Shown here one piece after another: positions 1-55,785 of a stretch of 55,785 nt of DNA (position 1 is the first letter of the stretch; the number at the start of each line of letters is the position of its first letter). The position numbers were made by a program, and so were the translations under genes. Under the pieces are notes generated by a model. The model ran no database searches. It was not told where the DNA came from and saw only the letters and a program-made list of their open reading frames with translations. The DNA is from Candidatus Aminicenantes bacterium (GTDB lineage: Bacteria; Acidobacteriota; Aminicenantia; Aminicenantales; Saccharicenantaceae). The stretch covers positions 1-55,785 of the forward strand of contig VGJC01000003.1 in assembly GCA_016867635.1 (NCBI GenBank), in the 5' to 3' direction.

Positions 1-2
1 TC

Positions 3-962
3 TACATCAACGGGATCTCCTCGAGCTTGCCGGTCGAGGTCCAGAAAGGGATCCTCCGAACGATACCCGGCCTCGACGGGACGAAGATCCTGAGACCGGC
101 CTACGGAATAGAATACGACGCCGTTTCCCCGACCGAGCTGGCCCATACCCTGGAGAGCAGGAGGATCGGCGGCCTCTACCTGGCCGGGCAGATAAACGGC
201 ACCTCCGGCTACGAAGAGGCGGCCGCCCAAGGGCTCATGGCCGGGATAAACGCCGCCTTGTCCCTGATGAAGAAGCCTCCCTTCATTTTAAGACGGGACG
301 AGGCGTATATCGGAGTCCTCATCGACGACCTGGTGACCAAAGGCGTCGAGGAACCCTATCGTCTGTTCACGTCCAGGGCCGAACATCGGCTCCTTCTCAG
401 GGTCGACAATGCCGACCTGAGGCTGATGAAATACGGGCGCGAATTCGGGTTGATATCCGAGGAAACCTGGCGAAGCTACGAAGAAAAGCGGCAGAGAGCG
501 GGGGAAATACTGACTCTTCTGAGAAGCAAAAAGACGGGAACGGGGGCCAAAGGCCGGATCTCCCTTTATGACTGGCTAAAAAAACCCGAAGTCAGCTTGA
601 GAAATACCCTGGAATTAGGGAAAATTTCTGCTACAATCAACGATGAGGAAACAAGATCCATCGAATCCGAAGTGAAGTATGAAGGCTACATTCGAAAACA
701 GAGCAAAGAGATCGCCAAATCCGTGAAAACAGCCCATAAAGTGATCCCGGCCGAGATGGACTTCGCCAAGGTCCCCGGGTTGACCAAAGAAGCCGTCGAA
801 AAGCTGGGAGCGGCCCGGCCGGCAACGCTGGGAGAGGCCGGGAGGATCCCCGGGATGACCCCGGCAACTGTTCAGAGCGTCGCCCTGTACATGGAGATAA
901 CAGAAAGAAAGGCCGCCCGAAAAGGCGGTGTTTCACGTGGAACATGCCCGAAAGATGAATAA
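3..962 (+). CDS. mnmG: tRNA uridine-5-carboxymethylaminomethyl modification enzyme MnmG/GidA (3' part; truncated by window start)
   Basis: Motifs [45 protein letters not shown] and EVKYEGYI; lies directly upstream of parA. Confidence 0.96.
929..944. promoter_or_regulatory. parS centromere-like site
   Basis: TGTTTCACGTGGAACA, one mismatch to the canonical palindrome TGTTTCACGTGAAACA, 10 bp upstream of the parA start. Confidence 0.9.
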
Positions 963-1710
963 GGTCATTGCGGTCGCCAATCAGAAAGGGGGCGTCGGTA
1001 AGACGACCACGGCCATCAATCTCTCGGCGTGCCTGGCCCTCAAGGGAAAGCGGACCCTCCTGATCGATCTCGACCCCCAGGGGATGTCGACGCTGGGCCT
1101 GGCCAAGCCCAAGGAAGCAGGCAAGGGCATCTACCAGGCCATGATGAACGGCCGGGGGCTGATGGACTGCGTTTTCGGGACCGAAGTCGATAATTTCTAT
1201 CTTTGTCCGTGCTCTCCGGAGCTATCCGGCATCGAAGCCGAGCTCTACCCGGCGGAAAACAGGGAAAGACGGCTAGTTGATGCCGTCGATAAAGCGAGGC
1301 GCTACTTCAACTTCATCCTGATCGATTGCCCTCCCTCCCTGAGCTTTCTGACCATCAACGCCCTGACAGCCGCCGACTCCCTGATCATCCCCGTTCAGAC
1401 GGAATTCTTCTGCATGGAGGGCATCCCCGACCTTTTCCAGACGCTGGAAACCGTCCGCACCTATTTCAACCCCAAGCTGGCCATCGAGGGCATCCTCCTG
1501 ACGATGTTCGACGAACGGACCAACCTCTCGAAACAGGTGGCCGAAGAGATCCGGAAATCCCTCAAGCACATCCTTTTCGAATCCGTCATTCCGCGGAGCA
1601 TCCGTCTGGCCGAGGCCCCCAGCTTCGGGAAGCCCGTTGTCCTGTACGACATAAGATCCAAGGGATCAGAAGCTTACATCAATCTCGCAGAGGAGATCCT
1701 TAGACGATGA
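955..1710 (+). CDS. parA: Chromosome partitioning ATPase ParA/Soj
   Basis: Deviant Walker [11 protein letters not shown], plus DLDPQG, IDCPPSL and [10 protein letters not shown]; ATG at 955 overlaps the mnmG end. Confidence 0.96.
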
Positions 1711-2555
1711 GCAAGAAAGCCCTGGGGAAAGGCCTGGGCGCCTTCATCCCCGAAGAATTCAGCATTTTGAAAGACGAACGATTCGCCGAGATCGACCTCG
1801 AGCAGATCAGAGCCAACCCCTTTCAACCGCGCATGAAGTTCGACGACCAAACCATCGAAGGGCTGGCCCAGTCGATCCGCGAATCGGGTGTCGTGCAGCC
1901 TGTGGTCGTCGTTCCCGAGGATGATCATTACAAGATCATCGTCGGGGAGAGACGGTGGCGGGCGGCCCAGAAGGCCGGCTTGAGGAAGCTACCGGTCCTC
2001 ATCCGGAACATCCCGAAAGACAAGCAGCTGGAGATCTCGCTCATCGAGAACATCCACCGGGAGGAGTTGAACCCTCTCGAGATCGCCCAGGCCTATCAAC
2101 GGCTCATCGAAGAGCAAAAATACACTCAGCAGGAGCTGGCTGACAAGGTCGGAATGGACAGGACCTCGGTGACGAACTACCTCCGTCTCCTGAAGCTCCC
2201 TCGCGAGATCCAGGATCACGTGAGCGACGAAACGATCTCGATGGGACATGCCCGGGCCCTGCTGGCTCTGGACGACGCGGCCGGGCAGCTCTTCGCCTGC
2301 CGGCAGATCATCGACCGGAGCCTCTCTGTCCGGAACACGGAAAAGCTCGTCAACCGACTGAAGGAACGGGCCCCCCGGGCCCAGAGAAAGCTCGAGGACC
2401 CGGACCTTCACGCTCTCCAGGAAGAGATGCTGAAGTTGCTGGGGACGAAAGTCCTCATTTCCGGCAACCGGAACAAAGGCGTCCTGAAGATCTTCTATTT
2501 TTCGATGGACGACCTCAATCGGCTGTATGAGGGCCTCAAAGGAGTTGCTTCATGA
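1707..2555 (+). CDS. parB: Chromosome partitioning protein ParB/Spo0J
   Basis: N-terminal ALGKGLGA, NPFQPR, GERRWRA CTP-binding motif, ENIHRE and HTH; ATGA overlap with parA. Confidence 0.96.
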   Translation: MSKKALGKGLGAFIPEEFSILKDERFAEIDLEQIRANPFQPRMKFDDQTIEGLAQSIRESGVVQPVVVVPEDDHYKIIVGERRWRAAQKAGLRKLPVLIRNIPKDKQLEISLIENIHREELNPLEIAQAYQRLIEEQKYTQQELADKVGMDRTSVTNYLRLLKLPREIQDHVSDETISMGHARALLALDDAAGQLFACRQIIDRSLSVRNTEKLVNRLKERAPRAQRKLEDPDLHALQEEMLKLLGTKVLISGNRNKGVLKIFYFSMDDLNRLYEGLKGVAS

Positions 2556-2950
2556 AAGACAAACCGAGAGAGCTCAACGAATCGAGGCTGGCCGGCCTGA
2601 TCGACCAGGAGTCGGAGTTCAGGGGAGACCTGATCTTCAAAGGCTCGTTTCGCATCGAGGGCTATCTCAAGGGAACGATCACCTCGGACGCGCTGCTCAT
2701 CGTCGGCGAAAAGGGCAAAGTCGAAGCGGACGTCAAGGTGGGTCAGCTCGTCGTGAACGGCGAGGTCCGCGGCACGCTGCAGGCGACCGAGAGGGTCGAG
2801 GTCCACGACAAAGGCCGCGTTTTCGGGACCATTCTCTCTCCGAAGCTCGTGGTGGAAGAAGGGGCCTATCTCGAAGCCACGTGCCAGACGCAGGCCGCTC
2901 AGCAGCCGGCCCCCTCGAAACAGAAAGACCCGGGCGAAACCAAGGCCTGA
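2552..2950 (+). CDS. Bactofilin (polymer-forming cytoskeletal protein)
   Basis: Beta-helix repeats FRGDL.F.GSFRIEG..KGTI, V.G.V.GTL.A.ERVEV...G.V.G.I..PKL.VEEGA; ATGA overlap with parB. Confidence 0.9.
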   Translation: MKDKPRELNESRLAGLIDQESEFRGDLIFKGSFRIEGYLKGTITSDALLIVGEKGKVEADVKVGQLVVNGEVRGTLQATERVEVHDKGRVFGTILSPKLVVEEGAYLEATCQTQAAQQPAPSKQKDPGETKA

Positions 2951-2981
2951 GGCCGCTCGGCCGGCCGTCGATCCGTTTTCC

Positions 2982-3010
2982 TTGAGTCCGGGCGGGCCGA
3001 AGGCTATAAT
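2982..3010 (+). promoter_or_regulatory. Putative sigma70 promoter of pyrG
   Basis: TTGAGT-N17-TATAAT, 30 bp upstream of the ATG. Confidence 0.6.
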
Positions 3011-3040
3011 CGTGGGAACCGAAAAGAGATAAAGATAGCC

Positions 3041-4651
3041 ATGACCAAGTACATCTTCGTCACCGGAGGGGTCATTTCGGGGCTGGGCAAGGGGATCGCC
3101 TCGGCCTCCATGGGAATGCTCCTGGAGAGCCACGGGTACCGGATCACCATCCAGAAATTCGACCCCTACCTCAACGTCGACCCCGGCACGATGAGCCCGT
3201 TCCAGCACGGCGAAGTCTTCGTGACGGACGACGGGGCGGAAACGGACCTCGATCTCGGACACTACGAGCGATTCACGTCGACCCGGACGACCAGGGCCCA
3301 CAACTGGACGGCCGGCAAGATCTACGAATCGCTCCTTCGCAAGGAGCGCAAGGGCGAGTATCTCGGAAAGACGGTCCAGGTCATTCCCCATCTCACGGAC
3401 GAGATCAAAGGCGCTTTCAGGGCCGTGTCGGAAGGCAACGACATCGTCATCTGCGAGATCGGCGGGACGGTGGGCGACATCGAGAGCCTGCCCTTCCTCG
3501 AAGCCACGCGCCAGATGAGACTGTCGCTGGGGAGCGCCAATACCCTGTTCGTGCACCTGACTCTCGTTCCCTTCGTCGGGGCCTCGGGGGAGCTCAAGAC
3601 AAAGCCCACGCAGCACAGCGTCAAGGAGCTGCGGGCCATCGGCATCCAGCCCGACATCCTCCTCTGCCGGACGGGCCGCGAGCTTTCGGCGGACATCCGA
3701 TCGAAGATCGCCCTGTTCACCAACGTTCCCCTGGAGGCGGTCATTGCCGCCAGGGACGTCGAATCCATCTACGAGATCCCGTTGAATTTCGCCCGGGAAG
3801 GTCTGGACGCAATCATCTTGCGGCTGCTCGGGCTCCCCCGGCGGAAGAAGAGCCTGTCGCGCTGGGAGTCCATGGTCGGCCGGATCAGGAAACCTGAGGA
3901 CCAGGTGGACATCGCCCTGGTCGGAAAATACGCGGGGCTTCATGATTCTTACATGAGCCTGAACCAAGCCCTGGTCCATGGAGGGCTCGCCCACCGGCTC
4001 AAGGTCAACATCGACTGGATCGAGGCCGAAGCCCTGGAACGGGAGGGGCCCGCTTCGATCCTCGGGAGAAAGGACGGCATTCTCGTCCCCGGAGGATTCG
4101 GCAAGCGCGGCATCGAGGGCAAGATCAGGGCCGTCACGTACGCCCGGAAAAAAAAGGTCCCGTTCTTCGGCATCTGCCTCGGCATGCAATGCGCTTCGAT
4201 CGAATACGCCCGATCCGTGGCCGGCCTCGACCGCGCCAACAGCGCGGAATTCGCCCCCGACGCCCCCCACAAGATCATCGTCAGGTGGCGGGAGCTGGCC
4301 AAGGACTTCGATATGGGCGGGACGATGCGGCTGGGAGCTTACCGTTGCGACCTGCGGAAAGGATCGCTGGCCCACAAGGCCTACGGCGTCCGCGAGATAT
4401 CGGAAAGGCATCGGCACCGCTACGAGTTCAATCCGCGTTATCAGGAGGCGTTGGCCTCGGCGGGGCTGATCTTTTCGGGCCATAACCCGGATTATGGGCT
4501 GGTGGAGATCGTCGAGGCCCCGGACCACCCCTGGTTCCTGGGTTGCCAGTTCCATCCGGAATTCAAGTCCAAGCCCCTGGCCCCTCATCCCTTGTTCAAG
4601 GCTTTCATCGGCGCCGCTCATGCCCACCGCCTTCAAAGGAAGGCGCGGTAG
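3041..4651 (+). CDS. pyrG: CTP synthase
   Basis: [48 protein letters not shown]. Confidence 0.98.
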
Positions 4652-4718
4652 GCATATATATTATAGATAATAAATAGTTTATAAGCATAGGCGTGAAGTC
4701 CCCGGGAAGGAGGAGGGC

Positions 4719-6086
4719 GTGGACATCAACCCCAAGATCTTCAGGGAATACGACATCCGCGGCATCGTCGGCCGGGATCTGGACGAGGCTCTCGTCGAGG
4801 TCCTGGGGCGGTCCATGGGCACGTATTTTCAGGCCAGGGGCAAGAAGGACGTGGCCGTCGGCCGGGACTGCCGCCTGAGCTCGCCGTCGTTCGCCAAGTC
4901 CCTCACCGCCGGTCTCCTGGCCACGGGCTGCGACGTCACCGACATCGGGGTCGTGCCGACGCCGCTCCTCTATTTCTCGGTCTTTCACATGAAGAAGGAG
5001 GCCGGGGTCATGATCACCGGCTCCCATAACCCCCCGGAACACAACGGGTTCAAGATGATGGCCGGACACGACACCCTTTACGGGCCCGACATCCAGGAGC
5101 TCCACGACATCGCCCGCAAGGGCCTGTTCGCCAAAGGGGCCGGGCGCGCTTCGACCCTCGACATCGTTCCCGAATACATGAGCTATGTTTCCGGCAACGT
5201 CCGGCTGTCACGGGGGATCAAGGTCGTCATCGACGCCGGCAACGGCACCGGCGGCTCGGTCGCCGTCCCGCTCTTCCGGAAAATGGGGTCCGAGGTCATC
5301 GATATTTTCTGCGAAATGGACGGCCGCTTCCCCAACCATCACCCGGACCCGACGCTCCCGGAGGCCATGGAAGCGCTCATCCGCAAGGTCCGGGAAACGG
5401 GGGCCGAGCTCGGTGTCGGCTACGACGGCGACGCCGACAGGCTGGGCGTCGTCGACGACCGGGGGAAGATCATCTGGGGCGACCAGCTCCTCATCGTCTT
5501 CGCCAGGGACATCCTCGCCGCCAGGCCCGGTTCGGCCGTCATCTCCGAGGTCAAAGCCTCCCAAGTCCTCTACGACGAGATCGAACGGCTGGGTGGGCGG
5601 CCCATCATGTGGCGGACCGGCCACTCCCTGATCAAGAAAAAGATCAGGGAGGAGCAGGCCCCCCTGGCCGGGGAAATGAGCGGTCACATCTTTTTCGCCG
5701 ATCGCTGGTACGGCTTCGACGACGCCATCTACGCGACGGCCCGGCTGCTCGAGATCCTGTCGCGGTCGACGGCCCGGCTGTCGACGATGCTGTCAGACCT
5801 CCCCAAGACCTATTCGACGCCGGAGATCAGGATCTACGCGTCCGACGAGGTCAAGTTCGAGATCGTCGAGCAGGCCCGCCGCGAGCTGGCCGCGAAATAT
5901 CCGGTCATCGACATCGACGGCGTCCGGGCCATCTTCCCCCGCGGCTGGGGCCTCGTCCGGGCCTCCAACACCCAGGCCGTCATCGTCCTCCGCTTCGAAG
6001 CCGACACCGAAGAGGCTCTGGCCGCGATCCAGAACGAGGTCCGGGCACTGCTCGAGAAGATCATCAGCCGCCTCGGGAAGCCATGA
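4719..6086 (+). CDS. Phosphomannomutase/phosphoglucomutase
   Basis: FREYDIRG, TGSHNP phosphoserine loop, DGDADR metal loop, GEMSGH, RASNT; GTG start after GGAGG. Confidence 0.95.
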   Translation: MDINPKIFREYDIRGIVGRDLDEALVEVLGRSMGTYFQARGKKDVAVGRDCRLSSPSFAKSLTAGLLATGCDVTDIGVVPTPLLYFSVFHMKKEAGVMITGSHNPPEHNGFKMMAGHDTLYGPDIQELHDIARKGLFAKGAGRASTLDIVPEYMSYVSGNVRLSRGIKVVIDAGNGTGGSVAVPLFRKMGSEVIDIFCEMDGRFPNHHPDPTLPEAMEALIRKVRETGAELGVGYDGDADRLGVVDDRGKIIWGDQLLIVFARDILAARPGSAVISEVKASQVLYDEIERLGGRPIMWRTGHSLIKKKIREEQAPLAGEMSGHIFFADRWYGFDDAIYATARLLEILSRSTARLSTMLSDLPKTYSTPEIRIYASDEVKFEIVEQARRELAAKYPVIDIDGVRAIFPRGWGLVRASNTQAVIVLRFEADTEEALAAIQNEVRALLEKIISRLGKP

Positions 6087-7204
6087 GCCGGCCGAAGCGC
6101 ACAACGCGGCCGAAAAAGCCCTTGCGCGACGTCCGCGCGGTCATCCTGGCCGGCGGGCGGGGAACACGCTTCTGGCCGCTCGGGCGGGCGGATAAACCCA
6201 AGCAGTTCCTGCAGATCGCCGGCCGGGCGACGATGATCGAGGAGACCGTGAGGCGGATCCGCCCGCTCGTCCCTCTTCGCAAGGTCACCACGGTCGCCGA
6301 CGCCGTCCAGACCCGGCGCGTCAGAAAGCTGTTCCCGGCCCTGCCGGCGGCCAACATGATCGTCGAGCCGGTGGCCAGGAACACCGGTCCCGCGCTGGCC
6401 CTGGCGACGGCCCGGATCTGGCTGGATAACCCGGAGGCTGTCGTCGTCGCCCTGCCCGCCGATCATCTCATCAAAGACGAAAAACGGTTCCTGCGCAAGC
6501 TCGGGAGCGCGGTCGAGATGTCGGCCCGGGCCGGGGCCATGGTCATTTTCGGGATCCCGCCGACCTATCCGGCCACGGGATACGGCTACATCCGGTTCGA
6601 GAGGGAGCGGCCGCGGACGTGCGGGCGGGAGGCTTTCTATCCCGTCCGGGCCTTCAAGGAAAAGCCGAGCGTCGAGCTGGCCGACGAGTTCCTTGCCGCC
6701 GGGGATTGCGCCTGGAACTCGGGCATGTTCGTCTGGACGGCGGAGACCTTCGCCCGCCAGGCCGAAGCGTGCGCGCCGGCCCTGTTCTCGTTCTGGAAGA
6801 AAGCCGTCGAAGCCCTGAGGTCGGGCAACCGCGGCCGGCTCCGGGCCGCCTTCGAGGGCGCCCCGGCCCTGTCCATCGACTACGCCCTCATGGAGAAGGC
6901 CCAAGGCGTGCTGGTCGCGGAGGGCGATTTCGGATGGTCGGACATCGGGGCCTGGTCGTCCCTGCTCGAGGTCTGGCCGCGGGACCGCGACGGCAACGCC
7001 GCGCGGGGCGAGCTGGCCGCCCTGGATTCCAGGGGGTGCCTCGTCTGGAACCCCGGGCGGCTGACCGCGCTCGTCGGCGTCCGCAACCTGATCGTCGTCG
7101 ACACCAAGGACGCGCTGCTCGTCTGCGACGCCGATCTCGACCAGAAGGTCAAGGTTTTGGTCGAAGCCTTGAGCCGGGAGCGGGGCCGAAAGAAGCTCGT
7201 CTAA
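6083..7204 (+). CDS. Mannose-1-phosphate guanylyltransferase
   Basis: ILAGGRGTRFWP...PKQF, EPVARNT, PADH, GYGYI, FKEKP, WNSGMF, SIDYALME, WSDIG; ATGA overlap with the PMM gene. Confidence 0.93.
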   Translation: MSRPKRTTRPKKPLRDVRAVILAGGRGTRFWPLGRADKPKQFLQIAGRATMIEETVRRIRPLVPLRKVTTVADAVQTRRVRKLFPALPAANMIVEPVARNTGPALALATARIWLDNPEAVVVALPADHLIKDEKRFLRKLGSAVEMSARAGAMVIFGIPPTYPATGYGYIRFERERPRTCGREAFYPVRAFKEKPSVELADEFLAAGDCAWNSGMFVWTAETFARQAEACAPALFSFWKKAVEALRSGNRGRLRAAFEGAPALSIDYALMEKAQGVLVAEGDFGWSDIGAWSSLLEVWPRDRDGNAARGELAALDSRGCLVWNPGRLTALVGVRNLIVVDTKDALLVCDADLDQKVKVLVEALSRERGRKKLV

Positions 7205-7249
7205 CGTTGAAAAGGAAGGAAACGTGCGAAAGAAAGTCAAGGCGCCCTG

Positions 7250-9829
7250 ATGACCGTTCCCTATTCGGCCGAGACCGTTCGTGAGCTCGTCCGCCTTCAC
7301 TCCCAACAGAAGGTCCATCGGGCGTTCCGCCTCAGCCGCCACGAGCCGGGGACGGTCCTTGAATACGAGCTCCAAGGCGTCTTTCCCGACGGGCGGGCCC
7401 GGGTCCGCCTCGAGATCGAGAGATTCGTGGGCGGAGGATACGCGGGCCAAGTCTACAAGGTCCGGCTGAGCGACGTCTCCGCCCTCGAGGGCCGGGTCGC
7501 AGGCCTGGAGCCCGGCCGCGAGTACGCCCTGAAGGTCCTTATCCCGCCCTCCGGGCTGGCCCGCGGCATCCGCGGCCTTCTCTATGCGATCGGCTTCCAG
7601 GCCCCGTTCTCTCTTCAGTCTTTGGCCACGGCCGGCCGTTCGCAGGCCTTGTGGCAGAAGTTCATCCGCCGGGCGGCCCGGGTCGAGTGGGGCCGCGAGG
7701 ACGCCGTCGTGGATGTCCTCGGGACGCTCGCCGACAGGGCGCTCGGGAGCTACGGCGAGCTCAGCGAATGGGTCGAGGGCCGCACGTGGCGACTCGAGGC
7801 GGACGACAACCTCGACGCCCGGCGCCGCTCCAAAGGCGGTCACTCCGGCCCGGCGGACGGCTCACCCGAGTACCGCGCCAAGCGCGCCTTCATGGACCGC
7901 CTGGTCCGGCTCATGCACGAGATAGGGGCCGTCGAGCTCGCGCGTCAGTACGAATGGTGGTCGCTCAAGAGCCAGCCCAACGTCCTCAAGCGGGCCGAGG
8001 CCGAGGGCCGCCCCGAGGCCGGGCTGGTCGCCGTCGATTTCCGGGCCGGCATGACACTCTTGCCGTTCCTCCCGCAGTGCCCGGCCGATATCAAGCTCAT
8101 CCTGCGGGGTCTCGGCCGCGGGCGGCTCGTCCAGTTCGACAAGGGCGATGTCGACAAGCTCGAGCGATACGTAGACGCGCGCGGGGACGATTTCGCCGAC
8201 CTGCGCCCGGCCCTGGGCCGGCTGCGCTCCGAGGACCGGGCCTATCGCGATTCCCTCATCGACCTCTCCTTTCATCACGTCCGGATTTTCGGCCGGGGCC
8301 TGCGCCGCCGGATCATGGCCGGCTTCCGGGAGAGCTGGCGTGTCCGCGGGATCACCGACGAGCGGGCCGCGGCGCGCCTCGAAAGGAGCGCGCTCCTGTC
8401 GGCCGTTTTCTTGTCCGCCGCTATTCTTCCGGCCCTCGCCCCCGTCCTGGCCGCCCTGGGGATCGTCACCGGGAACACCGGCTTTTTCTGGCCGGCCGGG
8501 GGGCTGCTTCTTCCGCCGTTCTTGAGGCGCCTGGCGGGCCGGGCCGATCTGCGCCGGCACTATGGCCGGATGGTCGCGAGTCCCGGGTACTTCATGCGGG
8601 CGGGCCGGGCCCGGATCGCGGAAGCGTTGGTCGGCTGGGTCCGGTCGGGCCGGTCCGGCGAGGCTCGGGCCCTGCGGATCGCCCGGGCCCCCTTTCTCTA
8701 TTTTCTGAACCTCACGTTGGCCTGGTTGCCGCCCGGGCTCCACCGGTTCCTGACCGACAAGGACCGTTTCCGCGAGCGTCTGAGGGCCATATTCGTCCAG
8801 CCGCTCCGGCTGCTCGTCCGGCCCGCCGAGCGAGAGCGTTGGCTGCTCGACATGGTCGCCCAAGGGCGGAAGAACGGGCTTCTCGGCGAGAACGAGGCCT
8901 CGGCCATCGCCGGTCAGATCAAGGAACCGTTCATCCAGAAATACCTCAAGAGCCTGGCCGTCCATCTGGCCACCCTGTTCGTGTCCGAGACCGTGTTCCT
9001 GACGGCCGCCATCGCCTACGTCGTCGCCCATCCCGAGCTTCCCTGGCACCAGGCCACCCTCCGGGCGGGCCTGATCATCGGCGCGCTGAACCTCCTGCCC
9101 ATCTCCCCGGGCTCGCTCGTCCGCGGGTTCTATGTCCTCGGACTGATGATCAAGGACCGCAACTTTAAGGACTACAACATCGCCTTCGGCGTGAGCTTCC
9201 TCAAGATCGTCGGCTACCTGGCCTTCCCCATCCAGATGACCTACCGCTACCCGGACCTGGCCCGTTTCATGGCCGGGCACTGGGCCACCGAAGCGGTCCA
9301 CAAGGTCCCCGTCTTCGGGGAGAAGGGGGCTTGGCTGGAGCACTTCGTCTTCGACATGTTCTACAACTACCCCCTGACCCTGCGGCGGCGCGTCCGCGAG
9401 AAAGCGGCGCTGCGGGCCGGGCAAAAGGCCAGGCGGTGGCCCGCGCTTGTCGTCGCCCTGGGGGCCCTCGCGGCCCTCCAAGGGATCGAGGCCCTTTATG
9501 CGCATGCGACGGGCCAGCCCCCCTCCTTCAGCCGGATCTGGTGGGCCGCCGCGGTGGTCCCCATTCTGGCCGGCAGTGTCACCGCGCTGTGGGCGGGCGG
9601 CCTCGCGACGGGCAAGCGGATCGTGCTGGGCATGGCCACGGCGGCCGTTGCCGGGCTCATCTATGGTCTGGCGCCGATCGTCCCCGGGGCCCTCCTGTTC
9701 GACGGGCTGGCCGCCGCGGGCAACGGCTCGCAGGTCATGTCGGCGGCCCGATCGGGGTTCGAGATGCTCATCCTCTTCGGCGTCCTGGGCCTCGCCGGGG
9801 CCGCGGTCGTCGAGACCCGCTCGGTCTGA
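7250..9829 (+). CDS. Hypothetical integral membrane protein with an N-terminal protein-kinase-like region
   Basis: 859-aa ORF with genome-typical codon usage; GGGYAGQVYKV...ALKV, QPNVL and VDF motifs; several hydrophobic helices in the C-terminal half. Confidence 0.7.
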   Translation: MTVPYSAETVRELVRLHSQQKVHRAFRLSRHEPGTVLEYELQGVFPDGRARVRLEIERFVGGGYAGQVYKVRLSDVSALEGRVAGLEPGREYALKVLIPPSGLARGIRGLLYAIGFQAPFSLQSLATAGRSQALWQKFIRRAARVEWGREDAVVDVLGTLADRALGSYGELSEWVEGRTWRLEADDNLDARRRSKGGHSGPADGSPEYRAKRAFMDRLVRLMHEIGAVELARQYEWWSLKSQPNVLKRAEAEGRPEAGLVAVDFRAGMTLLPFLPQCPADIKLILRGLGRGRLVQFDKGDVDKLERYVDARGDDFADLRPALGRLRSEDRAYRDSLIDLSFHHVRIFGRGLRRRIMAGFRESWRVRGITDERAAARLERSALLSAVFLSAAILPALAPVLAALGIVTGNTGFFWPAGGLLLPPFLRRLAGRADLRRHYGRMVASPGYFMRAGRARIAEALVGWVRSGRSGEARALRIARAPFLYFLNLTLAWLPPGLHRFLTDKDRFRERLRAIFVQPLRLLVRPAERERWLLDMVAQGRKNGLLGENEASAIAGQIKEPFIQKYLKSLAVHLATLFVSETVFLTAAIAYVVAHPELPWHQATLRAGLIIGALNLLPISPGSLVRGFYVLGLMIKDRNFKDYNIAFGVSFLKIVGYLAFPIQMTYRYPDLARFMAGHWATEAVHKVPVFGEKGAWLEHFVFDMFYNYPLTLRRRVREKAALRAGQKARRWPALVVALGALAALQGIEALYAHATGQPPSFSRIWWAAAVVPILAGSVTALWAGGLATGKRIVLGMATAAVAGLIYGLAPIVPGALLFDGLAAAGNGSQVMSAARSGFEMLILFGVLGLAGAAVVETRSV

Positions 9830-9842
9830 ATTCCCGGTTCTT

Positions 9843-11579
9843 CTACTTTTTCAGCTTGAGCCCAAGTTCCGTGAGCTGGTCTTCGCCGACGTTGGAGGGG
9901 GAGCCGGTCATGAGGTCCAGGGCGCCCGTCGTCTTGGGAAAGGGAATGACCTCGCGGATGGATTCCTCTCCGGCCAGGAACATGACCAGCCGGTCGAAGC
10001 CGAAAGCGATCCCGCCGTGCGGCGGGGCGCCGTAACCCAGGGCGTCGAGGAAGTAGCCGAATTTTCCCTCCGTTTCCTCTTCCGTTAGGCCGAGAGCCCC
10101 GAAAACCCGGCGCTGCAGCGTCCGGTCGTGGATCCGGATCGATCCGCCGCCCAGCTCGACCCCGTTGAGGACCATATCGTAGGCCTTGGCCCGGGCTTTC
10201 CCGGGGTCGGTATCCAGGAGGGGGACGTCGTCCTCCACCGGAGAGGTGAACGGGTGGTGCATGGACACGAACCGCTTCTCCTCCTCGCTCCACTCGAAGA
10301 GCGGGAAGTCGGTGACCCAGCAGAACTTCAGGAGGTCCCGGCGTGAAGGGTCCTCCAGGGGCCAGGTCCGGCGCATCTCTCCCAGGGCCTTGAGCGCGGT
10401 CTCCTTCCGGTCCGCGATGAGCAGGGCCAGGTCAACTTCGGCGCCGCCCAGGGCGCCCCATATCCTCTCGAGGTCGGCGTCGGACATTTTGAGGGACGAC
10501 TTCCATCCGCCCTGCCTTCGGATCCAGGCGAGGCCCTTGGCCCCGAGCTCCCGGGCCTTTTCGCCGAGCTTGTCGAGCTGGCCGCGCGACAGGCTCCCGG
10601 CGCCGGGAACGAGCAGGCCTTTGATCTCCCCTCCGGCCGCGAGGGCGGCCCTCAGCGGTTCGGACCCGGTCTCCCCGGCCACGGCGGTCAGGTCGCGGAT
10701 CTCGAAGGGCGGGCGCAGGTCGGGCTTGTCCGTCCCGAATCTCTCCATGGATTCGGAATAGGGGAGGCGGGGGAACGGGCGCTCGACCCGGCGGCCGATG
10801 AGGGCGAACAGGGCTTCCATGAGCCCCTCGTTGAGGGCGAAGAAATCGTCGCGGTCGATGAAGCTCGTCTCGATGTCGATCTGGGTGAACTCGAGCTGGC
10901 GGTCGGCACGCAGGGCCTCGTCGCGGAAACAGCGGACGATCTGGAAGTAACGGTCGAAGCCGGAGACCATGAGGGTCTGCTTGAACTGCTGGGGGGACTG
11001 CGGCAGGGCGTAGAAACGGCCCTTGTGGAACCGGCTGGGCACGAGGAAGTCCCGGGCCCCTTCGGGGGTCGGGTTGGCCAGGATGGGCGTTTCGATCTCG
11101 AGGAACCCGTTGCGGCTCATATAGTTCCGCACGACGAGGGCCGCCTCGTGACGAAGTCGGATGTTGCGCTGCATCCGGGGCCGGCGCAGGTCGAGATAGC
11201 GGTACTTCAGGCGCAGCTCCTCCGAAGCCTGCGGCGGATCGGAGATGACGAACGGCGGGACCTTGGCGGCCGCGAACACCCGGAGATCGGAGGCCTCGAC
11301 CTCGACCTCGCCCGTCGGCATGTCGGGATTGACGGCCGCTCGGCGGCGGACGGTGCCGCCGATGCCGACGACGAACTCCGGCCGGAGCCTCTTGGCCTCC
11401 TCCATAAGATCGTGACGGTCGGCATGGAAGACGACCTGGGCCAGGCCCTCCCGGTCGCGGACGTCGACGAAGACGAGCTGGCCGATATCGCGCACCCTCT
11501 GGACCCAGCCGGTCAGGACGACCTCGCGGCCCTCGTGGCCCGCCCGGAGCTCCCCGCAGTAATCCGTTCTTTTCAACAT
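9843..11579 (-). CDS. aspS: Aspartate--tRNA ligase
   Basis: MLKRTDYCGEL, LKYRYLDLRR, TPEGARDFLVPSR, LPQSPQQFKQ, CFRDE, HHPF-like MHHPFT, GGGSIRIH, PPHGGIAFG.DR. Confidence 0.97.
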   Translation of the reverse strand: MLKRTDYCGELRAGHEGREVVLTGWVQRVRDIGQLVFVDVRDREGLAQVVFHADRHDLMEEAKRLRPEFVVGIGGTVRRRAAVNPDMPTGEVEVEASDLRVFAAAKVPPFVISDPPQASEELRLKYRYLDLRRPRMQRNIRLRHEAALVVRNYMSRNGFLEIETPILANPTPEGARDFLVPSRFHKGRFYALPQSPQQFKQTLMVSGFDRYFQIVRCFRDEALRADRQLEFTQIDIETSFIDRDDFFALNEGLMEALFALIGRRVERPFPRLPYSESMERFGTDKPDLRPPFEIRDLTAVAGETGSEPLRAALAAGGEIKGLLVPGAGSLSRGQLDKLGEKARELGAKGLAWIRRQGGWKSSLKMSDADLERIWGALGGAEVDLALLIADRKETALKALGEMRRTWPLEDPSRRDLLKFCWVTDFPLFEWSEEEKRFVSMHHPFTSPVEDDVPLLDTDPGKARAKAYDMVLNGVELGGGSIRIHDRTLQRRVFGALGLTEEETEGKFGYFLDALGYGAPPHGGIAFGFDRLVMFLAGEESIREVIPFPKTTGALDLMTGSPSNVGEDQLTELGLKLKK

Positions 11580-11620
11580 GGTCCCTCGATCTTCCGTTCT
11601 TTCACGGGCCGCTCCGGGCG

Positions 11621-12883
11621 TCATCCGCGGAGGGAACCCAGGAGCTCCTCGCGGGTGCCCTCGACCTGGCGGCCCGTGGCCATCTCCTTGAGCCCGAACC
11701 GGCCCTTTCTTATTTCGTCCTCCCCGACGACGAGGACCCAGGACGCCTCGAGCTTGTTGGCCCGGCCGAAATGGGCCTTCATGCCCCGGTCCTTGAACTC
11801 GACCAGGCACTCGACGCCTTCTTCCCGGAAAAAGCGGGCCAGCTCGACGGCCGTTCTCTTGGCGGCGCCTCCCAGGTAAGCGACGTAGAGAAGGCGCCTC
11901 TCCGGGAGCGGCAAGGAGACCACCGATAAAAGCCTTTCCATGCCGATGGCGAAACCGTTGCCGCAGATGTCGGGGCCGCCGAAATCCTTCATCATGTCGT
12001 CGTAGCGGCCGCCGCCGAGAAGGGCGCTCTGGGCGCCGAGCCCGGAGGAGACGAACTCGAAAGTCGTCTTGGTGTAATAGTCGAGGCCGCGGACGAGCTT
12101 GGGGTCGACGCGGATGGGGATGCCGTAGAGGCCGAGGAGGGAGAGCACCTCGGTGAAGTGATCGCGGCATTCGGCGCAGAGGAAGCCCTGGATCTCCGGG
12201 AACGAGCGGGCCGCGGACTGGCAGGCCTCGACCTTGCAGTCGAAGATCCGCAGGGGGTTGGTTTCCGCCTTCCTCCGGCAGTCGGGGCAGAGCTCGGCCG
12301 TCCGCTTCCCGGCCTCTTCGCGAAGAGCCTGGCTGTAGGCCGGCCGGCACGCGCGGCAGCCGACGGAGTTGACCAGGATCTCCTTGTCGGTCACCCCGAG
12401 CCGGCGAAGAAGGTGGTCGGCCATCCCGATGAGCTCGGCGTCGCAAGCCGGGTCCTGCTCTCCGAACACCTCGACGTCGATCTGGTGGAACTGGCGATAG
12501 CGGCCCTTCTGGGGACGGTCGTAGCGGAACATCGGGCCCATGTAGTAGAAGCGCATCGGCCGGGCCTGGAGGTCCAGCCGGTGCTCGATGATGGCCCGGG
12601 CGACCGAGGGGGTGTATTCGGGCCTCAAGGTCAGGGACCGGCCGCCCTTGTCCGTGAAGGTGTACATTTCCTTGGTGACGACGTCGGAGGTCTGGCCCGT
12701 GCCCTTTTCGAACAGCTCGGTGGCCTCGAAAACGGGGGCCCGCAGCTCTCGGTAGCCGTAGAGCTCGAAGGTCTCCCTGGCCAGGCGCTCGAGGGCCTGC
12801 CACTTCTCGACTTCCCCGGGGAGGATGTCGTGGGTTCCCTTGACGGCCGCGACTTCCTTTTTGGGGGGGGAGTCTTCGCTCAC
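11621..12883 (-). CDS. hisS: Histidine--tRNA ligase
   Basis: KGTHDILP, LRPEYT, FRYDRPQKGRYRQFHQ, LVRGLDYY, GGGRYD, GFAIGMER; GTG start overlaps the accA stop. Confidence 0.97.
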   Translation of the reverse strand: MSEDSPPKKEVAAVKGTHDILPGEVEKWQALERLARETFELYGYRELRAPVFEATELFEKGTGQTSDVVTKEMYTFTDKGGRSLTLRPEYTPSVARAIIEHRLDLQARPMRFYYMGPMFRYDRPQKGRYRQFHQIDVEVFGEQDPACDAELIGMADHLLRRLGVTDKEILVNSVGCRACRPAYSQALREEAGKRTAELCPDCRRKAETNPLRIFDCKVEACQSAARSFPEIQGFLCAECRDHFTEVLSLLGLYGIPIRVDPKLVRGLDYYTKTTFEFVSSGLGAQSALLGGGRYDDMMKDFGGPDICGNGFAIGMERLLSVVSLPLPERRLLYVAYLGGAAKRTAVELARFFREEGVECLVEFKDRGMKAHFGRANKLEASWVLVVGEDEIRKGRFGLKEMATGRQVEGTREELLGSLRG

Positions 12884-13836
12884 CTTTCCTCGAACATCCC
12901 GATCTTGCGGATCTTCCTGTACCTTTCCTCGAGGAGCTCGTCGACGGGCAGGCCCTCGAGCTTTTTGAGGGCCTGGTAGATGTGCTTGTCCACGTTCCGG
13001 AAGGTCTGTTCCGGGTCGATGTGGGCCCCGCCGGGCGGCTCGGGGATGATCTTGTCGACGATGCCGAACTCGAGCAGGGTCGTCGCCCGAAGGCCCAGGT
13101 TCTCGGCGGCCTTCTCGACCGCGTTCTGGTCCTTCCAGAGGATCGCGGCGCAGCCTTCCGGGGAGATGACGGAGTAGAAGGAGTGCTCGAGTATCATGAG
13201 CTGGTCGCCGAAGCCGATGCCCAGCCCGCCGCCGCTGCCGCCCTCTCCGATGACGACGTTGACGATGGGCGTTTTCAGGGTGGCGATCGTCTTCAGGTTG
13301 AAGGCGATGGCCTCGGCCTGGCCCCGTTCCTCGGCGCCGATGCCGGGGTAGGCGCCCGGGGTGTCGACCAGGGTGATGACCGGGAATCCGAATTTTTCGG
13401 CTTCCAGCATGACCCGCAGGGCCTTGCGGTAGCCTTCGGGATTGGCTTGGCCGAAATTCCTCTCGATGCGGGCCCGGGTCGTCCGCCCTTTCTGGTGCCC
13501 GATGACGGCCACGGTCCGGCCCTTGTAGAAGGCCAGCCCGGCGACGATGGCCGGGTCGTCGGCGAACCGCCGGTCCCCGTGCATCTCCATGAAATCCTGG
13601 AAGAGGGAAGCGATGTAATCCAGCGTGTAGGGGCGCTTGGGATGGCGGGCGATCTGAACGATGTGGGCGGTGGTCAGCTTGGGGGCGATCTTGGCCCATT
13701 CTTTCTCGATGTCCCGCCTCAGCGCCGCGATGCGGTCCTTCTTGTCGAGATCGTCGCTTTCGGCCAGGGAGTCGACTTGCTCCTTGAGGGCCAGGATGCC
13801 CTTTTCCAGAGTATAAAAGTCCACCGATCTTTCCAT
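12880..13836 (-). CDS. accA: Acetyl-CoA carboxylase carboxyltransferase alpha subunit
   Basis: ARHPKRPYTLDYI, HGDR.F.DD.AIV.G, PEGYRKALR, DTPGAYPG..AEERGQ, GEGGSGG, SVISPEGCAAILW. Start may be 13836 (ATG) or 13851 (TTG). Confidence 0.96.
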   Translation of the reverse strand: MERSVDFYTLEKGILALKEQVDSLAESDDLDKKDRIAALRRDIEKEWAKIAPKLTTAHIVQIARHPKRPYTLDYIASLFQDFMEMHGDRRFADDPAIVAGLAFYKGRTVAVIGHQKGRTTRARIERNFGQANPEGYRKALRVMLEAEKFGFPVITLVDTPGAYPGIGAEERGQAEAIAFNLKTIATLKTPIVNVVIGEGGSGGGLGIGFGDQLMILEHSFYSVISPEGCAAILWKDQNAVEKAAENLGLRATTLLEFGIVDKIIPEPPGGAHIDPEQTFRNVDKHIYQALKKLEGLPVDELLEERYRKIRKIGMFEER

Positions 13837-13903
13837 GCTCGTGTCTTTCAACAGGTAATGATACCGGGCCTATTCTAAAGGGGGGGCACGTTCAAGTCAA
13901 GAC

Positions 13904-14166
13904 GGCCTCGGGGATCGTCCTCGGTCGCTGCGGTGATTCCGGGCGCCTGCGAGGGGACCGGTCTCGGCGGCTCGCGAAACTCGCGGGATCCAGACCAGCC
14001 CTCAGGATAGCAGGCTCAGACATCGCGAGCCGTCCTCTTCGAGGATGCCCTCAACCGGCCCCCTCTCCGTCTGAATCACCGCTTTAGGCTCCTTCGGACG
14101 ATCCCCTCGGCCCTGGTTTCAGCGGAGGCCCTCGGTCGCTGCGGTGATTCCGGGCGCCTGCGAGGG
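13904..14166. repeat. ~213-bp nested-palindrome intergenic repeat, copy 1, followed by a 37-bp restart of the same unit
   Basis: Near-identical to 20897-21110 and 55662-55785. Arms GGGGATCGTCC (13910-13920)/GGACGATCCCC (14096-14106); 13919-13955 is repeated at 14130-14166. Confidence 0.95.
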
Positions 14167-14173
14167 CACCGGG

Positions 14174-14902
14174 CTATGAAGCCTTCGCTTCCCGGCGCTG
14201 GCGGACGACCTCGAAGAGGAAGACGGCCGCGGCGGCGGCCACGTTGAGGGAGTTGACCCGGCCGGCCATGGGGATGGCCAGGACCTTGTCGCAGGCCTTG
14301 CGGACGACGGGCCGAAGGCCGCGGCCCTCCGAGCCCAGGACGATGCCCACGGGAACGGTGTAATCGAAGGCGTGCCATGGTTGCCCGGCCGACCCTTCCG
14401 CGCCGACCAGCCAGATCCCCCGTTGCTTGAGGCCGTCCATGGCCCGGGCCAGGTTCGTGACCCGGGCCACCCGGAGGTGGCCGAGAGCGCCGGCCGAGAC
14501 CGTATCCACGGTTTCCGTAAGTCCCGCCGACCGGCGTTCGGGCAGGACGAGGCCGTCGGCGCCCGCCGCCTCGGCGCTCCTGACGATGGCGCCCAGGTTC
14601 TGGGGGTCCTCGACCTCGTCCAGAAGGACAAGAAAGGGCTTTTCCGATCCGGCCAGGATCTCATCGAGGGAGCAATAGGCCTTGGGGGAGACCTCGGCGA
14701 CCGCTCCCTGGTGATGCGCGGCGAGCTTGTCGAGCTGGCGGACGGGGACGAAAGACAAGGGGATGCCGCGGGCCTTGGCCTCCCGGATGACCTCGCCGAT
14801 CCGCCTCGGGCCGCGCTCCTGCTGGATGAAGATCTTGTTGACCCGCTCCGGCGAGGACCGGAGGGTCTCCAGCAGGGGGTTGAGGCGGCTGATCCTTTCC
14901 AT
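14174..14902 (-). CDS. rlmB: 23S rRNA (guanosine-2'-O)-methyltransferase RlmB (SpoU/TrmH family)
   Basis: HQGAVA, LDEVEDPQNLGAIVRSA, GSEGRGL, IPMAGRVNSLNV. Confidence 0.92.
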   Translation of the reverse strand: MERISRLNPLLETLRSSPERVNKIFIQQERGPRRIGEVIREAKARGIPLSFVPVRQLDKLAAHHQGAVAEVSPKAYCSLDEILAGSEKPFLVLLDEVEDPQNLGAIVRSAEAAGADGLVLPERRSAGLTETVDTVSAGALGHLRVARVTNLARAMDGLKQRGIWLVGAEGSAGQPWHAFDYTVPVGIVLGSEGRGLRPVVRKACDKVLAIPMAGRVNSLNVAAAAAVFLFEVVRQRREAKAS

Positions 14903-15014
14903 GGGGGCGGCGAGGCTCATTATAGAAGAAAAACCGGGGAAAACCAAAAAACCGGGTTGCCAGGACGGCCCGCGGCGACTAAAATAGTCCGAATGAGCGT
15001 TTCGGAGAATCGCC

Positions 15015-16685
15015 GTGCCGGCTAAGATCAAGATCGCGCGCCTGTGCCTCATCGTCGGAGGAGGGTTGAAGATCGCCACCGCCCTGCTCTTCCTGGTCAT
15101 CTTCGTGACCGGCGCGGTGTTCATCGGATGGGGCACCGAACGATCGGAGCTCCTGGGGAGCGCGCTCCTCGGGGCGGCGGGCCTCGCCCTCTTCGTCCTG
15201 TTCGCCGCCCTGGGCGCGGCCGACATCGTCACCGCCGACGGCATCGGGCGCGGAAAACCCTGGTCGCGCGCCATGGGGATCGCATTGGGCGCACTCGGAC
15301 TGCCTCTCTTTCCCGCAGGCACCCTGCTCGGGGCCTTTGTCCTATCCGGCCTCCTGAGCGCGGAGGGCCGTTCCTGGTTCGACCCCTCGAAGCCGTTCCC
15401 GGCCGCGTCGGCCCCCAAGCCGGCGACCATCAAGGTGAAGCTGTCCATGGCGCTGGCGGGCCTCGTTCTCCTGGCCCCATTCCTGCCGGGCTCCCAGCAG
15501 ACGGGGTTCACGGCCGAAGGTCTGAAGCAGTCGACGGCCAAGGTTTTCGTCGATTGCCATCAATGCGACATGGACTACATCCGGAGCGAGATCACCTTCG
15601 TCGACTTCGTCCGCGAGCGCAAAGCAGCGGACGTCTATATCCTGGTCACCATACAGCTCACGGGAGGCGGCGGGCGGGAGTACACGCTGGATTTCATCGG
15701 CCGGAACGGGTATTACGACATCCAGAACACCCTCAAGTACGTCTCCGACCGCGAGGACTCGAACGACGACCAGCGCCGGGGCCTGGCCCGGGTCATCAAG
15801 GTCGGGCTCGTCCCGTTCGCCGCGAGGACGGCCATGGGGGATTTCCTGGACGTCAATTTCGAGAGAAGGATCATGGGCCGGGGCACGACGGACAGCTGGG
15901 ACTCCTGGATCTTCAGCGTGGGTGTTTCCGGGAGCATGAGCGGCGAGGCGTCCCGCGACTTCGCCTCGCTCAGCGGGTATCTCTCGGCCAACCGGGTCAC
16001 GTCGCAAAACAAGTTCCGGGCGGGCCTTTCGGGCAACATCAACAGCAGCCGGTTCCAGATCGAGGACGAGACGCTCCACTCGTCGGCCGACAGCGAGAGC
16101 TTGAGCGGGCTCTATGTCGTCAGCCTGAGCGGGCGCCTGTCGGCCGGGGCCTGGCTCGCGGTCAGCTCCTCGAGCTATCACAACATCGCCCTGGCCGTGA
16201 ACCCGGCCCCGGCCGTCGAGTACAATTTCTTCCCTTACTCCATGTCCACCCGCAAGCAGCTCCGGCTCCTCTACCGGGTCGGCTTCCATTTCAACAAGTA
16301 CATGGAGGAGACGATCTACGACAAGACCAAGGAAAGCGTCATCGGGCAGACCCTGTCCATGACCCTGGAGATCAAGGAGCCCTGGGGGCACGTCAGCACT
16401 TCGCTCTCGGGGTCGAATCTGCTCAACGATTTCAGCAAGAACCGCCTGGAGTTCTGGAGCGGCGTCTCCCTCCACGTCTTCAAAGGGCTGGCCGTCAACC
16501 TCAGCGGTCAGTACTCCCGGATCCACGATCAGCTGTCCCTGCCCAAGGCCGACGCCAGCTACGAAGAGATCCTCCTCCAGCGCAAGATGCTGGCCACCAA
16601 CTACAACTACGGCCTTTCCGTCGGGATCAGCTACACCTTCGGCTCCGTCTTCAGCGGGGTCGTCAATCCCCGTTTCGGGCGCTAG
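15015..16685 (+). CDS. Hypothetical protein: N-terminal membrane helices plus probable outer-membrane beta-barrel
   Basis: The first ~140 aa are hydrophobic. A second signal-like stretch starts at ATG 15447, followed by amphipathic aromatic beta-strands ending YTFGS...NPRFGR. True start uncertain. Confidence 0.65.
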   Translation: MPAKIKIARLCLIVGGGLKIATALLFLVIFVTGAVFIGWGTERSELLGSALLGAAGLALFVLFAALGAADIVTADGIGRGKPWSRAMGIALGALGLPLFPAGTLLGAFVLSGLLSAEGRSWFDPSKPFPAASAPKPATIKVKLSMALAGLVLLAPFLPGSQQTGFTAEGLKQSTAKVFVDCHQCDMDYIRSEITFVDFVRERKAADVYILVTIQLTGGGGREYTLDFIGRNGYYDIQNTLKYVSDREDSNDDQRRGLARVIKVGLVPFAARTAMGDFLDVNFERRIMGRGTTDSWDSWIFSVGVSGSMSGEASRDFASLSGYLSANRVTSQNKFRAGLSGNINSSRFQIEDETLHSSADSESLSGLYVVSLSGRLSAGAWLAVSSSSYHNIALAVNPAPAVEYNFFPYSMSTRKQLRLLYRVGFHFNKYMEETIYDKTKESVIGQTLSMTLEIKEPWGHVSTSLSGSNLLNDFSKNRLEFWSGVSLHVFKGLAVNLSGQYSRIHDQLSLPKADASYEEILLQRKMLATNYNYGLSVGISYTFGSVFSGVVNPRFGR

Positions 16686-16770
16686 GCCGGCGGCCCGTGG
16701 CCCGGCGTTTTAATTTGCCGGCCCCGACGGCTATAATGGGTCCATCCGCTAGAACGAGAGGAGTCCCGCC

Positions 16771-17511
16771 ATGCCGGCAAGAAAGATCGTCGAGATCGAC
16801 CGCGCGAAGTGCGACGGCTGCGGCCTGTGCACGACGGCCTGCGCCGAGGGCGCCCTGGAGATCGACGGCGAGGGCAAGGCCGTCCTCGTCCGGGAGATCT
16901 TCTGCGACGGCCTGGGCGCCTGCCTCGACGTCTGCCCCAGGGATGCCCTCAAGGTCGTCGAGCGCGAGAGCGAGGAGTACGACCCGCAGGCCGCCTACCG
17001 GCACGTCCTGAAGACGCGGGGCTGCGATGCCGCCTCCCGGGTCCATGGCCTCGGCGATCGGACGGACCACGCGGTCCCCGCGGGCTGCCCCGGCAGCCTG
17101 GCCCGGGAGATATCCTCCGCCCCGGAGAGCGGGGCCGGGCCGTCCGGCCCTCAACCCTCCTGCCTGAGCCAGTGGCCCATCCAGCTCCATCTCGTCTCTC
17201 CACTCGCCCCCTATTTCCAGGGCAGCGATCTGCTCGTCGCCGCCGACTGCACGGCCTTCGCGCGGGGTGACTTCCACCAGGAGCTGCTCAAGGGCAAGAA
17301 GCTGGTCATCGCCTGCCCCAAGCTCGACGAAACGGCGGGCTACGTGGAGAAGCTGGCCGAGCTCATTCGGCGCAACGACCTCCGGTCGATCACCGTGGCC
17401 ATCATGACCGTGCCCTGCTGTTCCGGGCTCGAGCGACTGGTGCGCCAGGCCGTCGAGCTCTCGGGCCGTCCTCTCGCGGTCTCCAAGGTCGTCGTCGGTC
17501 TAGACGGATAA
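16771..17511 (+). CDS. 4Fe-4S ferredoxin-domain iron-sulfur protein
   Basis: CDGCGLCTTAC, CDGLGACLDVCP, then GCPG, QWPIQL, AADC, CPKLD and PCC motifs. Confidence 0.88.
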   Translation: MPARKIVEIDRAKCDGCGLCTTACAEGALEIDGEGKAVLVREIFCDGLGACLDVCPRDALKVVERESEEYDPQAAYRHVLKTRGCDAASRVHGLGDRTDHAVPAGCPGSLAREISSAPESGAGPSGPQPSCLSQWPIQLHLVSPLAPYFQGSDLLVAADCTAFARGDFHQELLKGKKLVIACPKLDETAGYVEKLAELIRRNDLRSITVAIMTVPCCSGLERLVRQAVELSGRPLAVSKVVVGLDG

Positions 17512-18129
17512 AGCGATCAGGAGCTGGGCCGGGAAGTAGGTGCCCAGGATGAACAGCTGGGCCGAGCCGAAATCCTTGACGAAGCGGGCGTAGGCCAGAA
17601 CGGAGTCCGAGGCCAGGAAGAGCAGGGCCCCCGAGAAGGCGGCTAATGCTTTCCACCCGCCCAGGTCGATGAACCGCGCCGCCGCGAACCAGGCCATGAC
17701 CGTGATGGCCGCGATGTAAACGAGCACCGGGAGCTTCAGCTTCCCAAGGTTCGGGGCCAGGGTCCGGAACATCAGCAGGCCGAAGACGAGATAGGGGATC
17801 AGCGTCGCACCCGAGGCGGTCTGGCCCGGCGCCGGCTTGAAGGCCAGGGCGTAGAAACCGTGGGCGAGGAGGAAACACGCGAGCCCGGCGGGGAACCACT
17901 TTCGATGGAGCAATAAGAAGACGTCGCCGGCGGACGAGGCCAGAAGGCCGGCCAGAATGAAGATCTTGTAGGGGGGCAGGGCGTCGGGCCGGACGAGGGC
18001 GACCAGGATGATCAGGGCCATCGTCCCCGGCTTGGCGAGGCGGTAGAGGGCAGGAGGCCCTTTCGTCCTGAACCGGACGGCCAGGGCCGCGCCGAGCAGC
18101 GCGAGAGCGCAGAGGGCGATCGTGAGCAT
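17500..18129 (-). CDS. YhhN/lysoplasmalogenase-family membrane protein
   Basis: KP, GDVFL, F.AGL..FL.AH..Y, GALLF..SD..L and TYFPAQ motifs; multiple TM helices. Confidence 0.85.
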   Translation of the reverse strand: MLTIALCALALLGAALAVRFRTKGPPALYRLAKPGTMALIILVALVRPDALPPYKIFILAGLLASSAGDVFLLLHRKWFPAGLACFLLAHGFYALAFKPAPGQTASGATLIPYLVFGLLMFRTLAPNLGKLKLPVLVYIAAITVMAWFAAARFIDLGGWKALAAFSGALLFLASDSVLAYARFVKDFGSAQLFILGTYFPAQLLIALSV

Positions 18130-18144
18130 GATGGGCGGGAGCGC

Positions 18145-18969
18145 TTATCCCGGCTCCCCCCTTTCCTTTCTCAAGCGCTCGCGGGCCTCTTCGAACATGG
18201 GCTCGGCGTAGGCGCTCGGCCAGGTGCGGTCCTCGAAGGACCGCTTCTCGACCATCTTCAGAAAGCCCTCGAACTCCTGGAAGTAGGAGCCGTAGATGTG
18301 GAAGCTGTCCACGAGGTCCGCGTACCTTCCAACGCGCACCGGCTTCCCGGCTTTATCCGCCACCCGGCGGGCGATCAGGCGCTGGAGGTCGGTCAGGGCG
18401 AAGACGTTCATGTAGGCGGCCTTGTAGGCGTCGCGGGACCGCCAATGGGCGTTCATGTTCAGTACGCCCCCTCCCTTCCCGTCGTCGAGGATCCGGCACC
18501 AGAGGCGCTGGAGGCAGGGCGGGTCATAGGTCGGCGGGTCGAGCCGGGGGTTCCAGGTGATGGCCTGGGCCCTGCGGGTGTGGCCCGCTTCGACGAGCTT
18601 GTCGACCAGCCCGCCGATCTGATCGATGCTCCGGCCCTCGATCTCGTAGGAGAACAGGCGCTTGTGATAGGTGTAGGTCCACTTGCCCTCCTCGGGGGCG
18701 ATCCAGTGGTCGTGGACCCCGTCGACGACCTCCTGACGGTAGATCTCGAGGTCCTCCAGCCCGCCAGGGAACGCGCGGTGGATGCGCGGCTCGGCGAACG
18801 GGTCCTCGACGGCCCAGACCATGGTGCAGTCCCGGCTCGGCGGGTCGCCGGGCTTGTCGTATTCCGTCCGCACGGGCACCCCGTGCCGCCAGCAGGCGAG
18901 GACGGCTTTTTCCCAGGCCTCGGGCAGGGTTTTCCCTTCGACGTGCAGGATGGGGATATTACCGCTCAT
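18145..18969 (-). CDS. thyA: Thymidylate synthase-family protein (short, archaeal-like ThyA)
   Basis: YTY..RL, TRRAQAITW, PPC catalytic Cys, RSRD...N, DSFHIY. Confidence 0.8.
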   Translation of the reverse strand: MSGNIPILHVEGKTLPEAWEKAVLACWRHGVPVRTEYDKPGDPPSRDCTMVWAVEDPFAEPRIHRAFPGGLEDLEIYRQEVVDGVHDHWIAPEEGKWTYTYHKRLFSYEIEGRSIDQIGGLVDKLVEAGHTRRAQAITWNPRLDPPTYDPPCLQRLWCRILDDGKGGGVLNMNAHWRSRDAYKAAYMNVFALTDLQRLIARRVADKAGKPVRVGRYADLVDSFHIYGSYFQEFEGFLKMVEKRSFEDRTWPSAYAEPMFEEARERLRKERGEPG

Positions 18970-19118
18970 GGCACCTCTCTCGTCCTTCCCGCTTTTACCA
19001 TAGGCCCCGGGGTCCGTCAATCGCCGGCCCGGCCTCCCCGCCGCCCGCGGGCTTGATTGACATTCCGGCGCCGAATCGGGGTACAATGGGGGGGTCAACG
19101 CCGCCCAGGAGGTCTCCC

Positions 19119-20897
19119 GTGGTCGAAACTCTGAGCCAGCTCTTCCTCAACACCGTCCGGACCTATGCTAAAGACGCCCTGATGATGGTCAAGAAAGAGG
19201 GGCACTTCGTCCCTCTGTCGACGGCCGATGTCGCCGAGCGCGTCAAGGATCTGTCGCTGGGCCTGCGGGACCTGGGTTTCGGGCCCGGGGACAAGCTGGT
19301 CATCTTCTCCGAGAACAGGCCGGAGTGGACGATCACGGATTTCGCGACGCTTTGCGCGGGCGGCGTCACCGTCCCGATCTACCCCTCGCTCATGCCCGAC
19401 CAGGTCAAGTACATCATCAACGATTCGGAGGCCAAGGTCGTGGTCTGCTCGAACCGGCTCCTCTGGCTGAAGGTCGAGGCCGTCCGGAGAGAGCTGCCCT
19501 CCGTGCGCCATTTCATCCTCGTCGAAGAGGAGGCGCCCGAGGGGGTCATGAGCCTGGCGGAGGTCATGGGGCGGGGCAAGACCCTGGCCGCCTCCGGCCC
19601 CGAGCTCTTCGAGAAAGCGGCCCTGGCCGTCCGGCCCGACGACCTGGCTTCGATCATCTACACCTCGGGCACGACGGGCATCCCCAAGGGCGTCATGCTG
19701 AGCCACGCGAATTTCGTCTCCAACAGCAAGGCCCTGGATTCGGTCGTCGAGTTCACCCGCAGCGACACGATCCTGTCGTTCCTCCCGCTGTCGCACGTGC
19801 TGGAGCGCATGACGACGTTCTCGTTCCTCTACAAAGGGGCGACCATCGCCTACGCGGAAAGTATCGAGACGGTGGCCGCGAACCTCCTCGAGGTCCGGCC
19901 GACCATCATGATCAGCGTCCCCCGCCTGTTCGACAAGATCTACGCCAAGGTCATGGACAACATCCTGACCCAATCGGCCCTCAAGAGGCGGATCTTCTTC
20001 TGGGCCCTGCGGGTGGGCAAGAAATACGGGGCCCTGAAGATCCGCCATCAACCCGTCCCCCCGGGCCTCCGGGCGCGGCGGAACCTGGCCGCCAAGCTGG
20101 TCTTTTCCAAGATCGTCGAAAAGACCGGAGGCCGGGTCCGGTTCTTCGTCTCCGGCGGCGCGCCGCTGTCCAAGGACGTGGCCGAGTTCTTTTACGCCAT
20201 CGGCATCACTATCCTCGAGGGCTACGGGCTGACCGAGACCGCTCCCGTGCTGGCCTGCAACACTTTCGACAAGATGAAGTTCGGGACGGTCGGCCCGGTC
20301 ATCCCGGGCGTCGAGGTGACCATCGCCCCCGACGGCGAGATCCTGGCCCGCGGCCCGAACGTCATGAAAGGGTACTTCAAGAAGGAGCAGGAGACGCGCG
20401 AGGCCATGGCCGGAGGCTGGTTCCATACCGGCGACATCGGCCATTTCGACGAGGAGGGCTTCCTGGTCATCACGGACCGCAAGAAGGACCTCATCATCAC
20501 CGCCGGCGGGAAGAATGTCGCCCCCCAGCCCATCGAGAACCGCATCAAGACGAACCCTTACATCCAGAGCGCCGTCGTCGTCGGGGCCGGCCGGAAGTTC
20601 ATTTCGGCCCTCATCGTGCCGGATTTCGACAAGCTCGAGGTCTACGCCCGGGGGAACGGCATCCCCTTCGCCAGCCGTTCGGAGCTGGCCCGCAGGGACG
20701 AGATCGCGAGCTTCCTGCTGGCCGAGGTCAACAGGTCGACCCCCGAGCTGGCGTCCTACGAGCGGGTCAAGAAGATCGCCGTCCTCGACCGCGATTTCGA
20801 GCAGGATTTGGACGAGGTCACGCCGACCCTCAAGGTCAAGCGGAGCATCGTCGAGGCCAAGTTCAAGGGGCTCATCGACTCCCTCTACACCGAATAG
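19119..20897 (+). CDS. Long-chain fatty acid--CoA ligase
   Basis: YTSGTTGIPKG, FLPLSH, GYGLTET, WFHTGDIG, DRKKDLI..AGGKNVAP, TPTLKVKR; GTG start after AGGAGG. Confidence 0.93.
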   Translation: MVETLSQLFLNTVRTYAKDALMMVKKEGHFVPLSTADVAERVKDLSLGLRDLGFGPGDKLVIFSENRPEWTITDFATLCAGGVTVPIYPSLMPDQVKYIINDSEAKVVVCSNRLLWLKVEAVRRELPSVRHFILVEEEAPEGVMSLAEVMGRGKTLAASGPELFEKAALAVRPDDLASIIYTSGTTGIPKGVMLSHANFVSNSKALDSVVEFTRSDTILSFLPLSHVLERMTTFSFLYKGATIAYAESIETVAANLLEVRPTIMISVPRLFDKIYAKVMDNILTQSALKRRIFFWALRVGKKYGALKIRHQPVPPGLRARRNLAAKLVFSKIVEKTGGRVRFFVSGGAPLSKDVAEFFYAIGITILEGYGLTETAPVLACNTFDKMKFGTVGPVIPGVEVTIAPDGEILARGPNVMKGYFKKEQETREAMAGGWFHTGDIGHFDEEGFLVITDRKKDLIITAGGKNVAPQPIENRIKTNPYIQSAVVVGAGRKFISALIVPDFDKLEVYARGNGIPFASRSELARRDEIASFLLAEVNRSTPELASYERVKKIAVLDRDFEQDLDEVTPTLKVKRSIVEAKFKGLIDSLYTE

Positions 20898-21143
20898 GCC
20901 TCGGGGATCGTCCTCGGTCGCTGCGGTGATTCCGGGCGCCTGCGAGGGAGGCCGGTCTCGGCGGCTCGCGAAACTCGCGGGATCCAGACCAGCCCTCAGG
21001 ATAGCAGGCTCAGACATCGCGAGCCGTCCTCTTCGAGGATGCCCTCGACCGGCCCCCTCTCCGTCTGAATCACCGCTTTAGGCTCCTTCGGACGATCCCC
21101 TCGGCCCTGGGTTTATCGGCCGTCCTCGGTCGCTGCGGTGATT
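20897..21143. repeat. ~214-bp nested-palindrome repeat, copy 2, plus a 23-bp restart
   Basis: Begins at the ligase stop codon and differs from copy 1 at two nearby places; 20909-20931 is repeated at 21121-21143. Confidence 0.95.
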
Positions 21144-21199
21144 TCTTGCGTGGGCGTGCGATAAAAACGGGCCCTCGAGCGTCTATAGCATGGAAGACG

Positions 21200-21940
21200 A
21201 TGAGCCCGAACATGCCGATTCCAGAGGAGACGCCCGAGGGCCGGGACGGCCACCGGGAGCGCTTGCGCCAAAAGTTCCTCAGGGGCGGGCTCTCGGGGTT
21301 CCTCGATCATGAGATCGTCGAGCTCCTTCTGACCCTGGGCACGCCCCGCCGGGACTGCCGGGAGGCGGCCCGCCGGGCCATGAGGGAATTCAAGAGCTTC
21401 CGCAGCGTTCTCGAAGCCCCAGCGCAGGACCTGGAGAGGATCCCCGGCATCGGCCGACGGAACGTCCTGGGGATCAAGCTCATCCACGAGGTCTCGAGGC
21501 GCTTCCTCAAGGACCGGATGATGAGCCGGCCCGTCTGCCATTCCTCGCGGGAGGTTTACGACTACCTCTGCCACGCCCTGCGGGACCTGCGGACGGAGCG
21601 GTTCAAGGTCCTTTTCCTGGACGCCAAAAATCAGGTCCTCGAGGAGAAGACGCTGTTCGAGGGCACGGTGGATTCGAGCGCCGTCTACCCCCGGGAGGTC
21701 ATCAAGGACGCCCTGCGCTACGAGGCTTCGGCGCTGATCTTCGCCCACAACCACCCGTCGGGCGACCCCGAACCCTCGCTCTGCGACCGGGAGATCACCC
21801 GGGACCTGATCTTCGCCGCGCGCCTGGTCCAGATCAAGGTCCTCGACCACATCATCGTCGGGAACAACCGCTATTTCAGCTTCGCCGACCAGGGGCTGAT
21901 CGAGGAATACGGCCTCGTTTTCCCGGGTCTCGAGAGGTGA
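21200..21940 (+). CDS. radC: RadC/JAB-domain protein
   Basis: GHRERLR.KF, Hh[32 protein letters not shown]. Confidence 0.93.
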
Positions 21941-22091
21941 GGCGCGGCGGGTGAAGGGCACAAAGAGATTGAAAGAGAGGCCCGTTCCGGGTAAACTCGG
22001 GAACGTGAGAAAAGCTCCGACAAGCAGGGCGGGAACGGGTCAGGAATCCGCGGAGAGGACGAGGAGATCCCCCATCGACCAAGGAGGTCCC

Positions 22092-23144
22092 ATGAAAGAG
22101 ATCGACGCTGACGAGAAGCAGACATCGCGCGGCAAGGCCATCGAAGCCGCCCTGTCCCAGATCGAAAAGCAGTTCGGCAAGGGCACGGTCATGAAGCTCG
22201 GCCAGAAGGGCGCGGCCGTGGCCATCGAAGCCATCCCGACAGGCTCGATCTCGTTCGACCTGGCCCTGGGGATCGGCGGGTTCCCGCGCGGCCGGGTCGT
22301 CGAGATCTTCGGCCCGGAGGCCACCGGCAAGACGACCCTCGCCCTCCACGTCATCGCCGAGGCCCAGAAGCGGGGAGGCCAGGCCGCCTTCATCGACGCC
22401 GAGCACGCCCTCGACGCCACCTACGCGGCCCGGGTCGGGATCGACGTCGACAATCTCCTCATCTCCCAGCCCGACTACGGGGAGCAGGCCCTGGAGATCG
22501 CCGAGGTCCTGGTCCGCAGCGGGGCCGTCGACGTCGTGGTCGTCGATTCCGTGGCCGCCCTGGTCCCCAAGGCCGAGCTGGAAGGCGAGATGGGCGACTC
22601 CCACATGGGGCTCCAGGCCAGGCTCATGTCCCAGGCCCTGCGCAAGCTCACGGCCATCGTCGCCCGCTCCAAGACCTGCTTCGTTTTCATCAACCAGATC
22701 CGCGAGAAGATCGGCATGTTCATCGGCAACCCCGAAACGACGACCGGAGGACGGGCCCTGAAGTTCTACTCATCCATGCGCATCGACGTCCGCAGGCTGT
22801 CCATCCTCAAGGACGGCGACCAGGTCGTGGGCAACCGGGCCAAGGTCAAGGTCGTCAAGAACAAGATGGCCCCGCCCTTCCGGGAAGCCCAATTCGACAT
22901 CATCTTCGGCGAGGGCATCTCCCGGGAAGGCGACCTGGTGGACGTCGGTTTCGAGACCGGCATCCTGGACAAGAGCGGAACCTGGTATTCGTACAAGAAC
23001 GAGCGCCTGGGCCAGGGCCGCGACAACGTCAGAAAGCTGTTCAAGGAGAACCCGGAGCTGGCGGCCCGCCTCGAAGAGGAGATCCGCCGCAAGGTCGGGC
23101 TTCTGCCCGAGAAGGCCGCCGCGGAGAAAAGCGCCGCGAAGTGA
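22092..23144 (+). CDS. recA: Recombinase RecA
   Basis: [54 protein letters not shown]; AAGGAGG RBS. Confidence 0.98.
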
Positions 23145-23150
23145 CTTGCC

Positions 23151-23175
23151 TAATCCCTACTTATATGGTAGGATT
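23151..23175. promoter_or_regulatory. Palindromic operator candidate upstream of sod-phr
   Basis: AT-rich inverted repeat CCTAC-N7-GTAGG (23156-23172) flanked by AATC/ATT. Confidence 0.5.
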
Positions 23176-23222
23176 TTATCGTTAGAGCGCGGGCGCTCAC
23201 ACCACCCAAGGAGGGACAGACC

Positions 23223-23801
23223 ATGACCTACACCGCCAAAGACTACGGCCGGCTCATCGGCATGCCCGGATTCAGCGAGACGCTCCTCAAGAACCACTTC
23301 ACGCTCTATCAGGGTTACGTCACCAACACCAACAAGGTCCTCGACACGCTGGGCCAGATGGCCAAGGACGGCAAGGCGGCGACGCCGGAGTTCGCCGAGC
23401 TCAAGCGGCGTCTCGGCTGGGAGTTCAACGGCATGAGGCTCCACGAGTACTATTTCGAGAACCTCGGCGGAACGGGCGCGCTCGACCCGAGCGGCAGGCT
23501 CGGGAAGCAGTTGGCCGCGCAGTTCGGCGGCATCGAGGCCTGGGAGAAGGAATTCCGGGCCACGGGGGCCATGCGCGGCATCGGCTGGGCCGTCCTCTAC
23601 GAGGACCCGGCCAACGGGCGGCTCATCAACTTCTGGATCAATGAGCACGACGTCAGCCACCCCGCGGGGTGCCGCCCCCTGCTCATCATGGACGTCTTCG
23701 AGCACGCGTTCATGGTCGATTACGGGTTGAAGCGGGCCGACTACATCGAGGCCTTCTTCAAGAACATCGACTGGAAGGCCGTCGAGTCCAGGCTCAAGTA
23801 G
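23223..23801 (+). CDS. Fe/Mn superoxide dismutase family protein (short, ChrC-like)
   Basis: NH..LYQGYV..N, NG..LHEYYF, GWAVL and DVFEHAF metal-ligand motifs. Confidence 0.88.
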   Translation: MTYTAKDYGRLIGMPGFSETLLKNHFTLYQGYVTNTNKVLDTLGQMAKDGKAATPEFAELKRRLGWEFNGMRLHEYYFENLGGTGALDPSGRLGKQLAAQFGGIEAWEKEFRATGAMRGIGWAVLYEDPANGRLINFWINEHDVSHPAGCRPLLIMDVFEHAFMVDYGLKRADYIEAFFKNIDWKAVESRLK

Positions 23802-23843
23802 GACCGTCGGGCCGGGAAGACCGGCGGCGGCCCGGGACGAACG

Positions 23844-25217
23844 ATGGCGGCCCCGGCGATCAGCCCCGACAGGGTCCGGGCTCTCAACGACGGCAAGATC
23901 CTCGACCGCGAGGTCGTCGTCTACTGGATGCAGGCGGCCCAGCGGGCCGATGCCAACCACGCCCTCGAATTCGCCGTCGGGCAGGCCAACGCGCTGCGGA
24001 AACCTCTGGCCGTCCTGTTCGGCTTGACCGACAGCTATCCCGAAGCCAACGAGCGTCACTATGCGTTCATGCTCGAGGGCTTGAAGGAGACGCAGGCGTC
24101 GCTGCGGGAGCGCGGCATCCCGATGGTCGTCCGGTTGGGTGAGCCAGACGCGGCCGTCTCCGAGCTCGGCCGGCGGGCCTGCCTGGTCGTCACCGACGAC
24201 GGGTACGTCCGCATCGAGAGGAAATGGCGGCGGGCCGCGGCGGCCGCTCTGCCCTGCGCCCTCGTTCAGGTCGACACGAACACGGTCGTCCCCGTGCCGG
24301 CCGCTTCCACCAAAGAGGAGTACGCGGCGGCCACCCTGCGCCCCAAGATCCATCGCCTGCTCGACGGGTTCCTCAAGCCCTGTCCCCGGGTCCCCTTGCG
24401 GAAGGAGTCCGACCGGCCCCCTCTCGAATCCTGGGACATCGACGACACGCCCAAAGCCCTGGCCCGGCTGGACCTCGACCGGAGCGTCGCGGGAGTAGCC
24501 GGGTTGCGCGGAGGGGCCTCAGAGGCCGCCCGCAAGCTCCGGCGCTTCGTCAGGGAGGGCCTCGAGGCCTATGCCGAGGCCCGGAACGACCCGACCCTCG
24601 ACGGTCAGTCCGGGTTGAGCCCGTACCTGCATTTCGGTCAGATCTCCCCGCTCGCCGTGGCCTTGGCCGTGAAGAAGGGGACGCGCTACGGGCAGGCCGC
24701 TTTCCTCGAGGAGCTCATCGTCCGGAGGGAGCTGAGCCTGAATTTCGTTCTCTACAACCGGGCTTACGACCGGTTCGAAGGGCTCCCCGACTGGTGCCGC
24801 TCGACCCTTCTCGAGCACGGGAAGGCTCCCCGGGAATTCGTCTACACCCGGGGCGAGTTCGAGCGCGGCGCGACCCACGACCCGTACTGGAACGCCGCCC
24901 AGAAGGAAATGGTCCTGACCGGGAAGATGCACGGCTACATGCGCATGTACTGGGGCAAGAAGATCCTGGAGTGGTCGGCGTCGCCGCGGGACGCGTTCCG
25001 TACGGCCCTGCATCTCAATAACAAGTACGAGCTCGACGGACGGGACGCCAACGGGTTCGCGGGCGTGGCGTGGTGCTTCGGGAAGCACGACCGGCCCTGG
25101 GCCCGGCGGCCCGTCTACGGCACGGTCCGGACCATGACCGCCGGGGGCCTGAGGCGTAAATTCGACGCCGACGCCTATGTCCGGAAGATCGAGCGGCTTG
25201 CGGCCCCCGGCCGCTGA
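23844..25217 (+). CDS. phr: Deoxyribodipyrimidine photolyase (class II CPD type)
   Basis: VYWM...R...N.AL, SGLSPYLHFGQIS, EELIVRREL, THDPYWNAAQ, MHGYMRMYWGKKILEW, DGRDANG. Confidence 0.93.
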   Translation: MAAPAISPDRVRALNDGKILDREVVVYWMQAAQRADANHALEFAVGQANALRKPLAVLFGLTDSYPEANERHYAFMLEGLKETQASLRERGIPMVVRLGEPDAAVSELGRRACLVVTDDGYVRIERKWRRAAAAALPCALVQVDTNTVVPVPAASTKEEYAAATLRPKIHRLLDGFLKPCPRVPLRKESDRPPLESWDIDDTPKALARLDLDRSVAGVAGLRGGASEAARKLRRFVREGLEAYAEARNDPTLDGQSGLSPYLHFGQISPLAVALAVKKGTRYGQAAFLEELIVRRELSLNFVLYNRAYDRFEGLPDWCRSTLLEHGKAPREFVYTRGEFERGATHDPYWNAAQKEMVLTGKMHGYMRMYWGKKILEWSASPRDAFRTALHLNNKYELDGRDANGFAGVAWCFGKHDRPWARRPVYGTVRTMTAGGLRRKFDADAYVRKIERLAAPGR

Positions 25218-25348
25218 GCCGTCATCGGCCATCAGCGGTGTCCCTGTTTTTCCACATCAGGGAACGGCCGCGCGCTCGTCGGGTCATTTCGTCGCTCCTC
25301 GGGACAGATCGTTCGTCGCCCGAGGATAGCACACGGGTGGAAGGGAAA

Positions 25349-25591
25349 TTAAAGCCCGAGCGGGCCGGCGGTCGACAAGGCGTATCTTCGGATCTTGTGA
25401 TAGAGGGTCGAGCGGGAGATCCCCAGGATCCTCGAGACCTCGGCCCGGTTGTCGTCGGTGACCTCGAGGAGGAAGCCGATGTAGTCCTTCTCCAGGTCGC
25501 GGAGGGTCGGGAATCCCGCCGGCCGGGAGAATTCGCGCAGCTCGTCCAGCCCCAGGTAGCGCTGGAGGTAAACGTTCACGGGCGACCTCAC
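25349..25591 (-). CDS. Stand-alone Fis-type helix-turn-helix protein
   Basis: TLRDLEKDYI...LE....NRAEVSRILGISRSTLYHKIRRY matches the C-terminal HTH of sigma54 activators; GTGA overlap with the upstream gene. Confidence 0.75.
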   Translation of the reverse strand: MRSPVNVYLQRYLGLDELREFSRPAGFPTLRDLEKDYIGFLLEVTDDNRAEVSRILGISRSTLYHKIRRYALSTAGPLGL

Positions 25592-26145
25592 CGCGAGCGC
25601 GCTTGCTGGACCAGCCGCATGTTGTTGACGACCACGAAAGACAGGACGGCGTTGGTGGCCGTGGTCATGACCCAGGCCATGGTCTTGTTCTTCTTGAACA
25701 CGGCCTTCATGCTCCAGTAGGAGAGGGCCGTGGTCCCGATCTTGATGGCGGCGAAGGCGGCCGGGCTCTTGACGAAGGGCTTCATCAGCGGGTTGGTCTC
25801 CTCAAGGCCAGGGTACTTGAGAGCTTCCACGGTCGAGAAGTAGTCGGCGGCGTTGAGACCGATCATGAGCGCCAAATTGGCGTTGAAGAGGGCTTTGCCG
25901 GCGCCGGGGGACACGGCGGGGGAAGGGAGGGGGCGCGGGAACTGCAAGCTCGTCGATGACGGGATGAGGAAGCCGTCAAAGGCCGGCTCCTGGGTGGTGA
26001 GAGGGGGCGGGGCGCCCAAGACGACGGCCGGGGCCGGGAGGAGAGCCGTGGCCACGAGGATCTCGCTTGCGGGAACCGCGGCTCGCACGGGAGCATAGAA
26101 GACCAGCAAGACAAGGGCCGAAAGGATGAAGATCCGGTTTTTCAT
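25588..26145 (-). CDS. Exported/membrane hypothetical protein (Pro-rich linker, C-terminal DUF5658-like domain)
   Basis: AAGGAG RBS 8 nt before ATG 26145; signal-peptide-like N-terminus; D..ST...L.....E.NPLM motif with hydrophobic helices. Confidence 0.7.
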   Translation of the reverse strand: MKNRIFILSALVLLVFYAPVRAAVPASEILVATALLPAPAVVLGAPPPLTTQEPAFDGFLIPSSTSLQFPRPLPSPAVSPGAGKALFNANLALMIGLNAADYFSTVEALKYPGLEETNPLMKPFVKSPAAFAAIKIGTTALSYWSMKAVFKKNKTMAWVMTTATNAVLSFVVVNNMRLVQQARSR

Positions 26146-26183
26146 AGGCATCGCTCCTTTTCCTTTGAACACGCCACTTGTAC

Positions 26184-26199
26184 CGCAAGAACGATGCCA
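26184..26199 (-). promoter_or_regulatory. Sigma54 (-24/-12) promoter
   Basis: Minus strand reads TGGCATC-GTTC-TTGCG, matching TGGCAC-N5-TTGC spacing, about 40 bp upstream of the 26145 start. Confidence 0.75.
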
Positions 26200-26274
26200 T
26201 CGCCTTGAAACTAATGTAACTAACAGATATAAAATACTATAAGTCTATCTTGATGGAAAACGGCCATAAGACAG

Positions 26275-26295
26275 AGTGTATATATATAGGACACT
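26275..26295. promoter_or_regulatory. Putative enhancer (UAS) for a sigma54 activator
   Basis: AGTGT-N11-ACACT inverted repeat in an AT-rich island about 80-95 bp upstream of the -24 element. Confidence 0.5.
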
Positions 26296-26372
26296 TAGTA
26301 TCTTGATAGTCTTTTTATTTATATTATTATGTATGATTTATAATAATATCGTAATATATGTACTATAATTGC

Positions 26373-29132
26373 TCACTTATCTCGTTTTTTTTTGGGAGCT
26401 CGGGCCTCCGGGAGCTTGACGCTCCCCAAGCATTCCCTGAGGTACTTCGCGGTGACGGAGGCGCGGCTCGCGGCCACCTGCTCTGGAGTCCCTTGGGCGA
26501 CAAGGCGCCCCCCGTCCCGTCCGCCCTCCGGCCCGAGGTCGATGACGTGGTCGGCGCTCTTGATGACGTCCAGGTTATGCTCGATGACGACGACCGTATG
26601 GCCTTCGTTGACGAGCCTCTGGAAGGACCGCAGGAGGACGGCGACGTCGTTCGGGTGGAGACCGATGGTCGGCTCGTCGAAGAGGTAGAGGACCTTTTTG
26701 CCCTTCTCGTGGACGAGGTGATAGGCCAGCTTGATCCTCTGCAGCTCGCCTCCCGACAGCGTCGTGGTGGGCTGCCCGAGCTTGAGATAGCCGAGGCCGA
26801 CCTCGACCAGAGGATAGAGCTTCCGGGTGATCTCCGTCCGCCCGGCGAAGAACAGGCAGGCTTCGGTGACGCTCATGGCCAGGATCTGGTCGATGTTCTT
26901 GGCGTTCCAGCGGATATCGAGGATCTCGGGCTTGAACCTCCGGCCCTTGCACGCGTCGCAGACCAGGGTGACGTCCGAGAGGAATTGCATCTCGACGACC
27001 TGGAACCCGGCGCCCTTGCAGACCTCGCACCGGCCGCCCGCCGTGTTGAAGGAGAAATACCCGGGCCGGAATCCCATGAGCCTGGATTCGCGGACCTGGC
27101 TGAAGAGGCTGCGGATGCCGTCCATGGCCTTGGTGTAGGTGGCCGGGATGGACCGCGGGGAGGCGCTCAGGGGAGACTGATCGACCATGATGATCCGGTT
27201 GACGAGGTCCCGCCCGCGGATGTCCCCGAAACCGTTGCCGCCGGGGTCCTCGAAACCCTGGTAGAGGACGTCGTGGAGGAGGGTGCTCTTGCCCGAGCCC
27301 GAAACGCCCGTGACACAGGTGAAAACGCCGAGCGGGACCTTGACGTTGAGATGCTTGAGGTTGTGCTTGCGGGCGTCGCGGATCTCGAGGAACGTCCGGC
27401 CCGTCCGCCGCGAGGCCGGCACGGGGATCTCCTTGTCCCCCCGGATGTATTGGGCGGTCAGGGAGCTCCGGCTGCGGACGAAGGCGGGCCAGGGCCCCTC
27501 GAATACGACTTCTCCGCCCGCCTCCCCGGCCCTCGGGCCCATGTCGACGATGTGTTCCGCGGCCCGCACGATGTCCGGGTCGTGCTCGACGACGACGACC
27601 GTGTTGCCGATGTCTTTGAGGGACCGCAGGATCTGAATGAGGCGGTGATTGTCCCGGGGGTGGAGGCCGATGGACGGCTCATCGAGCACGAACAGGGTGC
27701 CGACGAGGGAGGCGCTGAGGGCCGCGGCCAGATTGATGCGCTGGGCCTCCCCGCCGCTGAGGGTGAACGTCATGCGGTCGAGGGCGATATAGTCGAGGCC
27801 GACCTCGAGAAGGAACCGGAGGCGGTTGCGGATCTCGACGATAAGCTTGTCGGCGACCCGGGCTTCGAAGGGCGGAAGACGGACCTCGGCCAGAAAATCC
27901 GAGGCCTCGCGGACGGTCATCCTGACGAAGTCGCCGATGTTGAGACCCTGGACCTTGACGCCGAGGGCCCGGGGATTGAGGCGTGTCTTCGAACAGGCGG
28001 GGCAGGGGACGTATGTTCTGTAGCGGCTGAGAAGGACCCGGACCTGGACCTTGTACTTCTTGGACTGAAGCCATTCGAAAAAGCCCTTGACCCCGGCGTA
28101 GTTGTCCCCGCCGTCGAGGACGAACCGTTGATGCTCCGGCTTGAGGTCCTGGAAGGGGACGTTGACCGGGATGCGCCGCCGTCGGGCCTCGGTCAGGAGC
28201 TCGCGCTGCAGACTCTTGGACAGGGGTTTCGTCCAGGGCTCGACGGCGCCCTGCTCCAGGCTCTTGGCGCGGTCGGGCACGACCTTGTCCTCGTCGATGA
28301 CGGCCAGGTCGCCGAACCCGTGGCAGTCGGGGCAGGCGCCCTGGGGGCTGTTGAAGGAGAAGAGGTTGGGGTAGGGGTCTTCGATCGTCACTCGGCAAGC
28401 CTTGCACTCGAGCTTGTCGGAGAACCTGAATTCGCGACCGTCCTCGGTCTGGACGCGGGCCCGCCCGCCCCCTCTCTTCATGGCCATTTCCAGGGAATCG
28501 GCCAGCCGTTCGCGCTCGTCGACGCCGACGGCGACGCGGTCGACCAGAATGTCCAGGGACGTTGTCCGCGATGGGACGGAATCGACGGCCGCGACCCGCC
28601 CTCCGACGACCGCCCGCGTGAACCCGTCCTTCTTGAGAAGGGCCAGGCCGCGTTCCCGGGGCCAGGCGAAGGTGATGAGGGCCTTCTCGCCGGGCCCTTC
28701 CCGAAGGAGCTCGTCGATAATCCCGTCGATGGTGTCGCGCCGGACGGGCCGGCCGCAGGCGGGGCAGTGGACGGTCCCGATGCGGGCGTACAGGACGCGG
28801 AGGAAATCGTAGATCTCGGTGACCGTGGCCACGGTCGACCGCGGGTTCTTGGTGACCGCCTTCTGCTGGATGGCCACGGCCGGCGGGATGCCGTCGATGA
28901 GGTCGGCGTCGGGCTTGTCCATGCGCTCGAGGAACTGGCGGGCGTAGGACGACAGGGACTCGATGTAGCGTCTCTGCCCTTCCGCGTAGAGAGTGTCGAA
29001 GGCCAGGGAGGACTTGCCCGAGCCGCTAACGCCGGTCACGACGATGAGCTTGTTGAGGGGGACGTCGAGATCGATGTTCTTGAGGTTGTGGACCTTGACC
29101 CCGCGGAGCAGGATCTTCTCTGTGGTCGTCAT
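26373..29132 (-). CDS. uvrA: Excinuclease ABC subunit UvrA
   Basis: HNLKNI, two GVSGSGKS Walker A motifs, [30 protein letters not shown] zinc finger, LSGGELQR. Confidence 0.96.
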
Positions 29133-29279
29133 GGGGTCTATCCGAATTATCCATTATATCATGGCTTGGGCCCCAAGATGGAGCGTGTAAATGGTCCGTC
29201 CGGCCGCGCGGGCCAGGCTGAAAACAGAGTGAGGTCCTTGCCCCTATTTTGCTATAATGGTGAGCTCTGCGGAGGACCC

Positions 29280-29846
29280 ATGTCGTTCATCTTCATTTTC
29301 GGGATAGCGGCGGCCCTGGCCATGGACTGCTTCGCCGTAGCTCTCGGATCGGCCGCCGGGGCCAAGGGGCTCAGCATGAGGCAGGCCGTGCGCATGGCCG
29401 GCTTCTTCGGAGGCTTCCAATTCTTCATGCCCGTCGTCGGCTGGCTCGCGGGGGCCCGGCTCCTCGGCCTCATCGGGGATTTCGACCACTGGGTCGCCTT
29501 CGGCCTCCTGGCGGCCGTCGGCGGCCACATGATCTACGAGTCGTTCGAGCTCAGCGAAGAGGAAAAAGAAGCCCGCCCTGACCGGACGCGCGGCAAGCGG
29601 CTGCTCGTCCTCTCGATCGCCACGAGCATCGATTCTCTGGCCGTGGGTCTGAGCCTGGGAGTCATGGGAGCGTCCATTCTCTACCCGGCCGCGGTCATCG
29701 GCTTGACGAGCTTCGTCATGACCGTCGTCGGGGCCAGGCTCGGCCCGGTCGTCGGCCGGTTGGCCGGGCGGCGCGCCGAGCTCGTCGGCGGTCTCGTTCT
29801 GATCGGGATCGGGGTCAAGATCCTCGTCGAACACCTCGGCGATTGA
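29280..29846 (+). CDS. mntP: Manganese efflux pump MntP
   Basis: LAMDCFAV, FQ..MP..GW, DHW.AF.LL, ATSIDSLAVG, AE..GG.VLI.IG; GGAGG RBS and TGnTATAAT upstream. Confidence 0.92.
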   Translation: MSFIFIFGIAAALAMDCFAVALGSAAGAKGLSMRQAVRMAGFFGGFQFFMPVVGWLAGARLLGLIGDFDHWVAFGLLAAVGGHMIYESFELSEEEKEARPDRTRGKRLLVLSIATSIDSLAVGLSLGVMGASILYPAAVIGLTSFVMTVVGARLGPVVGRLAGRRAELVGGLVLIGIGVKILVEHLGD

Positions 29847-29885
29847 ACGGAAGGGCCTTCGCCGCCTTACGGGGATCGTCCGTGA

Positions 29886-29947
29886 GAACGGGGGACATGA
29901 AGGAAACATGATGGGGGGGCATGGCGCTCCGGTCCGCGTCCCCGTTC
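29886..29947. repeat. Degenerate GGGGAC...GTCCCC palindrome between convergent mntP and menA
   Basis: GAACGGGGGACATG ... CGCGTCCCCGTTC imperfect inverted repeat related to the copies at 31799, 35468 and 35795. Confidence 0.5.
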
Positions 29948-29952
29948 CGGCC

Positions 29953-30888
29953 CTAAGACAGAAGGACGGCGGCTGTGCTGAGGAGCCCGAAGATCAGATG
30001 GTGCCGGGCCGTGGCTCCGTCCAGGGCCAGAAAATCGAGCGTCGAGCGCGGCGCGGCCCGGCGGACGGCCCGGCCCCAGAGCCGGAGGGCGTTGGGCAGG
30101 GCCAAAAAAACGAGCAAGAAGGTCAGCGGCATCGGCCTCAGACCGAAGTCGAAGAACCGGGGAACGGTCATCAAGGCCGGGGTCAGGAGGAACGGGGAGA
30201 AGAGCAGGGCCCCGTAATAGACGAGCGAGCCGCGGCCGCCGAGCAGCGCGGCGACGGTGACGATCCCTCGACCGCGGTCGGAGCTCATGTCGCGCCAGTT
30301 GTTGGCGTGGAGGATGGCCGGTACGAGCAGGGCCATGGGCACGGCCCAAACGACGGGCAGCCACGAGAAGGACCGCGCCTGGACGATCCAGGCTCCGAGC
30401 GCGCCGAGGAGGCCGAAGCTCAGGAAGACGGCCAGGTCGCCGAGCGCGAAGATCTTGAGCAGCGAGTAGGATGCCCCGACGCCCACGCCGACAGCGCCCA
30501 CGATAAGCAGGGCCGTGCCGGTCATGCGCGCCAGAAGCAGCCCCGAGGCCGCTCCCGCGGCGAACAGGAGGAGCGATCCGCGCAGGACCTGGCGCCCGGA
30601 GAGCAGGCCGCGGACGATGGCCCCGCTGCTGGGCGTGATGTCGCGGTCGAGACCGCGGCGGCCGTCGAAGACGTCGCTGAGCATATTGGCCGCCGAGTGC
30701 AGGGCCATCATGGTCAGGAGGGCCCACAGGAACCGCCCGACGGAGAGCGGGGCATCGCTGATGACCCAAGCCAGGGCCGTGCCGAAGACGACGGGCATGG
30801 AGGAGGCCGGCAGGGCCCAGGGCCGGGCGGCGATGAGCCAGCGCCTAAGGGCGCGAACGGGGCCGGGCGGCTTGGTGTTCTCCGTCAC
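29953..30888 (-). CDS. menA: UbiA-family prenyltransferase (MenA-like)
   Basis: W..AARP..L..S, N..SD.FD...GLD, LGD..VF..FG, NNWRD...D...G..T.A; polytopic membrane protein. Confidence 0.82.
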   Translation of the reverse strand: MTENTKPPGPVRALRRWLIAARPWALPASSMPVVFGTALAWVISDAPLSVGRFLWALLTMMALHSAANMLSDVFDGRRGLDRDITPSSGAIVRGLLSGRQVLRGSLLLFAAGAASGLLLARMTGTALLIVGAVGVGVGASYSLLKIFALGDLAVFLSFGLLGALGAWIVQARSFSWLPVVWAVPMALLVPAILHANNWRDMSSDRGRGIVTVAALLGGRGSLVYYGALLFSPFLLTPALMTVPRFFDFGLRPMPLTFLLVFLALPNALRLWGRAVRRAAPRSTLDFLALDGATARHHLIFGLLSTAAVLLS

Positions 30889-30936
30889 GCCCCGTTGTAT
30901 AGCACAAGCCCCGGAATAGTGGCAAGGCCGGCCCGC

Positions 30937-30965
30937 TTGACTTCCCGGAGGGGCATTCATATGCT
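30937..30965 (+). promoter_or_regulatory. Putative sigma70 promoter of the SDR gene
   Basis: TTGACT-N17-TATGCT. Confidence 0.5.
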
Positions 30966-31032
30966 GGATTTTCTCCGGGCGCGGCCGGCCGAGGTCCGAC
31001 GGGCCGCATCCGGGCCGGGAAGGAGGGCGGAC

Positions 31033-31809
31033 ATGGCATCTCTCAAGAACAAGATCGTCTTCGTCACCGGCGCGAGCGCCGGCATCGGGCAGGCCTGCGC
31101 GCGCGCCTTCGCCGCCTCGGGAGCGGCGATCCTGATGTGCGCCCGGCGCCTCGAGCGTATCGACATGCTCGCGGAAGAGCTGCGGGAGGATCTCGGGGTC
31201 AGGGCCCACGCCTTCTCCCTCGACGTCCGGGACCGGGAGGCGGTCGAGAAAGCCGTCGAGGGACTGCCCGAGGAGTGGCGGGCCGTCGAGGTCCTGATCA
31301 ACAACGCCGGCCTCAGCCGGGGCCTGCACAAGTTTCACGAGGGCCTGGTCAGCGATTGGGACGAGATGATCGACGCCAACGTCAAGGGACTTCTCTACGT
31401 CAGCCGGGCCGTCATTCCGGGCATGGTCGCGAGGGGCGGCGGGCACGTCATCAACATCGGTTCCATCGCCGGCCGGGAAGTCTATCCCATGGGCAACGTC
31501 TACTGCGCCACGAAGTACGCCGTCCGGGCCCTGTCCAAAGGGCTGAGGCTCGACCTCAGCGGCACTCCCGTCCGGGTCAGCGAGGTCGCTCCCGGCCTGG
31601 TCGAGACGGAGTTCAGCCTGGTCCGGTTCCACGGCGACGCGGAACGGGCCGGGAAGGTCTATCAGGGCTACAGGCCCCTCAGACCCGAAGATGTCGCCGA
31701 CGCCGCCGTCTGGTGCGCCACCCGGCCGCCCCACGTCAGCATCGCCGAGGTCGTGGTCATGCCCACAGACCAGGCCTCGACGACCCTCGTCCACAAAAGG
31801 GGGACATGA
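31033..31809 (+). CDS. SDR oxidoreductase, YdfG-like (NADP-dependent 3-hydroxy acid dehydrogenase)
   Basis: TGASAGIG, ARR, NNAG, GSIAG, YCATK, PGLVETEFS.VRF.GD. Confidence 0.9.
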   Translation: MASLKNKIVFVTGASAGIGQACARAFAASGAAILMCARRLERIDMLAEELREDLGVRAHAFSLDVRDREAVEKAVEGLPEEWRAVEVLINNAGLSRGLHKFHEGLVSDWDEMIDANVKGLLYVSRAVIPGMVARGGGHVINIGSIAGREVYPMGNVYCATKYAVRALSKGLRLDLSGTPVRVSEVAPGLVETEFSLVRFHGDAERAGKVYQGYRPLRPEDVADAAVWCATRPPHVSIAEVVVMPTDQASTTLVHKRGT

Positions 31810-31876
31810 TACCTATTTCCCCTTTTTCTCGGAGAACTTCCGGCCCGGAAAATAGGAAATAGGTATCATGTCCCCC
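31799..31876. repeat. 22-bp perfect inverted repeat (REP-like, possibly a bidirectional terminator)
   Basis: GGGGGACATGATACCTATTTCC (31799-31820) / GGAAATAGGTATCATGTCCCCC (31855-31876) between the convergent SDR and MFS genes. Confidence 0.9.
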
Positions 31877-31878
31877 AT

Positions 31879-33078
31879 TTAGCGGCGGCCGGCGGCCATT
31901 TTGGCCGCGGCGGGCAGGCGGCGGAGCCGGAGCATGGCCCAGATCCCGACGGCCGGGCCGAGGGCCAGGAAGGCGAACGCCCAGCGCCAGGTGACGAGGC
32001 GCTCGAGGGTCGGGACGAGGCGGATGGTCACGAGCGTCAGGAGGAACCCCAGGCTGGTCTGGAGCGTGAGGGCCGTGCCCGTCCGCTCGGCCGGGCAGAG
32101 CTCGCTGATGCCGGCCGAGAATTGGGCCGAGTCGGCCACCACCGCGAAGCCCCAGACGAAGCAGAACCCGGCGAGCAGCCACGGGTTCCCCCCGAAGAGA
32201 AGGCCCGCGGTGAGGCAGCACAGGCCGCTCACGGCCATGGCCCCGGAAGTGACGGCGGTCCTTCCCAGCCGGTCGGCGAGGCGCCCGGCGACCAGGCTCC
32301 CGGCGCCGCCCGCCGCGATGAAGACGAAAGCGGCCAGGCTGGCCCACGATTCGTCGACCCCCCGGGCCCGGAAGCCGGCGACGAGAAAGACCGGCACCCA
32401 GGTCCAGGCGGCGTACAGCTCCCACATGTGACCGAAATAGCCCAGGTTGGCCAAGGCCGTCCCCCGGTCCCGCCACATGTCGATGACATACTTGCGATCG
32501 AACGCCGCGGCCGCCGTTCGAAAGGGGCCCTCGCGGACGAACCGGACGGCGATGAGGCCGCCGCTCACGGCCAAAGCTCCGCTCACAAGAGGAACAAGCC
32601 GCCAGTCCTTGACCCCGCCGACGACCTTGAGCAGATGGGGCGCCGCCTTGCCCAACGTCAGAGCGCCGACCAGAAGCCCGACCCCGAAGCCCCGGTCTTC
32701 CTTGGTCCAGGTGGCCATGATCTTCATCCCGACCGGATACACCCCGGCCAGCAGGAGGCCGGTCAGGAAGCGGAGGCCGAGCACCAGGCCGAAAGCCTCT
32801 CCCGCCGCCGGGATAAGGCCCGTGGCTGCGCCTGCCAGAACGCAGGACAGGGCGAAAAGCCTGGGGGCCGGGACGCGGTCGGCCAGATTGAGAACGGCCG
32901 AACCCAGGGCCCCGGCGACGAACCCGATCTGGACGGACATGGTCAGCCAGGCCTGGCTCGAAGCGCTCAACTTCCAAGCGGCCGCCAGCGCCGGGACGAC
33001 CGCCGAGGCCGAGAACCACACGGACATCGCCAGCAGCTCCACGAGCGACAGGAGGACCAGGGCTCGCCGTTTGGCCAT
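31879..33078 (-). CDS. MFS transporter
   Basis: About 12 hydrophobic helices; WFSASAV, GVYP.GMK, GYFGHMWELYA, G.LADRLGR, ADSAQFS. Confidence 0.9.
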   Translation of the reverse strand: MAKRRALVLLSLVELLAMSVWFSASAVVPALAAAWKLSASSQAWLTMSVQIGFVAGALGSAVLNLADRVPAPRLFALSCVLAGAATGLIPAAGEAFGLVLGLRFLTGLLLAGVYPVGMKIMATWTKEDRGFGVGLLVGALTLGKAAPHLLKVVGGVKDWRLVPLVSGALAVSGGLIAVRFVREGPFRTAAAAFDRKYVIDMWRDRGTALANLGYFGHMWELYAAWTWVPVFLVAGFRARGVDESWASLAAFVFIAAGGAGSLVAGRLADRLGRTAVTSGAMAVSGLCCLTAGLLFGGNPWLLAGFCFVWGFAVVADSAQFSAGISELCPAERTGTALTLQTSLGFLLTLVTIRLVPTLERLVTWRWAFAFLALGPAVGIWAMLRLRRLPAAAKMAAGRR

Positions 33079-33154
33079 CGGCGCCCATTGTCGCCCAGAC
33101 CGGCCGCGGACGCAAGGACCGGGCGAACAGCCGGCGCTCCGCCCGTTGACTTTC

Positions 33155-33232
33155 GCCGCCCACACCCCCGAAATGATCGCCTTCGCCCTCGATAGGTTCC
33201 GCAAGGTGGGCAAGCGCCTCGGCGCGCTTTGA
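33155..33232 (+). pseudogene. Possible C-terminal remnant of an alpha-oxoamine synthase (BioF/Kbl/SPT family) gene
   Basis: Intergenic frame reads AAHTPEMIAFALDRFRKVGKRLGAL*, resembling the family C-terminus; compare this window's Kbl, AGHETRHLDKALDAFVKVGRKFDIL. Confidence 0.5.
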
Positions 33233-33256
33233 CATTTCGGGGCGCTCCTTTATAAT
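33229..33256 (+). promoter_or_regulatory. Sigma70 promoter of the acpS-acs-acp-kbl operon
   Basis: Perfect hexamers TTGACA-N16-TATAAT, 100 bp upstream of acpS. Confidence 0.7.
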
Positions 33257-33355
33257 AAAGGTCCGTTTTTCCAGGGCCGACGAGCGGCCCGGCCGCCTCC
33301 GGGCGGCCCGGGCGCCCCAGGCCCGCTCATCCAGGGACGAAAGGCACGCAAACCG

Positions 33356-33745
33356 TTGATCTTCGGGGCCGGAACGGACATCATCGAAGTCCAGCGGGTC
33401 GAGGACAAGCTCCTGCGCACCGGCGGCCTCAAGGACCGGCTGTTCACGGCCCGCGAGATCGCCTACTGCGAGTCCAAGCACCGCCCGGCCCTGCACTTCG
33501 CGGCCCGGTTCGCGGCCAAGGAGGCCTTCCTCAAGGCCATGGGGACGGGCTGGTCGGGCGGCCACAAGTTCTCCGAGATCGAGGTCGTCAACAACGCCCT
33601 CGGCAAGCCCGAGCTCTTCGTCCACGGCAAGGTCCGGGAGTTTTGCGAGACCCACGGCATCGCGGCCATGGAAGTCTCGCTGACCCATATCAAGGACGTG
33701 GCCTCCGCGGTCGTCGTCCTCGAGAAAGAACCGACATCGACTTGA
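33356..33745 (+). CDS. acpS: Holo-ACP synthase (4'-phosphopantetheinyl transferase)
   Basis: G.DIIE..R, FT..E..YC, AARFAAKEA..KA.GTG, GKP, SLTH. Confidence 0.95.
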   Translation: MIFGAGTDIIEVQRVEDKLLRTGGLKDRLFTAREIAYCESKHRPALHFAARFAAKEAFLKAMGTGWSGGHKFSEIEVVNNALGKPELFVHGKVREFCETHGIAAMEVSLTHIKDVASAVVVLEKEPTST

Positions 33746-33762
33746 ACGGAGAAGGATCGCCC

Positions 33763-35466
<1,704 letters not shown>

Positions 35467-35467
35467 C

Positions 35468-35510
35468 GGGGACATGTTCGGAATTTTCTTGAATTCGGTA
35501 CGTGTCCCCC
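35468..35510. repeat. GGGGACATG...CGTGTCCCC hairpin repeat upstream of the ACP gene
   Basis: GGGGACATGTTC...CGGTACGTGTCCCCC; same arms as 35795-35837. Confidence 0.8.
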
Positions 35511-35532
35511 ACTTGAATAAAGGAGCTTTCTC

Positions 35533-35787
35533 ATGGCCGAAGAACTGAAAAACATCGTCCTCGACTACGTCACCAAAGAGTACCTCGAGGACGACAGCGA
35601 GCCGTTGACCTACGAGACGCCCCTCATCTCGGGCGGCATCGTCGACTCGTTCTCGATGGTCTCCCTGAAGCGCTTCCTCGAGAACAAGTACGCGATCTCC
35701 ATCCCCGACGACGAGGCCACGCCCGAGGCCTTCGACTCGGTCAACAAGATCGTGTCCCTCGTCGAGCGCTTCCTGGCCAAAAAATAG
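35533..35787 (+). CDS. Stand-alone acyl carrier protein
   Basis: 84-aa acidic protein with the GIVDSFSM phosphopantetheine attachment motif; AAGGAG RBS. Confidence 0.9.
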   Translation: MAEELKNIVLDYVTKEYLEDDSEPLTYETPLISGGIVDSFSMVSLKRFLENKYAISIPDDEATPEAFDSVNKIVSLVERFLAKK

Positions 35788-35794
35788 GGACGAT

Positions 35795-35837
35795 GGGGAC
35801 ATGTTCCGGTTCCTCTCGGATCCGGTACGTGTCCCCC
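35795..35837. repeat. GGGGACATG...CGTGTCCCC hairpin repeat downstream of the ACP gene
   Basis: GGGGACATGTTCCGG...CCGGTACGTGTCCCCC. Confidence 0.8.
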
Positions 35838-35859
35838 TATTAAGATGAGGAGTTAATCC

Positions 35860-37107
35860 ATGGCCTACAGCGATAAGATCCGCGAAACCTACCTGAACCA
35901 GCTCCGGGGCATCCGGGAGGCCGGCCTCTTCAAGCAGGAGCGGTTCATCCACTCGCCCCAGGCGGCCGACATCGAGGTCGAGTTCCCGGCCGGCTCGCCC
36001 CTCAAGAAGGTCATCAACATGTGCGCCAACAACTACCTCGGGCTGTCGTCCCACCCCGACGTGGTCCAAGCGGCGCACGAGGGGCTCGAAACGCGCGGCT
36101 ACGGCATGTCGTCGGTCCGCTTCATCTGCGGCACCCAGGACATCCACCGCGAGCTCGAGGCCCGGCTGACGGAGTTCCTGGGCACCGAGGACACCCTGCT
36201 CTTCCCGTCCTGCATGGACGCCAACGCCGGGGTCTTCGAGGCCGTCCTGACCAAGGACGACGTCATCATCTCCGACCGCCTCGTCCACGCCTCGCTCATC
36301 GACGGCATCCGCCTCTGCTCCGCCATGCACGACACGATCAAGCACTCCGACATGGGGCACCTCGAGGAGAAGCTCCAGCTCCACGCCGACAAGCGCTTCA
36401 AGCTGGTCGTCACCGACGGCGTCTTCAGCATGGACGGCGACACGGCCAAGCTCGACGAGATGGTCGCCGTCTGCGAGAAGCACGACGCCATGGTCCTGGT
36501 CGACGAGTCCCACGCTTCCGGCTTCATCGGCAAGACCGGCCGGGGGACCCACGAGAAGTGCGGGGTCGTCGGCAAGATGGACATCATCACGACGACCTTC
36601 GGCAAGGCCCTCGGCGGGGCCTCCGGGGGCTGCGTTTCCGGACGCCGCGAGCTCGTCGAGCTGTGCCGGCAGCGGGCCCGTCCGTATCTGTTCTCGAACA
36701 CCATCGCCCCGGTCGTCGTCGCCGGCGTCCTCAAGGTCATGGACATCATCTCCAAGTCGACCGAGCGGCGGGACAAGCTCGAGCGGAACGCGGCCTACTG
36801 GCGCAAGGGCCTGACCGAGGCCGGGTTCGCCCTCAAGGAAGGGGACACGCCCATCGTGCCCGTCATGCTCTTCAACGCCAAACTGGCCCAGGACTTCTCG
36901 CGGGCCCTCTACGACGAGGGCATCTACGCCGTCGGCTTCTTCTTCCCGGTCGTGCCCCAAAGCCAGGCCCGCATCCGGACCCAGATCTCGGCCGGCCACG
37001 AGACCCGTCACCTCGACAAGGCTTTGGACGCCTTCGTCAAGGTCGGCCGGAAGTTCGACATCCTGGGCAAGACGAAGCAGGAGATCATCGCCAAGTACGG
37101 GATGTAG
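35860..37107 (+). CDS. kbl: Glycine C-acetyltransferase (2-amino-3-ketobutyrate CoA ligase)-like PLP enzyme
   Basis: CANNYLGL, SVRFICGTQDIH, HASLIDG, DGVFSMDG, DESH, TFGKALGGASGG (PLP Lys), RQRARPYLFS, ARIRTQISA.H. Confidence 0.92.
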   Translation: MAYSDKIRETYLNQLRGIREAGLFKQERFIHSPQAADIEVEFPAGSPLKKVINMCANNYLGLSSHPDVVQAAHEGLETRGYGMSSVRFICGTQDIHRELEARLTEFLGTEDTLLFPSCMDANAGVFEAVLTKDDVIISDRLVHASLIDGIRLCSAMHDTIKHSDMGHLEEKLQLHADKRFKLVVTDGVFSMDGDTAKLDEMVAVCEKHDAMVLVDESHASGFIGKTGRGTHEKCGVVGKMDIITTTFGKALGGASGGCVSGRRELVELCRQRARPYLFSNTIAPVVVAGVLKVMDIISKSTERRDKLERNAAYWRKGLTEAGFALKEGDTPIVPVMLFNAKLAQDFSRALYDEGIYAVGFFFPVVPQSQARIRTQISAGHETRHLDKALDAFVKVGRKFDILGKTKQEIIAKYGM

Positions 37108-37126
37108 GGGGCAGGAAAACAGGGCA

Positions 37127-37172
37127 AGGGACGGCCCGGGGCCGCGCGGCCTTGAGCCGTCCCTCTTTTTTT
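37127..37172 (+). terminator. Rho-independent terminator after kbl
   Basis: AGGGACGGC/GCCGTCCCT stem with an inner GGCC hairpin, followed by a T7 run. Confidence 0.75.
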
Positions 37173-37179
37173 CGCGCGG

Positions 37180-39105
37180 TCAGGCGGCCGCCCGGGCCTC
37201 GCCCTTGGCCGCGGCCCGGGTGAGCAGGGACACGACGATGAGAGTCAGGAAGCTCAGCGGGATCGAGACGATGCCGGGGTTCTTCAGGGGGAACGGCGCC
37301 GTCAGCGGGTCCTTGCCGTAGAGCTCGTACATCGTCGGCGAGAAGAGGATCAGGCCGATCGACGAGAAGACGCCGACGAAGATCGACGCCGTGATGCCCC
37401 GGGCGGTCGTCCGTTTCCAGAACAGCATCATGACGATCGACGGCAGGTTGGCTGAAGCCGCCACGGCGAAGGCCAACCCGACCAAGAAAGTGACGTTGAC
37501 GCCCTTGAAGAGGATCCCCAGAACGATGGCCAGCGCCCCGACGGCGAAGGCGACGACCTTGCCGGCGTTGACCTTCTGCCGGTCGCTCTTGATGACATTG
37601 GCGTAGCGGTCGAGCAGGTCATGGGCGACGGCGCCGGAAGCGGCAATGATCAGGCCGCTCACCGTGCCCAGGACGGTGGCGAAGGCGATGGCCGAGATCA
37701 TGGCGAACAGGAACGTCCCGAAGGACCGGGCCAGCAGCGGCGCCGACATGTTGTCGTCGAGCAGGTTGACGACCCCGTTGGTCATGGCCCCCAGGCCCAT
37801 GAACAGGGTCAGGATGTAGAAGAAGCCGATCCCGGCGATGGCCACGATGGTCGACTTGCGGGCGGCCGCCGGGCTGGGGACGGTGTAGTAGCGGATGAGG
37901 ATGTGCGGCAGGGCCGCGGTGCCCAGGAAGAGGGCCAGCATGAGCGACAGGAAGTCGATCCGGTCGGTCGACGTGCCCTCGACCTTGAAGCGCTGCCCCG
38001 GCCTGAGGATCTTGTTGCCGGCGGCCAGGACGGGGTAGTGCACCGTCAGCCGGCCCCCGTCGTCCTCGAACGAGGCGTTCTTCCAGAGCTTGACCCGGCT
38101 GTCGCGGTCCCCGATGAGCGACAGGAACTTGAAGGGGCCCAGGGGGCCGGTCTCGGCCGCCTCGCCCGTCCGTCCGGCGATCACGGCCATGTTGCCGACG
38201 GTGCGCAGCTGGTTCTCCCGGGAGGCCGGGGCTCCGTTGAAGGTCTGCGTCCCGTCGGCCAGGCGCGCCGCGAACTGCGACTCGAGGAGCGTCAGGCCGC
38301 CCGCCGCGGGGTCGGCCTCGACCTTCCACCAGCTCTCCTGCCCGTCGCGCAGGAGCTTGACGAAGCGCAGGCCATTGGCCTCGCGCACGGCCGCGATCTG
38401 CCAGGCCGGGTCCTCGAGCGCGAGCGACCCGCCGGCCTCGGTCGCGGCCAGGGTCCGGTATTCCTGGAACGGCACGCGGCCGCCCTGGTCGGGCTTGGTC
38501 GAAAGGCCCCGGATCAGGACGACCGTCACCAGGACGAGCGAGAACACCAGAAGGAGGGCGCCCTTGATGAACTGGACGTAGGTCGTCGAGGTCATGCCGG
38601 CCGTGGCCACGATGGTGATGACGATCAGGCCCACGAGGACGACGCCGACGGCGTGGGGCAGCCCGAGGAGGGGCGTCACCAGGACGCCCGCGCCGACCAT
38701 CTGGGGGATCAGGTAACAGATGGAAACCAGCAAGGTGCTGATGGCGGCCATCAGCTTGATCCCGCGATGGTTGTAGTTCGCGTCGAGGGCGTCCGTGAAG
38801 GTGTACTTGCCCAGCCGCTTGAGGGGCTCGGCGACGATGAACAGAGCGACCACCCAGCCGGCCAGGTACCCGATGGAGTAGAGAAAGCCGTCGTAGCCGG
38901 CCGTGGCGATCATGCCGCAGATGCCGAGGAAGGACGCGGCCGACAGGTAGTCGCCGGCGAAGGCGACGCCGTTGACGCCCCAATGGATCCGGCTGCCGGC
39001 GGCGTAGTAGCCGCTGGCCGACTTGGCCCGCCCGGCGAAATAGAAGGAGATGCCGAGGACGAAGCCGACGAAGAGGACGAACAGGACGATCGAAAGGACG
39101 TTCAT
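37180..39105 (-). CDS. actP: Cation/acetate symporter ActP (SSS family) with a large insertion
   Basis: NG.A.AGDYLSAASFLG, AEPL..LG.YTF.D, YLIPQMVGAG, GTAALPHIL.R.Y, AFATVLGTVSGL, AFAVAASANLP. Confidence 0.9.
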   Translation of the reverse strand: MNVLSIVLFVLFVGFVLGISFYFAGRAKSASGYYAAGSRIHWGVNGVAFAGDYLSAASFLGICGMIATAGYDGFLYSIGYLAGWVVALFIVAEPLKRLGKYTFTDALDANYNHRGIKLMAAISTLLVSICYLIPQMVGAGVLVTPLLGLPHAVGVVLVGLIVITIVATAGMTSTTYVQFIKGALLLVFSLVLVTVVLIRGLSTKPDQGGRVPFQEYRTLAATEAGGSLALEDPAWQIAAVREANGLRFVKLLRDGQESWWKVEADPAAGGLTLLESQFAARLADGTQTFNGAPASRENQLRTVGNMAVIAGRTGEAAETGPLGPFKFLSLIGDRDSRVKLWKNASFEDDGGRLTVHYPVLAAGNKILRPGQRFKVEGTSTDRIDFLSLMLALFLGTAALPHILIRYYTVPSPAAARKSTIVAIAGIGFFYILTLFMGLGAMTNGVVNLLDDNMSAPLLARSFGTFLFAMISAIAFATVLGTVSGLIIAASGAVAHDLLDRYANVIKSDRQKVNAGKVVAFAVGALAIVLGILFKGVNVTFLVGLAFAVAASANLPSIVMMLFWKRTTARGITASIFVGVFSSIGLILFSPTMYELYGKDPLTAPFPLKNPGIVSIPLSFLTLIVVSLLTRAAAKGEARAAA

Positions 39106-39395
39106 GCCCGCCCTCCCTGGGGATCGGCCCCTTGGAGGCGCTTCTCCCGCCGGCCGCAGGCCCGGTTATAGATGAGGGCCAGGAGGAGGGCGAAGACGAT
39201 CAGGCCGAAGCCGTAGACGACGGCCAGATTCAGCCCGCCGAACAGGACCTTCTCCATGGCGCTCGGCCTGACCAGGTTGATGACGACGAAACCGGCGTAG
39301 ACGAGCGCGTAGAGAATGAACATCCAGGCGCCCAGGCGCCGCTTGTACGAGAAAGCGGGGTCCGCCCCCGTTTTCGCCGCTGGTTCATGCAACAT
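39102..39395 (-). CDS. DUF485/YjcH-like small membrane protein
   Basis: Two TM helices; translationally coupled upstream of actP, the usual yjcH-actP arrangement. Confidence 0.82.
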   Translation of the reverse strand: MLHEPAAKTGADPAFSYKRRLGAWMFILYALVYAGFVVINLVRPSAMEKVLFGGLNLAVVYGFGLIVFALLLALIYNRACGRREKRLQGADPQGGRA

Positions 39396-39544
39396 GGGCC
39401 TCTGCCCTCCTTTTTTTGTGTCCGGCCGGCCTGTTCCGGCCCGTGTATGGGCCCGTCCGGCTGCTCGCGTGGCTAGCCTTTATCTCATAGCCGGGGGAAA
39501 AAATCAAGGACGCGGGCCGGGCCCGGCGCGGGCGGGACGGGCTA

Positions 39545-39574
39545 TTGACAGCGTTTCCGCGGAGGTGCTATGGT
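39545..39574 (+). promoter_or_regulatory. Putative sigma70 promoter of the PHP-Cache-NTase gene
   Basis: TTGACA-N18-TATGGT with an extended -10 TG. Confidence 0.55.
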
Positions 39575-39606
39575 GGGGCGGCCCCCTCGAGGGACCCGGA
39601 AGCCAA

Positions 39607-42600
39607 GTGCCAGAATCCGTCCGCATCAACCTCCACGGCCACTCCCATCTAAGCGACGGTGAGCTCACGCCGGGCCAGCTGGCCGAGCGGCTGGTCGCCG
39701 CGGGGGTCCGGACCGCGGCCCTTACCGATCACGACACGATCGAGGGACTCCCCGCCTTCCGCGAGGCCTTGACCCGGAAGGGCGTCGGTTTCGTCACGGG
39801 CGTCGAGTTGACCGTCGTCGACCTCGAGGAAGGGGAGAAGCACATTCTCGGATATGGCTTCGACCCCGACAACAAGGTCTTGGGAGACCTTCTGGGCCGG
39901 GCCGCGGGCCTGCGCCGGCCTTCCCCCCTGCAGGCCTTGTCCTCCGCGTTCGACAGGACCCGGTCGCCGGCCGAACGGCTGGCCACGGGGGCGGTCTCGC
40001 CGGGCGAGGCCATCCGCGCTCTCCACGAGGCGGGCGGCCTGGCCGTGCTCGCGCACCCGGTAGTCCCGGGGCAGAAGCCCGATCTCGCCGCGCTGGAAAA
40101 GCTGGTTTCCAAGTTCAAAGGCCTGGGATTGGACGGCATCGAAGCCTTTGGCTCCGCGTATTCCGAGGACCTCAGTCGAGACCTCGTGGCCTTAGCCGGC
40201 CGGCATGGCCTTCTCGTCAGCGCCGGCAGCGATTACCACGGTCCGGAGCTCTCGGCTTCGACGGAACTCGCCATAGACATGCCAGAGACGCTTTGGCGGG
40301 GCTTCCGGGACGGGCTCCTGCGGCGGGGCGCGGGGATGTCCGTCCGCCCGCCCCCCAGGGATTCGGCCGCCCGCCGCTCACTGCCGCGGCCGCACTGGAA
40401 CGCCTTTCTTCTCAGGATCATCCTGCCTACGGCCCTGGCCATCGGGCTCTTCGTCGTCTTCTTTTTCTGGGTTCTGATCCCCGCGTTCGAGGGCCGGCTG
40501 CTCGAGCGCAAACGGGACACCATCCGGGAACTCACGAACGTCGCCGCCGGCATCCTGGCCGAGTACGACGCCGACGTCCGGGCCGGCCGGCTGCCGCTCG
40601 CCGAGGCGCAGAGCATGGCGGCCGGACGCATCCAGGACTTGAGATACGGCAACGAAGGCAAGGACTATTTCTGGATCACCGACATGCGGGCGCGGATGAT
40701 CATGCATCCCTACCGGACGGACCTTAACGGTCGGGACGTCTCCGACTTCCAGGACCCCCGCGGCGTCCGGATCTTCGTGGAGTTCGTCAACGCCCTCCGC
40801 GACCAAGGCGACGCCTACGTCGAGTACGTCTGGCAATGGAAGGATGACCCGGACCGGCTGGAGCCCAAGCAGTCGTACATCAAGAAGTTCGCGCCCTGGG
40901 GATGGATCCTCGGGACCGGGCTTTACCTGGAGGACGTCCAGCGGGAGATCCGGGCCATGGCCGCCCGTCTTGTCCAGGTCTCCATCGGCATCACGGCCCT
41001 CTGCGCCATGCTCCTCCTGTTCGTCGCTGCCCAGAGCATGCGCATCGAGCGGCGCCGGGCCAAGGCGGAGGACGAGCTGCGTGAATCTCACGAAAGATAC
41101 CGGACGCTCGCCGAGTCCGCCACCGAAGGGACCCTGATGGTCCTCGAAGGGCGCCCGGCCTTCGCCAACCCGACGCTCCTCGACCTGCTCGACGTCACCG
41201 AGGACGAGCTCTCGCTGCTCGACCTGGCCGAGGTCTTTCCCGGCCTGGCCCTGTCCCAGCTCGAGGGTCCGGGACCCCCGGCCTCCGAGGAGACGGCCCT
41301 CCGGCGGCGCGACGGCTCGACGGTCGACGTCACCCTCTCGGCGGCCCGGCTCTCGTTCGCCGGGCGCCCGGGATTGGCCATCGCCGTCAGGCCCCTGCGG
41401 CCCGGCCGGCGCGGCGGGGCCGCGGCCGGCCGCGGCGACCGCGACCGGGATAACCTCATCGCCGACCTCCAGGCCTCCCTGATGTTCCTCAATGAGCCGG
41501 TCGCTCCGCTCGCCGGCGATCCCGTTTTCTGCGACATCAGGGACTCCGTGGCCGGAGGAGCCGCCCTTATGACGGCCCGGGGAGCGACCGCGGTCGTGGT
41601 CACGGCGGAGGGAGAACCGGTCGGGCTGGTCACGGACCTTGATATCCGGGCCCGCCTCGTGGCCCAAGGGCTGACGGGAGAGACCCCCCTGCACGCGATC
41701 ATGAGCGCCCCGCTCGTGTCGATCGAGAGCCGGGCCCTCGTTTACGAGGCCATCCTGACCATGCGGGAGAGGAACGTCGACCACCTCCTCGTCCGGGACG
41801 AGATGAACAAGGTGACCGGCGTCGTCCGCCACCGCGAGCTCCTGCTGTTCCACAGGTACTCGCTGGCCGTGCTCACCCAGGAGATCCGGCACGCCCCGAC
41901 GCCCGACGCGATCGCGGCCGCCCGCCGCGGCCTGCCCAACCTGGTCAAGGTCTTGGTCGAGGGCGGGGCCAAAGCGCGCAACATCACCCGGGCCGTGACC
42001 GCGGTGACCGACGCGGTCGTCATCCGGCTTCTCGAGCTCGGCGCCGCGGACCTCGGGCCGGCGCCGGCGCGGTTTTCTTTCCTGGCCCTGGGCAGCGAAG
42101 GCCGGGAAGAGCAGACGTTGGCCACGGACCAAGACCACGCCATCGTCTTTGAGGACGCGCCCGAGGAGGCCGTGGCCGACATCCAGGCCTATTTCCTCAA
42201 GCTGGGCCGGTTCGTGTCGGAGGGCATGGCCCTGGCCGGGTACCCGCTCTGCCTGGGAGAGGTCATGTCCGGCAACCCGCGCTGGTGCCAGCCGTTGAGG
42301 GTCTGGAAGGGGGATTTCGCCGAGTGGCTCAGAACGGCCGAGCCCAAGGACATCCTCGAGCTCAAGATCTTCTTCGATTTCCGGACCGTCCACGGAGAGG
42401 CGGAGTTCGCCGCCGAGCTCCGCCGCCACATCGACGGCGTCCTCGCCCAGGAGCCCCCGTTCCTCCTCCACTACGCCCAGTACACCCTGCAATACAAACC
42501 CCCCCTCAGCTTTTTCGGCCATATCGTCACCGAGGAGGGCAAGGAAGGCCACCGGACGTTCAACATCAAGGATGCCATGATGCCGGTGGTCAATTTCGCC

Positions 42601-42900
42601 CGGCTCTACGCCTTCCGCCACGGTGTCGCCGACGTCAATACTCTCGACAGGCTCCACGCCCTCCTGGGCCTCGGCACGCTCCGCGAGAGCCTCCACGACG
42701 AGGCGGCCAAGGTCTATGATTACCTCATGCAGCTTCGTCTGGCCCGCCAGGCCCGGGCGCTCGACAGGAACGAGGCCCCGGGAAATGACATCGATCCCAG
42801 CGAGCTGACCCACATCGAGGAGACGCTTCTGAAGCAGGCCTTCGCGCAGATCGCCAACATCCAGAAGAAGATCAGCTTCGATTTCCTCGGCGCGGCGTGA
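39607..42900 (+). CDS. Multidomain membrane protein: PHP - TM - sCache - TM - PAS - CBS pair - DUF294 nucleotidyltransferase
   Basis: PHP motifs LHGHS..SDG, TDHD, GVEL, HILGY, AHP, GSDYHG. Cache YFWI.D....M.MHP...L.G...YV.Y.W. CBS G.VTD.D.R. NTase LGSEGREEQ...TDQD, CLGEVM..NP.W, IFFDFR, NIK. Confidence 0.88.
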   Translation: MPESVRINLHGHSHLSDGELTPGQLAERLVAAGVRTAALTDHDTIEGLPAFREALTRKGVGFVTGVELTVVDLEEGEKHILGYGFDPDNKVLGDLLGRAAGLRRPSPLQALSSAFDRTRSPAERLATGAVSPGEAIRALHEAGGLAVLAHPVVPGQKPDLAALEKLVSKFKGLGLDGIEAFGSAYSEDLSRDLVALAGRHGLLVSAGSDYHGPELSASTELAIDMPETLWRGFRDGLLRRGAGMSVRPPPRDSAARRSLPRPHWNAFLLRIILPTALAIGLFVVFFFWVLIPAFEGRLLERKRDTIRELTNVAAGILAEYDADVRAGRLPLAEAQSMAAGRIQDLRYGNEGKDYFWITDMRARMIMHPYRTDLNGRDVSDFQDPRGVRIFVEFVNALRDQGDAYVEYVWQWKDDPDRLEPKQSYIKKFAPWGWILGTGLYLEDVQREIRAMAARLVQVSIGITALCAMLLLFVAAQSMRIERRRAKAEDELRESHERYRTLAESATEGTLMVLEGRPAFANPTLLDLLDVTEDELSLLDLAEVFPGLALSQLEGPGPPASEETALRRRDGSTVDVTLSAARLSFAGRPGLAIAVRPLRPGRRGGAAAGRGDRDRDNLIADLQASLMFLNEPVAPLAGDPVFCDIRDSVAGGAALMTARGATAVVVTAEGEPVGLVTDLDIRARLVAQGLTGETPLHAIMSAPLVSIESRALVYEAILTMRERNVDHLLVRDEMNKVTGVVRHRELLLFHRYSLAVLTQEIRHAPTPDAIAAARRGLPNLVKVLVEGGAKARNITRAVTAVTDAVVIRLLELGAADLGPAPARFSFLALGSEGREEQTLATDQDHAIVFEDAPEEAVADIQAYFLKLGRFVSEGMALAGYPLCLGEVMSGNPRWCQPLRVWKGDFAEWLRTAEPKDILELKIFFDFRTVHGEAEFAAELRRHIDGVLAQEPPFLLHYAQYTLQYKPPLSFFGHIVTEEGKEGHRTFNIKDAMMPVVNFARLYAFRHGVADVNTLDRLHALLGLGTLRESLHDEAAKVYDYLMQLRLARQARALDRNEAPGNDIDPSELTHIEETLLKQAFAQIANIQKKISFDFLGAA

Positions 42901-43007
42901 CGGCTCCCGGCTCGCCCGTCGCGTCGGGCCAAGTTGACCCGCGGCCGAAATCTGATATATTAATCCGCTCTGACGAAACGGGCTCACGTTGCCCAGAGGA
43001 GATCCGC

Positions 43008-45143
43008 ATGCCCAAGCGCTGGTCGATGGCCCTGGCTGTTGGGGCCGTGATGGCCGTCGTTCTCTCCGCCCAGTACACGCCGTGGCTCTATTGGACGTTC
43101 CTGCCGAAGGGCCAGATGGACGAGATCGTCGGCGAGGCCTCCGGCGAGGCGGCCTGGAACACGGTCGCCGAGATCAACGCCTTCAACCGCGAGCGGTTCG
43201 ACGACGAGTACACCGGGCTCTTCTTCGAGACCCGGGTCGTCCTCCGCAAGCTCGAGCAGTACGGGCTGGCGGGCGTCGAGGTCGTCGCCTACCCCGGCGG
43301 GCAGGCCTGGCGCCCGCTCAAGGGCGAGCTGTGGGAAACGAAGCCCGGACGGAGGAAGATCGCCTCCATCAACGACATGCTGCCGATGCTGGCCGCCGGC
43401 AGCGCCTCGACCGACGTCACGGCCGAGCTGGTCTGGATCGGACGGGGGACGCCCAAGGAGATCCAGGAGGCCAAGGTCGACGGCCGGATCGCCGTCTGCG
43501 AGGGGAGCCTCGGGGCGGCCTACGGGGCCTCGGTCCAACAGGGGGCGCTGGGGGTCGTCTCCATCAGCACGTCGCGGCCTTTCGAGGACCCGCTCCAGAT
43601 GCCCTGGGCGGGCATCTCCGGCCGCCGCCGGCCGGGGTCCGAACAGGCCGAGCCCGCCGGCCAGGAGCCGAAGTTCGCCTTCCAGCTGAACGCCCGCGAG
43701 GGCGACATCCTCAAGCGCCGGCTGCTCGCGGGCGAGAAGATCACCGCCCGGGCCGTGGTCGAGTCCAAGACCGAGACCGTCGACCTCGAGAACGTCGTCT
43801 GCCGCATCCCTGGCTCCGATCCGTCCGCCGGCGAGATCATCCTGTCGGCGCATCTTTTCGAAGGCTTCCAGAAGCAGGGGGCCAACGACAACATCTCCGG
43901 CAGCGCCGGCATCCTCGAGGTCGCCCGCGTCCTCCACACGCTCATCGAGGAGGGCCGCCTGCCCCGGCCCAAGCGGACCATCCGCTTCATCTGGGGCCCC
44001 GAGTTCTCGGGCATCGGCCTGTGGGTCCAGGCCAACCAGCCGCTCATGGAGAAGACGCTCTGCAACATCAACATGGACATGGTCGGGGAATGGCTGTCCA
44101 GGAACCAGGCCTTCTTCTGCCTGATGCGGACGACCTATGGCAATCCCCACTACATCAACGACGTCATGGAGAACTATTACCGGTATCTCGGGGAGGGCGG
44201 ACGGGAGCGCATCCAGAACCGGAGCACGCCCTTCCGGGTCCCGGTCCGCGTCGTCGCCCCGACGGGGTCCGACGAGCCTTTCGCCTATTCCATCGAGACC
44301 CACTACGGGGCCTCCGACCACGAGGTTTTCAACGACTGGGGGGTCGGCGTTCCCGGCATCATGATGATCGCCTGGCCCGACACCTGGTACCACACCTCCG
44401 GCGACACGGCCGACAAAGCCGACCCGACCCAGCTCAAACGGGCGGCGATCATCGGGGCGGCCGGGGCCTACACCGTGGCCGCCGCCGGCGCGGACATGGC
44501 CGCCCGGATCGCCGGCGAAACGGCCAGCAACGGGACGAGACGCCTGGGCCACCAGCTCGTCGTCGGGCTCGAGACGCTGAACGGCGCGGATGCCGGGTCT
44601 TTGGCCGAGGCTTACAAAACGGCCCGCTGGACGATCGAGGCGGCCGTCATGAACGAAAAGGAGACACTCGATTCCCTCCTCGAGCTGGCCCCGGGAGACG
44701 CCGCCCTCGCCGGCCATATCGGCCGGCTCAAGCAGGCCGTCCAGGCCGCCGGCGACGCCCAGGTCCTGGCCCTCGAGGCCCACGCGGACGCCGCGGCCCG
44801 CAGGCTCGGCGTGAAGCGAGGGACGATCGTCCTCTCGGACCTCGAGAAAAGGGCGGCCCGGTCCGTGCCCCGGCCGACGGCCCGGGTCCGCGAGAACGGC
44901 TACCGGGAGTATCAGAAATCGATCACGGCCGTCCCGGCCGCCGAGAGGGCCAAATATCCCGTCGCGGGCAAGGATCTCGCCCTGGCCAACGCCAACGAGC
45001 TCCAGCTGCTCATCGACGGCCGCCGCAGCGTTCTCGACATCAAGAAGATGCTCGACGCCCAATACGAGCGGAAGTCCACTCTGCAGGCCATCTTCAATCA
45101 CATCGAGGTCCTCAAGCTGGCCGGCCTGGTGGAGACGCGATAA
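43008..45143 (+). CDS. Secreted M28-family peptidase with PA domain
   Basis: Signal peptide; SAHL, GANDN.SG, PE, NMDMVG, SDH, YHTSGD. Confidence 0.85.
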   Translation: MPKRWSMALAVGAVMAVVLSAQYTPWLYWTFLPKGQMDEIVGEASGEAAWNTVAEINAFNRERFDDEYTGLFFETRVVLRKLEQYGLAGVEVVAYPGGQAWRPLKGELWETKPGRRKIASINDMLPMLAAGSASTDVTAELVWIGRGTPKEIQEAKVDGRIAVCEGSLGAAYGASVQQGALGVVSISTSRPFEDPLQMPWAGISGRRRPGSEQAEPAGQEPKFAFQLNAREGDILKRRLLAGEKITARAVVESKTETVDLENVVCRIPGSDPSAGEIILSAHLFEGFQKQGANDNISGSAGILEVARVLHTLIEEGRLPRPKRTIRFIWGPEFSGIGLWVQANQPLMEKTLCNINMDMVGEWLSRNQAFFCLMRTTYGNPHYINDVMENYYRYLGEGGRERIQNRSTPFRVPVRVVAPTGSDEPFAYSIETHYGASDHEVFNDWGVGVPGIMMIAWPDTWYHTSGDTADKADPTQLKRAAIIGAAGAYTVAAAGADMAARIAGETASNGTRRLGHQLVVGLETLNGADAGSLAEAYKTARWTIEAAVMNEKETLDSLLELAPGDAALAGHIGRLKQAVQAAGDAQVLALEAHADAAARRLGVKRGTIVLSDLEKRAARSVPRPTARVRENGYREYQKSITAVPAAERAKYPVAGKDLALANANELQLLIDGRRSVLDIKKMLDAQYERKSTLQAIFNHIEVLKLAGLVETR

Positions 45144-45167
45144 GGGCCGCGGGCCGGGAGGAAGGTC

Positions 45168-46739
45168 ATGAAGCTCCGCCGGAAAGACGCCTTTTGGTTC
45201 GGGGCCGCCGTCCTGGCCCTCCTGGCCCTCGTCTTCGCGGCCGGCTGCCGCCGCCCCGAGCCGCCGGCCCCCGTCGCGAAGCACGTCATCCTGTTCATCG
45301 GCGACGGCATGTCCCTGGGCTCGGAGATAGCCGCGAGCCGCTACCTCTACGGCCACGACCGCGGCCTGGCCTGGCACCCCTTCGCCGTCAAGGCGTACGT
45401 CGCGACCTGGGACGTCACGGCGTACGACAAGAACGCCGCCGCCGAAGGCCGGCCTCCGTACCGTGAAGGGACATTCAGCCCGTCCATCGGGTACGACGCC
45501 CAGCGCGAGGGGCGGGCGCCCCACCCGTGGGACACGCTGTTCCCGGCCCCGGCGGGGGCCATGAGGATCCGGCCGTCCGTCGATTCGGCCGCGGCCGCGA
45601 CGGCCATGGCCACGGGGCGAAAGACGGCCTCGGGCCGCGTCTCCTGGCTGCCCGACAAAGGCCCGGAAGGGCGTCTCCGGACGCTTGTCGAGGATTACCG
45701 GGAGGCGACGGGCGGGGCCGTCGGGGTCGTCAGCACGGTGCCCTTCAATCACGCGACACCCGCGCCCTTCGTCAGCCACAACATCAGCAGGACACATTAT
45801 TACACCGGCTATAAAGAGAAGCCCGGCACCGGCATCGCCGACGAGATCATCCGTGAGACGAGGCCGGACGTCGTCATCGGCGGCGGGCATCCGCTGCTCG
45901 CCAATCCCGGCCTCGATCCGGACAAGGGCTACATCTCCGCCGCCCTGCTCGACGAGCTCCGGGCGGAACGGGAATACGTGTTCGTCGAAAGGGAGCCCGG
46001 CGTCGACGGAGGGGTCGCCCTGCTGGCCGCCGCCGAAAGGGCGGTCGCCGAAGGCCGGAAGCTGTTCGGCCTGTTCGGCGGACCGGAGGGCAATTTCGAG
46101 ACGCCTGTCGCCGGGGACAGCCCGGGCTCGCCCTCGGTCGCCCGGGCCGCCCTGGAGAACCCCGCCCTTCTCGACGCGACGCTGGCGGCCCTGCGGGTCC
46201 TGGGCCAAAACCCCAGCGGCTTTTTCGTCATGATCGAGCAGGGCGACATCGACTGGGCCCACCACGACAACGATTTCGGGCGGATGATCGGCGCCATGTC
46301 CGACCTCGAAGAGGCCGTTCGGGCGGCCGTCGCCTATATCGACATGCCGGGAGACGCCGTCGATTGGACGAACACCCTGCTCCTCGTGACGGCCGATCAC
46401 ACCACGGGCCTGCTGAGGCTGGACCCCGGAAAGCCGATGGGCCTCGGCGACCTGCCCCGCCAGGACCGGCTCCCTGACGAGGACCTCAAGGCGAAACGGA
46501 AGGCGGCCGGCGCCGGCTACGTTTCCGAGTTCGTCTACCCCGACGGCGAGGTGAGCTACGGCACTTCGGGGCATGCCAACGAGCTGGTGACCCTGTCGGC
46601 GACGGGGGCCGGGGCCCGTCTCTTCATCGACTACAAGGGTCTGTGGTACCCGGGGCCGATCATCGACAACACCCACATCAACGCCGTGGCCCGCCGGGTC
46701 CTCGGCCTGGGACCGCTGCCCCGCGGCCCGCTCCCCTGA
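45168..46739 (+). CDS. Alkaline phosphatase (lipoprotein)
   Basis: Lipobox FAAGC; LFIGDGM, DSAAAATAMATG, HATPA, EQG.ID..HH, TADH, H.N. Confidence 0.9.
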   Translation: MKLRRKDAFWFGAAVLALLALVFAAGCRRPEPPAPVAKHVILFIGDGMSLGSEIAASRYLYGHDRGLAWHPFAVKAYVATWDVTAYDKNAAAEGRPPYREGTFSPSIGYDAQREGRAPHPWDTLFPAPAGAMRIRPSVDSAAAATAMATGRKTASGRVSWLPDKGPEGRLRTLVEDYREATGGAVGVVSTVPFNHATPAPFVSHNISRTHYYTGYKEKPGTGIADEIIRETRPDVVIGGGHPLLANPGLDPDKGYISAALLDELRAEREYVFVEREPGVDGGVALLAAAERAVAEGRKLFGLFGGPEGNFETPVAGDSPGSPSVARAALENPALLDATLAALRVLGQNPSGFFVMIEQGDIDWAHHDNDFGRMIGAMSDLEEAVRAAVAYIDMPGDAVDWTNTLLLVTADHTTGLLRLDPGKPMGLGDLPRQDRLPDEDLKAKRKAAGAGYVSEFVYPDGEVSYGTSGHANELVTLSATGAGARLFIDYKGLWYPGPIIDNTHINAVARRVLGLGPLPRGPLP

Positions 46740-46746
46740 AGCGAAG

Positions 46747-49700
46747 TTACTTGAGCTCGCGGATCCGGATCGTCCGGAACTCGACGAGGGAGCCGTGGCC
46801 GAGGAAGCCGATGTGGCCCCTTTCCCGGGCCAGGCCGGGGTGGTCCCGGCCGTCCACGGTCCCTCCGGCGCTCGCCGCGTCGAGGTCGGCGTCGACGACG
46901 GTCGTCCCGTTGACGACGACCGTGACCCGCCGCCCGCTGACCGTGACCTCTTCGGAGTTCCATTCGCCCACGGGCCGAAGGACGCCCCGCCTGGCGGCCA
47001 CGACCCCGTAGATGGAGCCGTGGTACTGGTAGGGCCGGAGGTCCCAGTATCGCGGCGAGCCGTCCTCGAGGACCTGGATCTCCATCCCGGCGTAGGCGGC
47101 GTCCCCTTCGAGGGGGGCCCTAACGCCCAGGCCGTTGTTGGCGGCCGGGGTCAGCTTGAAATCGAAGCGCAGAACGAAATCGGCGTATTCCTTCTCCGTG
47201 AAGAGGTTGCCGCCCTTGCGCTCGGGATGCCCGACGAGCCTGCCGTTCTCCGCGACATAGCCTTCCGTGTCGCCCGTCCAGCCGGCGAGGTCGCGGCCGT
47301 TGAAAAGAGGGACGAAGCCCTCGGCGGTTTCAGCCGCGGCGATCTCCGGGACGGCCGTGTCTCGGGGGATCTCCCGGATGAAGATGTTCCTGAACCACAG
47401 GGGATCGCCGTGGGCCTGGAGCTCGATCTGTCCCGTCGGGTAGATCGGCTTGTCGCGCTCCCAATAATTCTCGAGCACGGTGTTGTCGACGACCATCCGG
47501 TCGTTGAGATAGACCGTGACCCGCTCGCCGATCATGACCACCCGGAACGTGTTCCACTCGCCCGCCGGCCGGTCGGCTTTCTCGAGGGGCCGGCTCGGCG
47601 CCTTCTGATTGTTATAGAGGCCGCCCGAGCCGGCCGGATTGGCTTCGGCGTCCCAGATCTGGACCTGAGGCGAGCCGCGGAGATAGAGGCCGCTGTCCCC
47701 GCCTGTTTCGATCTTCCAGTCGACGAGCAGCTCGAAATCCCCGTAGTCGCGGGCCGCGCGGAGGCTCTCGCCTTTCCCGTCGAAGACGAGCACGCCGTCC
47801 GACACGCTCCAGTGGTCCCGCATCCTCTCGTCGGCTTCGGCCTGGGCGGCGCGCAGCTCGTCCGGGGTCATGGCCGCCCGTTTCGGCGGGTCGGCCACGA
47901 GGCCCTTCCAGCCGGCCAGGTCCCGGCCGTTGAACAGGGGCGTGAAGCCGCCCAGCCTCAGCCGTTCGGAGATGATGTTCCCGATCCGGCCCCGCTCGGA
48001 CGGGTCCGGCTCCCCGGCCTCGACCCGTCGGAGGATCGAGACGGCCTCGTGACCGGAGAGCCACCGCTCGGAGGCGGATTGCGACGAGGCCATGTCCAGC
48101 AGGGCCGCGGCGGCGGTGTCCCGGAGAGCGGGGCTGTCGAGATGCTCCGAAAGCAGCCGGAACGACTCGGGCTCGCGGATCGCGGACAGCCCGACCAGGA
48201 CCGGCCTTCGGCCGCTGTCGTCCTTGGCCCGCTCGAGGGCGGTCCTGAGAAGCTCCAGCTTTTTGCGGTTCGGCAGGGCCGAACGCCCGACCGATTGGGC
48301 ATATCCGTGCAGGGCGAGGAGGCGGTTCCTGAGGTCGGGCGTCGTTTCGGCGACGCGCAGGAGCTCGACGGCCGCGCTGATGTCCGGCCATCGGGCCAGG
48401 GCCAGAACGGCGACGCCTTGGGCCTGAAGGTCCGGGCCCCGGGCCTCGCCGGCGACAGCCCGCAGGGCCTTCGTCCCGCCGAGGGCCGGGAGGACCCTCA
48501 AGATGGCCAGTTTCTCGGACGGTGAAGCATTTTTCATGAGGCCGAGGAGGGCGTCGGCCCGGACGGCGGGGTCGGGAGCCCTGCGCGCCGCGGCGGCCGC
48601 CGCTTCCTGGAGATGCAGGATATCTTCGGCGCCGGAAGCGGCCGCCAGCATTTTGATGAGCCGGGGCAGGTCTTCCTCGGAGGCCAGCTTGGCCAGGGCG
48701 GCGACGGCCGCCGCCCGGACGGCGGGCTCCGGGTCATCGGCCAACGCGTAAACCCGGCCGATCTCTTCCCGGGCTCCCTTCTCGCCGACGAGAGCGATCA
48801 AAAGGGCCCTGCCGGGAACGGGTGCGCTCTCCAACCGGCGGACGGCTTCGGGCACGACCGCGGCCCGGGGGAAGCCCAAGAGAGCTTCCTTCAATACGGC
48901 CAGCTCGGCCTCGCCCTCCGAATCGACGAGCGCGAAAAGGTCCGCAAGCGAAGCCTCGCCGCCCAATCGGGCCGCGGCCGGGATGGCCGCCGCCCGGACC
49001 GCTTTTTCCCCGTCGCTCAGGCTCCTGCGGACGAACGGGAGGGCTTCCTTGTCCCCGCGGCGGCCGAGCATGACGACGATGTCGGCCCGGGCTTCGGGAG
49101 CCGAGCTTCCAGCTGTTTCTATCCAGGCGGCCGTGGCCGCGCTCCCGGGGATGGCCGCCGCCAGCTCGAGGGCCGCGCCGCGCAGCTTGCGGCCGCCGGC
49201 GTCCATGGCCGCCAGGAGGTCGGGGAGGGCGCCGTCCTTGAGAACGGACACGAGCAAGCTCAGCGCTTGGGCCGCCACGTGGCTCTCTTCCGGGCCCGCG
49301 TAGGACGCAAGAAGCGCGCGGGCCACGGTCATGGCCTCGGCCGCCCTCCCGGACTCGGCGAGCCGCCGCGCGTAGAGGATGTAGAGCGAGGGCGCTTGCG
49401 ATCGCTCGTGGGGGGAGGCCGCGATGCGGGCGCGTTCGAGGACCGGGCCCGCGGCCGGGTCGCCGATGTTGGCCAGAGCGAAAAGGGCCGTCGTCCTGAT
49501 ATTAACGTCCGGGCTCGTCGCATAGGGGAGGAGCTTCTTCACGGCCTCGCGGCTGCGGAGTTCGCCCAAGGCCTTGACGAGGGCCGGACGGACGGATGAC
49601 GGCGACCGATCCAGGGCTTTCAGGAGGGCTCGGGCCGCTGCCGGGCCCCGGATGGCGAGAAGGGCCTGAACGGCGGGCTCGGCCAGGCGCTCGTCGCGCA

Positions 49701-50133
49701 GATAGCGCGCGAGAGGACGGACGGCCTCATCCTTTCCCGAGAGCTGGATCTGGGAGATGAGAAAGGCCTTGGCTTCCGCCGCCGGGGCGGCTTCGAGGCT
49801 TTTCAACACTTCTTTGACGAACGGACGGCGTTCGGCCTCGGCCCCGGGCCGGGTGACGTGGACGGCCAGGGCGTTCAGGGCGAACCGGGCTTTGCTGTCG
49901 TCTCCCTCCCCGGCGGGCAGGACGCGGCTGCAGATCTCCGAGACCGCTCCTGGGCCCAGGCCGAGAAGCTCCGCCGCCAATGCGTCCTTTTCAGAGGGGC
50001 TTTCGGCCGGGAAACGCTCCAGGATGCCGCCGACCCTGTCCCTCAGGCCGGGCGGCGGGCCGGACCCGAAAAGGGCCGCCGGCGGCCCGAACATCACGGC
50101 CGCGACGAGCAGGGAGAGAAGCTTCTTTGTCAT
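46747..50133 (-). CDS. Exported HEAT-repeat protein with two DUF1080 (3-keto-glycoside-processing) domains
   Basis: Signal peptide, then about 700 aa of Ala/Leu-rich HEAT-like repeats, then two LFNG.DL.GW...Y.DF.L...(D/N)(S/N)G...GEWN domains; ATGA overlap with the oxidoreductase gene. Confidence 0.87.
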   Translation of the reverse strand: MTKKLLSLLVAAVMFGPPAALFGSGPPPGLRDRVGGILERFPAESPSEKDALAAELLGLGPGAVSEICSRVLPAGEGDDSKARFALNALAVHVTRPGAEAERRPFVKEVLKSLEAAPAAEAKAFLISQIQLSGKDEAVRPLARYLRDERLAEPAVQALLAIRGPAAARALLKALDRSPSSVRPALVKALGELRSREAVKKLLPYATSPDVNIRTTALFALANIGDPAAGPVLERARIAASPHERSQAPSLYILYARRLAESGRAAEAMTVARALLASYAGPEESHVAAQALSLLVSVLKDGALPDLLAAMDAGGRKLRGAALELAAAIPGSAATAAWIETAGSSAPEARADIVVMLGRRGDKEALPFVRRSLSDGEKAVRAAAIPAAARLGGEASLADLFALVDSEGEAELAVLKEALLGFPRAAVVPEAVRRLESAPVPGRALLIALVGEKGAREEIGRVYALADDPEPAVRAAAVAALAKLASEEDLPRLIKMLAAASGAEDILHLQEAAAAAARRAPDPAVRADALLGLMKNASPSEKLAILRVLPALGGTKALRAVAGEARGPDLQAQGVAVLALARWPDISAAVELLRVAETTPDLRNRLLALHGYAQSVGRSALPNRKKLELLRTALERAKDDSGRRPVLVGLSAIREPESFRLLSEHLDSPALRDTAAAALLDMASSQSASERWLSGHEAVSILRRVEAGEPDPSERGRIGNIISERLRLGGFTPLFNGRDLAGWKGLVADPPKRAAMTPDELRAAQAEADERMRDHWSVSDGVLVFDGKGESLRAARDYGDFELLVDWKIETGGDSGLYLRGSPQVQIWDAEANPAGSGGLYNNQKAPSRPLEKADRPAGEWNTFRVVMIGERVTVYLNDRMVVDNTVLENYWERDKPIYPTGQIELQAHGDPLWFRNIFIREIPRDTAVPEIAAAETAEGFVPLFNGRDLAGWTGDTEGYVAENGRLVGHPERKGGNLFTEKEYADFVLRFDFKLTPAANNGLGVRAPLEGDAAYAGMEIQVLEDGSPRYWDLRPYQYHGSIYGVVAARRGVLRPVGEWNSEEVTVSGRRVTVVVNGTTVVDADLDAASAGGTVDGRDHPGLARERGHIGFLGHGSLVEFRTIRIRELK

Positions 50134-51401
50134 AGGCGCCACGGGGCCCTCATGGGCTGGTCGATCAGGCGGTTGGCCTCTTCGTCACCGACGAAACGCT
50201 CGGCGGCCGGGTCGAAGCGCAGGTGCCGCCCGAGCTGGACAGCGATCTTGCCCAGGTTGACCAGGGTGCAGGAGCGGTGCCCGTTGCTCTCGTTGAGGGC
50301 GAATTTCCGCCGTGTCCGGACGGCCTCGGCGAAGTCCGTGAGCTGCGGCTCGGGATCGGGCAGCCCGTCCGCGATCTCCCGGAGGCGGGGAATGTCGGAC
50401 TCGAGCCCGGGGAAGATCCTGCCGCCCGGTCCTTCCAGGAAGGGCGCGTCCCTGTCCCTGTTCTCGCCGTCCAGGACGATGACGCAGCCGTCGGCGTACT
50501 TCATCTCGATCCGGCGCCAGGAGCCGCAAGCGTCGGGGTGCTGCTGAGGGCAGTCGGCCCAGACCTCGACCGGGCTGGTGTCGTCCTTGCCGAGGAGGTA
50601 CTGGACGGGATCGAGGTAATGCATGCCCATGTCCCCGAGACCGCCGCCGTCGTAGTCCCAGTAGCCGCGGAAGGTCCCGTGGACCCGGTGCGGATGGTAG
50701 GGCTTGTACGGGGCCGGGCCCAGCCAGAATTCATAGTCGAGCTCGGGCGGCACGGGCTCGGGAGGGAGGTTGGTCAGGCCGCTCCAGTAGAATTTCCAAT
50801 CGAACCCCGTGGCCGCGCTGACCGTCGCTTTCAGAGGCCAGCCGAGAAGCCCGCTTTGGACGACCTTCTTGACGGGCTTGACGGCCGTGCCGAACCCGTA
50901 GAAGCGGTCCTGGAACCGGAACCAGGTGTTGACCCGGAAGATCCGGCCCGTCCGCTCGACGGCCCGGACGACGGCCCGGCCCTCGGCGATCGTCCGGGTC
51001 ATGGGTTTCTCGCACCAGACGTCCTTGCCGGCCTCGGCGGCGGCGATCGAGATCGGGGCGTGCCAGTGGGGAGGCGTCGCGATGTGGACGATGTCGATAT
51101 CCGGGCGCTCCAGGACCTCGCGAAAATCCGTATAGGCCGCGACGCCGGGGCCGCAGGCCTCGACGGCGGCCGCGAGGTGGCCCCGGTCGACGTCGCAGAC
51201 GGCCCGGACGACGGCCCCGGGATAGAAGAGATGGCCGCGGCCCATGCCCCCGACGCCGACGACCGCCCTGGTCAGCGTGTCGCTCGGGGGGGTAAAGCCG
51301 GGGCCGCCCAGAAGGCGGCGGGGGACGATGGTCCACGCGGCCGCGGCGGTCGCGCCCGTCCGGATGAATCCGCGGCGGGAGAGGGGCTTGGGTTGGCGCA
51401 T
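50130..51401 (-). CDS. Tat-exported Gfo/Idh/MocA oxidoreductase
   Basis: SRRGFI Tat motif; GVGGMG, ATPPHWH, CEKP, WLGPAP, D.G.HYLD. Confidence 0.9.
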   Translation of the reverse strand: MRQPKPLSRRGFIRTGATAAAAWTIVPRRLLGGPGFTPPSDTLTRAVVGVGGMGRGHLFYPGAVVRAVCDVDRGHLAAAVEACGPGVAAYTDFREVLERPDIDIVHIATPPHWHAPISIAAAEAGKDVWCEKPMTRTIAEGRAVVRAVERTGRIFRVNTWFRFQDRFYGFGTAVKPVKKVVQSGLLGWPLKATVSAATGFDWKFYWSGLTNLPPEPVPPELDYEFWLGPAPYKPYHPHRVHGTFRGYWDYDGGGLGDMGMHYLDPVQYLLGKDDTSPVEVWADCPQQHPDACGSWRRIEMKYADGCVIVLDGENRDRDAPFLEGPGGRIFPGLESDIPRLREIADGLPDPEPQLTDFAEAVRTRRKFALNESNGHRSCTLVNLGKIAVQLGRHLRFDPAAERFVGDEEANRLIDQPMRAPWRL

Positions 51402-51541
51402 GAGAGGTCATTATATTAAAAAAATGCAAAGAGAGCACCGCCTTTCGGGAAGAATCCGCGGGGGCCGCAGTCTAAACGGACGAATGGCCAATTCGTTCGC
51501 CCTTTTTCACGCCCCACCTTCAGTTTTCTTCTCCCAATACG

Positions 51542-51700
51542 CGGAAGTCCTCTGTTCGGCTTGGCGATGGGTATCGCCCTTAGCCCCCCGGCCCCCCCGG
51601 GAACCTGTCCCGACGGTTCCCCCGTCGGAGGCCGACGGGTCCCCCTCCGCTACGGGGGTCGTCAGGGCGACACCCATCGCCGCCTCGCGACGGACTTCCG
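51542..51700. other. Multibranch stem-loop element in a divergent intergenic region (candidate structured RNA)
   Basis: Pairings 51542-50/51692-700 and 51563-80/51664-81 (17 of 18 bp), with two inner hairpins at 51599-51621 and 51621-51639. Confidence 0.55.
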
Positions 51701-51744
51701 GGAAATACTGGATGGAAGAAGCATCATCTATCAAGGAGGCCCCA

Positions 51745-53808
51745 TTGCGCTTGAAACAAGGAAACTCCGCGCTTCGCCGGGCGGTAGCCCTGCCGGTGTT
51801 CGCCGCGCTATGTCTGGCGATCGCGGCCGGCCCCGCCCGAGCCCAGGAATTCGCCAAGTACCGGAACTACGCGGAGCTGACCTCCGCTATCCAGGGCCTG
51901 GCCGGGACCTACAAGTCCCTGGCCCGCGTCTCGTCCATCGGCAAGACGCTCGGCGGCCGAGACATCTGGGTCCTGGAGATCGCCAACCCGGCGGGGGTCC
52001 CCGTCAAGGACAGGCCGGCCCTGCTCGTGGCCGCCACGTTCGAGGGCGACCACCTCGTCGGCGGCGAACTGGCCCTCTTCACGGCGGCCCACCTCCTCAA
52101 AAGCTACCCGGCCGACCCCGAGGTCAAGGACCGGCTCGACAACGCCGTCGTCTATGTCATCCCCCGGGTCAACCCCGACGGAGCGGAAGCGATGTTCGCC
52201 CCCGTCAAGACCGGACGGCGCACGAACGCCCGGCCTGTCGACGACGACAACGACGGCCGCGTCGACGAGGACGGCCCCGAGGACCTCAACAAGGACGGCT
52301 TCATCGCCGTCATGCGGGCCAAGGCCGCCGGCGGCGAGTACATGATCGACCCCGAGGAGCCCCGCCTGATGAAGAAGGCCGACCCGAAGAAAGGGGAGGC
52401 CGGCGGATACAAGCTCTATTGGGAGGGCATCGACAACGACAAGGACGGGTTCATCAACGAGGACCCGCCGGGCGGCGTCGACCTCAACCGGAACTTCATG
52501 CACGCCTACCCTTATTACCAGGCCGACGCCGGGCCGCACATGGCCAGCGAGATGGAGTCCCGGGCCCTGCTGGACTGGATCCTGACGCGCCGCCACGTCG
52601 CCGCCGTGCTGACGTTCGGCCACAGCGACAACCTCATCGTCCCGCCGACCTCGGCCGGGCGGCTTGGCCCGGCCCGCGAGCTCGACCTCGTCCGCTTCGC
52701 CGACGCGGCCAACGCCGGCGTCCGGAGCGTGGGCATGATCCAGACGGCGCCCGCTCTCGGGTTCGGGCGCAGGGGCATGGGCGAGTTTTCCTTCGAGATG
52801 CTCAGCCAATTGACGCAGGCGACGGCCGGGCCGGCGCAGGCCCAACCCGCCGACCGTTTCCGGATGCCGGATCGACGTCCGGCGACCACGGTCAACGCCG
52901 CCGATGTCGATTACTTCAAGTCCGCGAGCGACAAGTACATCGAACTGACGGGCATCCGGCAGCCCCTCCATGTCCGGGAACCGAAGGGCGCTTTCTTCGA
53001 GTACGGATACTATCAGTTCGGCATCCCGTCGTTCTCGACCCCGGGCTTCGGGACGGGTCCCGAAACGCCGGGCCAGAAGAGGATGCCGGGCGCCGCCCCG
53101 ATTGCCGGTGAAGCCCCGGGCCGCCCGGCCGGCCAGGAGCCCCGAGGCGGGGAGACGATGTCCATCATGGTCTCGGGCGGCGGGCAGGATGTCCTCCAGA
53201 TGATCCAATCCGGCCGCCGGACGGCGGCCGCCGGCGCGGCCCCCGGCGAGGGCGCCGCGCCCGTCCCGCCGGGGATCGACAAGCAGGTCCTTCGCTGGAT
53301 GGATTCCGAAAAGATCGACGGCTTCGTCCCCTGGACGAAGTTCCGCCATCCCGACCTCGGCGAGGTCGAGATCGGCGGGTTCAAACCGTACGCGGCCGTC
53401 AACCCGCCGGCGGAGAAGATCGCCGCGCTGGCGGCGGCCCATGCCAAGTTCGCCGTCCATCTCGCTTCGCTCTTCCCGCGGGTGAGGATCGCCGCGACCG
53501 AGGTCCTGAACCACGGCGGCGGGCTCTTCCGCGTCAAGGCCGAGATAGAGAACGCGGGATTCTGGCCCACGGCCCTGGCCCACGGCGTGGCCTCCCGGTC
53601 GGTCAAGCCGACCATGGTCCAGCTCGGCGTCGAGCCCGGGGAGGTCGTCTCGGGTCACGCCAAGACGGAGTTCTTCCAGGCCCTGGCCGGAAGCGGCGGC
53701 CGGGTCAAGTACGAATGGATCGTCCGCGGCAAGACGGGCCGGGTCGTGGAGCTCGTGGTGTCCTCCCAGAAGGGGGGGCGGGACTCGGTCCGGATCACCC
53801 TGAAGTAG
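51745..53808 (+). CDS. Secreted M14 carboxypeptidase-like protein with degenerate active site
   Basis: SIGKT..GRDI, P.VNPDG, DLNRNF and DxDxDG repeats; EGDH in place of HxxE. Start uncertain (51712, 51745 or 51751). Confidence 0.85.
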   Translation: MRLKQGNSALRRAVALPVFAALCLAIAAGPARAQEFAKYRNYAELTSAIQGLAGTYKSLARVSSIGKTLGGRDIWVLEIANPAGVPVKDRPALLVAATFEGDHLVGGELALFTAAHLLKSYPADPEVKDRLDNAVVYVIPRVNPDGAEAMFAPVKTGRRTNARPVDDDNDGRVDEDGPEDLNKDGFIAVMRAKAAGGEYMIDPEEPRLMKKADPKKGEAGGYKLYWEGIDNDKDGFINEDPPGGVDLNRNFMHAYPYYQADAGPHMASEMESRALLDWILTRRHVAAVLTFGHSDNLIVPPTSAGRLGPARELDLVRFADAANAGVRSVGMIQTAPALGFGRRGMGEFSFEMLSQLTQATAGPAQAQPADRFRMPDRRPATTVNAADVDYFKSASDKYIELTGIRQPLHVREPKGAFFEYGYYQFGIPSFSTPGFGTGPETPGQKRMPGAAPIAGEAPGRPAGQEPRGGETMSIMVSGGGQDVLQMIQSGRRTAAAGAAPGEGAAPVPPGIDKQVLRWMDSEKIDGFVPWTKFRHPDLGEVEIGGFKPYAAVNPPAEKIAALAAAHAKFAVHLASLFPRVRIAATEVLNHGGGLFRVKAEIENAGFWPTALAHGVASRSVKPTMVQLGVEPGEVVSGHAKTEFFQALAGSGGRVKYEWIVRGKTGRVVELVVSSQKGGRDSVRITLK

Positions 53809-53818
53809 GAGACGGAAC

Positions 53819-55636
53819 ATGAGATCGATGATCAATAGGGAACCCGCAAAGAAGAAAGCGGCGCGGCTGTTCTCCGCGCTTCTCCTTGGGGCCGCGGCGC
53901 TCGTCCTCCTGTCGCCCTCCTCGCTCGGCCAAAAGGCCTCCGACCCGCCGTTCAAGGTCAAGCTCGACTTCAACCGCTGGCACGACGTTCCCGAGCTCTA
54001 CGCGGACATGAAGAGGCTCGAGGCCGCCTTCCCGAAGTTCCTCAAGCTCCGGTCCATCGGCAAGAGCCACAACGGGCTGGACATCATGCTGATGACCGTC
54101 AACAACCCGGCCACGGGCCCGGAGACGAGCAAGGCCGCCATGTACATCGAGGCCAACATCCACGGCAACGAGATCCAGGGCGGCGAGGTCTGCCTGTACA
54201 CGATCTGGTACCTCATGGAGAACTACGGCCGCATCGCCGACATCACCCGCCTGGTCGACGAGCGGGTGTTCTACATCATCCCCACGGTCAATCCCGACGG
54301 CCGGCAGTACTTCATGGAGGGGCCGGGCGGCAACGCCCGCACGGGCCACGTCCCGGTCGACGACGACAACGACGGCCTGTTCGACGAGGACCCGCCCGAG
54401 GACATCAACGGCAACGGCGTCATCGAGCAGATCCGGACGCGCGTCCCCGGCCGCGGCACTCACCGGATCAGCCGCCTCGACCCGAACATCCTGGAGCCCG
54501 CGCCCTTCGGCGAGCCGGGCGACTACATCCTCCTCGGCACGGAGGGCATCGACAACGACGGCGACGGCCTGATCAACGAGGACGGGCCGGGAAGCTACGA
54601 TCCCAACCGGAACTGGGCCAGCGACTGGCAGCCCAATTACGTCCAGGGCGGGGCCATGGACTACCCCTTCCAGCTGCCCGAGACGCGGGCCGTCAACGAC
54701 TTCCTCATGGCCCACCCGAACATCGCCGGCGTCCAGAGCTACCACAACACCGGGGGCATGATCCTCCGCGGGCCGGGGGCCGAGCCCGCGGGCGAATACC
54801 CGATGTCCGACGTCCGCTTCTACGAGGAGCTCGGCCGCAGCGGCGAGCGCATCCTCCCGTTCTACCGCTACCTCGTCATCTGGAGCGGCCTCTACACCGT
54901 CCACGGCGGGTTCATCGACTGGACGAACGACGGGCTGGGGGTCATCTCGTTCTCCAACGAGCTCTGGAGCGGCGAGCAGTACTTCACCAGCCCGGCCCTC
55001 AAGGACCAGCAGAAGGACCCGTCGAGCCCGATCGCGCCCCAGGTGTCGCGCTATTTCTTCGACCGGCATCTCGAGTTCGGCGACCAGTTCGTCGAATGGA
55101 CGCCCTTCGACCATCCCCAGTACGGGAAGGTCGAGATGGGCGGCGTCTGGAAGAAGTTCCAGGGCCGGGTCCCGCCGCGGTTCATGAACGAGGAGCTCTG
55201 CCACCGCAACATGGCCTTCACACTTTACCAGGCCGACGAGATGCCGATCGTCAAGGTGGGCGGGGCGTCGGTCGAGGCCGTCGGCGGCGGGGTCTTCCGG
55301 GTCTTCGTCGACATCACCAATCCCAAGACGGCGCCGACGATCATGGCCAAGGCGGCCCAGAACGGCGTCGTCCGGCCCGACCTGCTGACCGTCGAGGGCC
55401 GGGGCGTCGAGGTCATCGCCGCCGGGTTCATCGACAACAAGGAGGTCTACAAGGTCCGGCCGTCCGTGACCCCGCTCATCGACCAGAAGGACCTCAAGCG
55501 CATCCTGGTCCGCAACGGCCACCCCGGAAAGACCGCGCGGACCATCATGTACCTCGTCAAGGGCTCGGGGGCCATGACCGTCAGCTACGACAGCGTCAAA
55601 GGAGGGAAGGCGAGCGCGACCGTCAACCTGCGCTGA
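53819..55636 (+). CDS. Secreted M14 zinc carboxypeptidase
   Basis: IHGNE, NPDG, NRNW, SYH, SNEL catalytic Glu; DxDxDG Ca-binding-like repeats. Confidence 0.9.
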   Translation: MRSMINREPAKKKAARLFSALLLGAAALVLLSPSSLGQKASDPPFKVKLDFNRWHDVPELYADMKRLEAAFPKFLKLRSIGKSHNGLDIMLMTVNNPATGPETSKAAMYIEANIHGNEIQGGEVCLYTIWYLMENYGRIADITRLVDERVFYIIPTVNPDGRQYFMEGPGGNARTGHVPVDDDNDGLFDEDPPEDINGNGVIEQIRTRVPGRGTHRISRLDPNILEPAPFGEPGDYILLGTEGIDNDGDGLINEDGPGSYDPNRNWASDWQPNYVQGGAMDYPFQLPETRAVNDFLMAHPNIAGVQSYHNTGGMILRGPGAEPAGEYPMSDVRFYEELGRSGERILPFYRYLVIWSGLYTVHGGFIDWTNDGLGVISFSNELWSGEQYFTSPALKDQQKDPSSPIAPQVSRYFFDRHLEFGDQFVEWTPFDHPQYGKVEMGGVWKKFQGRVPPRFMNEELCHRNMAFTLYQADEMPIVKVGGASVEAVGGGVFRVFVDITNPKTAPTIMAKAAQNGVVRPDLLTVEGRGVEVIAAGFIDNKEVYKVRPSVTPLIDQKDLKRILVRNGHPGKTARTIMYLVKGSGAMTVSYDSVKGGKASATVNLR

Positions 55637-55661
55637 AGACGGGCTCTGTCGGCTGCCGAGG

Positions 55662-55785
55662 GGCCTCGGGGATCGCCCTCGGTCGCTGCGGTGATTCCGG
55701 GCGCCTGCGAGCTGGCCGGTCTCGGCGGCTCGCGAAACTCGCGGGATCCAGACTAGCCCTCAGGATAGCAGGCTCGGACATCGCG
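55662..55785. repeat. Nested-palindrome repeat, copy 3 (truncated by window end)
   Basis: GGCCTCGGGGATCGCCCTCGGTCGCTGCGGTGATTCC...; matches the first ~124 bp of copies 1 and 2 with a few substitutions. Confidence 0.93.

Follow-up and report, generated by a model that had tools for sequence, protein, structure and literature searches.

This locus raises the question of whether one bacterial gene can join a sensor of extracellular short carboxylates to a nucleotidyltransferase (NTase) and a phosphoesterase that would act in opposition, and, if so, on what they act. The gene lies on the plus strand at 39607..42900 of the 55,785-nt stretch of DNA that was analysed (the window) and encodes a protein of 1097 aa plus a stop codon, for which Pfam, NCBIfam and an AF2 model (mean pLDDT 83) give the order PHP-TM-sCache_2-TM-PAS-CBS2-DUF294-DUF294_C. 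A sequence-only reading of the window had proposed this architecture in one chain, with a complete set of PHP metal ligands, two TM helices around a Cache domain of short-carboxylate type, a PAS-like segment and an intact NTase motif (GS.GR.EQ...DQD), and each of these elements was recovered here. Of the 120 best homologues in the database, 113 have the PHP-Cache-DUF294 fusion, and one database protein (P0003) is identical to the receptor over its full length (100% identity, 100% of query). The protein is no singleton, having hundreds of homologues from many phyla; the statement in that reading that no characterised protein has such an architecture agrees with our literature search, which returned no paper describing PHP-Cache-PAS-CBS-DUF294. 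Neither HisKA, HATPase nor REC was matched in the receptor by Pfam or NCBIfam and, judged by its predicted domains, the protein is a one-component receptor, with Cache, PAS and CBS as inputs and the NTase as putative regulated output in the same chain.

An assembly or frameshift artefact that brought separate PHP and Cache-DUF294 genes together, which the same reading had named as grounds for refutation, has a negligible probability. Two contigs from lake-water runs (X3, 4982 nt; X4, 4608 nt) each cover positions 39300-43000 unbroken, with 3 substitutions and 0 indels each relative to the window. Both runs could stem from a single campaign, or could even have supplied the window DNA itself, so that conservation across phyla is the stronger argument: in addition to the best homologues, the fusion occurs at 43 genome loci from many phyla. 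The few split relatives (L097, L107, L025 and G007) are the observation that speaks for an artefact.

The sensor part is that of a membrane receptor. Hydropathy places the first transmembrane segment at residues ~265-299 (40399..40503, plus strand), within a long helix of the AF2 model (264-325), and the second at ~452-480 (40960..41046, plus strand; model helix 441-502). Between them lies an extracytoplasmic sCache_2 domain (residues 300-452; 40504..40962, plus strand; Pfam 4.9e-37, 127.7 bits), which matches the PDB entries 4k08 (6.4e-31) and 5g4y (6.6e-29) in sequence and the same entries in Foldseek (TMt 0.92 and 0.91, respectively; 35–38% identity in those alignments). When the propionate contacts of PscD (Y90, W92, H103, F126, Y143, W145 and K156; PMC5062169) were mapped onto the receptor by sequence alignment, all seven were found as Y354, W356, H367, F390, Y407, W409 and K421, and all seven are invariant in 113 homologues. 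The same contacts are identical in the acetate-binding McpP and in Adeh_3718 (PMC5062169), and the receptor, by alignment and model, carries a complete predicted pocket for C2/C3 monocarboxylates. It thus has the sCache_2 fold and ligand contacts of these chemoreceptors (5g4y/5g4z, 4k08), but its output is PAS-CBS-NTase in place of MCP signalling, and Phe393, which aligns with PscD Met129, may narrow the pocket. On the cytoplasmic side, a PAS-like domain (residues ~496-598; 41092..41400, plus strand) is weak in sequence (PAS_8, E 0.0057; TIGR00229, 20.8 bits, below the cut-off of 22.9), while the AF2 model has a PAS-type sheet and strand order at 508-596 and Foldseek matches the PAS domains of PpsR and FixL. 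It is followed by a CBS pair (residues ~637-761; 41515..41889, plus strand; Pfam CBS in two stretches, 2.1e-11, 44.4 bits), which also matches CBS proteins in the PDB, with 2ef7 and 2rif among the Foldseek matches, and which directly precedes the NTase, as in soluble DUF294 relatives.

The NTase core (residues 776-914; 41932..42348, plus strand; PF03445, 4.4e-42, 143.7 bits, cut-off 21) is followed by the helical DUF294_C domain (residues 951-1093; 42457..42885, plus strand; PF10335, 5.6e-38, 130.4 bits, cut-off 22.5). Its motif G829-S830-x-G832-R833 ... D841-Q842-D843, with the signature G-x11-D-x-D (G829...D841-x-D843), is invariant at every named position in 113 homologues, as is D924, a candidate third carboxylate. 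The relatedness to GlnD and GlnE that had been proposed is supported by the modelled structure: the closest folds among the Foldseek matches listed are the N-terminal domain of GlnE for NTase plus helical domain (1v4a, E 8.6e-9, 401 columns), DrrA (6yx5_B, E 8.2e-8, TMt 0.69, 363 columns, 14% identity) and the adenylylation domain of GlnE (3k7d, E 6.8e-7), and no NTases of RNA polymerase or cyclic-nucleotide synthase type occur among those listed (ranks 1-50, with gaps). In addition, one homologue (P0104) bears a precomputed GlnE Pfam match (PF03710), and DUF294_C shares its Pfam clan with the C-terminal domains of GlnD and GlnE (PMC3710099). The 24 NCBIfam and 10 Pfam matches of the receptor include no GlnD or GlnE model; it has a single NTase, and HD and ACT domains are absent from its Pfam and NCBIfam matches. 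Likeness of fold to GlnE and DrrA is not proof of a protein substrate, and the literature searched holds no measured activity, ligand or target for any DUF294 protein. By sequence, the receptor is a variant architecture of the DUF294 family (COG2905 core), since it has no cNMP_binding match, has two TM segments and has no DEDDh gene in the window.

The PHP domain, predicted to be cytoplasmic, occupies residues 1-245 (39607..40341, plus strand), with a Pfam match at residues 9-79 (1.2e-9). Alignment to 2yb1, 3e0f and 7ug9 assigned all nine metal ligands (H10, H12, D17, H42, E67, H79, H150, D209 and H211); in 113 homologues H42, E67, H79, H150, D209 and H211 are invariant together with D41, and H10, H12 and D17 are conserved in at least 90%. 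Foldseek places the domain next to the 3',5'-nucleoside bisphosphate phosphatase Cv1693 (2yb1, E 1.9e-13) and RNase AM/YciV (7ug9, TMt 0.81; also 9etk), with which it shares the trinuclear-site ligands and the TIM-like PHP fold. It differs from both in being tethered to a membrane receptor and in its helical insert (~94-133), which is short, variable and poorly conserved, has ~45 residues fewer than the matching stretch of 2yb1 and has pLDDT <50 at residues 104-118. Taken alone, the domain scores 124.5 bits against the model for 3',5'-nucleoside bisphosphate phosphatase (NF041577, cut-off 400) and 104.7 bits against that for RNase AM (NF047791, cut-off 375); these scores assign it to the PHP superfamily but not as an equivalog of either enzyme.

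The main new result of this study is that DUF294 proteins usually come with a phosphoesterase partner and that its type differs from class to class: DEDDh, calcineurin-like or fused PHP. Soluble cNMP-CBS-DUF294 genes have a DEDDh gene directly downstream at 57 of the 70 metagenome loci whose flank is 700 nt or longer (13 lack it in that position) and in 4/4 cases of a phylum sample, and none of 80 has a PHP, a calcineurin-like gene or a Cache domain. Cache-type genes without PHP adjoin a co-directional Metallophos (calcineurin-like) gene at 24 of 35 loci, and these genes keep the motifs DxH/GD/GNH/H/GHxH; one further locus (L067) has a DEDDh gene instead, and 10 have no recognised neighbouring phosphoesterase (one of these being a 1.1-kb contig), as is also the case at L109. 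A DEDDh or calcineurin-like partner was found at none of the 43 PHP-fused loci (0/28 among those with at least 3 kb of flank), and in L097 the PHP is a separate gene that overlaps the receptor gene by 4 nt. These counts are to be read with the phylogeny: in the NTase tree, 40 of the 43 PHP rows form one group with L097 and L067 (SH-aLRT 91), and 0/43 is therefore not 43 independent observations; the tree allows a single origin of the PHP fusion, with few independent events. The DEDDh profile was built on three seeds only, and divergent genes could escape it. In the window it gave no match, and the sole RNase_T match of this genome (93% complete) lies on a different contig, in line with the claim that the usual nuclease is absent. 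The proposal that PHP, by its fusion, replaces the nuclease fits the class-specific pattern (DEDDh at 0/43 PHP-fused against 57/70 soluble loci). The calcineurin-like phosphoesterase, a third partner type, had no place in the earlier account.

Upstream of the receptor gene and divergent from it, as previously described, are genes for a small DUF485 membrane protein (39102..39395, minus strand; 97 aa; Pfam 6.2e-11) and an ActP/MctC-like sodium:solute symporter (SSF; 37180..39105, minus strand; 641 aa; Pfam SSF), which scores below the NCBIfam cut-offs for both MctC (427.7 bits) and ActP (391.5 bits). The AF2 model and insert statistics indicate an extra beta-rich domain in this symporter after six TM helices (~residues 200-378); it is probably outside the cell and therefore cannot be the site of modification. 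DUF485 adjoins the receptor gene in 8/8 close relatives and is present at 27 of the 43 PHP-class loci. ActP-like symporter genes lie beside DUF294 genes of all classes, mostly with DUF485, and an SSF gene is found within 6 kb at 32/43 PHP-class, 22/35 PHP-less and 1/1 split loci (about 55/79, across phyla), or at 23/28 and 17/23 of the PHP-class and PHP-less loci, respectively, with at least 3 kb of flank; the arrangement met most often, at 20 loci, is DUF485-SSF-receptor with all genes on the same strand. Among 26 relatives, receptor and symporter genes were both present in 7 and both absent in 16, and the 3 mismatches are at contig ends or next to a 41-aa ActP remnant. Evidence from soluble COG2905 proteins points the same way: COG2905 shows cofitness with an SSF small subunit encoded nearby (bioRxiv 10.1101/072470), and deletion of PP_0353 or PP_0354 leads to poorer growth on propionate in a study whose authors likewise propose protein modification (bioRxiv 10.64898/2026.09.07.749794).

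The best explanation of the sequence and model evidence is that the receptor would be a one-chain transmembrane member of a monocarboxylate-uptake module comprising DUF485 and the ActP/MctC-like symporter. We consider a paired NTase/esterase switch serving this module probable (about 0.6), and the fuller proposal, in which the switch senses carboxylates and nucleotidylylates the symporter complex in a reversible manner, plausible at somewhat short of even odds. In that proposal, the NTase would be the writer and PHP the eraser, with opposed activities on one substrate; acetate, propionate or pyruvate bound outside, together with a cytoplasmic signal through PAS and CBS, would shift the balance between them. 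The substrate would be a protein hydroxyl accepting NMP, as in GlnD, GlnE and DrrA, and the likeliest target would be SSF or DUF485 in the symporter complex encoded next door. If this is true, weak-acid uptake could be tuned rapidly, after the logic of GlnD-GlnK-AmtB.

Comparison with known systems defines what would be particular to the receptor. Soluble COG2905 (PP_0354 of Pseudomonas alloputida, with its DEDDh partner PP_0353) shares with the receptor a core of CBS pair, DUF294 and DUF294_C as well as the DUF485/SSF neighbourhood, and is also paired with a phosphoesterase, but carries a cNMP domain where the receptor has TM-sCache_2-TM-PAS, and a separate DEDDh gene where the receptor has a fused PHP; in the NTase tree, Cache-type proteins stand apart from it (SH-aLRT 99). 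GlnD combines sensor domains with adding and removing activities, a logic that the receptor would follow. GlnD and GlnE share with the receptor the Pol-beta-type NTase, G-x11-D-x-D and a helical C-domain of one Pfam clan, but the HD/ACT domains of GlnD and the tandem NTase of GlnE are absent from the receptor, which would use PHP as its removing enzyme and, unlike them, is membrane-bound with an extracellular sensor. DrrA/SidM of Legionella is a secreted effector that modifies host Rab proteins; its AMPylation domain matches the NTase fold of the receptor but lacks a sensor module. With MxtR/ErdR (CrbS/CrbR), which controls acs and actP, the receptor shares the theme of short-chain carboxylate uptake and use, but that system is transcriptional and based on a histidine kinase, while the receptor has no kinase or DNA-binding domain.

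Nuclease or nucleotide phosphodiesterase activity is what DEDDh enzymes, PHP enzymes of the RNase AM and pAp-phosphatase type and calcineurin-like enzymes are chiefly known for. Since all three partner families include such enzymes, a nucleotide substrate fits the partner pattern no worse than a protein-NMP does, and there is a serious, if less probable, rival to protein nucleotidylylation. In this view, the NTase would synthesise or lengthen a small (oligo)nucleotide, or else an RNA end, as a signal or RNA mark, and the DEDDh, calcineurin-like or PHP partner would degrade it; the symporter would then be controlled indirectly, for instance via its expression. [quoted passage not shown] Against this rival, the nearest NTase folds among the matches listed are those of protein AMPylators, the PHP domain has a short, low-confidence insert and falls far under both equivalog cut-offs, and no RNA motif or signal receptor was recognised in the domain and promoter analyses of the locus.

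The two further readings are both improbable, and to similar degrees. In one, the writer/eraser switch would act on acetyl-CoA synthetase (Acs), a target suggested by the sequence-only reading, or on a different acetate-metabolising enzyme of the cytoplasm. An acetate--CoA ligase gene is indeed situated 4 kb from the receptor gene, in the window (33643..35466, plus strand; NF003313, 747.5 bits, cut-off 729) as in close relatives, and a comparison with Acs acetylation is drawn in bioRxiv 10.64898/2026.09.07.749794. However, an Acs-like neighbour within 6 kb occurs at 5/79 loci (4 of them PHP-class, in or near the clade of the window) against 54–55/79 for SSF across phyla, which makes Acs a weak candidate, and in Pseudomonas, judging by the gene tags, PP_0353-PP_0354 are far from acsA-I (PP_4487). 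The other reading, marginally the less probable, regards PHP as a housekeeping-type phosphatase or nuclease fused by chance, with the partner genes elsewhere coincidental. That the fusion may date to a single event is compatible with this, but the frequent and mutually exclusive occurrence of three phosphoesterase families, as neighbours of DUF294 genes or fused within them, PHP metal ligands that stay invariant across phyla and the translational coupling of the split form L097 all argue for a functional link.

The control region of the receptor gene bears on its start. The uninterrupted open frame extends from 39316 to 42900 (plus strand), and GTG at 39607, the start also chosen in the sequence-only reading, gives the 1097-aa product. 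This start is supported by the N-termini of homologues, which begin 7–9 residues ahead of the H-x-H motif, and by a predicted sigma-70-type promoter with an extended -10 element at 39545..39574 (plus strand; TTGACA-18 nt-TGnTATGGT; 10/12 matches in the scan), whose hexamers are unchanged in an alignment of 9 relatives. The same intergenic alignment has a second block of invariant columns at 39473..39508 which, read on the minus strand, resembles a -35/-10 pair and may serve DUF485-actP.

The receptor encoded at 39607–42900 (forward strand) is a new architectural variant of the known, uncharacterised DUF294 family, with PHP, sCache_2, two CBS, DUF294 and DUF294_C domains all matched above the Pfam cut-offs. 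Among the features listed in the sequence-only reading, the PHP, Cache, CBS and nucleotidyltransferase (NTase) motifs and the transmembrane (TM) helices are present, while the PAS domain is weak by sequence (a weak Pfam match and a sub-threshold NCBIfam PAS S-box match) and appears as a PAS-type sheet at residues 508–596 in an AlphaFold2 model computed from a 113-row alignment (mean pLDDT 83, pTM 0.47). Hydrophobic segments at residues 265–299 and 452–480 stand on either side of the Cache domain and, judging by arginine-rich flanks and the usual topology of Cache receptors, the N-terminal PHP and C-terminal PAS-CBS-NTase parts should share the cytoplasmic side. A complex prediction of PHP (1–245) with CBS-NTase (612–1097) from 113-row alignments scored 0.00, which weighs neither way.

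Across a 113-sequence alignment, residues D41, H42, E67, H79, H150, D209 and H211 of the PHP domain and G829, S830, G832, R833, D841, Q842, D843 and D924 of the NTase are invariant, and PHP residues H10, H12 and D17 are at least 90% conserved. The conserved PHP residues align with metal ligands of the solved PHP enzymes 2yb1, 3e0f and 7ug9; the segment at residues ~94–133, where 2yb1 has a longer helical insert, is shortened here by about 45 residues, variable and of low model confidence. As the PHP domain scores far under the cut-offs of the bisphosphate-phosphatase and RNase AM models, we class it no further than PHP phosphoesterase. The nearest Foldseek matches of the NTase with its helical domain were both halves of Escherichia coli GlnE (1v4a, 3k7d) and the AMPylation domain of DrrA (6yx5_B), and DUF294_C is grouped with the C-terminal domains of GlnD and GlnE in a review of HEPN-like domains (PMC3710099). 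A protein cluster search with the NTase part (765–1097) gave no usable match among named clusters besides the two DUF294 families. The Cache domain is closest, by both sequence and fold, to Adeh_3718 (4k08) and PscD (5g4y). Seven residues of PscD contact propionate and, as the study of PscD states, are identical in the acetate-binding McpP and in Adeh_3718 (PMC5062169); they map to Y354, W356, H367, F390, Y407, W409 and K421, all identical here and invariant in the family. The predicted ligand is a C2 or C3 carboxylate.

The PHP, Cache and DUF294 models occur together in 113 of the 120 best database homologues (six lack a PHP match and one a DUF294 match). With one genome scanned per species, 597 relatives of the Cache-DUF294 core were obtained, and the top 80 belong to metagenome-assembled genomes (MAGs) labelled Aminicenantes, Chloroflexota, Spirochaetota, Armatimonadota, NC10, Gemmatimonadota, Planctomycetota, Bacteroidota, Kiritimatiellia and others. 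The protein is not unique, since hundreds of homologues already stand in public databases under generic names; no description of the PHP-Cache-CBS-NTase architecture was found in open-access papers and bioRxiv. Of 40 genomes related to that of the window, 7/24 from the same genus and 2/16 others from the order have an orthologue, full or split, a patchiness which marks the gene as accessory. Split or frame-shifted forms occur at three of the homologous loci, L097 (9845–13272; PHP as a separate ORF), L107 (2446–6275; PHP-Cache and CBS-NTase as two ORFs) and L025 (9959–13217; break within CBS), and in the related genome G007 (C26, 94192–97402; three frames), and may be real splits, pseudogenes or long-read errors.

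The receptor lies in an open frame at 39316–42900, confirming the single uninterrupted ORF of the sequence-only reading, and the GTG start at 39607 gives a 1097-aa protein matched by database protein P0003 with 100% identity over 100% of the query. This start is supported by the starts of homologues, 7–9 residues ahead of the first H-x-H motif, and by a putative sigma-70-type promoter just 5′ of the GTG (39545–39574, forward strand; TTGACA, 18 nt and an extended −10), the hexamers of which are invariant in nine relatives. As a check for an assembly or frameshift artefact at the fusion, contigs from two other sequencing runs (X3, 4982 nt; X4, 4608 nt) were found to span 39300–43000 unbroken with three substitutions and no indels, although both runs are lake-water metagenomes of one year and their independence from the source DNA is uncertain; the conservation of the fusion in homologues is the stronger evidence against an artefact.

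Each DUF294 class has its own kind of partner phosphoesterase and the kinds are mutually exclusive, with a DEDDh exonuclease gene accompanying the soluble form, a calcineurin-like gene the PHP-less receptors and neither the PHP-fused receptors. Sorting of 79 of 80 genome loci by receptor ORF (one, L077, was dropped as its contig ends after the Cache domain) gave 43 with PHP fused, 35 PHP-less receptors starting at the first TM helix and one (L097) with PHP as a separate ORF of 309 aa that overlaps the receptor ORF by 4 nt, ORF lengths being upper bounds because ORFs were called from the earliest start codon following a stop. Neighbouring genes were clustered and cluster representatives scanned with Pfam. 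A co-directional calcineurin-like gene directly adjoins the receptor gene in 24/35 PHP-less and 0/43 PHP-fused loci, a count that stays at zero for the 28 PHP loci flanked by 3 kb or more on each side. Its DxH, GD, GNH, H and GHxH motifs are conserved in the 24 sequences, and NCBIfam and PDB held no close relative (best, a phosphodiesterase model at 23.3 bits and MJ0936 at E 0.043).

Of the 80 loci from a separate metagenome scan for the soluble type, 70 have 700 nt or more of downstream flank; in 57 of these a co-directional DEDDh gene follows within 500 nt, and PHP, calcineurin-like genes and Cache were found at none of the 80. A DEDDh profile built from three seeds matched nothing in the window, in line with the absence of the usual nuclease claimed by the sequence-only reading, and a single Cache-type locus of 80, the PHP-less L067. 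Nine further strong DUF294 loci came from 200 other genomes sampled evenly over the phylum (201 including that of the window): four soluble cNMP-CBS-DUF294 genes, each directly followed by an RNase_T/DEDDh gene and accompanied by DUF485 and SSF genes in all three with enough flank, two PHP-less receptors with a calcineurin-like gene and one without, one PHP-fused receptor and one split form.

A partner is not adjacent in 10/35 PHP-less loci, L109 and 13/70 soluble loci. No fourth partner type emerged at the 10 PHP-less loci, which neighbour a YceI protein, helicase-HNH, nitroreductase, SDR and several ORFs without a Pfam match. Eleven soluble loci lacked any profile-detected DEDDh gene, and scanning the neighbour ORFs of 10 of these gave no consistent alternative (DUF2887, a sigma-54 activator, a metallo-beta-lactamase-fold gene, a Na+/H+ antiporter, a peptidase and unknowns). 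The metallo-beta-lactamase-fold gene (L183, 7068–7856) is convergent with and adjoins a soluble DUF294 gene, and as a single case was not counted as a fourth type. Two DUF294 paralogues share one exonuclease gene and one symporter in L067 (7455–15302; a Myxococcales-labelled MAG), where one strand carries soluble cNMP-CBS-DUF294, DEDDh, PHP-less receptor, DUF485 and SSF genes, the DEDDh gene lying between the paralogues. A family of ~420 aa without a Pfam match, which may be a further module member, is encoded upstream of the calcineurin-like gene and receptor (L048, 3544–4809; L098, 8629–9900; six more loci); its loci comprise seven PHP-less, several of them Bacteroidota-labelled, and one of the PHP class.

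NTase domains were placed on a quick maximum-likelihood tree of 85 rows, from which L094 and the second L067 paralogue were omitted as too short. It separated the four soluble proteins from all Cache-type proteins (SH-aLRT 99) and placed 40 of 43 PHP rows with L097 and L067 in one group (SH-aLRT 91), with three long-branch PHP rows elsewhere. Calcineurin-partnered forms are spread below the PHP group, at the base of which lies the L067 receptor. A single origin of the PHP fusion would be compatible with the well-supported branches, and the partner pattern therefore amounts to a handful of replacement events rather than dozens; we take it to support well, though not conclusively, that the three esterases are functionally equivalent.

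In the window, the DUF485 gene (39102–39395) and the ActP-like SSF symporter gene (37180–39105), both on the reverse strand, lie upstream of and divergent from the receptor gene, as originally noted. The symporter scores best against the MctC and ActP models, under their cut-offs. An acetate–CoA ligase gene is also present, farther off, and an Acs-like neighbour cluster occurs in 5/79 loci. SSF neighbours were found at 32/43 PHP-fused, 22/35 PHP-less and 1/1 split loci, and DUF485 neighbours at 27/43 PHP-fused and 11/35 PHP-less loci, with DUF4212 in at least seven PHP-less loci; the DUF485 and SSF profiles, built from Cache-type loci, under-detect at soluble loci (DUF485 0/80 versus 3/3 checked with Pfam). 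The commonest order in the PHP class is DUF485-SSF-receptor on one strand with short gaps (20 loci), whereas the window's clade is divergent. Receptor and symporter genes are clearly gained and lost together among 26 relatives, which are kin and not independent: seven have both, 16 neither and three are mismatched (a contig starting inside the symporter gene, a contig ending at DUF485, and a 41-residue ActP remnant beside an intact receptor). This remnant lies at ~7767–7895 of L015 (contig C1 of genome G019), where DUF485 is also intact.

The ActP-like protein carries a beta-rich extra domain (37972–38508, reverse strand; residues ~200–378; model pLDDT 80–90), which is probably extracytoplasmic given its placement after six TM helices and may meet the Cache domain outside the membrane. 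Most symporters beside Cache-type receptors carry it: at least 179 residues occupy this region in 27/33 PHP-class and 13/25 PHP-less symporters, against only 38–40 in the three beside soluble DUF294. Foldseek of the symporter model returned SSF transporters only, and the insert matched no other fold family.

DUF294/COG2905 proteins and their "exonuclease" partners adjoin acetate or monocarboxylate transporter genes in many bacteria, including Pseudomonas and Shewanella. A 2016 preprint describes cofitness between certain DUF4212 small subunits of SSF symporters and a COG2905 gene nearby, which its authors speculate is needed for symporter expression (10.1101/072470). A September 2026 preprint places the operon of PP_0353 (RNase T-like) and PP_0354 (cNMP, two CBS, NTase) among the genes most dependent on MxtR/ErdR, reports that deletion of either gene lowers growth on propionate and that deletion of PP_0353 impairs growth on pyruvate, and leaves the function open while suggesting protein modification (10.64898/2026.09.07.749794).

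The best-supported reading (probability roughly 0.45) is a carboxylate-sensing switch whose NMP-adding and ester-cleaving domains would serve the symporter module, with a protein hydroxyl as NMP acceptor. The GlnE/DrrA-like fold, together with the signalling inputs Cache, PAS and CBS, or cNMP in the soluble form, suggests this acceptor, and the shared inheritance of receptor and symporter suggests that the target is the symporter complex. The main rival, which we consider less likely, is that NTase and partner act on a nucleotide or RNA; it draws on the fact that DEDDh, RNase AM-type PHP and calcineurin-like enzymes are typically nucleases or nucleotide phosphodiesterases, and one study has RNase AM replacing the DEDDh enzyme Orn on dinucleotides (PMC11528712). 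Three unrelated phosphoesterases can each fill the partner role, which speaks for a need for generic hydrolysis of phosphoesters rather than for exonuclease activity on DNA or RNA as such. Returning to the carboxylate-sensing switch, a more specific form of it is rather doubtful: extracellular acetate, propionate or pyruvate would bind the Cache domain and flip the fused GlnE-like writer and PHP eraser, which would mark the DUF485-ActP-type symporter encoded next to it, packing the GlnD-GlnK-AmtB logic into a single chain. This would be the first transmembrane receptor with a reversible protein nucleotidylylation output, DEDDh, calcineurin-like and PHP enzymes serving family-wide as non-homologous erasers for the same job. 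If true, bacterial transmembrane receptors would have nucleotidylylation as an output alongside phosphorylation and methylation. The finding is of value for the information that the variant gives and not for the uniqueness of the protein: the membrane-bound forms add three handles, a predictable sensor ligand, interchangeable esterases and tight co-inheritance with one symporter subtype, which replace the notion of a vague regulator with a writer/eraser hypothesis that can be tested, one in which weak-acid uptake is rapidly controlled.

The divergent intergenic region spans 211 nt, and two blocks (39473–39508 and 39545–39574) are unchanged in nine relatives. Each resembles an ordinary sigma-70 promoter, one per direction, with no obvious regulator site between them. 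In RNA runs X23 and X24, a fraction of 0.07–0.09 of the sampled words was present. Peptidase M28 and alkaline phosphatase genes lie 3′ of the receptor gene (42897–46739), a synteny kept in five of the eight close relatives compared, with M28 partly retained in a sixth. The called M28 ORF shares 4 nt with the receptor gene at its stop, and its true start is probably later, since homologues align only from residue 34 onward and a promoter-like site lies at 42934–42961.
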